Source of the DNA: Geosiphon pyriformis uo1 | Taxonomy: Eukaryota > Fungi > Glomeromycota | NCBI GenBank assembly: GCA_016748015.1 | Contig: JAAOMT010000502.1 | Coordinates: 496,001-560,000 of the forward strand | DNA: 64,000 nt | Direction of reading: 5' to 3' | Part shown: one piece after another, positions 1 to 64,000 of the stretch | Numbering within the stretch: the first letter of the stretch is position 1 | Layout of the letters: each line of letters opens with the position of its first letter | Made by a program: the position numbers and the translations under genes | Notes under the pieces: model-generated | What the model was told of the DNA's origin: nothing | Databases searched by the model: none | The model's input: only the letters and a program-made list of their open reading frames with translations

Positions 1-1685
1 TGTGTAAAGCAATTGCCAAAATTAGCCAAGATCAGCCAAGAAAACCAGAACAAATGGGATTTGATTATACTATTAGTATTATTTGCTTATTGGACAATGA
101 AACAAGACACTACACAAGCAATACTATTTGAGTTAGTATATGATAGAACAGCAACATTACCAGTTAAGATAAAAGTCAAAACCTATCCAACAGAACTAAT
201 AACAGAAGAAAATTTTCAAAGAACATTGTTGAAAAGAACATATAACTTAATGGAAACACTAGAAAACAAATAGCAAAGAACAGTTGATAACATTCAAAAG
301 TCACAAGAAAAACAAAAAAAAAGACATGATAACCAACTATCAGATAAACCAGTTGAATTCAAGATTAGAGACAAAGTACTTTTACATCATACCAAAATGA
401 AAAAACAATGGAATAGAAAATTTGACTCCAAATAAGATGAACCATTTTACATAGAAGAAATTCTAGGAAATAGAGCTTATAAATTAAAATAGAACAACAA
501 AATCTTAGCCAAAGTAGCACATAATAATCAACTGAAACCATATTACCATATAGTGTCATTATCCATCAGTAATATTCCACAATTAGGAGTACAAAAACTA
601 CTAGTTTAACCAGATGAGATTTCACAAAATTTGGAACCAATAGTAGTTATTGAACCAAACACATCAAATTGAACAACCAAAAGAGTATATAAAGACATGA
701 TATATGTGACAAAAACAACAAAGAAAAATGAAAATATCAGAGTATATTCACACTTTAGCTTAACAATTGTTTTAGGCTTTAAGTCAACAACAAGTAAACA
801 TAGAAATTATCATTAACAACCAAACAATCTGTTATTGAAACACCAAACAAAAAGGGAAAAGTACATTATACCAGCAACCACAGAAACAATTAATAAACTG
901 GTCAGATAAAATAGTAGAGAAAGTAAAAAACACTTTTGGAAAGATAACCATTATTATTCCAACAAAAAAACTGACAAAAGAAAATTGGAACCAATAGATA
1001 GACTAACTTCCAATTCCATACTGCTACTATTAATTGGAATAAAAAGTAGATATTCAAAAGTTATATCTTGATAAATCCAAGAGAATCTTTAATCAAGAAA
1101 TAGTCTGGAACATTAAAGACATTATTGGAAAAAAAACAAACTTGACATTAGACATCAAGACTATTTATCGACTACACACTATATTTTAAAACTACTCAGA
1201 AGTATTGTTATATTCTGACATAGAAACAATAACTATCAATCAATGGAGAAGAATGAACAACTCACAAATTGAAGAAATAAAGAGTAGAATGGAACAGATG
1301 CTACTTGAAAAAGAAGTATTTGATATAATTCAAAATAAAAATTTTGATGGAGCTCAATATTAAAAGGAGGAGATAATGTTATTTATAAAAAAGAAAACAG
1401 ATATAAAAAATAGTAGACCAATAAAAAAGTAGTAATTAGCATGTAAACACATTGCTCAGCAATGTGGAGCAATGTCAGAAATCATGGCACATTGCTCAAA
1501 AAATCATAGCACATTACTCGAAAATGTAAGCAATTTTATAGAACATTAATTATGTATATATAGTGGTAGCATTAGAAGAAGAAAAGACAGACCTTTCAGT
1601 TTAGATTTGATCTAAGCAACCTTCCACATCACAAATATCAATAAATAATTATTTAATATCTCAAATTCACTCCACACTATCAACA
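1..1685 (+). mobile_element. Ty3/Gypsy LTR retrotransposon A, 3' portion (integrase C-terminus, decayed extra 3' ORF, PPT, 3' LTR)
   Basis: 13-550 reads WDLII..VLFAY.T..Q.T.FELVY.R...LP then KFDSK*DEPFYIEEILGNRAYKL (decayed GPF motif). PPT AAAAGGAGGAGATAA at 1362-1376 directly precedes TGTT. Confidence 0.85.
1377..1685 (+). repeat. 3' LTR of Gypsy element A
   Basis: Starts TGTT right after the PPT and ends AACA; has internal CACATTGCTC repeats and AATAAA. Confidence 0.7.
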
Positions 1686-1876
1686 CTTTATGTTGATAAT
1701 AATTGATACTTAATCTTACTAGAATAATAACTTTTGATTATAGCTATTAATAAGATATTAACATTTATTGTCTTGACTTATTTCTTTATTTTTCTTTTAT
1801 TTTCTTTCTTTTCTTTTGCTTTGTTATTTTTTTTTATTAACTAATTGATTAAAAAGTAAAAGCACTAAGTTATTAA

Positions 1877-2179
1877 TGTCACAGATAACCTAGTAAAAAA
1901 CCCAGAAATAAGGGTATAAGATTTATAAATTAATGGATAGCTTACTAGAAGGGCATGACTGCCAGAATAAACTGGCCACTATGTTAAAGACAGAAATTGG
2001 GAAAACAACTTGAAAAATCAATCAAAGCCAACCATAGTGAATCTCTGTTTATTATACAAAGGACTTAACCAAAACTTTCAGATCATAAAAATCTTCAGAA
2101 ACCAACATCATTATATCAACTGAGTACCAAGTTATAAATTTGTTATTTGCTTTGAGATCCCAAATAATTATCTGTAACA
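1877..2179. repeat. LTR of another LTR element (C), abutting the broken LINE endonuclease
   Basis: Termini TGTCACAGATAA ... TTATCTGTAACA are an 11/12 inverted repeat; LINE EN homology stops at 2180. No TSD, so probably not a solo LTR. Confidence 0.55.
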
Positions 2180-3339
2180 CTGTTTAACTAAACTTAAATT
2201 AGCAAAAGCACTAATATAAAAACCTAAAATTATGAATGAAATTTTACTCTTAAATAAAAACCAAATAAAAATAAGTTAACTAAGAACTTCCTTTATTTTC
2301 AAACATATTAAGCCAGAGAACTGTCTATAATTATTGTTATATTAGTTTCAAAAAAAATTTTATCCAAATTTGATGTAAAAACATATATCTTACTAAATTT
2401 GTTTACAATTTACAGCTTAATACTAGATCTTAATTTTGTTTTCATAATAATTAAAACCATATTTTTTAAATTTACATATTAGTAAACAACATTTTTCTGC
2501 ATAATAAAAACATTAATACTTCAAGTATTACATGTAGCAATTTTTTAAACTAACTTAATTATTAATAAAAAAAATGCTCAAGTCCAACTCAATATTTTTT
2601 ATTTTGGTTAGCAAATTTATAACCATTTCTGACAAATTATTTATATTGTCTTCCAACTTAAAGACAACTAATAAATCAAAAAACTTTGCCTTTATAACAG
2701 TTTTATTACTTGTAACTATACTTAAATTCTTACTTATTATTATATCTGCTTTTTAATTTTATAATAAAGAAATTATCAATGGTTAATATTCAAGACTAAA
2801 CTAAAAAACTGTTGATTCAAGTGTATTTTATCTCTTAATTAATTTATTAATTTGTTTTATAAAATTGATAAGACAACACTTAAAAGCAGCAAACTTATTA
2901 TTTATTTTCAATATAATTAGTAAAAAAAACATTATTTCTGAAAAAAAGCCAATCTTTAAAAAACTATTTTGCACAAAAAAAGAAAAAAACAAAGAACTAT
3001 CAACAATTTAAACTTAAGTTTTACTATCAAAAAAGACTAAACAAGCTATTAAAATCTGTTTTTTTTATATATGTTTGATTCTGTAATAAAACTAGTTTTT
3101 TGCTATAGCTATTTAAATTTTTATTATTAAAACATATAATAAAAACATAACTAAATTGTTTATACTAAGTATAAACAACTAATAATAAATCAACTTAATA
3201 CAAATTTACATCCTTAAAAACTAAAGTAAAACCAATAACAGTCTTTTTTAATATTTCATTAGCAAAACAAACAATTATATATCTGTTATATTCATATATA
3301 CTTAGATTACAGTCAATAAAACAAGTTTTTTCACCATAT
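2180..3339 (-). mobile_element. Heavily decayed LINE: ORF1 C-terminus and start of ORF2 (AP endonuclease)
   Basis: Minus strand reads YGEKTCFIDC near 3335, KIAT(C) near 2540, and MVLIIMKTKLRSS...VFTSNLD...LFKSKISFIILGFY, collinear with 46283-47450. Confidence 0.8.
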
Positions 3340-4067
3340 TATTACAGATTAAAATAACAAGCTAACAGATAGCAAGAGAAAACAGAATTGTAAAGTAATA
3401 GAATTAATTAAAGAGAATTCAATTTCAATAAGCAAATTAAATAAATATAGATTCAATGTGCAAGATTGGTCTTATAAAATATTTCAGTCACTATTCTTTT
3501 CAAAAAATAACTAAAAAATTTAAAAGTAAAAGAATAGTTTGTACTATCAACAAATAATAACACACTGGTATAATTCTATGCCTTATATTGGTACTTTTAA
3601 AATTCAATATCAGATATTAAATATGCTTTTTAGTTATGTTTTATTTAATAATCTTTAAATACTATAATTATACAAGTCAGAAAAAAAATTGATAAATGCC
3701 AACAAGTAATTTTTTATTCCAAAATGTTCAGATACTTAAAGATAAGGAAAGAGAAATTAGCAAAAAAATAAAAATTAAGATAAAATTGCTATTTTATTTT
3801 TCAGTTTTCTTTGATTCTTATATTTTTTTTACAATTAAGAGATTTATTATTTATATAGCTATTGAAAGTAGTTAATAATTAAGTCAACAATTAAATCAAT
3901 GATCAGAACAATAATTAGATCAATAATCAGGTTATTAATCAGATTAATGATTAAGTTAATAATTAAGTCAACAGTTAGATCATTGATCAGATTAATAATT
4001 ACTATTTAAAAATAAAATAGCTAATACATGTGATAACTAATATAAAATATGGGTTTTAATTATAATA
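3340..4067 (-). repeat. 3' LTR of element B (728 bp)
   Basis: Aligns end to end with 10358-11058; contains 11 copies of a 12-bp unit. Confidence 0.92.
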
Positions 4068-7000
4068 TTATCTTCTTCAAAAAAATTGAGCTTTGGTAAA
4101 ATCAAGTTATTTATAAAATAATCTATTTGAAAGGTTTTGTCTAATTTAAAACTAACTAGTTTATTGAAATCTTATGTAAATAAGATATATAGTATTTAAG
4201 ATAAAATAAGTTTTGTATCCAAAAGATTATATCTTTGTATAAAAGTTTTGACTCTTTTAGTAATAGTCAAAATTCTTAAGATATCTAATTGTATAATACC
4301 CAGAATTTCTATTTGTATCTCTGAAGTTGTTTTCTTCATGAGTTTCATATTTTCTATGATTTTTCTAAGATGATTCATAAAGTTTTAGTTGCCTTTTATA
4401 TGACAAGTTTTTGTCTATAAATAAAATTTTCTTAATTGTTTTTTCAATTGTAATAAAAAATAAGAGTATTACTGCTGTTATACTTTTTAGCAGATATTTA
4501 TCTATTTTATTACCAATTTTTTTTCTTTTGCTAATGGTTTTCTTTGGTCTAATAATAATATGTGTTCTATTGTTATCAGTTATAGTGGTTTGTTATTCAA
4601 TAGTTAAAGTAGTATTTGGATTGTTTTTAATCCAATACTCATGGAGAGTATAAAAGATGTTTTAAATATTTTGATCTAAGAAATAATTGTTCATGTTAAT
4701 TGAAAATATCTTTGTTTTGAAAATAATGCATTTATTTATACTTGATTTTTGTTGATTATTTGAGTTAATATTATCACAACAGATAACCAATCAAGTCATT
4801 TGTAATATTTTTTGAATTGTATACCATAAACAGAGTAATTATTAAAGATTTTTCTATATTGATCTTGTAAAATATAAAAACCATTGTTTAAAACTTTGTT
4901 AACTATAAAGAGTTTTTTTTACCAGCTAGAAAACTTATTATTATAGATATTGTCTCTGTCTAAACAATATTCTAAAACTAGGTTACTAATACTTAAAGAA
5001 AGTATTTTATAAGTTTTCTTCTTCTTAAACTTTTTTTGAAACTGTTTTATCTTTTCAAAAGCTATTATTCATGCTTCTACCAAAAAATTAAGAATAGTAT
5101 CAAGTCTTCTTTGCAAAATATTTTTGTAATTTTTTATTGTGATTTTTTTAAAGAGTATTATCTCAATATTATTTTTTATTGGTAAAATTGCTATTTATTC
5201 ATAGAATAGATAAAAAAGTTTATAACTGGTTATGTCATGATCCAGGCTTACAAGCAAACAAAGCTAAAGACAATATTTTGTCTTATAAGTTTGTTTTTTT
5301 ACTGGTTTTAGTTAATGTTTTACATATAGTTTTATTGAAACATTCTATTAGACTATTTGTTTGAGGATGATAAGAAGAAAAGAGTTTATGATATATTCTC
5401 ATTTTTCTACAAAGTTTTTTAACCAGTGTACTAAAAAAACTCTTCTTCTGTTAGATAAAAGTTTTTTGGAACAGCTATGATGGCAAATAATATTTTCATA
5501 AATAAAATTGACTATGTAAACTACTGTTTGGTCTGAAGTGGCTTTTGCTTCTATCTACTTTGTAAGATAGTTAGTAGCTGTGATAATATATCTATTGTCA
5601 TTAGGAGTTACTGTTAAAAGTCTAACAATATCTATACCAATTCTGTTAAATAGTTAACCAATAGAAATTGGATAAATACTTTCTTTGTGATTGGGTTTTT
5701 TTCTTCTTTAACAGATATTACAGATTTTGATATATTCAGCAATATCTTTTCTTAAGATAGACTAATAATAGCAAACTAAAGTTTTCTAAATTGTTTTTGT
5801 TTTTTCAAAGTGTTCAACTAATGAATCAATATGTATGTTATAGATCATAATTTCTTTTTCTTCAAATCTAATAACTCTCTAGAAGTGGTCAGAATTTTTT
5901 TTATAAAGTTGGTTCTGGCAAATCAAATAAAAATTTGATTGTTTGCACAAATATTTTCTTTGCTGTCAAGTATAATTCAGTGAGTATTGTCTTTTACTCA
6001 AAAATTCTATTAGTGCAGAATAGTTGTCCAAGTATATTATTGTGTTTGGTTAAAGAGAAGTTACTAATAATTAAATTGATTTGGTTTGTGAAGATTGTAC
6101 TATCACTGAATAATAAGTCTGAAAAGAACATTGGCATTTTAATAATTTGTTCTTTTGTGATGTTAAATATTATAGTCAAATTTATTCAGATGAAATATTT
6201 AGCAAGTTATTTGTTTGTGTTTCAGCTTTTTTTTGTTGTGTAGCCAAACCAAAGCTTAATGATCTGTTACTACTAAAAACTTTATATCAAGAAGATATTT
6301 ATCTCAATAACTAGTCTAAACTACTGCTAAGCATTTTTGTTCAGTAACTAAATAGTTTTGTTCTGCTGATAAGAGTGTTTTACTTGTATATACTATAGCA
6401 TATTTCTTGCCATTTTTATTTTTTTGTAAGAAAATAACACCAAGTTCATAACTAGATATATCAATATAAAAGATAAAAAATTGATTCAGATCAGATTACA
6501 TAAGTATAGATTTTGTAACTAATTTTTTCTTTAAAGTTTCAAATGCTTTTTATTGATATGTTTTCTAGTAATAATTAACAGTTTTTTTGAGTAGCTAATT
6601 GAGAAGAAAGACAATTTTGAAAATTTTTTTGATGAATTTACAATAATAAAAGGCCAATCTAAGAAAAAACATAGTTTATAAATATTTATTAGTTGTCTAA
6701 TGTTTTGGACTTTTTCAACTTTGGCTGAATCAAGGAAAATTCTATTTTTTGTAATAAGATAACCAAAGAACTAAGTGGATTAACATCCAAAAAAAGATTT
6801 AATTAGATTGATCTTGAGGTCAGCATTTTTAAAAAGATTAAAAACCTTTTGTAAATGTTCTAGGTGTTTATTCTAAGTTTTTAAGTATGTTATTTAAATA
6901 AACCAGAATAAAGTTTTCTTTTACTAATTCAAATATTTTGTCTATTAAGTATTAAAAAATGGGAGGATTATTGGTAAGATTAAAAGACATAATTGTGAAT

Positions 7001-10000
7001 TTATAAGTGCCATATTTGGTAATAAAAACATGTTTTTTTTAGCTTTCTGAATCCATCTCTACTTGCCAGAATTTAGCAGTTAAGTTAATAATTAAAAAGA
7101 AAACAGCATCATTGAATTTGTCTAACATTGCATTAATTTTGATAAATAAATATATGTCTTTTTTAGTAATAATATTTAATTGTTAATAGTCAATACAAAA
7201 GCATAGGGTTTTATCTTTTTTGGATACTACTATAATTAGAAAAGCCTATTTACTCTTAGTTTTTTGTATGAATTCAAGATTTTTTATTTGGTTTATTTCT
7301 TTCTTAATAAACTTATTATTATAGTAATTGAACTAATAAGACTTCAAGTAAATAAAATAAGTTTCTTTGATGATAATAATATATTGTATTATATGAGTAC
7401 ATCTAAGTATATTACTTTCTTTTAAGATAACTGGGCTGTTTTTAGCCAACAGATTTTTAATATCTATCTTTCTTTCTTCTGGAAAGAGTTTTTTTTGCTC
7501 TATTGTTAATGACTGTATCTTTGATAGTTTATTCTCAAAAAACTTTTGTACTTCTTGTATTTCTTCTTTTGGTATTAAGCTAATAGGTTTTCAATCCTTG
7601 TATTAAATTAGAAAAAATTTGCATTTATTACTGAAAAAATACAATAGTTTATTGCACTAATATCAGACACAATAATCATGTTATTAATAATTGTATTTGG
7701 TTTTTTTGCTAAGTTTTCTGTTAAAAATTTTTCTAAGTATATCATAGTATGGTCAACAGATTAGTTTGTCATTTACAATAATTTCTTTTTTGTCTGCTTT
7801 GATATTATTCAGTAGTAAGCTAATGCTGATAAAAATAATATAGACAAATTTAACAGTTTTTTCTTGTTTTTTTTGTTCTTTTTCTTTATTGCTCTTTTTA
7901 TTATCTAATTCATTAGATTGTTTTTTTTCTTGGTTCTGCTTGGGTGTTGGAGGAGTTGTTTAATAATAGCACTTAATCACAATAAACTTTTTATCACATC
8001 TAATAGTTAGTTTAATTAAGTAAGGCTTTTGTTTTCTTAAACTATTTATTGCCAACAATTATGGTGTATTTTTTTGTTTTAGATACTTCTATCTTAGTTT
8101 TAATGTTAATGCTATTAATGTGAACAAGAACAGCTTTGGTAATACCAAGTTTTTTTTTTTGTTATTATGTATATTGATTATTGGTCTAGTTAAAAATTTA
8201 TCAATTTTTCTTCTAATGGCTTCAAAAAAATGTTTGGTAATTATACTAACAGATGATTTACTGTTTAAAATTAAATCAATAAAGTATTCAGTTACTTGGA
8301 CTTTGCAAATCAAAAAGATGACATTACTGTTATTAGCAAGTTCAGCTTGGCAAAGACACTTGTTGATTTTGGGTGTCTTTTTCTTTAGAATTAAGGATTT
8401 ATGAAGATTTTTTCTAAATTGTGGATAAATCATTAACTAGCCAAAAGTAATATAAGCTGGTGTTTTTATAAGATCTTTGACAACAAAATAGAGACCACAT
8501 TTTTGTATTATTTTTAGGTGTTCCAATTTTGGAGAATTCTTAAAAACTTTAGCTTTTGGTAGCTTATTATTAGTAACAGTTAATATAAAAGCTTTATTAA
8601 GATCTAAAGTGAAATTAACCTTGGCTTTTTTTTTTTGTTAAGCCAAAAGAGTTGATTGCCAATTCATCCATGTCATAATTATTATTAGTTAGATTAAAAG
8701 TGTAAAAGAGATTTTTTTCTGATTGGTTTGTACTCTTACTCTTTAAAAATATGTTTACTAGTTTAAAGACTAATAAATAGTAGCTTTAACTAAGAGATTC
8801 TCTTTTAAAAAATTGATGTTGATATGATTAAGTCTTTGATTAAGAGCATTATTGTTATTGATTCTGTTGTTCTGAATCTTATTGTTTCTAAAAACTAGAG
8901 AAAGTAATAAAGAATTGTTGTAATCTCTGAAAAAGTGTTTAGTTAATTTACAATGATAGCATACAAGTGGGCCACAATTTTGCTGTTTTTGATAAAAAAA
9001 TTGCTAGAACTAATTAAAATAGAGTTCAAATTTGGGTCTTTAAGATTGTTGATTCTCTCTAATTGCTTGGGTTAAGAGTTCTAATAACCAAACAAGATTG
9101 GTTGTAAGTTTATTTATTAACTGTTCATTTGGGTCTTAAGTTTGAATAGCAAAAGAAGTAGCAGTTATTTGAAAAACAAAAGCCATAATAGAGACAGGAG
9201 CAAAAACTAGAAATGTGAATTCCAAATGTATTTTTTAATTGTCTTTAATTTGTTGGGCAAGTTCAATGGCCATATCTATTGTTGAATTATTTTTTAAAGC
9301 CAAGAGAGGCCAAAAAACATATGAAAAATTAATTTTCAATTTTTTTGTAAAAAAATAAATCTTTTGCTCTTCTGTCTAGTTTTTTTCAAAGTTTATTTAT
9401 TTAATTAGCTTTCTGATTGCTCTAACATATTTAATTACAATTTCATCAGAATCTTGAATTTTTTTTTAATTTTGTATACCATTTTGAGATTAAAATAAGA
9501 GTTTTGAATTTGTTTTCAAACCAAGTAATGAAAGAAATATTTTTTTCTCCAGTATTTGTTGATGTCCATCTAATAATTTTTTGATAAGCACCAGCATTAG
9601 TTTTTTGTGAAAACCAAGTAGTAAAAGAGCCTTGAAAATAGCCACCAACAATTTAAAACTTGTACCCTGTATTATACTAATTTGCAGTAGTTGCTCTTTC
9701 AAAATTGTTTAACTATTTAATTAGGTCTTAAGTATTATCTCTAAATAGTAGTAATAAAGTGTTGTTTTTTTATCTTAAAGCAGTTTGTATACCTTGGAAA
9801 ACAGCTAAAATGTTTGCTTATATGAAATTAGCAGTTATTGGTTTAGGAGTAACAGTTTGTGTAGAATAATCTAAATTACTTGAGAAAAAATCAAAAACAA
9901 AAGCAGTTTGATAGCTTTTTTTTTTTGTTTCAAGGAGAGTTTTAGCTATTAATGAGCAGCAATCCAAATGTGAATTTAATAATTCAAATATTCGAAATTA

Positions 10001-10357
10001 AAAAGTTGTTGTTCAAAGATTGTTGAATATAAAAGCTGATTAATGTTATTGTTTTTTTCTTCAAGATTGTCTTCAAAGTAAACTTGATCAAAAAAGTAGA
10101 TTGTGTAAACTGTGTAAGTTTTAGCCAAGTGTTTGTTTAGGAACTAGTTCCAAAAATCTTGGAATTGTCTACTGAATTGTTCTTTAACAGAGAAACAAAT
10201 CAAGCAAAAAGACAAAAGATTAAGTTTAATAAAGTTTAAGTTATATTTGTTGTGTGCTTTAAAATGTTCTTTTGATTATTATAGTGGATATGAATAATTA
10301 CTTATACAATAAAAAACAAAGTAAATTTTGACAATCTTACAGAAAGCACTACTTTTA

Positions 10358-11058
10358 TGTTATGAATTGGAGTAATAAGCTAATAGATAACAAGAGAGAA
10401 CAGAATTGTAGAATAATAGAATTAATCAAAGAGAATTCAACTTTAATGAGTAAATTAAATAAGTATAAAATCAATATATAAGATCAGTCTTATAAAATAT
10501 CTCAGTTATTATTCTTTTCAAAAAATAACTAAAGAATCTAAAAGTAGAGGAATAGTTTATATTATTAACAAATAATAACATATTGGTATAATTTTATGCA
10601 TTATGTTGATGCTCTTAGAATTTGATATTAGGTATTAAATATGTTCTTCAGTCATGTTTTATTCAATAATCTTCAAATACTACAATTACACAAGTCAGAA
10701 AAAAGATAAGTAAATGCCAACAAATAATCTTTTATTCCAAGATGTTCAGATACTTGAAGGTAAAAAAAAAGAAATTAGCAAGAAGATAAAGATTGAGATG
10801 AAGTTGTTATTTTATTTTTTTGCTTTTTTTGATTCTTATATTTTTTCTACAGCTAAAAGATTCATTACTTATATAGCTATTGAAAGTGGTTAATAATTAG
10901 GTCAATAACTAAGTCAATGATCAGATCAATGATCAAGTCAACAGTCAGGTCATTGATTAGATCAATAATTACTATCTAAAAATAAAGTGGTTAATTATAT
11001 GACATCAATGGCTAATACATGTGATAACTAATAAAAAGTATGGGTTTCAACTGTAACA
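10358..11058 (-). repeat. 5' LTR of element B (701 bp)
   Basis: TGTTA...TAACA termini; 7 copies of the 12-bp unit plus a 21-bp insertion, which exactly account for the 27-bp length difference. Confidence 0.92.
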
Positions 11059-12095
11059 ATATGATGTCAACAAATCAGAAAGATTATAAGCAATAATGCC
11101 AATTCGTAAAATATACAACAAAGCCTAATGCTAATCTTATTGACAGCCTTGACCACATGCACAAAATCTTTTTCCATAAGAACCGACCACTCAGTTAAAA
11201 CCAAATCAGCAACATCAGCAGATTCAAATTCAACCAGGGCCTTTTGCCAAAGACCAATGAACTGCATCTTAATAGACACAATCTTACCAAACTTAAAGAA
11301 CACTGATTTCACAGCCAATTTAGGAAGATCTACAGGGATCTCTTTAACAATCACTTCCCAATTCGTACGACTGTTTATTTTCCTACCTGGAAATTTTGAG
11401 AGAGTCGACGCGAAAGATTTTGCTGAATTAAAACTCCGCTTCTCCAAGGCACGTGACTCGCTTGGTGGCAAACGTTTGGAACCAGAGAACTTAGGATCTG
11501 GGAGCGTCAGAATGTCGTCGTCGTCGTCACTCGGATTGTCAAAGGAAATTTTTTTCGGCTGGCCGCCCAAAACATACGTCCTGGTGCGCGTCTTCCTAGG
11601 CGTGGCATCGTCCAATGCGTCGTCCATTTCTGAGGCATCCGAATCCGCGTAGCTAGTCTCCTCTGCGATCGTGTTTTTCATGTTTTCCACATCCGAGATT
11701 TCACTGACACTGCTCGTTTCACCCGCAACTTCACTACCCCAGGATCTAATAGGCTTAACGCCATCAATTCCCAAATCACCGAGACTAAGAGGACCAGCAG
11801 AAGACTCAACCAAGCCGGTTTCAACGTCAGGTTTCTTCGGCTTTTTGTAGGAAGCGCCGCGAGAGTAAACACTCTCAACTCGCTTTTTCTTTGTGCCAGA
11901 GCGAGTCCCCAACCCAGCAGAACCAGAACCCGACCCACCAGCAGAAGAGCTCGCCGGTTCCATAGCCACGAACAAAGGTGTGTTGAAAGAAATAACTACG
12001 AAACTAAAGGGGAGAGGGAGGTAAGAAAATTATTTCTTCGGTATATCTTAGCTCTCATTGCGACCAGGGGATCAACAAGAGAAAGATTTTTTTTC
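11059..12095 (-). mobile_element. 5' end and ORF1 N-terminal half of the LINE interrupted by element B
   Basis: ORF 11067-11975 contains VIVKEIP...FGKIVSIKMQFIGLWQKALVEF, homologous to 45293-46267. Removing B restores IIAYNLSDLLTS-YGEKTCFI. The 5' boundary is approximate. Confidence 0.88.
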
Positions 12096-12479
12096 AAAAT
12101 TTTATATTAACAAAAATACTATTAAACTTTTTAAATTATTTTTTAATAATTTAAATTTAACTGATTTTTTATAATTAAAATTTTCAAATTTAATCAATTT
12201 TTTTTCGTGTTTACGCTGTGTAATCCAACCACCAACTATTTTCGTGCAACGCAATTATCGTGAATCACGCAACAAACCACACGTGATCAGCTACTTTCGT
12301 ATAAGAATGATTTTTCAAAAAGGTCATTTATTGAAATTTAATTTAATTTCTTTAAGAATGTTTAACCAGAAATAGCTTTAAATTTGATCATCTGTCCATT
12401 TTTCATATGATGGATTCTTTATAGAAAAATGATGAATGATAATTACTTTGACTTTTGGTCTTTTCTATCGCTAATTAAG

Positions 12480-13732
12480 GTTTAAACTCTAATTGTTGTC
12501 TTGGATTAAAAATATCATGAAGACAATGAAGAATATCGTTACTCTATGTAATCTCAGTAGAGATTTAACTGATGTTTTCCTCAATGGAAGATTCGAATGA
12601 AATATGATTATAATTAATTTCAATAAGGGAATATTAAATTCGAGAGGGGAGGGGCTAAAAGCTAATTAAAGTTAGAGAATTAGATTTTATCAATCTAAGA
12701 TTTCTAATAATTGAATTATAGTTAGTTAGTCTATATGCAATACCAAATGCAATTTACAATTTATGGAAACTCTGAGATGTGTATAAGAGACAGCTTTAAT
12801 ATATGGAATTACGCAAAACCCTGAAACACTCGAGTATGGAATTGTGATGGAGTTTGCCGAACATGGAGACTTGCGAAAGTATATATCAAAAAATTTTGAT
12901 TCTGTGAGTTGGTTTGAAAAATTAAGGACCGCGGTGAATATCGCTGAAGGACTTGTTGCAATTCATTCGTCTGGTTTGGTTCATCGTGACCTACACTCGG
13001 GCAACATCCTACAAGTAAATGATTCTGGTGTATCAATTGGAGACCTCGGATTATGTCAACCAGTAAACTATGAAGCAACAACAACAGAGAAAGGCCTCCT
13101 TTTCATGACCGTCCTCATGATAATACTCTCATATTGAATATTGTTTCTAAGGGTATTAGACCTGAAATTATCTCCCCACTTATTCCACCTTCAATTGCTA
13201 AAATTATTGTAAAGTGTTGGGATGTTAATCCTGAAAATCGTCCTACTGCGGAAGAAGTTAAACTGAAGTTGGAAAAACTTGATTATGCGTTTATACGGTT
13301 TACAGATGAATCGTCAATGATAGAAGACCCTATGGATGAAGAGTATATAGATGAGGAGTTTAAATATGAAGAGGCAATAACTGTGAATCGCCAGTTTTTA
13401 GAATCAGAAAACTATATAAAAGAAATGTTGAAGAACGACGCGACAACAAATGTTCATTCAGGAGCATTTTATACAAGTCGTCTTTTAACTTCGCAAACGG
13501 ATGAATTTTCTGACGGTTAGTTTATCTATTTTTATATTTATTGATTTGATGATTTAATTATTATTATACAGTATATTAAAATTTTACATTTAATTTCCTT
13601 TACTTTTTAAAAAGACTTTTTCAATTTACCTGAAGGTAAGAATTTGAACAAAATTGAGAATATAATAACACTTTTTTATTTTACCATCTATTAGATTTAG
13701 ACATAAGTTTAGACGACGACTTCGACTATTGA
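12480..13732 (+). pseudogene. Tyrosine-kinase-like (TKL) protein kinase, disrupted in this assembly
   Basis: IYGITQNP..VMEFAEHGDL..HRDLHSGNIL..DLGLC, then a jump to PPFHDRPHD..IRPEI..CWDVNPENRPTA; subdomains VIII-IX are missing and the 5' exons are scrambled. The 3' splicing is intact (donor after 13515, micro-exon 13615-13635, last exon 13695-13732). Confidence 0.85.
12775..12793 (+). other. Tn5 mosaic end / Nextera adapter (technical artefact)
   Basis: Exact 19-mer AGATGTGTATAAGAGACAG. Confidence 0.97.
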
Positions 13733-15007
13733 TAATTTAATTTTAATCTTTTCATAACTGACATATATCCTAGGTAAGCTTTATTATATTACAAATTTTT
13801 TACGATATTAGTTATAAAGTTTATTAAATTTATTTATTATATATATAATTTTATTAATATTAACTTATTATAAAATAATATTTTTTATCACCTAAAATAA
13901 TCAATATTTTATCATTTGCTCGTTCAACCTCATAAATTCCTAGTCAATCTCGATCATATAAGATATTGCTCACAATGAAACATACCGAAGCAATTTCCAT
14001 TTATGTTTTTTGAACGTTCCCATGAAATCCATTCATAATTATTCAGACTAGGATAATAATAATTTTTAGTAGGTGTGAGTAATAGATTAGATTATTAATT
14101 ATGTTATTAACTACTTTATTGTCCATAAACTGATTTTTGATCCAACTTTTAAATTCAAACTTTAAAAAAATAAATATTTCTTTTAAAACACGTAAATAGC
14201 TATTGATTTTAATAATTTTTTTTTCTCAACTTTAAAAAAAGAAAATTCAGGCTCACCTTCAACATTTAACATAAATTATTTCATAATAATCGGTATTGAA
14301 ATAATGGTGCAAAACAATTTGAGTACGACATGTCGGTAAATACAAGAATGTCATAGAAAACTGAATTAAAAGAATCAACGAATAAATCTCAATTGATGGA
14401 ATCAAAGGTTTAGTTTAGCATCTGGGAAAGACGAATCTGGAAACCCAACCAAATAAAAAAGAAATATGAAAGAATTTTGCTGAATTACAAACACAAAAAG
14501 ATGAATAAACGGTATTTTTGACGAAAATATAATTCAACAAAAAGAAACGAATAAACGAACAGAACAGAATTTTAAAGTAGAAGAATTTATTTTATTTCAT
14601 TTTAAAATTTAGAACCCGAATTTTTTTGAAAATCATAAAGAAAAAATAAAAATCTGAGAGAGATACAATTATAAAATACAAATATTAAAATTGTACGAAA
14701 AAAATATGACCTTATTTACAGTTGCCAAGATATATAAATTTTTAAGATGTTTGAGACTTAAAATTGTTCATTTTATTAAAAGTCCAATATGGTAAATTCT
14801 GGATCGATTGAAACTAAAATATTTCAGGTTTCAGAAGCAGAGAAAGAATTGCGAGATCAATTGAGTCGGATTTGGAATAAATTATCAGCTATTTTTCTTT
14901 TCAATTAATTGATGAAGTTTCGAAGAAATCTTTAATTAACAGGACAAGTGGAAAAAGTAGATTCATTAAAGCTTATTCAAATGAAGGACTTTTGTTGACG
15001 AGAAACG

Positions 15008-15041
15008 AAAATCGGCACAAAGTGAAATTTGTGCCGATTTT
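15008..15041. repeat. Perfect 14-bp inverted repeat with 6-nt loop
   Basis: AAAATCGGCACAAA-GTGAAA-TTTGTGCCGATTTT. Confidence 0.9.
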
Positions 15042-16055
15042 ATAGAAACCTATTTAATCATGAGGGCTATTGTATTGATAGCTATTAACATTATAAGGTC
15101 ATTGTTATAGTTCTTAAAATTCATATCATAGCTTTTTGCAGTGAAAGCGTTATGGGTTTTTCTTGTTACTTAACAAAATTCCAAAAAGGGAAACAAAAAA
15201 ATTTTCAATTAATAGGTATTCAGCATTTTCGAACACAGAGTTTATTGTTCACCAGTTTCATCATTTATTTTTTGTTAATGTCCTACAAAAAGTATCGCAA
15301 AAACCCATAGTCTTGAATTTAATTATAAATCAATTAGAAAAAATCTATAAATTGACTGCATTTGTCGAGAATGCATGAATTAATTCAAAAGTGTTACGTG
15401 AGAATTAAAGTCTTCCAAAAATTAAGATTATCCAATATAACAAACACAGGCTCATTCATTCGGGAAAATAAAAATTTTAAACATTCCTGTATACCGGCAT
15501 TGCTGTCTCTTACATCTGCTGTTGAATAAATTTATCTTGACTTTGAATGAATTGATCATATTGCAGCTAAAAGCGGTTTTTGATAATAAAAATACCCATG
15601 TAAAAATAAATGAGACGACTTCATCCTATGTCTTAATTTGTCGAAAATAAAATTTTGAGAAATCTAGAATGAAGGAAACGAATTGAAAAAATCATCTTAA
15701 TAAAATTTCTTGAAATTCTTGCATAAAAAGATTAGACGAAATAAGAAGTTACAATTTTACATTATCGATATTTTATTACCAATTTTTTTTTAATTGTCTG
15801 AATTGTGATCAAATTTTATGTTAGGAATCCCCACAAACAAGTTTGACATTATTTATTTTAATGAGTAAATAAATTGAAATTTTTATTATAAATTTTAATA
15901 CAAACTATTTAACAATTAAATTTATGTGTTCCATAATCAAAAAAAAATGTGTAAGATGAAATTATATGTTTTTAATTTACGCGTTTCTCATAATAAAAAC
16001 TAGATATTATTATCTTGACTTTTGTTCACCCCCTTATCAAGATTTTCAAAAGGCT

Positions 16056-16831
16056 TTAAAGAACTTTGGTCAACCACTAAAATTAAATATTAATTAGTAT
16101 ATTTCCCATAAATTCAAGGATAGAAATCTTAAAAAGTTTCTTAATACCTGAAAACCATCTAACAGCCCATCACCACTCTTGGCAGAAGTTCCTTGAACAA
16201 ACCATTTTCTTCCGAAAATTTGATGCAATTCCAAAGCACTAGTGACTTCGGCTGGGTTCATCGCATTTGGTAAATCTTGTTTATTGGCAAAAATTAAGAA
16301 TGCAGCATTCTGTAAATCTTGTTCTGCTATAAGCCAATGTAATTCTTGACGAGCTTTTTGAATTCGAATTGGATCACGGTCAGCAGCATCATAAACAAAA
16401 ACTACCGCCCCGACGTTGGTATAGTAATGTCTCCAAAGTGGGCGAATTGCGTCTTGACCACCTGTAAAAAAAGTAAAAAAGAGTTAAGTTCATTGATTTA
16501 ATAATCAGGAAACTCCCAAGATTCTTCCGAATGGCTAAGGTTAAATGACTTACCAATATCCCAAATTGTCATATTTAATTTATTAATGGTTACACTCTCT
16601 ACGTTAAATCCAATTGTTGGAATGGTGTTAACGGTCTCCCCAATTTTTAATTGATAGAGAATGGTAGTTTTTCCAGCTGCATCTAATCCTAACTATAAAT
16701 GAAAAGATCCCGGATTTTCAATGAGTAAAATTTTCAATAATTTAATCATTGTTATAACTCACCATTAGAATGCGCATTTCTTTATTAAGAATGCGAAAAT
16801 TTGAGAAAATCAGGGAAATTAGAGCACCCAT
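16056..16831 (-). CDS. ADP-ribosylation factor (ARF/ARL) family small GTPase, 180 aa, 4 exons
   Basis: Exons 16831-16763, 16692-16554, 16461-16148, 16076-16056 (543 nt, GT-AG introns). MG start, [31 protein letters not shown]. Confidence 0.96.
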
Positions 16832-17370
16832 TTTTATTATCTTGGATGTTAAAGGAGGAAGTTGAAGATTTTTAAAGTCGAAAATAACTCCTAGAGTTTT
16901 TTTGTTTTAGAAGAAAGTTATGAGTTTTTTATTACAGTTAATGTACTAAATTCAAGATATTTTAAACTCTCTAAATTCTCCTCGACGCGTCTTTTATATA
17001 TGGAATTTTTTTTGATTTTTTTTACTCCGCCACCACCTTGGAAAAACTAATAAAAAACACGCGGGTTTTTTATTTGAAATTGAATGACGTGTCTAAACGA
17101 GATTTCGCCACATATAGTATATGTGTCGGCGCAGTTCGTTAATCAGTGGTTACAAATACGTGTCTTGAATTTGATGGATATTTTAGTTCGCAGTACAAAG
17201 ATTAATTCAATGTAGATTTCTCATTGCTGCGCAAATAAAAAATCTGACATGCTAACGAATCCTTTGTTGTCAAGATTAGTAGTATTCAAAATTAATAATG
17301 ATAATGAACATTAATGATAATACTGAAATGCCTTAAATAAGAAAATTGATTTTTAATGAAAAGAACTTTA

Positions 17371-17406
<36 letters not shown>
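17371..17406. repeat. (AAT)n microsatellite
   Basis: About 12 AAT units. Confidence 0.9.
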
Positions 17407-18669
17407 TCTTTTTTTTCGAGTGTCAAAGTTTAAGCTCTTAAGATAATTTTTTATTCTTTTGTAAATTCTGAACTTACTAGTTATCACTTTCATGTTATTG
17501 GCATTTGAATACTAAGTTGTAATAAGATGTTTTATTGAAGCAACGGAAATGCTTTAATTTTGATTTAGTCCTAAAAACATAAAGCTTTTTTTCATTTATA
17601 TAATAAAAACTTTGTAAAAATTTAAGTTTTAAAGACTAAAATTAATTTCTTAATAATATTTCAAAGTTTAAAATATGAAAACACAATTGCATCTTAAATA
17701 TATTTGAAAAATTTTAATTTAAAATAGTATCCTATTTTTTATATTAAATATTAAATTTTACAGAATTTTTTTTTTCATATAAATAATCATAATTTTAGAG
17801 AATTTTCACAGGTTAATCAATAGTAATTTTTGTTTTTTATACATATTCTTAAGGTTTAATGCTAATGTTATAGTGCTTGTAAAAAATTTAATTGCCAAAA
17901 TTTATTTCCATTAAAGCTCTGAATAGATAAAAAAAATTTATTATCGATAACAAAAATTTATGTCTATAATCTCAAGCCATTTAAATAGTGATGACATTAT
18001 AAGACAGAACTCAATAAAAATTCATTAATGATAAAGTTTTTTCAATATTTTTTATTCAATAATCAAATTTGGTTCCTTAAATACTGTATTAAATACATGC
18101 TATTTAACATTTTTAAAAAGCATTTGATTATATGTACTTTACTGATGATTGTTTTTCAACTTTTGAAAACATATAAATAAATATTCAAATTTCTAACTCT
18201 GTTCCTTAGTTTTAAGAATTATTCACAATATATATACACGGAGTTTATCGATTAAGAATTTAAATAGATAACCAAAATAATGAAATGATGCAAAGTAATT
18301 AAAAAGTGTTTTTAATTTTCATCACTCTTTTCTGTTTACCTATTGGTAAATATGAAATTGGTGTAAATATTTGATATTTTTTAGCTGACAAAATGAAAAC
18401 CAAGCTGGTAAATGGGACTTCAAAAATAAACTCTTTATAACAAAATTTAGGTTTCCTTTAAAAATTAGCAAAAACAGAGTAGTCTGTCATTTCTGGGTCA
18501 AAAAAAAGGTCAAGATTTCTAAAGTTCTTTAGAATATCTCACAATTGATTAACCAAAGTTGTATTATTTTCACAAAAACCTTTGAATTCAACGCTTCTTT
18601 ACACTTAAAGAAAAAAAATTGTTTAATTGTGGATGGTCTAAAAAAACAATTCATCATGTTCAATTGGAA

Positions 18670-19235
18670 ATTAAGGCCCATTATGGATAAAGTCTTTTGG
18701 CATATCCTCACTTGATTGACCAGCGTTACATTCCCATCTGGATAGATCATACAACGTAAATAATAGGCAATACTATTATTTCTGTAAAACCAAGATTTCA
18801 TCAAGCAATGCCCGTGAGATCTTCCAAGTGCCGTTTTTATCACAATCATAATCCTGCCAGTTGTACACTTTGGTCCCTCCTATTCTTCGAATTTTGTCGC
18901 ATTGACCACAAGTCTTGAATGTGTAAGCTTTATTCCGGATAATAACACAAACCCTTAATTCCTCGGCTTTGCTGATCAGACAATGGTGTCAAATTTGCGG
19001 GTAATCTAAGTGATTTTCAGTGAATTTCACTTTACATTTGAAAAATTACTTTATTAAGTCAACAGGTCATTTTACTCCCACGTTTTCAGAAGGATACTAA
19101 TAAATTAGCATTTTTGCAGATAAGATCATCCAACTACTTGGACTTTTTAATAGCAACGTGTTCTCCTTCTTTGGATACAGCAGATAAAAATTGTATTATG
19201 AAAAGAATGTCTTGTGAAAGTTCATGCTTACAAAT
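18670..19235 (-). pseudogene. Fanzor2 / IS607-TnpB-like nuclease relic 1 plus structured 3' non-coding region
   Basis: Open frame 18988-18776: HHCLISKAEELRVCVIIRNKAYTFKTCGQCDKIRRIGGTKVYNWQDYDCDKNGTWKISRALLDEILVLQK*, matching the TnpB pattern E.YTSKTC..CG..K...C..C....DRD.NGARNI. Upstream are LDDLICK (~19110-19135) and a probable decayed DPG.RTF (~19200-19230). Confidence 0.8.
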
Positions 19236-20530
19236 TAAAAAAACCACAAATTTTTAAAGAATGGAGAAAAAAATGGTATTAAAAATTAAGAACATTCTCC
19301 GGTTTTTTTGTCTCAAGTCCTAATTGTTTGAAGTGGATATATGAGCCAATATTTTTGATTCAAAATTGAAAAAAGAAAAGTTGCTCTCTTGTTACTCGAA
19401 ATTTTTTCTTTGCAGTAAAAATACAGATGTGAAAGTAAAATTACTTATAAGAAAAATAAAGAAGGTAATATCACCATTTTGAAAAGTTAGCTTAAAAAAA
19501 TGGAATACTTATTTTTATAATTTTAAATCTAAAAAATAATAATTGATGTTCAAATATTTTAATATACTTACAGTGTTTTGCAAAAGTCATTAAGGTTTAT
19601 TTATTATTTTAATTATAATTATTACATTATTCAACAACAAATTTGAAAAAAGATATTAACAAACCAAAAAAAATATCATTATTAAGTAATTCCATAAATA
19701 AAAACATTAATAAATATTACTAATGAAGAATCAATTACAATTTCGATAAAACTTTTGATTATTTTTTATAAAGTTTTTTTTTTTTGAATATACAGCTTTT
19801 TCAAATATTTCGGAGCAGTTACTTTCCCTTTTTGAATTTAAAATGGGACAGATTTTTTTAATTAAAAAATTGATGCTCCAATTTATTTTTGTTAAAAGTG
19901 GGTAGATTTTAAAAAACGAATCAGAGAATAAGAAACAAAGTGAAACTTTAACTGCGCTTTTTAATTAATAGTAATAAAGACATAATATTTTAATCTAAAT
20001 ATGGAATAGCTTATTCGGATCTAAAGTCACAAGAAACTTTACAATTTTTAATAAATGTATTTTTTGGGATAAAAAGAGTCTCCATGAAATTTCTTTGTAT
20101 TTTTTGATGCTAGTCCATTTGGTTTTTACCAACTTCCGTGGAATTAAAAGTAAGAAATAAATTGATCCGCTAACCATTTCGAACTTTTTGTCATTCAAAT
20201 AAATTCTTGTCCTATTATCAAAATTTTAATTTAAAGAGAAATGAAAATACTCCAAATTTACGTGACCCAATGTTAATTGCGCAAATTTTTAATCATACAA
20301 TTTGATTGTTTTGGCATAGTAGACTGAATTTTTTGTGCTCGTCTCATTTATTTTATTAAAATTATCTAACATATGAATTGAAGTCATATTTTTAGCGGAA
20401 AAACTTTAACTCAAAGAACTGTGAAAATTTCTCATTTCAAATATATTTTAAAGGGGGAATTTGATTGATTCATGTGCAGCTTACCAAACTGTTTTGCTTT
20501 CCCGTCTGAACCTGGAAAAAACGTAGAATG

Positions 20531-20548
20531 TAATTAATTAATTAATTA

Positions 20549-20579
<31 letters not shown>

Positions 20580-20586
20580 AACTAAC
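20531..20586. repeat. Compound tetranucleotide microsatellite (TAAT)n-(TGAT)n-(TAAC)n
   Basis: Directly visible. Confidence 0.9.
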
Positions 20587-23500
20587 GACGAAGATTCAGA
20601 GGTCAATCAAATTTTTTTAATCTTGAAGGGATTGAAAATCAAAATCTTGGATATGGTCCGTGCACTTGCATTAATTTGTTTGGGAAACCGTGCAGTAGCA
20701 ACCTGCAGTGCACCACAAATAAAGAATATCCGAATCCGTTCCGATCATCATCAAAATATAATTTATAAGCTTCATTCAAGCACAAATTTGAAGACCAAAA
20801 AAGTTTACAAGTAATTACCTAAGCCTTAAATTTCCTTTGCATTAGGCCCGGGAGTCAGATTTACTTTAAGAAAAGAAGAACAGAAGCAATATTAAGAAGC
20901 GTTTCAAAAATTTCGCAGTTATGGTTACGTCAGACTGAATTTAAAGAGGTTTTATTTAAGATTTTCGGCAATCAAGAATTTTTTAAATTTTCTTCAAAAT
21001 TTGTCTTTGGATTGAAATTGATTAGAACTTTTAAAGTTACTATGAACAAAATTGGTTTGGCTTTTGAAATTTATTCATTATTTATTCATCATTTTAAATA
21101 TATATATATATATATTTTTTTAATTGAAATTTCTTAGTCAATTTTATTTAAAGTGATTTATAGGTTTTAAACTTAAATAAGATTTATATATGAGATAATT
21201 GGAACCTTGCCAATTTTGAAACAGGGATTTCTATTGGACAATAAATATTCTACAGTTGATTCATTTATAATTCGAAGTATTTGCAAGAGCCTGGTACGAA
21301 AAAAATTCATGGGTACCTGAATCTAAATTGTTTCTATAAGATCAAAAATCAATTAAGTTTTTTTAACAATTTATAGGTTCCCATAACATTTCATTTATCA
21401 CTAACTCATGTGCAAGACAAATGTTGTTCAACCACGAAATATTAAGCAGCTAAAACCCGTAAAACTTGAAGTTTTAGGTAAAATATTTTATATTCTACAT
21501 GAAGCAACAGGAAAGTTTTTCAAAGTATTCTTTTTAAAATAAAATTTATTTTTGTTTGTTTTATTGTACAATGGTTTTTTAATAATTCCCCAAACTATTG
21601 GTTAAGAAAATAATTAAAATTTTCAAAGAATAAATTAAAACAATTAAAACAATTAAAAAATAAATAAATAAATAAATTATAAAAAAATATTTTTAAATAA
21701 TATCCGAAAAGATAACACAGATCTCTGTTAATACCGAGAAGATTTTAAAATTTTTGAAAAACAACTTTTACTTTCAGTAAAGAAAGCAACAAAGTTTGGG
21801 GTAGAAATACCAATAATTGTGATTATAAAAATAAAAATAAACTAAAAATGGGGGAACATATTTAACATCTCAAAAGACTTTTTTGAGTTAGAAATTTACC
21901 GTAATCCAATTTATCCTATTTGAGTAATTTATTTTCAGAACCTTGGAGAACAATTTTTATAATTTAGCAAGGGCTTTTTTTTGATATTATTATTATTATT
22001 TTTAATTATCAAAACTAAGAGAAAAAACGGAAATTAATATAATTAATTTCAAACGCACTAAATTGTAAATATATATGATTCTGCATGCATGCATATAATA
22101 AACTAAGAATAACACAATTTTTTTTTAAAGTTTGATAAGTTATGACTTTCTTTTTTTATATATGAGTGAACTGTTTTTATCATATTAAGAAATGATTTTC
22201 AAAATAATGATTGAAAAAGGTGGTGATTCCAAATTCCCATTTTAATGGTTTCTTTCATTGTAGCATTTGGGTTTCCGAGGTTTGTAAAACATAAAAATTA
22301 ATAGCTCAAAATATTACAACATGATCATATAATTGGTAATTTTCATCAGCCAAAAAATTAAATTAAATCAACAAGAACCAATCAATATTCTAAATCATCA
22401 TTCTTTATTTCAAATTCATTATCGTAATATTTGTTAATTGTGTTCCCCACATGTTTTTGTTGATCAAAAAAATTATTTTTTTTGGCCGGCAAATTCCGAC
22501 ATCAGGAAAAATTGGCAGAGATTTTTACATGTGCATGCACTAGACTTTGAATAGTTCGATAGAGTTTCCATAAATGGACTTTGACAAAATTAGAAGATAA
22601 GAAATGGATCTAACCCTTTCTTTTTTAGCTCAGTAAAAAGAGAAATTTAATCAGACAAGGTTTGAATCATTTCTAAAAATGGTAGGATATTGCTTTTTGA
22701 AACGAAATATATGATTATTATAAAAAAAAAAAGTTTCCTAAAAAGCCTGACTCTTGAGGATTTTCCCAATAATCACACAAAGAGCTTTGATGAAATAATT
22801 CTGCAGTATTGAAATAAATATATATATATATATATATATATGCAGGGGCTGAAAATACATTAAAAAAATAATTTTTAGGTACAGATTTTATAAAACAGAA
22901 TATTAGTTTTTGACATATGACCTTTTATTTGCATAATAACGAATGAACACATTTTCAGAAATAAATAGTGTGGCGCGGGTGACTTTGGAAGTACGAAGCT
23001 TTCATTCAAACATGCACCTAAACATGCACCTATTTTATTTAGCACATTTAAAAAAGTAGAAATCGGCATCACATTAAAGTTTTAAGTTGAAAATTGAGAA
23101 TTTAAAACGACGAAATAATTTTCTTCTTTCTTTTTCCATCACTTGTGCCATCGTTACTAACTAATTTTTATTTTGTTTTTTTGACTTTTCGAAGTCTCAC
23201 TTTCCTTTAAATTATTTTATTAAAAATTCAAATATATTTAATTAGTAAACAGAAAGTTTCAACTTTCAACCTCCTTTTAAAATTTTGATACAATTCTACC
23301 TGCACTTTTGAATTTCAAGCAATTCGGTTCTTCGACTTTTGGTCTCTTAAGGATTTCAAGAAAATAACATTTCCCAATAAAATCTAAAATCATAAACCTC
23401 TCCCTATTTTCAAGCCTTTTTTTCGTTGATATGAGGTTTGAATTGTTCTATTTCTCAACTTTGATTCTTTTCTCAATTTATTCCGGATTTTAATAACAAA

Positions 23501-23620
23501 GTTTTCTTTCTTCTATTCTTTTCTTATTTTGGTAGAACCAAACAAATTTCGTGACGAATAAACGAGAATCTTTACAAAACTCACTCACAGAACATTATCT
23601 CTGTTTTCCAACAAAACACA

Positions 23621-25035
23621 ATGCGTCTTTACAAATCCTCTAAGGAAAAAAAAATCTCTTTGAGCAAATTATTCAGCAAATGGCATCTTTTAAAAAAAGA
23701 TCTAACAAGTCCCACCAAATCTACCAACTCAACAAACCTAGCTTCATTACCTACCACATCTACCATCTCATCCTCCAAACAAAAAAGCTTCAAACTTGCA
23801 AAACGTATAAGTGGTTCGGGTTCTTCCACCCCATTGTCACCAATATCAGACTCAATAAATCTGTTGATCGCAAGTACGGATGGTGAAACAATAATGGATC
23901 AAAAGTATGATGCGAATGATAAATTTCGATATATTGAAGGAAGACGATATCATAATGTGAAAAGATCAAGATATTATTTACCGAATGATGAAAAAGAGTT
24001 GGAATTATCTCACAAGATCCATAAATTCACTCGAGGGATTTGGCAGTCTAATTTTTCGTCACCGATTCAGGAGCAGTTGATGAAAGGTGGTGTAAGGGTG
24101 TTGGACGTTGGGTATGTAATTATTTATAAATAAATATATAAATTTAATCATTGATTTATTACTTTTCCTAATCATTGATTGAATGGATAAGATTAAAGAA
24201 TTCCTTTCAATTTATTCTAGATGTGGTTCAGGATCATGGATAATAGATATGGCCAAACAATATCCAAACTGTCATTTCACCGCAGTCGACATGTCCCCTC
24301 TGATATCCCGCGATTCACAACCAGAGAACGTTCGATTCTATGAGGAAGACATTATAGACGGTCTATCTTTCCCGAATGAAACTTTCCATTATGTACATAT
24401 GCAAAATATGACTGCTGCTTTTTCAGAATCTGAGTGGCATACAGCCATCAGGGAATTAGAACGTGTACTCAAACGAGGTGGTTATATCGAATTAATGGAA
24501 TATGAACTCACTTTGCATAATGACGGACCTATTTCAAAGCTTTTATTTAGTTCATGTAAGGAAAAAATTAATTCGGTTATTCGTATTATTTTGAGAAAAT
24601 CAACTAATTGATAGTAAATATATTTTAGTCGTCACTGACTTGAAATCCCGAGGAATGGCCAGTACCATCTATCAAGAAATGGTTCAACTTCTTACCGCTA
24701 ATCAACGATTTTCACGAATCACCAAACTACAAGTATCAGCACCATTTGGTAAATGGGCAGGAAAATTTGGTAAAGAGATGGCCGAAGTTTTATGTAAGAG
24801 TCAATTTAATGTGAAAAAACTTTTTTTTTCTTTTAATGATGAACCTTAAATTACTCTGCTAATTTACAATACCCTTTTTGCAGTCACATCTTTCCGCTCA
24901 TTCAAAACCAAAATCTCCAACATACTCGGCTTAGAACCTCAAGAATTTGACGACATGCTTGAAACATGGTCAGAAGAAATTGATGAGTATAAGCCATATT
25001 GGATTGCATATCGTTGGTGGGCTCAAAAAGTATAA
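23621..25035 (+). CDS. LaeA-like class I SAM-dependent methyltransferase, 4 exons
   Basis: Exons 23621-24111, 24221-24555, 24629-24793, 24884-25035. GRRYH..YYLPNDEKE, VLDVGCGSGSW, RVLKRGGYIELME, ending WAQKV*. Confidence 0.94.
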
Positions 25036-25219
25036 AGATTTTCAAGATTTTTTTGTTTTATTCCTTCCTCCTCTTTTTCTTATGTCACATTGATACCCTC
25101 ATCACACTCCACATATTTCCTATCCTTATCATTTTCTGTCTCGTCTTTCAGAATTTGCAAAAAAATTAAAATCTTCACAGCTGATATTGATGATGACCAT
25201 TGTACATAGTTCAAACCCT

Positions 25220-25280
25220 TTCATTCATTCACTCATTTATTCATTCATTCATTCATTCATTCATTTCATGTCATGTCATG
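25220..25280. repeat. (TTCA)n microsatellite
   Basis: Directly visible; it generates the spurious ORF 25187-25462. Confidence 0.85.
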
Positions 25281-27994
25281 TCTTTTTTTCATTAAACACA
25301 CACAATCCCGATATTTTAACGTCACAACAAAATTTTGATTTTCAAATATTTATCTTCTTTTTCATTAAAAAGTTTTTAAAACAAACAAAATTCTCAAAAA
25401 ATAATTTTATACTTGTTTTTTCATTGTATTTTATTGTAAGTAGTATGAATCTGTATGAGTAATTGATTGAATTAAAATAAAAATAAAATTTTGAATTAAA
25501 TCTGATTTATCTCTTTGGAATCAATTTATTTTTCAATTGAATTTTATTAAATAAAAAGTTTTTAACACATAAAAAGTGAGTCATATTAAAGAAATGTTTC
25601 ACTATCTCCAAAATCTCGTAGAATTAATTTCTAGATTAAGTAAACAAACAGTTCAATAAACTATCCAATTTCATCATAATGACAATGGAAAGTTATTTAT
25701 TCTAATATTAATTGTTGATGTTACAAATTTATTCTCCTACATGCTAACTGTTTTACAATTTGGTGGCTGATATATTGAAGAGTTTTTTTAAACAAGAGAA
25801 AAAAAAAGGTGAATAAAGAGTTTTAATGTAACATTTAAATAAAAAGATTTAATTTTTTTTAATGGGGCTGTGCTTACGAAATATTTTTTACGTAGAACAA
25901 AGAAAATACAATCAAAAATTTATTAACAAACTTCAAGATGATGATGATGATGATGATGATAATGATGATGATATCAAAAATTTGAAATGTGACAAGTAAT
26001 AACATGTTTTTTCCGAGAATAAATCTTGAATTTTGAAAAAATAAAGGTTTTTTTTTGAGTTTTCATAAATTAAAGTTAAATATTTTAAAACACACTTTTT
26101 TGAACATGATTAGAATAATGAATGTAACACTTAGTAACCAAGAAAAAAGCTTAGATAAGTTGAGGTTAAATTATTTTCCTAAAAAATTATTAATGAAATA
26201 ATCGATGAGGTCGTTTTTAAATTTTTATTTAATATTTTTGATTAGGTAACCAAATAATCTTAGGTTTAGGTAAAAACGGTTACTTGAATTTTAGTTTTTT
26301 GCTAAAACAATCACATTCTAACTGAAATTGGTGCTTCCTTTCAAAGTAACACCAAAATTTATCTATTAAACTATCTAAAGTTAGAATGAATATCCATTTT
26401 AAATTTGTGAGGCCTGGTACGACATGATAACCCTGATCATAATACGATAACATTAAGAAAAATTAATATGGGTCAATTTTTAATTCTAGACTTCAAGTCA
26501 GATACCTATATCGATCTCAGAATGAAGAAACCATTTATAAAATTTTAATTAAGGTATCAAAACGCCAAAAATCTGAAAAACCAAAAAGGTTTACTTTTTT
26601 TGGTATCTCGGCTTGAGTTGGTCTCACAAAATTGAAAAGTGGGCGGTAACCAAATAAAATATCAAGAAAACTTTATTTGGTTTAGGAGACACAATCTTTT
26701 GCCAAGACTAATTTTAAAAAGATTAAAGTTATAGTTTAATTTATATCAAGAAATAACTTAATTTAATTTATTTATTTTTATATACCAAAATATGATCTGA
26801 ATCCTTTTAATTTGAAAATTTTCAAAAAAAGTTACTTTTCATTTCTTTAGAAATAAAAATTTTGCAATTTTTATTTTTTAAACTACAAATTTTTTGCCAC
26901 AAGCTACCCTTCATTAATATTATCAAAAAAAGGAAATATTTGTAACTATTACTGTTCTTTTGTTCATTTCAAGTTGAACGCAAAATAAAATTCTAGAAAA
27001 AAATGTTCATAAAGAGATACAATTATCTAGTTCACAAAGTCAAGATATGGAAAATGAAAGAGCTTTCTAACAAATATTTTGTTGGTAGCACTTGACAGAA
27101 TTGGAGACACATGATTATCCAGTGATTTCTTCTGTACTCTGTATCACTATTCGTTAAACCTCAACGTAAGCAAAAAGAAGTCTTTTAAGGCTTGTATCTC
27201 ACATAATCTCTGTTTCAAATTTTTTTTTAAAATCGGCAATCACAATCATGTTTGAAAAATATGGAATTTCATTCAAAATATTTCTTTTAATTATCAAGGT
27301 AACATAAACTAAGACGTTTTGATTTATAAGGTACCTAAAAACATTACATGAATGGCAGAAATCGAAGAACTTATTAATTTAGATTAAAATTCTTTTAAAT
27401 ACTTCTGAAATTTATTAAAACTTTTGACTCGGGTACCCAACTTTTAACATGATTGCTGACTAAATTTTACATTCTATGAGTTTGAAATTCGCTTACTCTG
27501 TGTATACCTTTAGGCTAATTTAGAAAATAAAACCTCGAAAAAAAAAAAAATTTCTTGAAAATTTATTGGTTCTAGATTTTACATAAACATGAAAATTATC
27601 ACAAGGATATATTCTTTATGAGTTATTTTTCTCATGCATGCATTTACCATGTATATTTAATCCGCACGGACCTTTACAATTTAATTGTTGTACTTTATTA
27701 ATTGAAAGTTGTACACAAATAATATTTGGACGATTATATATTGTTTTTACATTGTGATTATAAGATACAATGAAGTGAAATCAATAATAAATTTGTGATA
27801 TTTTTAGTCGCATTTTACCTATTAAAAATTGGAAATTTTTTTTTTCATAACAATTGAAATGTAATATTACTTCATAAAAAATTGAATCTTTTGATATAAT
27901 TTTTAAAAAAAAGTCTTTTTTAAAAGTTTTAAAGTTTAAAAATAATTTTTTGAGCCTTTAGCCTCGTTTTCATACAAAATCGTTTTGCTGTTTT

Positions 27995-28065
27995 AACTAA
28001 CTAACTGATTAACTAACTAACTAACTAACTAACTAACTAGCTAACTAACTAACTAACTAACTAAC
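27995..28065. repeat. (CTAA)n microsatellite
   Basis: Near-perfect tandem array. Confidence 0.9.
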
Positions 28066-29864
28066 CATCACCACCTGACGTTTTCTAATTAAGTTTTAAA
28101 GTGCTACAACATCTTTTTATCCGGCCATTATTTTGTTTATGTTCACGCAAATTCTCTAAATGAAACAGAGCACATTTTACAAATAAAAAGTTTCTCACAC
28201 AGATTCACCCCTTTTGAATGACTAACCAAAATTTCAATCATTGGCTACATTGCAATCAAATGTACGACGAACCAAGGCTTAGCTTGTTTCTTATACCAAA
28301 AATGAACGTCTTGGCAGAAATAGTATCTCATTCTAGGTTATCGTTAAAAATTGTTCTTTGGTAGACTAATGCAATAAAGTCATTACGATATATAATAGTT
28401 TTTTTGATCCCTCAGTTACCAATGAAATTTTCAAATCAAAAATTTCCAATTTTTGGTCTAAAATTAATTCAAGCTGGAATTATAAAAAAAAAATTATAAT
28501 CAAATTCTTTGATGATTTAGTTTTTTCAAAGTATGCTTTTATTGAAAACCTAATTTTTGAATCTTTTTTCTCACCACAAAACTTTTGAACCATTGGCATT
28601 TACAAATATTAATGATGATGAAGATGATGATGATGATGATTATAAGCAAAAATAGAAACAAGAATTTAACCTAATTTTTCATCTAATTGATATAATTTGA
28701 TTTCAAACAAAAGTTCAACCTTTTATTTTGGAGGAAAATGAGACTAGGTTTACTTTCTGAACTCTTCACATTCAAATAACCAGTTTCCTTTTTTATTTTA
28801 TTCAGAGGACCATGTTTCTTAGTCTAAAATCTATGATCGTATTCCGATCGCTGCTTTGAGTATTAAATTGAAAAAAATGATTTCTTTCAAATGTCAATGA
28901 TCTAGAAAGTCGTAAATTTTTGTGAAACAAGTTTTGACCCATAGCGGTGAGCCTCTTTAAAACCTCAAGTTTAGATTCTTATGTGATATTGTTTATATCA
29001 AGCGAAAGAGGTTATTAGGGTGAAACTAAAATGTGTATCAAATTATTCTAATTGATTCTTATATTTTGGCCAAGAAATTCTTAAACTTTCTCTTTAAATC
29101 TGGATGAAACTGAATTCTTAAATACTTTTTTCCTTTGGCCCTGAAGATAAGAAATGGTCAATGTTTGATTAAAATATTCTTTTTGATAAGATAACACGAA
29201 AAGGTGAGAATGACTGTTTTTAACCCTATTTTTAAACTTTAAAATAAAACTAATCAGTAAAGACCGTCAAGCAAAGACAGATAAATTTTTTATTTTTCAA
29301 TTTGTTTTGTTTTTTTTCCAACTTAAAATTTGATAAAAAATGATAACTGAACAGATGAGCAATTCGAGTTATTTTTAGAATTCACAAATGATTAAACATA
29401 AATTCTTTGGCTAAACGAAAATTTGAAAAAACTTCAAATTTGCAGAGATATTATAACAAAAGTGCAAGATATATATATATATATATATAACTCTACGAGT
29501 GAATTATTCTACTTGAATGGTTGCCAAAAATATGTAAAATCAATTGAAAAATTCAGATTTTGATTAGATATCCTTTTAGATGTTAAATTGGTTCAAGAGC
29601 ATACACTTTCTCTTTTGGATTATTCCGAGACAGCAAAGCTATAAAGGTTAAAATAATTCACAAGATAAAAAAAACTTTTTTTAAAATTAATTTTATTTCA
29701 TTTCTTAAACCGCTACTTGATAATTGGAAAAATAATAATTTTTTGAAAGTAACATGTTTTTCATCAATTAAACTTTTTTTTAAAATAAATACCGAGAAAT
29801 TTTTTCTATAAAAGACCAATTATCTCAACCCTATATTTGTAGAAAACTTGTTATCATTAAAAAT

Positions 29865-29900
<36 letters not shown>

Positions 29901-30105
29901 GCTGTTGACTGTTAAGTTTATCTGAAGTGGGTTAGGGGATGTTTTGAATTTGATAAGATTCAAGCGTCAAACTAGTATACAATGGATCTGCTTTTTAAAT
30001 TTATGGTGAATGAGTTAAATCTATATATTGTCTACATCCCAACAAACTTAGTATCGATAAAAATTGGAGCTTACCCATTTTACAATCGCTATTTTTTAAA
30101 CGACA

Positions 30106-31631
30106 ATGATCTTTTCGAGATTTTTCGTTTTCACTTGGATCCTCTTGGCATTTTTTTTGACCTATATGAATTTATCCTCATCATTATTATTATTATTTTC
30201 ATCTTTAAAATTGATCCTTTTCTCAACGAGTACAAAGCTTTGTATACCTTTAATATCGGCCATAAGTAATAATTTTACGAATTTTGAACTAAAAGCAAAT
30301 CTAACTCAGAATCACCCAAATTCAACCACTTGGAAAATTAGTTTACAAGAACGATCATTTGAAAATCCATCTAAAAAATTATTTTCTGGGTGGTCAAGTT
30401 TCGGCTTTATTAAACTGGCAGATCTGGCAAAGAAGACTTTCTCGAGGAAAAAATCATCTTTTAATGCTGAATTTGGAAAGAGACTCTATATTAAAGGTCA
30501 AACCTAATTTAACTTCATTTGAAATTTAAAATTTTTGAAGTAATTTGATTTTAACCATATTTTTTTTGTTATTTTCAGTTGATTATGATATCAAGAATTT
30601 AGATGGAGTCGTTTTCATTTTTGCAGGTATTAAAATAATTTTAAGAATCATGCCCAAAAACCTTGGAAAAAAACATTTTAATAATATTTTGTTAAATGCT
30701 TCTATGCAGGACCTGCATTAACTAAAAGTCAATGGGCAACCAGAAAAGTAGAGTTAATCACATATAAAGCAACTGGTTTCAAACCGAATCAATTGATAAA
30801 AGTGGATAAATTATGGCAAGAGGGGTTCCTTATTCTTAAAGACCAAATTTTTGAAAAGATTGAAAAGTTACTTATTTCAAGGTCTCCTCAAAATCCCAAA
30901 AAAATTTATTTTACCGGATGGGGTGTTGGTGGTGGTATGTTTTAAATATATATATATATATATATATACATCTATTTTTTTTGAATCCATTAAATATTTT
31001 ATGGTTTTTACATATACTATAAATTTCTAATTAAATTTATAGCATATGCAGCTATTGCTGCTCTTAGCTGGAAACTTGAATCTTATAAAAGAGTCCCAAA
31101 AAACGCTGTAAAAAGTTTCAAATTTACTAAATTTGAAGTTCAAACGATCACCTTTGGTGCTCCTCGGCTCGGAAACATTTATTTCGCTCGATTTATCAAC
31201 AAATTTTTAAACGTAAAACGAGTGACACACTCCAATGATCATGTTCCACATTTTCCTGTTCGTGTGACTCAGAATAATGCTTTAGTGCACCATGAGCTCG
31301 AGTTATGGATAGAAACTAAAAAAACATGTGACTGTACAAATGATTGGAAGCTTTGGGAGTGTACAGGTTTTCATTATGGTAAAAAGTTATGGCAAAACCT
31401 TAACAGTAAAGAACCAAGTCAATTCCTTTTATCAGCCGGTGGCATGTTTGGGGAAAATCCGGTTTGTTTAATTTGTTTCTTCATTGAATTTAGAAAATTT
31501 CTTTAAACAAAATAATAAGTTTATAAATCAAAAATTTGAAGGAGTGTAACGCTGGCCAATCAATTATGTGGACACCAGCGGACTTTGTTCATGTTGGACC
31601 TTATTTTGGTGTAAATATGGCTAATTTTTGA
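30106..31631 (+). CDS. Class 3 lipase-fold protein with hydrophobic N-terminus; nucleophile Ser replaced by Gly
   Basis: Exons 30106-30496, 30579-30626, 30710-30934, 31043-31461, 31542-31631. FTGWGVGGAYA, TFGAPRLGN, RVTHSNDHVPHFP, HHELELWI, ECNAG..HVGPYFGV. The exon 1 donor is least certain. Confidence 0.85.
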
Positions 31632-33831
31632 CATATGATCCAACCTCCTTTTTTTAAAAAAATATTCTTTGAACTTGGAGCTGGATAATACGCTTATTGA
31701 AAATCTTTTGCTCAGATTATTATCTATTTAAAAAATGTGGCAATTGTCGAGGATTTTTCATGTGTTATTCGTAAATCCAACTCCTTTCGAAAGATGAATT
31801 AATTTCTTTTTCATAAAATAACAAGAGGGTAATTTTCCAATCGATCATAACTTAGTTCAGGCTGAATAACTTTAAACTCACTCCACTCTATTTTAATGGA
31901 CATCGAAAACATAGTTTTTTAATAGATAAATCTTTTTAGACTTTTTCAACCAAAATTTTTTAATTTGATAGCTAAAAATTTTTAGAGCAATAATTTCGAA
32001 ATGTAATTTTTTAAAATGCTTTTTATTACAACCGCAGTTTGATCCTGCTCACAACTTTTAAGAAAAGTTTGGATTCTTTTCAAAATACTATGTAAAAATA
32101 ATGTAGCGAAAAAAATTAACCAATTTTTGAAGTTTTAATACACAAAAGCTAACAATTACTGAGAAATTCTAGGATGGGTGAAATAAGTCTATTGCTTTCA
32201 AGTGTTGAAAATTTTTGCAAAAAATTTCAGCATTAATCTCTTTAGAATTTTAGGCCAGAATAAAAATTTTCAAAAGATATATAAAACATGGTCTGAAATT
32301 TTTTAATTTGTCAGCTTTTTTTTTTGCTTATGCAAGAAATGAATTGAAGTTATTTCTAATTTCCAAATATTTTTTAGGAAATTTTTTTATAAATCATACT
32401 TTTTAAATTTAACTTATTTCTCATGCTATTAAATAAAAAGAATTTCAATTTCTCAAATTCTAAAGAACTCTAATCTCACAAACCAATTAAGCGCAAGTGA
32501 ATATGTCCTTATATTTTGAAAAAACTTTATTATTTTAATAAGTCTTGGTCTTTGAAGAAGCCTGTTTAATAATGTTGTTTAAGATGATTTTTTGGCTTTG
32601 TTTCAAGAAGATTAATTTGGCAATTGAGCTTTAAAATTTTCCTTGGCATCAAAAAAAACCAATTATCTCTTTTTTTTTCTCTGATTTTGGTCTTATGCAA
32701 ATCTTCTGAAAAATTAAAAAAATTTTATGGTTATATTTTTTCTTTGGAAAGAGAAATAGAAATTTTTCTCTAAAAATATTAATTTTGTTTGCAATTCAGA
32801 TGTGACGAATTATTTGTGAAATTATGAGTTTTTCTTCTTTTAGAAATTAACTTTCGGGAAGATGTTCACTTATTCAAAAATAGGTTTCCTCATTTAAAGC
32901 ATTCATTTAGCACATAATCAAATTGAAAGTATTTAAAAGGATATAAACTCTTTTACATAAAACTTTTATAAATTTACTAACAAATTCACTAAATATACCA
33001 GGAGTGAGATATCAAAAACTATTTGTACAATACATTATTGATGACTAAAGGTATGTCAAATCAAATAATTGATCAAAGCCCAAAAATTCTATCACCTGAT
33101 CAATTAAAAAAAAGTGTAGAGTACAAATTTTTCATTAGATAATCGTAAAAGATTTTCGATTATAACTTTTATATTATGGCTCAAATATAAACTTTTTCGA
33201 AATATTACTTTAAAAGTCTGAAATAGAGCTGAAAATAAAATGTTACAAGAATCAACTTAAGGAAAAATATATGTACCAGATTTGAATCTCGGTTTCACGT
33301 TGAACAATATCAAAAAATAATCTTATCGGAATATTTTTGACGATGAAAATAAAATGCATCAACCTGATCGCATCAAACATTGAGCTTGTGATTTTCATAA
33401 TAAGAATTCAAATAGTGAGGTCTTTATCTCCTATCTGGTAATTCAGGTGCTCAGATAAAATTTAGCATAATCCCTTGCGTCACTACAGAATCTATTTGTC
33501 CAAAAAGGATAGATATTCCACACGCGGTCTCCCAAGTAAAAGTTGATTGTTATCATAATTTTTTGAATTCTGGATAACCATTATATAATTATCTAGCAAT
33601 GACTCAAATTTTTTTTTGATGTTTACAAACCGTGAGATAAATTGTAACCAATTATTTATTCTCTTTCAAACCAAACCCCTTTGTTTATGATTAACTTGAT
33701 TCTTACACTGTGGAATTTTGAAATATTTACAACTGATTTCCTATAAATTTGACCCCCGAAAGTTTGACATTTCTTTTCTTAATATTCTCCAGAGTAAATA
33801 TTTTTACAAAAAAAACCCCCCATCGCTAATC

Positions 33832-35012
33832 ATGGGAAATGTTTACCAAAAGCAAAAACCGTTCCTGTCGAACAAAAAATCAAAATCAAGTCTAAAAGGA
33901 TCTGGAAAACTTTCAAGGCTACACTCACATTCATTATCCTCGACAAGCTCAATATCCAAATTCGAAGATTCTCAATATTCACAGTACTTCTTAACAAACG
34001 ATGAGCTTGAACAAGATCGTTTGCATTTGCAGCATTATTTATGTCGATACGCTTGGGGATCAAATTTTTGCGCGCCAATACACAACGATTTACTAACTGG
34101 AATGCTTCGCGCTTTGGATGTTGGGTAAATTTTAAAATTATCTGCTTTTTCCACATTTATCAATCGTTTCTTAACCGACCAAATTGAATTTTTACAAAGT
34201 TGTGGCCCAGGAACATGGGTAATGGAAATGGCATCTGAATATCATAAATGTTCTTTTACTGGTGTCGATACCTCTTCGATGTTCCCATCCGAAATCAAAC
34301 CAGAAAATGTAAATTTTTTTCAAGCCAACATACTGCTTGGTTTACCTCTAAACAATCCATTTGATTATGTGCATATGCGATTTCTTGGATCATTGTTTAC
34401 CGCTACTGACTGGGAGACGGCTATACGAGAAGTTATTCGTTTAACTAGGTCAGGGGGCTGGATCGAGATCTTAGAAACAGATCTGAAGTTTTATAATGAA
34501 GGACCGGTGTCAAAAAGCTTTATGGGTGCACGTGAGTTTGCTAAAAGTTTTGGTACCGTTTTTCATTTTTTAGTCTTCTTATTCTTATTTTTATTTATCT
34601 TTAGTCATGTCACAACAACAAGCACAGAAAATTGACTTGACAAATCTTCCAACTCTCGTGCCACAACTAATGTATTCTTTTGGATTAACAGTAATAAATT
34701 CTGCTGAGCGAAAGTGGTGTATGAGTGATTCTGAAGATGTCAGCGATCGATTAGGTCAGCTGGCTACCGATAACATGGTAGGTAGCAGGACTTTCTATCT
34801 TCTATCACGATAGTTGAAAATCTAATTTTTTGTACAAAATTTTTTAGAAACAATTATTTCAAGTATTAAAACCAAATCTTTCATCTTTGATGAAACTATC
34901 ATCCGAACAATATGATCGATTACTACGTTCATACGTTATCGAAGTAAATGAGCTCAAAACATATTGCAAGTCATTTCGATTTTGGGCACGAAAACCATAC
35001 CCCTCCATATAA
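33832..35012 (+). CDS. Second LaeA-like class I SAM-dependent methyltransferase, 4 exons
   Basis: Exons 33832-34124, 34200-34531, 34605-34777, 34848-35012. NDELEQDRLHLQH, LDVGCGPGTW, FDYVHMRFL, GGWIEILE, FWARKP; MGN start. Confidence 0.94.
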
Positions 35013-35870
35013 TTCACATTGTGTTTTTGAGATAAACTAAAATGTAACATTCAAATGAAATACTATCACTATGAATAATAATTAAAATAAGATATGAAAT
35101 TCTATAATATGCACTACCTTTTTAAAGATTGCAAGTCACTATAATGGAATGCTATATGATTTCAAGAGATTGAGAACTTTTGCTATGGAAATCATATTAA
35201 TCATAATAAAATTACGTGTTAATTCGGAAATTAATTTCTTGAGTAAAAAAGTTGAATTTTTCACATGCATATATTTTCCACAATTGTGTGGATATTTAAG
35301 AGTATATTAAGGAAATGATATTGTATTTAAATTTCACTATAATGCATATTTGATTTTCTGTGTCATAAAAAGTTTCACCAAGTTTATGCACACTAAAGGG
35401 GAGAAGTCATCGAATTCTAAAAATTCCCTTATCTTGTATAACGAATCTTGACATGAAAATTGAACGGCTCTGATATTGATAAATTTGACCCTAATGGATA
35501 ACTTTGTATCAAATTCTATTGTGTCTAATGCTCTTTGTGCTTAAGCAATCAAAAAATTGTGTGTAATTTCTGAAAACTAATTATAATTAAACGAGAAATG
35601 AAAGGTATTTTAAAAAAAAAAAACATTTGACACTTTTTCCAGCAAAGAAAATTGATTCATATTGTTTCTTTCAAAGAGAAAACACGATTTCGTGAGTAAA
35701 TGTTTTGTCTTTAGAGTGGGGTAATTTTGATTAAATTACATGAAAACTTTAGTGCCAATGCACAGCTCCTCAATAAGAATGTGTTATTGTGTCAAAATAA
35801 GGTAATAGTGTAAAGAAAATTACGTAATAGCATTCTATATAATAAGGCGAGAAAACAAATTATGTATTAT

Positions 35871-36460
35871 GGATGGATTGTAACACATCAATAATAGACA
35901 ATATTAAGCATTGTTATCATTTCCTGTTTCATCAAAAAATGCTCAAAGAAAGATCTTCCAAGTGTTATTTTCATCTCTATCTACAACAATCTCACAATTT
36001 TGGCAATTTTACACTTTGTACCTTTCAATTCTTTAGATGTTGTCAGATTAACTAAAAGACTTAAGATATATAAGCTTCATTCTGGATAATAATATTAATT
36101 CTTTAATCTTGTTAATAAACATTATTGAATATAATATGTGCTTTACAAAGTGTTTTCTAAAAGTTTTTCATGTAACATTTCTTGTTTTGTAATTTACCAT
36201 GTATAATACTTCAAAAAAAGAAATAAAAATGGTCTTGAATTCATAAACAAAGAATCTAATTAATTTTTAGTAAATTTTAACAATTATTAGATCATTTATT
36301 TTTGTGTTTTAGTAATATTAATAATTTTTACTTTTAGCAGATAAAATCATTCAAATATTTAAAAATACAAGCTATTATTTAATAAAATGTTTGTCAATTT
36401 TATTTGTCTGTTTTATAAGAAAGTTATACAGACTTAGAATTAATAGAAACTGTATAAACA
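35871..36460 (-). pseudogene. Fanzor2 / IS607-TnpB-like nuclease relic 2, probably continuing into the AT-rich block
   Basis: Minus strand: VSINS (from SIDP, ~36440), YLNDFIC, EFKTIFISFFEVLYMVNYKTRNVT*KTFRK, IIQNEAYIS, KV*NCQNCEIVVDRDENNTWKIFL*AFFD. Shares CACTTGGAAGATC and the downstream non-coding segment with relic 1. Confidence 0.85.
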
Positions 36461-37999
36461 AAATTATCTGTTTGAATTTACATACTTGTTTTTATTAATA
36501 TTAACAATATTTATTTTGTTTACATATATAATTAGATTTATAATATATAGACTTGTATAAAACATTATCAATTTTAAAAATATTATTCAATATATAATGA
36601 TTAATAATTTGTTTAAGTTTAGTAAACAGCTAAATTTTTAAATTTGGAAAAACAACATAGAATTTATTTACTAAATCTTTTATTATTAATATTAATAAAT
36701 TAAATATAAGATACTTTTATAATTTGTATTTGTTTATTAATTATATCTTAACTTAATAAACCATTTAAGATAAACTAATTAATATAACCAATAATCAATA
36801 TATATAAAAATCTTTTATTTTTTTAAATTTATTTTTAAACAAAATAAAAAATACATATTTATTTATAACTTTTGCTATATTTGGTTAAAATTTTTTATAA
36901 ATACATAAAAATTACAAAAAATCAGATTACAAAAGCCAAAAAATTATTTTTAACTTGTTATTTTTTAATTTATAAAAATAGTTTAATAATTATATTAAAT
37001 TTTTGTTTTATAATAATTTAATATACTATTTTTATTTTATAATAATTTAATATACTATTTTTATTTTCAGTTTTATAAAAATTATATATATAATAAAACT
37101 AAAATAAGTTATTTATGTTTATAAACAAATAAAATAATACAATATATTAATATATATAAATTATTATAAATTTTATTAATTATATAAATTTTTTAATATA
37201 TAATTTATATATAGTATTTGGTTAATTTTAAAAAAAATATAAAAAAAACTTTTATTTTTATTATTTTCGATTATAAACTATTTATTAATAAAAGAAAACC
37301 CAATATTTATGTTTGTTAATAAATTAATTATTTTTAAAAAATAAAATTTTTTTAGTATAAATATTTTTTTTAAGTTATAAATAAATATATATATATATAA
37401 TAAGTTTTATTATCAATAATCTTAATTTTTTTAAAAACACAAAAATTTATTTTATTATTATTTAAGTTTTATTTTAAAATATTTTATTTAATAAGCTAAA
37501 ATTTAATAATATTAAATATTAAATAAAAATTAATTATACTATATTAAGTATACAAAATATACAAAATATTTTATTATAATATAATTATATTTAATTTATA
37601 AATTTTGATTAATTATGAAATATTTCTATTAAAACTTTTAAAAATTTTCAAAAATAAAATTATTTTAAACTTATAAATACTTTTAAAATTGTTGTTTTTT
37701 GTTATCTTTTACTTATTAATAAAAATATTAATATATTTTCTTAAATAGTTAAGTTATTTTAAATACTTAGCAATCAAATTATTAAAACAAATATTTAATA
37801 AAAAAACATATTATTATTCTTATTAAAAAAAAATCTTATAATATATAATCTAAAATTTAAAATTACTTTAAAATTACTAATTATAAAACTGTTAATTTAC
37901 TAATTGAAAATTTTGTAGTTTGTTTTAACTTTATTTATACAGATAAAAAATTACTTTATTAAAGTATATAATATTATATTATCAAAAAATATTTAACTT
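36460..37999. other. Ultra-AT-rich decayed repeat DNA (similar blocks at 42834-45140, 51900-52440, 54700-55150)
   Basis: For example 37141-37200 has no G or C; it is not a simple tandem repeat and grades continuously out of relic 2. Confidence 0.7.
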
Positions 38000-38011
38000 T
38001 AAAAAAAACTT

Positions 38012-41000
38012 TGGCCTCATTTGGAAGGTGACCACATGTAATATTAAAGGTATGACAAATTTAGCTAAATAGAAAAACATTGTTTATTAGTATAAAGAAT
38101 CGGGTAATATGATTTCTATTATTACTGAGACAAAATTGAGGTTTAATATTAGATCTTGGATCATAAGTAAGTTTGATGGAATCCAGATTTTTACTATCAG
38201 TTTGGATATGAGTTTTTGTGATATTGGTGTTGTTATAATTATGGACATTTTTTTGGCTTAGCATGTGTTAAAGGTTGAGAAAGTTTCTGGTTATTTGATT
38301 TCTGTGTGCTTTTTGTTCAAAAACAAGCTTTCAGTTACATACTTGAATCTTTATGCTGGTGTATCAGTTGGTATGTGCTTTGGCCAAACTGTTGAAATTA
38401 ATTCTATAATTTCTAAAGCTGTTAATTCCAGTTTTTTTATGATCTTGAGTGGTAATTTTAATGAAAATAGATCTAAAAGAAGTGCAAGCTTCAAGTTTTG
38501 CTTGGGTTTAAACCTGGTTAACACTTTTGATGAACATTTGCTGGCCAAAGTTTCTACTTAAAACAATTTTAAAGGTGTTAAAAAGATGATCAATTTTGTT
38601 TTTGTAAGTAAATATTTGGCATCTGCAGTTACATTGCACAAAGTTGATGATGTGTCAGAATTTTTTGATACAGATTACAAGTCAGTTTCAGTTTCAATTA
38701 GTTTGGGTGGACTCTTGGATGTTTATATTATCAGCACTTACAAGCAAGCCAACCAAGACCAGTAGAGAGATGCAAATAATGTTCAATAGTTAGGCTTTAA
38801 AAACCATTTTTTTGCTGAGTTGTTGGTCAGATCAGGCATGTTTGAAAGTAAAAATGACAATAATGACTTAAATATAATGTAGAAAATGCTAGAAGAAGTC
38901 ATAGTACAAGCTGCTAATGTGGTGTTTCCTAAAATTTAGTATAGTGAGTATGATTGCTCAAGGAATAAATAATTTTCAAAATTCTTCAAATTGAAGCTGC
39001 TTATTGCTAAGATAGTAAAATGTTGGAATTTTGATGATCATCTGAATTTTGACTGCCTTGTAAAAGTCTGATCAGATATTAATAAGATTGAAGCATCCAT
39101 AATTGTTGATATAGTGCTAGATAATATAAACTTAATAGATCTGGTTAAGCATTTGTCAGTAGTAAGGAAAAAGTACAGGAAATTTAAGTATTGTGAATTT
39201 AAGACTGCTGAAGATACAGCCATTAAAAAAGTGATTAACTATTATATGAAAAATTTTTGTTCTGACAAAGAGTGGATAATAAAAAACATTCTAGAGTGTC
39301 TGTTTTGCAAAGTAGTTCTAGATTACTTGATGGTAAATAATGAATTGGTGGTTGAGCCTAATGAGATTAAGCTTAAGATTAATGAGATTATAGAAAGATG
39401 AACAAGGAATCATTCAGTACTTCCAAAAATGCCTGACCTTTGGTTTTGACAATATATGCCTCTGGATTATGTAAATGATAATGCTTTTTTCAGTATAATA
39501 AAAGAGATTAGTATAGCAGAATTGTCTTTGGTTATTAATAGCTTGCCAAACAATAAAGCAGCTAAGTTGTCTAGAATACTTAATGAACTTTAGAAAGATT
39601 ATGATAAAGAAATATTGTTCTGTTTTTGAAAGCTACTAAATTTGTGTTTGAATTTGGGCACAATTACAGCTGCATAGAAGAGAGCATGGGTTTCAATGAT
39701 CCTGAAACTTTATGAATGAAATAGTGTTTTAACAAATACTAAGCCTATCATATTAGTCAATACTGCACATAAAATTTTATCTAAAATTCTTTTTAATTGG
39801 ATATCTTTGGCTTGTAGCACATTTGAGATTCTTCATGGTGATAATTTTTTAGTGTTAAAAAGTACTTTTACCCAGTCTCTTATTTTTGCAATTGGATCTA
39901 TTATTAAGAATGCCCTAGAAAAAAATAAAAAACTTTGGTTGGTACTGCAAAATATGCACAAAGCTTATAATTCAGTAGACTGACATCATTTGAGGGCAAG
40001 CTTGTATCACATCAAAATATGTAAGCAATTCATTCAGTTTTTTGGCAACATTTATGAGAATAGGATTAACAGAGTAATGACTAACTTTGGGCTCTTAGAA
40101 AGTTATAGGATACATAATGTGTTGATTAGAAAAAGGTTTTTTCTTCACTCCTTTGAAGAATTTTTTATGATCTGCTTTTGTGTAAAGTGAAGAGACATGA
40201 ACATTTGTATGGATACAGAATAAATATTTAGTTTGTGGCAAAGTTTGGCAGAATTAAGGCTGTTGAAGAAAAAACTTTTTTTTTGGCTGTTGATGTATTT
40301 GTTGATGATACAATCTGAGTTAGAAGCTGTTAGGCTTCTACACAGTATATTTTGAACATTGCTAATAAGTTTTTTGAGGTCAATAACATCTCAATTAATA
40401 ATAATAAGATGATGGCTATTTCCATTAATTAAGGTGTTAAGAATGCTTCACTGTTAATCAATAGTTTGCCAACTTTGATTGCTAAAAAAGGTAAGTCACA
40501 CTGATATCTGGATATCTTTTTATTGACTAAAGGTCTCTCTAAACCCAGTTTGGCTCAAGCTTATAAAGATGTCAGGTTTTTTTTACTAATGTAGTATTGA
40601 GAAAAGCTATTACAGATAAACAATTTTGTTACTTGGTTTCGGCAGTTTTGCAGTCTATTGTTAGCTTTTATATACAGTTTAGTTTTGTTTCTTTGGGTGT
40701 ATGTCATAAGTAGAATACAATAATTAAGAAGAGTCTTAAGGCCAAGACTGATTTATCACATGATTTTTCCAAAAAGATTTTGTACCATCCATCTCTGTAT
40801 GATTTGAAACCTTTTGAGCAAGTGCAGTCTGACAAAAAGCTGGCTTTACTGATTTTATTCTCCAATGACTATAGTATCTTTGGACATTTATTTGATCATA
40901 GATTTTTAAATTTGCAAGTTTTGGGATGGTCCCCTCTAAATTTTTTACAATTTTTTGTTAAGTTGTGTGTTAGTTCTGTAAACAATTTCTTGGCTGAAGT

Positions 41001-42821
41001 GATAAAAATTTTGCTGGATAATAAGTTATCTTTAATGAACAATCTGCTTAATGTTTTTTATAAACTTAGCAATTTTCTAATATCTGTTATCTTGGATTAA
41101 TCTTTGTATTATAAATCTGTTCTATCATTAAAGTAGTTTGGTATCATATTTGGTAACAGGCTTATAAACAAAAAAGAGAATATAATAGATTAAAAAACAT
41201 TTTGGCATTGGAAATAGTTAGATCCGAGGGGTTTTGTATTTTATTGGTTTATGTTGACATCTGAGTTTATGTGCAATTCTGTTTCTTTGGAGGTTAGAAC
41301 TGCTGTTGTTCTTGGAGAGAATGTGCTTGATGTTCTGGATTCTGGGAAGTTTTTTGATGTTCATAATGGTTTATTGAAAGTGTGGTCTGATTATATTAAA
41401 GTATATACAAATAGGTCTTTAAAAAGTGCTAATTTTAATAAAATAGCAGATGGGGCAGCTACATATATTCCAGCTGTGGATACAGATATTGGAATTAAAG
41501 TAGCTGGACTTATGTCTTCTACTTTGACTGAATTGCAGACTGTTGCTTTGGTCTTGGAATATGTTCTGTCTTCATGCTTTGTAATTCTGTACTTGGATAA
41601 CCAATCTATAATTAATGCCTATATGTTTGAAGCTTCTTTTACTGTGCCTGACTTCTGAAACCAATGTTGGATCAAAAGATTGCAGATAGTTAATCTTCTT
41701 AGAGATAAAGACATTTCTATCAAGTAGGTGAAAGTTAAGAGACATTTTGATGTATTTGACAATGTTAGAACTGATGTATTGGCTAGTGAAACCACATTCT
41801 CACTTTTCTCTTTGCTGGCTAAGATTCAGGAAAGATATTTGGTTGCTGAGAAAACTGCTGTGTCTAACAATGCTTGTTACTTTGTTTGTAATCTGTACCA
41901 ATTCATTTGTCATGCCTATTGGGAAGCTGGTTCTGGTTTTGATATAATTCTAGATGTTATGGTTAGAGAAATTAAGTGGAAAACTACTGCAGAGATTTGG
42001 CATCTGAACTTGCATATGCTTTCTGGATTTACTGGTAGAAAGTTGGCCAATTTGTGTATATATTTGATAAAGATTGTTTATAAATAACTACCAGTAGCAG
42101 TTAGAAAAAGATTGTATAACAGAAGTTATCTTGGGGTGTTGTGCTTGTTGTGTGACAGAGTGGAGTTGTCTGATCATGTTTTTACTTATTCTGGTGACTT
42201 TGGCTTTTGTAGAAACATTCTGGTCGAGGCTGTTAGTAAATGAACATCATTGTCTAATACTTTATGCTCATCTACTTCTGCCATTTTATGGTCGCTTTTT
42301 ATGTGTTTTTTGGATATAAACTTGTATACAGCTATTTGCAAAAGCTTTGTGTTAAGAAATTGATATGCTGAGGCTGTTTTGGTTTTTGAAAAGAAGAAAA
42401 AAGCTGCTCTGGCCCTTGTGAAATTCAGTAGATTTGTGGTGGAATTATACTATACCAAAATGTAAGTTGTCTGAACCAAACACAGAGTGGATATGAAAAA
42501 GGTTGGCTTGGTTGAAAATGATAGTGTAATTTCAGACTTGTCTTATTGTTTAGTTTCTATGTTGTCAGTTGAAGTTGTCTATATGCTTAGGGTTGTAGAA
42601 TTTTTTGCTGTTAGATTTGGTAGATGCAAATTGTGTCATTTTTTTTCTGGTTTAGGTGGTAATATATTTGTTAGCATAGATGTATAGTGTTGTCTTATCT
42701 GGTTCAAGTGGTTGGTCACATATAGTAAGTGTATAAGCTGTGTTTAGTTGGTTCTACTTAGTTTGGTTTTATGTACTAGATAGTAGTTGGACTTCACTCA
42801 TTAAACTTGCAATAAAAAAAA
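38012..42821 (+). mobile_element. 5'-truncated LINE (ORF2 only: EN-RT-RNaseH-CCHC) with poly(A) and 12-bp TSD
   Basis: Begins GLIWKVTTCN; FVDD at ~40298; TSD TAAAAAAAACTT at 38000-38011 and 42822-42833; collinear with 47083-51890. Confidence 0.93.
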
Positions 42822-45292
42822 TAAAAAAAACTTCAAACCAAAAACAAAAATAATGTTTTAAAATTAGAAAAAAATTAGTTAATAATTACTTTATTTAAGA
42901 AAAATACTTCTATAAAATATTTTTAATAATTATAAGTGTTTTATTGATAAAAAAATTATCAAATATTTTAAAATATAAAAAAGTTGTGATTTTTTTATTT
43001 TTTGCTTTGTTTATAGTTATAAAAATATAAAAAAGAATGAATATTAGTATTTTAATTATTATTTAATTCTAAAATACTTTTTTTAAATAATTTTTTATAT
43101 ATTTGAATATTTTTGTTTTTGTTAAATTATTTATTATTTAGTAGATTTTTATTATTAATTAAGTTAAATTTAATTTACTTTAAATTTATTTAAAATACAT
43201 AAATTTTAGTTTAAATTGCTTAAACTATTTAAAATTTAGTTTTAATTGATTAAAATTATTAAAAATTACATATTTAATTATAATATTATAAAAAGTTAAT
43301 AAATAGCAAAAAAAACTATTTTAAATAATAAAAAATAATTAAAGAAAATTTCAATTAAAAAAGTAATTAATCAAATAAAAATTTAATGTAATTAGTTTTA
43401 TAAATATTTTAGTTGTTAATTTTATTAAAAAAATTTAAAAAATAGAAAATGATTTTTACTGTTAACAAAAATTAATAAAATTAATATGATTTTATATTTT
43501 AATTGCTGTTTTTAAAATTCAATAATAAATATTGGTTGTATTTTTTAGTAATTATTTATTTATTAATACTTTTAAAAAATTAACTATTAAAAAATATATA
43601 AAAATTGAATTATTAAATTAAAAACTTAAATTAGTTTTGTTAAATAAAAAATGTTTTTTTATAATTATAAAAAGTTTTATTTAAATATATTAGAAAATAG
43701 TAATTTATAAAAATATAAATAATAATTAATTATATAATTTACAATAATAATTTAAATAAAAAACAACATATATAATAATAATTACTAATTTACTAAATAT
43801 TAATTTATAATAGTAGTAATTATTATTTTAAAATAAAAAAATAATATATTACAATATTTTATATAATTATTATTATTATCTTTATTTAACATATTATTAT
43901 TTAATACAAATAGCTAATTATATGTAAAAAGTATGTAAGTCATACTTAATTTAGATTACTTAGTTTGGTGTATTTGAAGGTTTTTGATGATTTTTTCCAA
44001 ATAATTTGTTTGTAAAATGTTTTTTTATAAAAACAAAAATGGTAAAGTCTTTTTTATAATAATATTAATAATAGTATATTATTAGTTATTTTTAATTATG
44101 TTGTGTAAATTGCTTTTAACTGTTTTTAATTTAATTTGCACTACTTAATTACAATTAATAAAATTTAGTATTGTTTTTTGTTTTTTAGTAAGTTAATAAT
44201 CTTTAATAAAATTAATTTTAAGATGTAATTTTTATCAAACTATTATAATATTAAATTATTTTGTTATAACAGTTAAATTACCAAATTGTTTATTTATTTT
44301 TTTTGGCTGTTCTAAACTAAATACAAATTTTATAAAAAATAAAAATTTTATTATTATTATAATTAAAAGCAATTGGTTTAAATTATTAAAATTTTAAATA
44401 CATAATACTAATTATATTTGACTTTAAATAAAAAAAAATAAGTAGATTTTAATAATAAAAATAAAAAATTTAATTTATAAATTTTGGATTAATACTATTT
44501 TTTATTAAAATTAAAAAAATAAAAGTATAATCAGATTTAATTAGTTTAATTGAGTCTTAAATATTGATTTAAAAAATAATATCTTAATTAAAAAATATTT
44601 TTTTTTTAAATTAAAATTATTTATATATATATATTTTTATTCTATGAAATAAATTTTAAAAGCTTGTTATTTTTACTATTTTTTTATATTATTTTATTAT
44701 TGCTATAGTATAAGCACTTCTAATAACATCAAATATTATATTACTATTAAAAATTTTAATATATGTATTATATAATATATTAAAAAATACAAAAGTAGTT
44801 ATTTTATTTTAAGAATAACTTTTAAAGTTATTTAAAAAACTTTCAAGCTTTTTTTCTATATAAAAACGTGTTTAAAAAACCATTTACTTAATAATTTAGT
44901 TTTTTTTACAACATACTTTAGTATTTTAGAATGTATTTTTTTAAAAAAAAAATAAAAACAAAAAATTGGTTAATTTAAAGTATTTTTTATGATTAAAAAC
45001 TTATTGTTTTTAAGCCATTTTTTATAAAAAATATATTAGTTTATAAATTTTATTAAAAATTATTTAACAATATGTTTTTATTTAAAAAGTTTTTATATTT
45101 TTAAAGTATTTAATATTTTTAAAGTATTTATATTATAATTATAATAAAAAAAAAAACTTCTTTTTCTCTTTTGTCCAAAATTCCCAAAAAAAAGTCAAAA
45201 GTTTTTTCGAAAGAAGTTTTTTTACCATTCAGTACGATAAATCAAAACCATTCTTCAATTACAAGGCCACTGTTGGCTCTGTTATTGCTGTT

Positions 45293-47086
45293 ATGAAAAA
45301 AACTGTTAAAGTTTCCGGTTCTGAGAGTGGTTTTAAGGTGGTTGCATCAAGGAAAAAGAGGAAGGAAGGTGCATTGGCAAAGGGTGTCGATAATAGAAGG
45401 GTTGCTGCTGAAGTTTCTGGTGTTTGTTCATGGAGTTCAGAGACTGGGGACACTACTGAGTTTAAAAGTGTTGATATGGAAGAGGAGTGTCTGGTGGAAG
45501 AGACCAGCTTTGATTATGGTGAAGGTGGTGCTCTGGCTGGTGGAGATTATGATCAGACACCCACAAGTTCAAAAGTTAAAACCAAAAAGGCATTGGGCAA
45601 GCCATTGGAAAAGATTAATTTCTCAAAAAATAGTGATGATAATAGTGTTCTCTCGGATGCTCCTCTTGAGCTCCCTTCTCCTATGAAAAATTTGGTCAAT
45701 GTTCCAGTCAAGAAGTCATTCGCGTTGGATATTGGCTTGGATAAAGTGGCTGGCAAATCTTCTCAGGAAAAGTTTGTGGTGGTAAGGAAATTGTTTTCTG
45801 GAATCAATGGTTTTGGGGGGGTGTCTATCCCCTCAAAATTCTCAGGAATTATCAGAGTGATGTTCACTTTCAAATCGAATCTAATAAAAGCTACTGATAA
45901 GGCTGCGAGTGCAAAGATCCTAGTAAACACCAATCTCAAGAAATCTTCTGGGCAGTCAGATCAGGCTGTGGTCATTAAAGAAATTCCAATTAGGACATCA
46001 GCTGAGGCTGTGCGCGCTGCGCTATCCGAGTTTGGAGTTATTAGGATGATCAAGATGCAATTAATCAAGCTGTGGCAGAAGGCGGTGGTGGAATTCGAAC
46101 AATCAGATCAGGCTGATTTGGTCGCAGCTGAGTGGTCTATTCTAATCAGAAAAGATGCTGTACATGTGGTTAGGGCTGATTCAGACAAGAAAGCATGGGA
46201 TGCAAGGAACCAACATAGGGCATTGCTCTACACATTACCAATGAGAACTAATGCTCATGATATTTAGGACTTTGTTAGAACTGTGGGTGGGAAAACATGC
46301 ATCATTGATTGTCATTCTGTTATGTATGCTCGGGCCAGATGCGCTGTTGTTTGCTTTGACTCTGCTGAATCATTGGATGCTGCTGTGGGAATCACGTTAG
46401 TACTTAGGAACACCAATCTCCGCTGGTCTTGCCTCATTTCTGTTAAATATGCCAAGTGTGAGAAATTGGGTCACACGTCATTAGGTTGTGTGGTTGGTGG
46501 GAAATTTCTTTTTAGTAATTCACTGCATAGGGTTTTTTCGGATACAGATAAAAGCAGGCTGGCAACCATCTATGCCAAACGCTTAGCTCCAGTTGCCTGT
46601 CCAGTCTCTTTTGGTGGTCTCTCTTGGGCAAAGATTGCTTGTGGGTCTTCTTTGCTCTCCTTCTCTAGTCAAAATGTTTTGGTGAATAATGGCTCCTCTT
46701 TGGAGATAAAGCTGCCCCTACTGGTTATGATGGAAGTCGACAATAGGTTTGCCACTCTTGAGCATAGTCTTGCCAGCTTCACGGAGCAAATTAGTAAGCT
46801 GGCTATGAGGTTGAATGCACTTGGGCCAACGGTTTCCCAGTCTAGCCCTGGATGTCAGCCATTGGTGACCCTTTTATCACAGGATCAAGGGGCAGATGTA
46901 GTGATGAGTGAGGGTTTGGGTGCATCCACTGGTGGTGGGAATGTCGCGGGAGTAATGTCTTTTGATATGTCTTCGGTGTCTAAGCTGGAGAACAGCATGA
47001 AGTGTCTAATGAAAATGGTTCTGGGCCTTTCGGCCAAAGTGGATAGTATTGGTGTGTGTTCGGTGTCTTTACCTTTTACTCAATGA
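45293..47086 (+). pseudogene. LINE ORF1 (RRM-like region, Zn knuckle, coiled coil); one in-frame stop
   Basis: 45293-46267 and 46283-47086 share a frame; YAKCEKLGHTSLGC is a decayed CCHC; stop TAG at 46265 from TGG. Confidence 0.9.
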
Positions 47087-50000
47087 GCAGTTTGATCTGA
47101 AAAGTTGCTACATGCAACATCAAGAGCATGAACAATCCTGCTAAGCAGAAGGACATTATTAGGTGGCATAAGAAAATGAACAATATGGTCTTTATCGTTA
47201 TTGAAACGAAATTGAAGAGTAAAGTTTGTCCGTGGATTGCAGATAAGTTCGATGGTGTCCGAGTGTTCACTTCTGGTTTGGACTCTGGTCACTTGGATAC
47301 AGGTGTTGCTATTGTCTTGGATGTTTCTTTGGCTCATTATGTGTACAAGGTTTCTGAGGTGCCTGGTCAGCTCCTGTCCATTAAATTACTTTTCAAGGAT
47401 AAACTTTCTGTATCAATTCTGGGGCTTTATGCTGGTGCCTCTTCGGCAGTTTGGTTCTCTCAGGCTGGTGAAATCAACTCTCTCATTGTGAAGGCTGTCA
47501 ATGAATCTTCTTTTACTGTTCTTGGTGGCAATTTCAATGAAAATGATTCTTATAAGTGTGCAAGTTTTAGGAAATGCCTTGATTTGGGTCTGGCTAATTC
47601 TTTGGTCAGAAGCCCAGCTATTAAAATGCCTACTTGGGCAAACTCTAGGGGTGTTAGAAAAATGATTAACTATGTTTTGGTTTCTTCAAATTTGGTTAAT
47701 GCAATTATACACTGTGGTGTTTCTAATGCTGGTGAATATTTTGAAATGGATCATTAGGCTGTTTCTGTGTCTTTGGGTTTGGTGGTTTGCTGGACGTGCA
47801 GTTAAACTCTCTTCACAAACAGACAAATAGAGATCGTTGGAAGTTTAATTTTAAGGGTGCTAATGATGCGAAATAGAACAAGTTCAGGGGTGTTATGGCA
47901 GCTAATGCTGCCATGTTCTCTGATGATTTTATTGTCTCCTAGCAGTTCTCAGATTTGGATGCGATGTAGGATGTTGTCCACAAGGTAATGGTTCTTTCAG
48001 CTGATGAAGTGTTCAAGAAGAAATGGTTTAAAGACTATGACAGTGTCTTTACTAAGGAATCATCCAGATTTCATAAGTTAGAACTTTTGATTTCAAAGCT
48101 GGTTAAAGCTTCTTAGTCGATTTGTTGTAACAAATTCATTTCACTGTTGAATGTCTGGAGTTCTCTTAACAATGATAATGTCTCTGTAGTCAAATCTCTC
48201 TTTCTCTCTGGTTCTTCTCTTGATACTGTTTGGTCAGCTCTCTTCAAGATCAGAAAAACTTATCGCTCACTTAAAATGGCAGAATCGAGGAATGTAGAGG
48301 AATCTCAGATCAAGTCAGCAATCGAAAAGAGGATGGAAAGTTTTGAACTAAACAAGAGTCACACTATTCAGAGCATCTTGGAGTGCCTTTTTTGTAAGGT
48401 CATTTTAGACCACTTAGTTGTGGATGATGAGCTGATTTTGGAACCTGGTCCTGTGAGATCAAGGGTGGATGATATCATGGAAGGGTGGACTAGGAAGCAT
48501 AGAGTGGTTCCCAATGTTTCTGACATGTGGCATTATCAGTATTGGCCATTGGATTACGTTTTTGATGAGGCTTTTTCTGGTGTTATGCAGCCAATTAAGT
48601 TTTTGGAATTGTTTGGTGTGGTTTCTGATTTGCCTATTAGCAAGGCTGCTGGTCTTTTAGGTATTTCAAATAAGCTGTGGATACATAGTGATAAGTCTGT
48701 TTTGGATATGCTTTTGGTGCTTCTGAATTCTTGTCTGTTTCATGAGTCTGTGTCTGATCCTTAGAGAGAAGCTTGGGTTTTGATGATCCCTAAACCATAT
48801 GAGTGGGAAGGTGTCCTCATAAATACCTGACCAATAGCCTTGATCAAAACGGCTCGTAAGATCCTCTCTAAAATTCTTTCTGACAGGATATTGTTGGCAT
48901 ATAGTACTCATGATATTCTTTGTGGGGATAATTTTTCAGTTTTGAAGAGTACTACTACTCAGACTCCTATTTTTGCTATTAGTTTGGTTATGGAGGATGC
49001 TTTGGAGAAGAATCGGGAGCTCTGGCTGGTGTTGCAGAATATGCGGAAGGCATATGACTCTGTTGGATGGGAGCATCTTGAGAGGTGTTTGGTCAAGATC
49101 AAAATGTGTGGCAAGTTTATTTTTTTTTTTGGCAATATTCATAGAAATCGGACCAATCAGATTATAACAGACTTTGGTTTAACTGATGATTATAGTGTAC
49201 ATGATGGGTTGAACCAAGGGGAAGTTTTTTCCCCTCTTCTTTGGTGCATATTTTATGATCCTCTTTTGTACAAAGTCAAGCATCAGGAGAGTGTATGCAG
49301 GTATAAATTCAATTTCCATTTTATTTCCAGAAGTGGTCACGCTGAATCTCAGGCTGGGTTTTCTACTTTTTTTGCTGCTGAGGCCTTTGTTGATGACACG
49401 ATATGAGTTGGCAGTAGTCAGGCTACTACTCAACATATTCTTAATGTTGTTAGTGAATTTTTTCGAATTAATGACATTTCAATCAATAATGACAAAACTG
49501 TGGCCATTCCTATTAATGCCAGAATTAGCAATCTGTCTCTTTTTATTAGTGGTTCACCCATTTCCGTAACCAAAAAAGGCAAATTTCATTGGTATCTTGG
49601 TATTTTTCTCTCAACTGATGGTCTTTCTAAGCCTAGTTTGGCTAAAGCGCATTCAGACGTTCGTTTTTTTAGTAATTTGGTTCTAAAGAAAGCAGTTTCA
49701 GATAAACAGTTCTTGTACCTGGTGTTGACAGTTCTCCAACCTATAGTCAGTTACAGAATGCAGTTCAGCTTTGTCCTTGTTAGTGTGTGCAACAAGTGGG
49801 ATGCTCTGATTCGCAAGGATTTGAAACTTAAATCTGGTCTTCTTCTCAATTTTCCTAGTGACACGATTCATCATCCTTCCTTTTATGGTCTAAAGTTCTT
49901 CTCACAATGTCAGTCTGAAAGCAAGATTGCTTCACTTATTAGTTTTGCGAACTTCTGTGGGATTTTGGGTCAATTGTTTAGTCACAGGTCTCACAACTTG

Positions 50001-51761
50001 CAAGTTCTGTGCTGGCACCCCATTTATTTATTGAGTTCATCAGCTCATATCTGTGTCAGTGTTTCTAATAATTTTTTGTCGGGTATGGTATGCATTCTTC
50101 TTGAATGCAATTTGTCTTTAGGTGGCTTCTTAACCAGTTCTTTTCGGTTTCATGATGGGGTGCCTATGTCTGCTATTTTGGACAAATCCCTGTTTTTAAA
50201 ATACTTGTCTTCTCTCCGGCATTATGGCATTGCCTTTGTGGATCAGCTTCAGAATCGTCATGGGGATATCTTTAACTGGTACACTTTTAAGCGGTAGAGG
50301 AAACTGGATCCTTGTGGCCTGGTTCCTGAGTGGTTCGGGTGCTCTGTTGCATTTCTCAGTGGTGTGCCTCCCTTTCTATTGGCCTTAAGTAGTGTTGGCC
50401 TTGCGGACATTTGTGGTTTTGATGGTTTTGTGTCTGTATGTGATCGTCTTTCTCAGGTTGGCACTGATAGTTTGTCTGTGTATACAGATGGGTCAGTAAA
50501 AAATTTGGGCATGACTGGTTGTAGGGCCGGGGCTGCTGCCTTTTTTGAGGACATTGACTTGGGTTTGGGTGTCTGTGTTCAGAGTCTGATGTCATCTACT
50601 TTGGCGGAGTTGCAGGCTGTAGCATTGGCTCTGGAATGCATACCTGTAGATCATTCTGTTCGTCTGTTTTTGGATAGCCAGGCAGCTTTGGATGCTTGCA
50701 AGTCGGAGGTTGACTTGGTGTGTCCTGACTTTCACAATTGTTGTTGGGTTAAGCGCCAGCATATTAGGAATGTTATACACAGAAAGAATTTGAAGGTTAG
50801 CTGGCACAAGGTTAAGGGCCACTCTGGTGTGTTGGGAAATGATTGCACTGATAGCATTGCTGACACTGCAGCTCTCTTTGATTGGTTTCTCTCTTCTCAT
50901 GTAACTGAACGGTTTTTGTTGGCGGGTGGTGGTATTGTTTCAGGCAATTCTAGACACTTTGTTTGTGATGTTTTTTGTTCTGTCTGTTGGGTGCGCTGGG
51001 AGGTTGGTTCCAGTTCTGGGTTCCTAGCTGGTGATTTGTGCTCGGATGTCAATTGGCTTGCCTCTTCCAAAGTTTGGCACCCTAATTTGCATATGACGAC
51101 TGGTTTCACCAGCAGATGCACTGCTAATATTTGTACTTACTTCATAAAGGCCTTGTACTGTCGGCTTCCCATGGCTATTCAAAAACGTGTTTATGATAAA
51201 TGTTATTCTAGTGTTTTGTGTCTGTATTGTGGTGAGGTGGAGGTGTCTGATTATGTGTTTTCTTGTGTTTTTGATGATGCGGCTTGTTGTTGGGTTTTGG
51301 AATTCTATATGTTTTCTTGGAAGGTGCTTTCTGGTCTCTCCCTCCTTGCTTCAAGCATTTTACAACTGCTATTGGCCTGTGTCTCGGATTTCCTAGTGTT
51401 CTCAACTCTTTGCAAGAGTTTTGTTTTCAAAGAATGGCTTCAGAAGGCTGTTTCCATCTTCCATGTTCCCAAAGTTGCTGGCATTAAAATTGCTGATTTT
51501 GTTTGTTCTATTTGTGTTGCTTTTAGGAGTGATATTTGGTTGGTCTGTGCTAAGCATCGTGCTTACATGGAAAGAAATGGTCTGATCCTGGTGGATGGCT
51601 CAGTTCCCATCTCAATTTCTGGTTTAACTTCGAGATTCTCGGATGGTGTGGTTAAACTGCTTGGTGTTACTGAAGCTTTTGGCATCCGTTTTGGCTTTCA
51701 CAAATCTTGCTCTTTTTTTTCAGGTATTGGTGACCCGGTTTCAATTAATATAATTGCATAG
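47083..51761 (+). pseudogene. LINE ORF2: AP endonuclease, reverse transcriptase, RNase H, C-terminal Zn finger
   Basis: ATCN, ETK, LGGNFN; KAYDSV, GLNQGEVFSPLL, AFVDD; VYTDGS, AELQA, LDSQ, KVKGHSG..N; CLYC..E. One frameshift near 47780 and about 10 stop codons. Confidence 0.93.
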
Positions 51762-52440
51762 TGTTGTCCTGACTGGCTTGAGTGGCTGGTCACATGTAGA
51801 CAGTGCATAATTCATGCCTAGTTTAGATCATTTCTTTGATGTATAGTTCTAGGTAATGTTTGGACTTCACTCGTTAAATGATAATAAAAAATTATAATTT
51901 GTTATTATTAGCTATTTAGCAAAAACTAATATTAATAATACTAATATTATTAATTAGTATATTATAGATTACAGAAGCTTTAAATTAATTAATAGACAAT
52001 CAAACTTTTAAAAACCAATTAAATTTAAAGCCAAAGTTTTTATTTAATTTTTTAATAATTTTAAACACTAATTTTTCTAATTTATAAAACTTAAAAAATT
52101 GTTTATTTCTATTAAAACCAACTTTTTAAATCAAAATTTAACAAATATTATATTAATAAACAAGTATAAAATATTTTTAAAAAATTAAGTTAAATATTAA
52201 TAAACTATTAAACCAACAAAAACAGTTTTATAATTAATATTAAAAAACTTAAATATTTATATATATACTATTTAATAATAGTAATAAACAAAAATTCATT
52301 AGCAAAACTATAATTAAAAACTTTTTTTACTTCTTTAAAATTGTATTAAGTCAAAATTTTATTATTAAACTGTCAATAAAAATATTATATAATCTTAAAT
52401 TAAAATATTTTTTAAAATTAATATTAAAAATTTTGAATAA

Positions 52441-54690
52441 AATCTGTATACTTTTTGTTTCCTTAATTTTATGATCATGACCAGAGCAAAGAGTAAAAAA
52501 GCTTTACCTGATATCTGTCTTAAGATATCTAATAAAATTTCAACCAGAGAAGCTCTTTCTGTTGTAGAAGCAACTAAGCAGAACGTTTTAAAAGCCTTTC
52601 CCCTACCCAGTAATCATAATAAACTGCCTTTGGTAGCCATTAAAGTAACTTCCTTGTCTTTGGCTGGTTTCTCACCAGTCAAAGTTCCCTCAAAGAGACA
52701 CACTTGGGTTAGTCCCAGTGTTGCCTCCACCTCAACTAAAAGCCCAAAAGTTTTTAATAATAGACCAGTAAATAAACTGGTCTTCCCCTCTTTAGATTCA
52801 ACACCTGGTGTTTTTAGCACCACCTTTTCAAAAAAAATGGTCAAAAAGACCAAAAGTTCAGAAAAGTGGGAGCAGTTGCTTGCCTCTGCTATTGTTACAC
52901 TGAACCCCTTTGTGGTTCTCAATGAAATTTTAAATAAGATCTTCATAGTATCATTCAGCACATTATTCAAGATGGGCTTAGATCAACCCCTAACTGTGTT
53001 GCCAAATGTGGTGTCTTCTAGCAGATCATCATTGGTTTTAGAAGCAAAATAATTTCCTCCTATTGGATCACCTGTTCTTGAAAACTGGGCTGATCAAATG
53101 GGAACTGAATCATCTCCTTCTTTAGTTTCTGGTGCTACTTCTGATGGTGCTTGGGAAACTATTACTAGTCATCAAAGATTTGCTGGGTGAGTGGTCTTCA
53201 CTCTGATGCTTAGTGCTACTTTTAAAATCAAATTGGCTTATGTTAAGGCTGTTTTTCAGTCTGTACATGGTTTTTTGGGTGCTAAGTCTGTTTCAAAAGA
53301 CAATGTGAAGCTTTTTTGTGTGGAATTTGCTTCTTAAATCTCTTTAGATGCTGTGTTTTTAGTTAAGCTTACAAGCTCTGTTTATCTTGCCACTTTTAAA
53401 ATTGCCAAGTCTTTGGTGGTTTCTGAGTCTGGATCCCTTTCTACTGCTGTTGTGCTGCATGATGTGCCTTTGGGTGTGTCTGCTGCTGACATTAAGACAG
53501 CTTTTAGTGTTTTTGATATGGTTACATGTGTTGTGCTGAAGCCTGCTGGCATTTGGCAATATGTGGTAGTTCATTTTAAGAAATTGGATTCTGTCATGTC
53601 TGCTTTGAATTATTGGTCAGTATTGGTGAGCAGGAATAGTGTTAGAATTCTTTTTTTGGTGAATTAAAATGAGACTATTTTGTCTCGTAATAGATTTAAG
53701 GCCAAGTTGGTCAACCTTCTTTCTGGCTGTACTGTCTTTGAAATCAGTAATATGATTTCTCAGGTTGGTGGCCAGTCTTGTTTCATTTTTTGGTCTCCTG
53801 ATTCTGATCATTATCTCCGTTTTGCTCTAGTTATGTTTGGCTCCCAAGCTGATTTGAATCTTGCTATTGCCAATACTAATATGCTTAGAAAGTGTCGTAT
53901 TTGGTGAGAGACTTCTAATTGTCAGCATTGTTTTTGGTATTAAGAAACAGATCACTTGGCTGTAGACTGTAAAGTTGCTTTATCTTCCTTTCCTAAGACT
54001 CTTAAAGTGTTCAAACCATCTGCTCCTTCTGTTGTGTCTGAATTTTTTCCTTTGGTGGCTTCTGTCTCTCTTGTGGCTGTTGTTGATTCTGCTGTTGGGT
54101 CCAGATTGGATTCTTTGGAAAAGCAAATTTCGGATTTGGCTGCCTTAGATAAGTCTATTGTTGAGCCAGTTGGCTCTTTGGTTGTCTTGGTATCTTGTCT
54201 CCTTGATGATAATGCTGTTAAGACTGTTTAGTTAGAGAAAAATTTTTTTTCTATGAAATATGCTTCTAACAATTTTGCTAATCTTTTGGTTGGTGTGTCT
54301 AAAAAAATTGCTTGTCTTAGATCTAAAGTTGACTTTGGTGGTATAGATTATGATGATATGCAGGCCACCAAACTTTTTCTTTTGAGCAAAAATACTCTTG
54401 AGTGTGTTATTGTTTTGTGGCAAATGTCGGGTGCTGAGGTTAGAAGTAGTGTTAAATTTACTAGATTATTTCTTAGTGAGTTTATTTTTGATTCTAGAAA
54501 TCTGAATGGTGTGATTGAAAAAATTTATGGGTTGAGATTATTTTCATCTTCTATTGTTTCAGCTTAGTTAGTGCTTTGACTGATTTGAGTGGTTTGTTAC
54601 ATGTAGAAAATGTGTGATTCACATCTAATTTGTAATCCCTTAGTGGTACATAGTATTAAATAGTATTTGGGCACACTTTGTTAAAACATA
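52441..54690 (+). mobile_element. ORF1-only non-autonomous LINE derivative (HAL1-like)
   Basis: ORFs 52471, 53353, 53680, 53956 and 54253 lie in one frame (699 codons) homologous to ORF1 (VVLHDVPLG..WQYVVVHF, GGQSCFI, knuckle, coiled coil). The stop at 54567 is followed directly by the LINE-type 3' UTR. Confidence 0.8.
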
Positions 54691-55159
54691 ATTAATATTA
54701 TATTTTATATTAATTTAATTAAATATTATCTTTTAAAATTACAAATAAACTAGTATTTATTGTTTTAATTATAAAACAATTAATATTTAAAGTTTGATTT
54801 AATCTTATATTAATTAAAAATTGTTTTTAAACAACAAATAAACTAAAAAAAGCTGACTAAAAACTTTTAAAATCTTAAACCATGTTTAATTAAATTATTA
54901 TTTATAATTAATACAACTTTAAAGTTTAAAAAATCCAAATATAAACTTAAAATAAATACATAAATTTTATTAAACTTGTTTATAATTCATAATTTAATAT
55001 TATTTTTAATTTTATTTTAGTTATAATTAAAATTATATTGTTTATATTTCTATATTATATATAACAATTTTACAAATTAGCTTTGATATTAAAAATTAAA
55101 ATTAAAATCAATATATAATTAATTTAACTCTGTTAATACTATAACTAAATAAAAAAATA

Positions 55160-55453
55160 AATAAAACTTTTTTTTTTATATTCAAAAATTTTCAAAGAGC
55201 ATTTTTTAAAAAAGTTTTTTGTCTTTATTTTTTTAGTAATATTACTTTCAATATTTTTTAAGCTAATAATTTTTTTGTAATAAACTTGAAAACTGCTTTA
55301 AGTAGCAATATATTTAAAAAAAAGATGTCTAAAAGAGCATTTTATGATTTAGTTGAAAGTTTTTTTTTTTTAGAAAAAGAAAGTTTCTGTAGGTAATATT
55401 AAATACTTTGATAATGAAAAAGAAATTTCTTTGGTTAAATCTGGTCTTGGCAG
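55160..55453 (+). mobile_element. 5' end of another decayed LINE (ORF1 start), interrupted
   Basis: MSKRAFYDLVESFFF*KKKVSVGNIKYFDNEKEISLVKSG resembles a LINE ORF1 N-terminus of this family; recognised by eye only. Confidence 0.5.
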
Positions 55454-58400
55454 TGTTATAGATAAATTTAATAAAGTATAATAATAATATTTGGTGCTCT
55501 AAATTTGAGTAAGAAGAACTTAAATGTTTTTTTTATAGGCTTGTATGATATGTTATTGTTATTAGTCTCTAAAAATCTCTTAATAAATATGAATTTACTT
55601 ATGAAATTCTTTGATTATAAGGCACAAAGATATAGTTTTGTAATGTTGTAATTTGTATATGTGAGCTATTTTTTCTAAGCTAATTGAACACAATTACTAG
55701 AGTTTAACAATATCTTTTTGCCCTTTTGATAAGCTAATAAAATAATATTAATATCCAATTCTAAAAAAAGCTTCTCTTTTTATTAGATTATCACAAAGTT
55801 TATTCTTAGATAGTTAATTTTCTTATATTACTGCTTTATAAAAAAATAAAAAAAATAAAAAAAAATAAAAAAAATAAAAGACAAAAAAAAATAAAAAATA
55901 AAATAAAACTTGAAAAAAATTAATATTGTCAATTGTTATAATTAAAAACAATTGGTCTAAATTGTTATTTGTTCAAGACATTTTATGCTAAAAGCATCTG
56001 ATCAAAAATGAAGATAAGGGAATAAGTAATTTGGTTTAAACATAAGATTTGAAAATCATAGATAAGTAATTTTTAATATCAAATATTTTTTTTATTTAAG
56101 ATAATATAAATATATATAAATAAGATAAATCTAGTAGATATGAATAAAAGATATATTTCTTGGTCTGTTTTTTTTTTTACTGTTAAAATTACTTATTTTT
56201 ATATATATTTTTAGTTTTATAAGATTGTTTTTTGATTATTTGTTATTATTAACTATTACTTGCTATTTCTGTTATTGCTTTGTTTTTTTATATTATAATT
56301 AGTTATTTTATGTTATGGCTAATTATTCTGTGCTATTTTATATTATTGTGTTATTTTGTGTTATTTTGAGTTATAATATATTATTCTGTATTATTTTGTG
56401 TTATTATATTTTTTTATATTATCACATTTTTTAATCACGTTTTTTCAATATCTTTTGGATTTGTTTTTTTTATTTGAGTAACATTATTTCTTTTTTTTAA
56501 AATTAAGCTTCTGCAAAATTGTATATATTTGTAAAAATTGTTTTTTTAATATAGTGTTCAATTATTGTATTGAGTATTGCTTTTTGTAGATTTTTAAACT
56601 GTGTATTTATTATACATCTTATGTTGTTGACTGTAATAGTTTTTAGTGTATTATTTAGTAGTATGGCTAAACAGTATTTAAAGACTGTATACAATCAGTT
56701 GGTTGCTTTATAGTGTAATGTTAAATTGCTTCTTTCTATGAATTTTTCTACATGTTTAAAAGCTTTTTTGTTGAAGATTTGTTTGTTGAAGTTTTCATAT
56801 AGTGTTTTTAATTTTAGTTGTTTACTAATTTTAAAGAACCAGTAAACTAGTGAAAGTTTTTTTTTTCACTTTTTGGTATTTTTTGGTGTTTATTTTCCTA
56901 TGTTAAGTAGTTTGGTCTTCTGAAAAAAATTTTATTGGATTTTTTTTAGTATTAGAGACCATATGTTTTTTTTTTTTAATTGTTTATAGAGATAAAAACA
57001 CTCAGTTTTAGTTGAATTCTCACTCACTCTTTTTTTATATGAATTTCTGTATTGTATTTTTTTTTTATCAATTATAATTTTTATTGGTGTTGTGAATTGT
57101 TGAATTTTTTCAAATAGTTGTTTTAAAAGTTTTAAAATTTGATTTAAAAAGTTTATGTTAAAAGTTTTATTGTCTTCTTTCTTGTTGTTATAGTTTTTAT
57201 ATATATTTAAATTTGTAATTTAATTTATTATTAGTGAACTATATTTTGATGATGATAATTAGTTCCAGATTTTATAATATATTTTTTGGTTTGATTAATA
57301 GAATTTATGTTTCTAGTTGAAATATGAATGATAATGATCTTTAGTTAGTATGATAAATTTTTGGTTAATTTTTATACACTATTTTCTTTAAAATTTTGTT
57401 TTTTAATTATAATTTTTATGCTTTATTGCTTAAAACTTCGTGCATATGAAATGGTCTATCTTATTTTAAGTTAAACTTTTCACTTTACTGTTTTATAGCT
57501 TTAGTATAATATAATAATACTTTGTTTTTAATTTTGAATTTAGCTGGTTGGTCAGATAAGTGATATTATGTCTTTTTTTTGTTATTTCTGAGTATTATTA
57601 ATATTGTTAACTGCTGTTTTATAATTGTTTTTTAATGTTTTTATTAGTTGGTATGTTTTTTGATATAAAATAGCTTTAAAATTTTTTTTGGTGATTTTTA
57701 ATAGATAGAATGGTTTGTCTTCCATAGATTAATTTGAATAGTATAAACTAAGTAGTATTTGCTTTAGTGTTTAATATGTAAATAATATAAAAAATATAAA
57801 TAAATTCCATTCTTGTGTATTTTTGTAACTTATTTTTGCTAATGTTTTATATAATGTTTAGTTAAATTGTTTTACCAGTTTATTCATTTGTAAGTAATAT
57901 GGCAATAATAATAGTTATTTTATTCTAAATTATTGGCTTAGTTTGGTTAATGTACTATTGACAAAATAAGTTTTTTGGTCAAATAATAATTTTTTTAGGC
58001 ATCTATGTTAGCAAATTAGATCTTAATACACAAATTTGGTTATTGTTTTAGCATTAGTCATTGGAATAGCTTTGGCTTCAAGCCATTTGATAAAATAGTC
58101 TACAACTACAATAATATAACAATTTTTTTTAGATATAATTAAGAAAAAACCAACCAAATTAATTCTAATTTTATTAAATGGATTTCAACTGAAATGGGTT
58201 AAAGTAGTTCCATAGTTCTGGTTTCTTTTTTCTGTTGATATAAATTACAATTGATGACATATTTAAAGATATTCTTATACATCATTGACCAATAGTATAG
58301 ATTTATTGTTCTTTCTAAAATAGCATCTTTGTTGAAGTGTCTTGTAGTTGAATCAGAATACATACTATACAAAACAGTTTCTTTTTTATTGTTTTTTATA

Positions 58401-61400
58401 ACTTGTTGTAGAATAGTGCAGTTTTAGCATTTTCAATAATATAGTTGATTGTTCTAAATAAAGTAATTATAAGCTTATTTCTATATAATACTTTGTTTTT
58501 GTTAAGATAATTTCTTTTTGAATTAAAGTATTAATAAATACTGGTGTAATTGCTAATAAGTAATTATATTTATGAGTTTAAGATTATATTTGTGTTATTT
58601 TCAACAAACTGTCAGCATTGGTGTTTTTGAATTTTTTTTTATAATAGATTTTATATGGGAATCATTGTAGATAAGTACTTTATTGTACATATTTTTCTTT
58701 AAATTGTGGCTTGTTAAGTAATTAAATAAGTTTTTTGTAATTAATATATAGATTTAATGGTTGATAAAGATAGTGTTTCCAATTTTGTACTGTTCAATAA
58801 ATGGTAAGATATTTTAAATCTATTATGTTGTATATTTTTTTCACTATACTGGTATTGTGACTAGTATAGACAATTAAATATTCTCTATTGTTTGATCTAA
58901 TTTATAATAAAATAGCTTTTAATGCATTTTTTAAGGTGTTTGTAGTAACAATAAAATATTTATTGAAGTCTAAGTAAATCAATATGAGAGCTTTGATTAG
59001 TCATTGTTTAAGATACTTGAAAGCTTTTTTTTGTTTTTTTTTTATAAATATGGGACATATTTTAACAGCAAATGATAAAGTGGTTTTGCAATGTCAGAAA
59101 AGTATTTGACAAATCTGTGATAGTATTTAGTTAGTTTTAAAAATTCTCTTAATTTTCATAGAATGGTCAAGACTGAAAAATCTTTGACTTTTTGAATTTT
59201 GTTTGAGTTAGGCTTTACTCCATATTTGTCTATTATATGTCTCAGAAATTCTAGTTTGGTTTTCTTAAAAAAGTATTTGTCTGGATTGAGTTTGAGTTTA
59301 GTGCTTTAAAAGTAATTAAAAACTTGTTAGAGGTGAAGCAAGTGATTATTAAATATTTCAGAAAATATATTGGTATTGTCTATGTATATTACAACTGATT
59401 TTCAGAGAATTTTTTTATATATAACATTCATAAAATACTAAAAAGTAACAAAAACATTACAGAGTTCAAAAGACATTATATTAATTTCAAAATTTTTATT
59501 TCATATAGTAAATACCATTTTTTTTTGTCTTTGAAGTTTATTTTAACTTGCCAATATTTATTGACTAGATTCAATAATAAAAACCATTTCTTATTTTATA
59601 AATTATCTAGAATTTTTTGAATAAGAAAAGTTAAGTAGTTATTTTCTTAAATAATATTATTAAGCTTTTAATAGTCTACATAAAATTGTATTTTTCCATT
59701 TTTTTTGTGACTAATATAACTGGAAAAAATTAAAAACTTAATAATTTTTTAATTAATTTATTATCTAGTATTTATTGTACCTCTTGTTTAATCAAGTTAT
59801 TGCTGATAGGAGTTACTTAGTAGACTTATTGTTTAATGAGTTGGACATTTTTCATATTAATCTGGTATTTCATGATATTAATGCCTTTGAATTCATTTTT
59901 GTTGGCAAAGACATTGGCATATTGATTTAAGAAGACTTTAAATTGTATTTGTTGTAATGTACTTAAGTTTTCTAAGTTTAGTTTAGTAATTTCTTCTAGT
60001 ATAAATAGATAACTTTCTTTTGGCAGATTTTATACTTGTAAAGTAATATCACAAAATAAAAACAATTGTGCAAAGTCTGAAATAGGCTAAAGTTTTTTAG
60101 AATTCTGAATGTTCAGGAAAATAAAGCCAATAAAAATTTTTTTGAGAGTTTTGATAACATCTTTAATAGGATTGTAGATGAAAATTTTGAAATATTTGTG
60201 AGGTTTAGCAAATATATAAACCTTAGCAATATTGGCTAGAGAACAGATTTTCAAATTAGCTTCAAATAATAAGACCTGATTCTAAATTTTTTGATCTACT
60301 TTTAAAATATACTGTCAATATAAGAGAATGAAAATAACTATATTGGTATAGATGAATTCTATCTTATTACTGTTTTTTTCTATAAAATTAACTGGTATAT
60401 TTTTTTTTTACTTGATTCAAATCTGTTAATTTTTCATGCAATAAGATCTAATTTTTTACACATAATAACTAAAGTTAATTGTGGTATTTTATAAAAGATA
60501 AAAATAGCTTGGACAATTTTTTCTTATAATTCAATTATGTAGAGTTTATTGAAATTGTTCTGCAATATTACAATAATGTTTTCAATATATTCAGCATTAA
60601 TAATTCTTCTTTTCATGTTGATTTTTTTTTGCAAGACTAAACTAGAAGGCAACTTAAATTATAGTATTGATAAGAATTTTTAAAGTTATTTTTACAAAAA
60701 AGTATAAAGCTATACTTATAGAAAATTGTTCAGAGTATCTTAAATCAAATTCAATATTGTTTTTATGTGTTTTTTTAAAGCATTCTATTGTTGTTATTAT
60801 ACCATTTCAATTCTAACTTTTTAAAGAGATTAAAATAAACAAAATACTGTTATATTTTGGTAGTTTTGCTTTGTCTTTGAAATAATATGTTTTTAGTAGT
60901 AAATTTATATTCTTTCTTAGATTCTGGTAGTTTAGTAATAGAGTATAGGGTTTTTAAAAGTGAATTAAACAAAAAATTACATTTATTACAGTACTAAAAA
61001 TGCCAAGAGATTAAACAATAATTGTACAGTTTTGTATTAAAGTTTGTTAGTCTCTGTTTCTGTTCTTTTTGAATAGAGACCAGTTCTTGGTAATAGCTTT
61101 AAAATACTTTAGAGTCATTTGTAAATAGATTGTCCATTTTTTTGATAGTTACTAAAGTATTCTTTATGATGTATATTTCCTTAATTGTAGTGTTTTCTTA
61201 TTTGGCTGTGACTATTTTCCAAATTTTTTTTTTATTATAGAAATATGAATTCAGTTAATTTATTGCTTGACTATAAGCCATGACTAATAGAGTTTTTTTT
61301 GGATCCAGCCATTAATTAAAATAGTGTACTAACAAAATTTGTTGCATGTTTTTCTTTTGCCAAAGACATCATTCTACAATTTTTCATTTGGTAAAATTTT

Positions 61401-64000
61401 GTTATATGTAAAATATGATGTATTGTTCTATTTGTCTTATCATTTTGGTCTTTTAAATCATTTTAATACACAAAATCAGCAATAGTATTTGGTAACAATT
61501 AGTCATACTTCATTGTCTTTAATACAAACATCTATTGAAAACAATTTTTTTTTACAATTAATATAGATTAATTTCAGGAATTAGAGTTGATTTTTTTAAT
61601 TCAGAATTAGATAAATTGATGATATTGTTATGAGTTCTTTCTTAGTTTTTTTTTTACTTTTTTTCTCATGTGAAAAGTAGTAATAGCTCTATTTTATAAT
61701 TGTTAGCCCAAGAAACTTGATAAGTTTTTAAAATTGGCTAGGAAGTAGGTTCTTCAAATTCAATTAGGAGTTGTTTTGAAATTACTATTTTAAAGTATTC
61801 ACATATAGTAAGTACTTTAGTATATTGTCTATTAAAGATAATTTGAAGTTCTTGAATGTTCTAGTCAAGCATAGCATAAGCTTTAGTTAATCAACTATTT
61901 TCTATAAAAGCTTGATACTGGATGGCTTCTATAATAAGTACTTTAGTTAAAATATTGATTTTGTGTATTTTGAAGAGAAAGTTGTCAATTTCTCTTATTG
62001 GTGTTTTGATATTTCTATCCATGATAATTATTTTAATAGTGGCTGCACAATTTATTCAATAATTTAATTGATTTATAAGTTGTTTTATAATTATACTGCT
62101 TGCAGATTTATTGTTAAGTATTAATTTAATATGTAATTTTCTTACTTTGACATTGGTGTACATTGCCATAATTGGCTTATTTTGATTAATAACAGCTTTG
62201 CTAAAAAGATCAATAATGTTTAAATTATTAATATTAAACAAAAATATAACAGTAAGGGTATTATTTTTAGTAATTGTGGCAAATAAAATTGTATTGGTAA
62301 ACAGATTTGTGTTCTAAGTAAAAGAATTGATAATTCTGACTAAATTTTTTTCTTCTAAAAGTATAATATTACCAAAATCTAGAATCTTTGTAAGACCAAG
62401 ATATGAGTCTTGGTTTGAATATTTAGTTTGTGTTGTTTAAAATAGTATGTTATTATAATTTACTGGTTAAGATAGCTTACTAATAAGTTGTATCTAATTT
62501 CTATTAATGTTTTGCCATTCTTAATTATAGTTAATTACTCGAAATCTGGGATAGTTATATATAAAAGCTTAATACTAAGACATTGTTTATACCATTGCTT
62601 ATAATTGCTAATAGTAATTTTGGAGTGGTGGATGTAAGTACTATAATGGTTAATATTGAAATATAAGATATTAGAGTTCTATAACTTAAGGATATCTTAG
62701 TTGTTATTAATATTGGTTTTTTCAGTTTTGGTTTGCTACTTTTTTTCAGCAATTTCTGACAATGTTTTTGAATTTTTGACAGTAGTAACAATTGTAAAAT
62801 CTGATTTTCAAGATCATGGAATCCATTAATAATAATTCAAATTACCACTTCAAAATTCATAATCTTCATTATTAAATAGAATATTGTTATTATTGTTGTC
62901 AATTTTATTATTGCTGGTATTTATTGATATTGTTTTTTATTGTAATAGTTAATAAGTTCCTGTAGTTTCAGCTAAAAATTGCTCAATTTGTTGAGTTAAT
63001 TTTTTACTTAATTGGGTAAGTTTTGTGTTATTATTAAAGATTTTATTCATAGCCAAATTAACAATTTGAGTATAATTGGCTTCTTGTTTTACTGATTTAA
63101 TATTATAGGCAAAGATAACTACATTTTGCAAATTAGTCAGATGACTGGATCTCATAGATTATAAGATGCTGCTTCTTAATTTTTTAATAAATTGGTTGAA
63201 AATTTGTTCTGTAGTATAATAGTCTTGTTTAATTATCTGTATCTGTTAAAAAATTTGATTAAACCTTTCAAAATAAGTAATTACTGCTTTATAATCTTTC
63301 TGTTTTATTATGCTAAACTGATTTTATAGCTTGATAAGTGTATTGAAATTGCAGAAATACTATAAAAAAACAAGTTTAAATACAACAAAGTTAATTGGTT
63401 TCTCTTTAAGACTTTGATACCATAAGTTTTTGGTTTTTGTTAAAAAAATTGACAGTGTTTAAATTGTTCTGATATTATTATAATTGTTGGCATTAATTGC
63501 TTTCTCAGCTTTTGCAATTTAGGTATATGTATTGTCTTTTTTACTAGAAAACTTTTCTAGTTTAGCAATATTTCAATAAGCTATAATCTGAGTAATAAAA
63601 AATGGTTTACTTATTAACAATAAGGAAACTAATAATAGTATATTTAGTTGTTTTGTGAGATTTAAGGCTGGTTGTTTTTTTTTGTTAATTGGTTTAATAG
63701 ACTGCAAGATAGTTGTTCTTTCTAAAAAAGTAGTTGCTAATTTAGTTAAAAGTAATACTAGTGGTAGTATTTAAGATAACATGTTTTTTCCAAGTTTATT
63801 GACTGCTAGAGTAAGATTTTTAAACAACAATTCATATTTTCTTAGAGATTTAGTCCAAAAATTGTTATTATAGTTTCAAGAGTATAGAGTTCTGAAAGTT
63901 TTTGGAGTTTTTGCTTGTGTTTCTATAAATTGGTTGAATAAAATTTTACTTTCCAGTGTTTGATAATATAAAAAAGTAATTGATAAAAAAACCTTGATTT
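55454..64000 (-). mobile_element. Decayed Ty3/Gypsy element D (gag-PR-Cys-rich-dUTPase-RT-RH-IN), running off the window
   Basis: Protease IKLILNNKSASSII (~62110), dUTPase 60405-60810, RT VIYIDN (~59385), integrase ~57400-58400. PPT at 56484-56500 adjoins LTR end GTAACA at 56483. The left LTR boundary is uncertain. Confidence 0.88.
60405..60810 (-). pseudogene. dUTPase domain in the pol of element D
   Basis: Five motifs in order, each restored mainly by reversing transitions: NIEFDLRY (DAGFDL), VAF*FSLAK (ASRSSLA), RRIINAEYIEN (GGIIDAGY.G), KIVQAIF (KIAQ), A*KINRFESS (RG..GFGSS). Confidence 0.85.

Follow-up and report, generated by a model that had tools for sequence, protein, structure and literature searches.

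A decayed IS607-Fanzor2 element in the fungus Geosiphon pyriformis and the guide-RNA module predicted at the right end of its family

Introduction

The DNA analysed here, referred to below as the window, is a stretch of 64,000 nucleotides from the fungus Geosiphon pyriformis uo1 (GenBank assembly GCA_016748015.1, contig JAAOMT010000502.1, positions 496,001 to 560,000). It is AT-rich, with a GC content of about 25%, and contains two decayed Fanzor nuclease copies on the minus strand, which we call relics 1 and 2. IS607-type elements with a Fanzor2/TnpB nuclease are a known kind (Bao & Jurka, 2013; PMC3627910). The IS607 TnpB of ISXfa1 binds a reRNA of ~150 nt which extends ~17 nt beyond the element boundary, and the first right-flank base of IS607 elements is fixed because recombination takes place at matching dinucleotides (Yoon et al., bioRxiv 10.1101/2023.08.09.552727). 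The omegaRNA of the ISDra2 TnpB is processed from the mRNA of the nuclease itself (PMC10278001). The locus raises the question of whether the 3' end of relic 1 preserves the scaffold of such a guide RNA and, if so, where this scaffold begins and ends. A sequence-only reading of the window had proposed an omegaRNA scaffold at 18670-18781. We find that the kind of feature was recognized correctly, but that its place and anatomy were not: the module runs upstream from 18740.

The transposon family and its nuclease

The genome (a 128.3-Mb assembly in 792 contigs) was searched at both the DNA and the protein level. The relics belong to an IS607-type transposon of ~1.9-2.0 kb in which a TnpA of the serine-recombinase type is combined with a compact Fanzor2/TnpB nuclease. 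Judged by how far other copies cover the full-length ones, the repeat unit is ~1.8-1.9 kb, or ~2.0 kb when the left end is extended; this end reaches about GATGAAAATATTTGCTTAATAATGCC..., often preceded by CC. A covariance model of the right end (R1, described below) identifies at least 137 right-end modules genome-wide. The DNA and protein searches yielded from dozens to well over 100 decayed copies, all of which carry stops and frameshifts, and no intact nuclease copy was seen in this genome by either search.

Translations of the family nuclease read ...VIIQNEAYTSKTCSQCG...CRNCG..DRDENGARGIFLRALL and also ...IIQNEAYTSKTCSQCG...CRNCG..DRDENGARGIFLRALLDGALVLQ, the latter followed by the stop. 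The family copies carry the RuvC-II glutamate, followed by TS-K-TC, a CxxC..CxxC zinc finger and then the RuvC-III motif DRDxNGA, and the Cas12f1-like TNB domain (PF07282) is recognized at their C-terminus with E = 1.1e-11. The closest solved structure is that of the mimivirus Fanzor2 L79 (PDB entry 9b0l; E = 3.2e-8); the match to Cas12f/TnpB-like chains is weak (E about 0.02). The closest named proteins belong to Glomeromycotina (Funneliformis geosporum, Geosiphon pyriformis and Rhizophagus irregularis). As for the recombinase, a Pfam Resolvase domain is found upstream in a decayed copy (E = 1.8e-4, just under the cut-off) and a MerR plus Resolvase gene adjoins the nuclease in relatives from public assemblies, while relics 1 and 2 themselves are without the recombinase part.

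The ends of the element are those of an IS607-type transposon, with no long terminal inverted repeats, a short matching core and a fixed flank base. Compared with the reverse-complemented right end, the left end did not score above shuffles in three of four copies; L085 scored 21, which was equalled by six of 300 shuffles. The left junction reads ..CC/GATG in three of five copies and the right junction ..ATCC/G, where the slash marks the element limit. We note that at the left end (e.g. in L083, L085, L041 and L080) (T)TGCTTA(A/G)TAA is directly repeated two or three times in a span of ~70 nt. The right-end hairpin contains a motif like it, and these are probably binding sites of the recombinase. 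The copies also fall into two subfamilies according to the codons of the linker between the zinc finger and RuvC-III, which read GGG ATT GTG ATA in one and AAG CTT GTT ATG in the other.

The right-end boundary

The right end was mapped by aligning the 3' flanks of 16 genome copies, then of 17 anchored copies and then of 44 distinct ends. In the copies of this genome the shared sequence runs past the coding region and stops abruptly at ...TAGTATTGCCTATTATTGATGTGTTACAATCCATCC, followed by G. This alignment of 3' flanks, which had been suggested as a check of the original proposal, yielded a sharp common end, located at 18740 in relic 1 (...AATCCATCC) and at 35871 in relic 2. Among the 17 anchored copies the majority fraction falls from 0.84 in the final 40 nt before the boundary to 0.43 beyond it, and the first base of the flank is G in 12 of the 17; in relic 1 it is A. 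No similarity among the copies was found beyond the element end in the aligned flanks, and the flanks of relics 1 and 2 share only seven of 40 positions. The same end, ...AATCCATCC followed by G, recurs outside this genome in the metagenome relative L093 and in L096 from Rhizophagus irregularis, both of which have complete right ends.

The ancestral stop codon of the family is TGA, 72 nt before the element end. In relic 1 the stretch 18670-18739 is non-element flank with no similarity between copies, and it holds the 3' half of the second and all of the third of the hairpins originally proposed. Its first 20 nt, 18720-18739 (minus strand), occupy the position from which an omegaRNA would have taken its guide.

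State of the two relics

Relic 2 retains the better preserved right-end module (35871-36003, minus strand), which ends ...AATCCATCC at 35871 and matches model R1 with 88.6 bits (E = 3.4e-20). It is 82% identical to the family majority and has a fold z score of +0.3. A remnant of the nuclease gene follows upstream at 36004-36398 (minus strand), as identified by blastn to the full-length copies L032 and L035. Of the changes from the majority in relic 2, 31 of 41 are C>T or G>A, a signature resembling RIP or deamination; the corresponding count for relic 1 is 24 of 48. Further upstream, relic 2 runs into an AT-rich desert of ~2 kb, with a GC fraction of 0.115 in 36001-38000.

The right-end module of relic 1 (18740-18865, minus strand) aligns with model positions 1-166 of R1 with 45.1 bits (E = 3.7e-9). 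It shares 78% identity with the family majority and lacks 46 of its columns, and the last 150 nt have a fold z score of -0.7. Overlapping the module is an open remnant of the Fanzor2/TnpB C-terminus (18779-18988, minus strand) which spans RuvC-II, the TNB zinc finger and RuvC-III. It matches PF07282 with E = 2.9e-4, under the gathering score, and has 78% DNA identity to copy L032. The catalytic motifs have decayed to IIRNKAYTFKTCGQCD ... DYDCDKNGTW, and the relic 1 nuclease is therefore a pseudogene. A comparison of L032 and L035 with the window by blastn located further pieces of relic 1 at 19065-19230 (minus strand), where element positions ~1336-1411 are joined to ~352-420, which implies an internal deletion of about 900 bp. 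What remains of relic 1 comprises positions ~352-420 and ~1336-1411 of the element and all of it from ~1627 onward. Both copies in the window are dead, and relic 1 is an internally deleted, long-dead copy which occupies 18740 to ~19230 on the minus strand.

The feature first noticed in relic 1, a perfect 9-bp stem AAAUAAUAG/CUAUUAUUU (18781-18773 with 18766-18758, minus strand), is present as drawn. Alignment of the copies and the cmsearch output identify it (18758-18781) as the stump of the terminal hairpin of the family, hairpin D, from which the inner ~21 nt have been deleted; at this position 27 model positions are replaced by 6 nt. A separate 12-nt deletion has removed the ancestral TGA and nine more bases. 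The TAA at 18778-18776, which had served as the anchor of the proposed scaffold, is accordingly a secondary stop codon: both it and the perfect 9-bp stem with its 6-nt loop are products of the 12-nt and 21-nt deletions. A remnant of hairpin A, which in the family is formed by GCUCGGGGGA and UCCUCCGGGC, lies at 18810-18831 (minus strand) in the RuvC-III codons (NGARGIFLRA).

Other searches of this neighbourhood gave little. An Rfam search of 18300-19400 returned only two sub-threshold chance matches and no Rfam family, and a word-based protein search with a 228-residue open frame returned nothing, which is uninformative since this query is a mosaic of reading frames. A third match to model R1 in the window (22870-23033, minus strand; 16.4 bits, E = 0.07) was treated as chance. 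A short (TCAA)n/(TTAA)n microsatellite is located upstream of relic 1 at 20540-20600 (minus strand).

Structure predicted for the right-end module

Model R1 was built from 28 genome copies and describes the last ~130-165 nt of the element, made up of the terminal part of the nuclease ORF and 72 nucleotides of non-coding sequence. The module occupies the 3' end of the nuclease gene on its sense strand and reaches the right end of the transposon; in both relics the R1 matches end at the mapped boundary. The last 166 nt of the family majority fold at -59.7 kcal/mol (z = -3.7), with none of 300 shuffles as stable, compared with -44.3 kcal/mol for the antisense strand. The best-preserved copies give z scores of -4.1, -3.8 and -3.1. 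In L093 the last 150 nt have a z score of -3.6 and the 150 nt past the end one of -0.9; the flank past the end of L096 scores -0.5. The proposal that the 3' end of relic 1 holds what is left of a conserved, structured module of the omegaRNA type is partly supported.

The predicted structure contains four hairpins. The GC-rich hairpin A (GCUCGGGGGA/UCCUCCGGGC) would form within the RuvC-III codons for ARGIFLRA, with a tandem G-A/A-G mismatch in L092 and L095. It is followed by two small hairpins, B (GCUU/GAGC) and C (GGUC/GACC), the latter predicted around the stop codon, and by the long, AU-rich hairpin D (AAUAAUAGGC...GCCUAUUAUU), to which an inner UAC/GUA and AGC/GCU extension is assigned. 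A long-range helix, P1, may close the domain by pairing GGAUUGUGAUA (in the codons for GIVI) with UGUUACAAUCC near the 3' end; it is kept only through G-U intermediates and contains a mismatch in subfamily B. The predicted 3' tail, AUCC (...AAUCCAUCC), is free. Several copies share deletions of 11-13 nt inside hairpin D, which are expected from slippage in a palindrome.

Covariation and synonymous-site constraint

The covariation that had been put forward as a check of the scaffold is absent among the dead copies of this genome, but there is some between lineages. In the 28 genome copies 87.3% of the cells are paired, against 87.2% in shuffles, the corresponding scores are 0.111 and 0.109, and RNAalifold gave no consensus structure for 21-28 copies of this genome. 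Such a result is predicted by neutral decay after insertion and counts neither for nor against the module. The end of an element and its ancestral fold can be defined from more than 100 dead copies, but these copies alone supply no evidence of covariation.

Relatives were found with a full-database HMMER search, and five loci from other lineages were read, three of which are cut off before the right end. Hairpins A and B are predicted by RNAalifold from a structure-blind MAFFT alignment across lineages. In the same alignment pair 9 of hairpin A, which links the third position of a Gly codon to that of a Phe/Leu codon, is G-C, A-U, C-G or G-U depending on the lineage. Hairpin D shows compensated changes in L093, where G-C becomes U-A and C-G becomes A-U at adjacent pairs. 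In a model-fitted alignment of nine sequences 18 pairs carry double changes, compared with 7.0 +/- 2.1 in shuffles (none of 500 as many) and one to three in slid controls; this alignment leans to the model, and the counts for helix 5 are inflated since three rows end before hairpin D.

Synonymous sites in the coding sequence provide an independent test. Across four lineages the identity at third codon positions is 0.55 over the last 20 codons compared with 0.34 over the other 138 aligned codons (p = 0.003), and when only pairs encoding the same amino acid are counted the values are 0.57 and 0.35 (p = 0.007). The almost invariant IQNEAYTSKTCS block has a third-position identity of only 0.40. 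The pattern of conservation points to a nucleotide-level constraint that begins in the neighbourhood of hairpin A, ~125 nt short of the element end.

Alternative interpretations

The original placement had the scaffold at 18670-18781 (minus strand), with three hairpins after the stop codon and the element end and guide further downstream. The mapped boundary refutes this placement, to which we attach practically no credence. In its favour, the stems can be drawn and the first 37 nt are common to relic 2. The match of this 37-nt stretch (18775-18739, minus strand) is 28 of 37 as claimed, and none of 200,000 random 37-mer pairs from the two relic neighbourhoods reaches 28 matches; the partner is 35906-35870, one base off the register that had been given (35907-35871). 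The copies do diverge after it, but the point of divergence is 18740/18739, inside the proposed scaffold. Every copy diverges there, 18739-18670 has no counterpart in any of them, and only 18740-18781 overlaps the real module, which the covariance model puts at 18740-18865. It follows that of the three proposed hairpins only the first belongs to the element. The second (CGUUGUA..UGUAACG, 18756-18724, minus strand) can be drawn but straddles the boundary and pairs the element tip with flank; the third (GGAUA/UAUCC, minus strand) is present, although weak, and is all flank. Both are absent from all other copies. Nor does the stretch fold better than chance: the 121 nt of 18670-18790 (minus strand) give -21.3 kcal/mol where dinucleotide shuffles give -22.05 +/- 3.55 kcal/mol (z = +0.21, with 108 of 200 shuffles at least as stable), and the plus strand gives -21.8 kcal/mol, leaving no strand preference of the kind that had been ascribed to G-U pairs. 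The second hairpin might have another origin. The plus-strand flank abutting the end of relic 1 (18725-18739) reads GTTACATTCCCATC, a 13/14 inverted match to the element tip GTTACAAT-CCATC, so that the hairpin is explicable either as a junction feature or by chance. Relic 1 might have inserted tail to tail beside the right-end tip of an inverted copy, or into a target resembling that end, in which case the inverted repeat that spans 18740 would reflect how the target was chosen and not an RNA. The match does lie in mirrored register directly at the boundary; it is, however, only 14 nt long, 109 of 2000 shuffles are as good when no credit is given for position (about p = 0.05), the likeness to an inverted right end goes no further, and the covariance model has no plus-strand match. 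As an account of the locus we consider a tail-to-tail junction very improbable, and the inverted tip itself could be due to chance or to insertion at an end-like site.

A more serious alternative is that the right end is a recombination site at the DNA level only, with hairpin D and the terminal motifs bound by the IS607 serine recombinase and no guide RNA at any time. The sites of serine recombinases are dyad-symmetric, and the junction of the right and left ends, ...CCATC-C-GATG..., has this symmetry. The two ends also share the direct motif TGCTTA(A/G)TA(A/T)TGC(C)TAT, with 12 of 13 and 14 of 17 matches, although this likeness is weak (nine and 29 of 300 shuffles are as good), and a sharp limit of conservation is expected of any transposon end. 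A role as recombinase substrate would account for the conservation of the tip. It does not explain why constraint extends ~125 nt inward into the coding sequence, with covariation of hairpin A at third codon positions and conserved synonymous sites throughout the last 20 codons, nor why G-U pairs, which DNA does not favour, make the sense strand fold more stably than the antisense strand by 15 kcal/mol. Hairpin D, moreover, changes its sequence yet keeps its pairing in L093, unlike a motif that is read by a protein. The two roles can overlap, as they do in known TnpB elements, and the last ~45 nt of the element must at the same time be the transposon end on which the recombinase acts. We therefore regard a purely DNA-level function as unlikely. 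In our view it is quite probable that the last ~130-165 nt of the ancestral element encoded the scaffold of a nuclease guide RNA whose guide was taken from the flank, and that 18740 to ~19230 (minus strand) is a dead IS607-Fanzor2 copy of that element.

Proposed mechanism

The RNA itself, its processing and the use of a guide would follow what is known of IS607 TnpB and Fanzor2. The element has spread through the genome of this fungus, reaching well over 100 copies. Transcription of the ancestral copy would have run across the element end, so that the guide was supplied by the adjoining ~16-20 nt of flank, the first base of which would be fixed as G by the crossover dinucleotide of the recombinase. 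The complex of nuclease and RNA could then have cut empty sites bearing the guide flank, leading to retention or homing of the element. In relic 1 the nuclease gene is destroyed. Its scaffold has lost 33 nt (12 + 21) and about 22% of its remaining bases and does not fold any more, so that the copy is a fossil.

Comparison with known systems

A system much like the one proposed is the reRNA of ISXfa1 from Xylella fastidiosa, where the 3' end of the nuclease gene, up to the right end, encodes a ~150-nt scaffold. By analogy the guide would come from the flank in both, and the first flank base is fixed (here G in 12 of 17). Both elements carry a TnpA with MerR and resolvase parts upstream in the same ~2 kb. 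Unlike ISXfa1, the element described here has a eukaryotic (fungal) host, all copies in this genome are dead and the module is a prediction from DNA. The details of sequence and fold are unrelated to those of ISXfa1 as far as is visible, and no Rfam match links them.

The Fanzor2 of Acanthamoeba polyphaga mimivirus (ApmFNuc/L79, PDB entry 9b0l) is likewise found in an IS607-type element with TnpA and has a conserved structured 3' region, which in the mimivirus is non-coding and the source of the guide RNA (PMC10530073). The protein identity between this enzyme and the family nuclease is modest. The conserved non-coding stretch in the mimivirus extends ~200 nt past the ORF, compared with 72 nt here, and about half of the scaffold predicted here coincides with the last ~30 codons, an arrangement which resembles that of bacterial TnpB and differs from that of the mimivirus Fanzor2. 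The omegaRNA of the ISDra2 TnpB, from the IS200/IS605 group, also overlaps the 3' end of tnpB and stops at the right end, and it has several hairpins and a long-range interaction, both of which are predicted by modelling in the present case. The ISDra2 transposase, unlike the recombinase of the IS607-type element here, is a Y1 HUH enzyme which acts on single-strand hairpin ends.

Implications and intact relatives

Since both of its copies are fossils, the window itself matters little. What the family gains is an exact right-end boundary, a scaffold model that can be tested (R1, with hairpins A to D) and the position at which the guide would start. None of the papers in the literature searched pairs Fanzor with names of Glomeromycotina, and in that literature the guide RNA of this abundant fungal IS607-Fanzor2 lineage has not previously been described. 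We suggest tentatively that the IS607-Fanzor2 elements of Glomeromycotina used a compact guide RNA of ~130-165 nt, about half of it lying over the last ~30 codons of the nuclease, and that some of the apparently intact relatives may even now act as RNA-guided nucleases that use this scaffold. A scaffold in this position would give rise to hairpin covariation between third positions of codons. If the suggestion is true, this would be the first omegaRNA model for a fungal Fanzor2 to be derived from fossils together with living relatives.

The apparently intact relatives would allow a test of whether a compact fungal Fanzor2, with a core of ~460 amino acids, is a programmable nuclease. The ORFs of SRR15128685 and ERZ27397459, which look intact, may represent members of the family that are still alive. 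L091, on an SRR15128685 contig (positions 56-1999), encodes a nuclease relative in a 647-residue ORF, with a low-complexity, lysine-rich N-terminal extension of ~190 residues ahead of the TnpB core. The ERZ27397459 contigs contain nuclease ORFs of 463 and 648 residues with an adjacent or nested TnpA; one of these ORFs overlaps a 248-residue MerR/Resolvase gene by about 60 nt.
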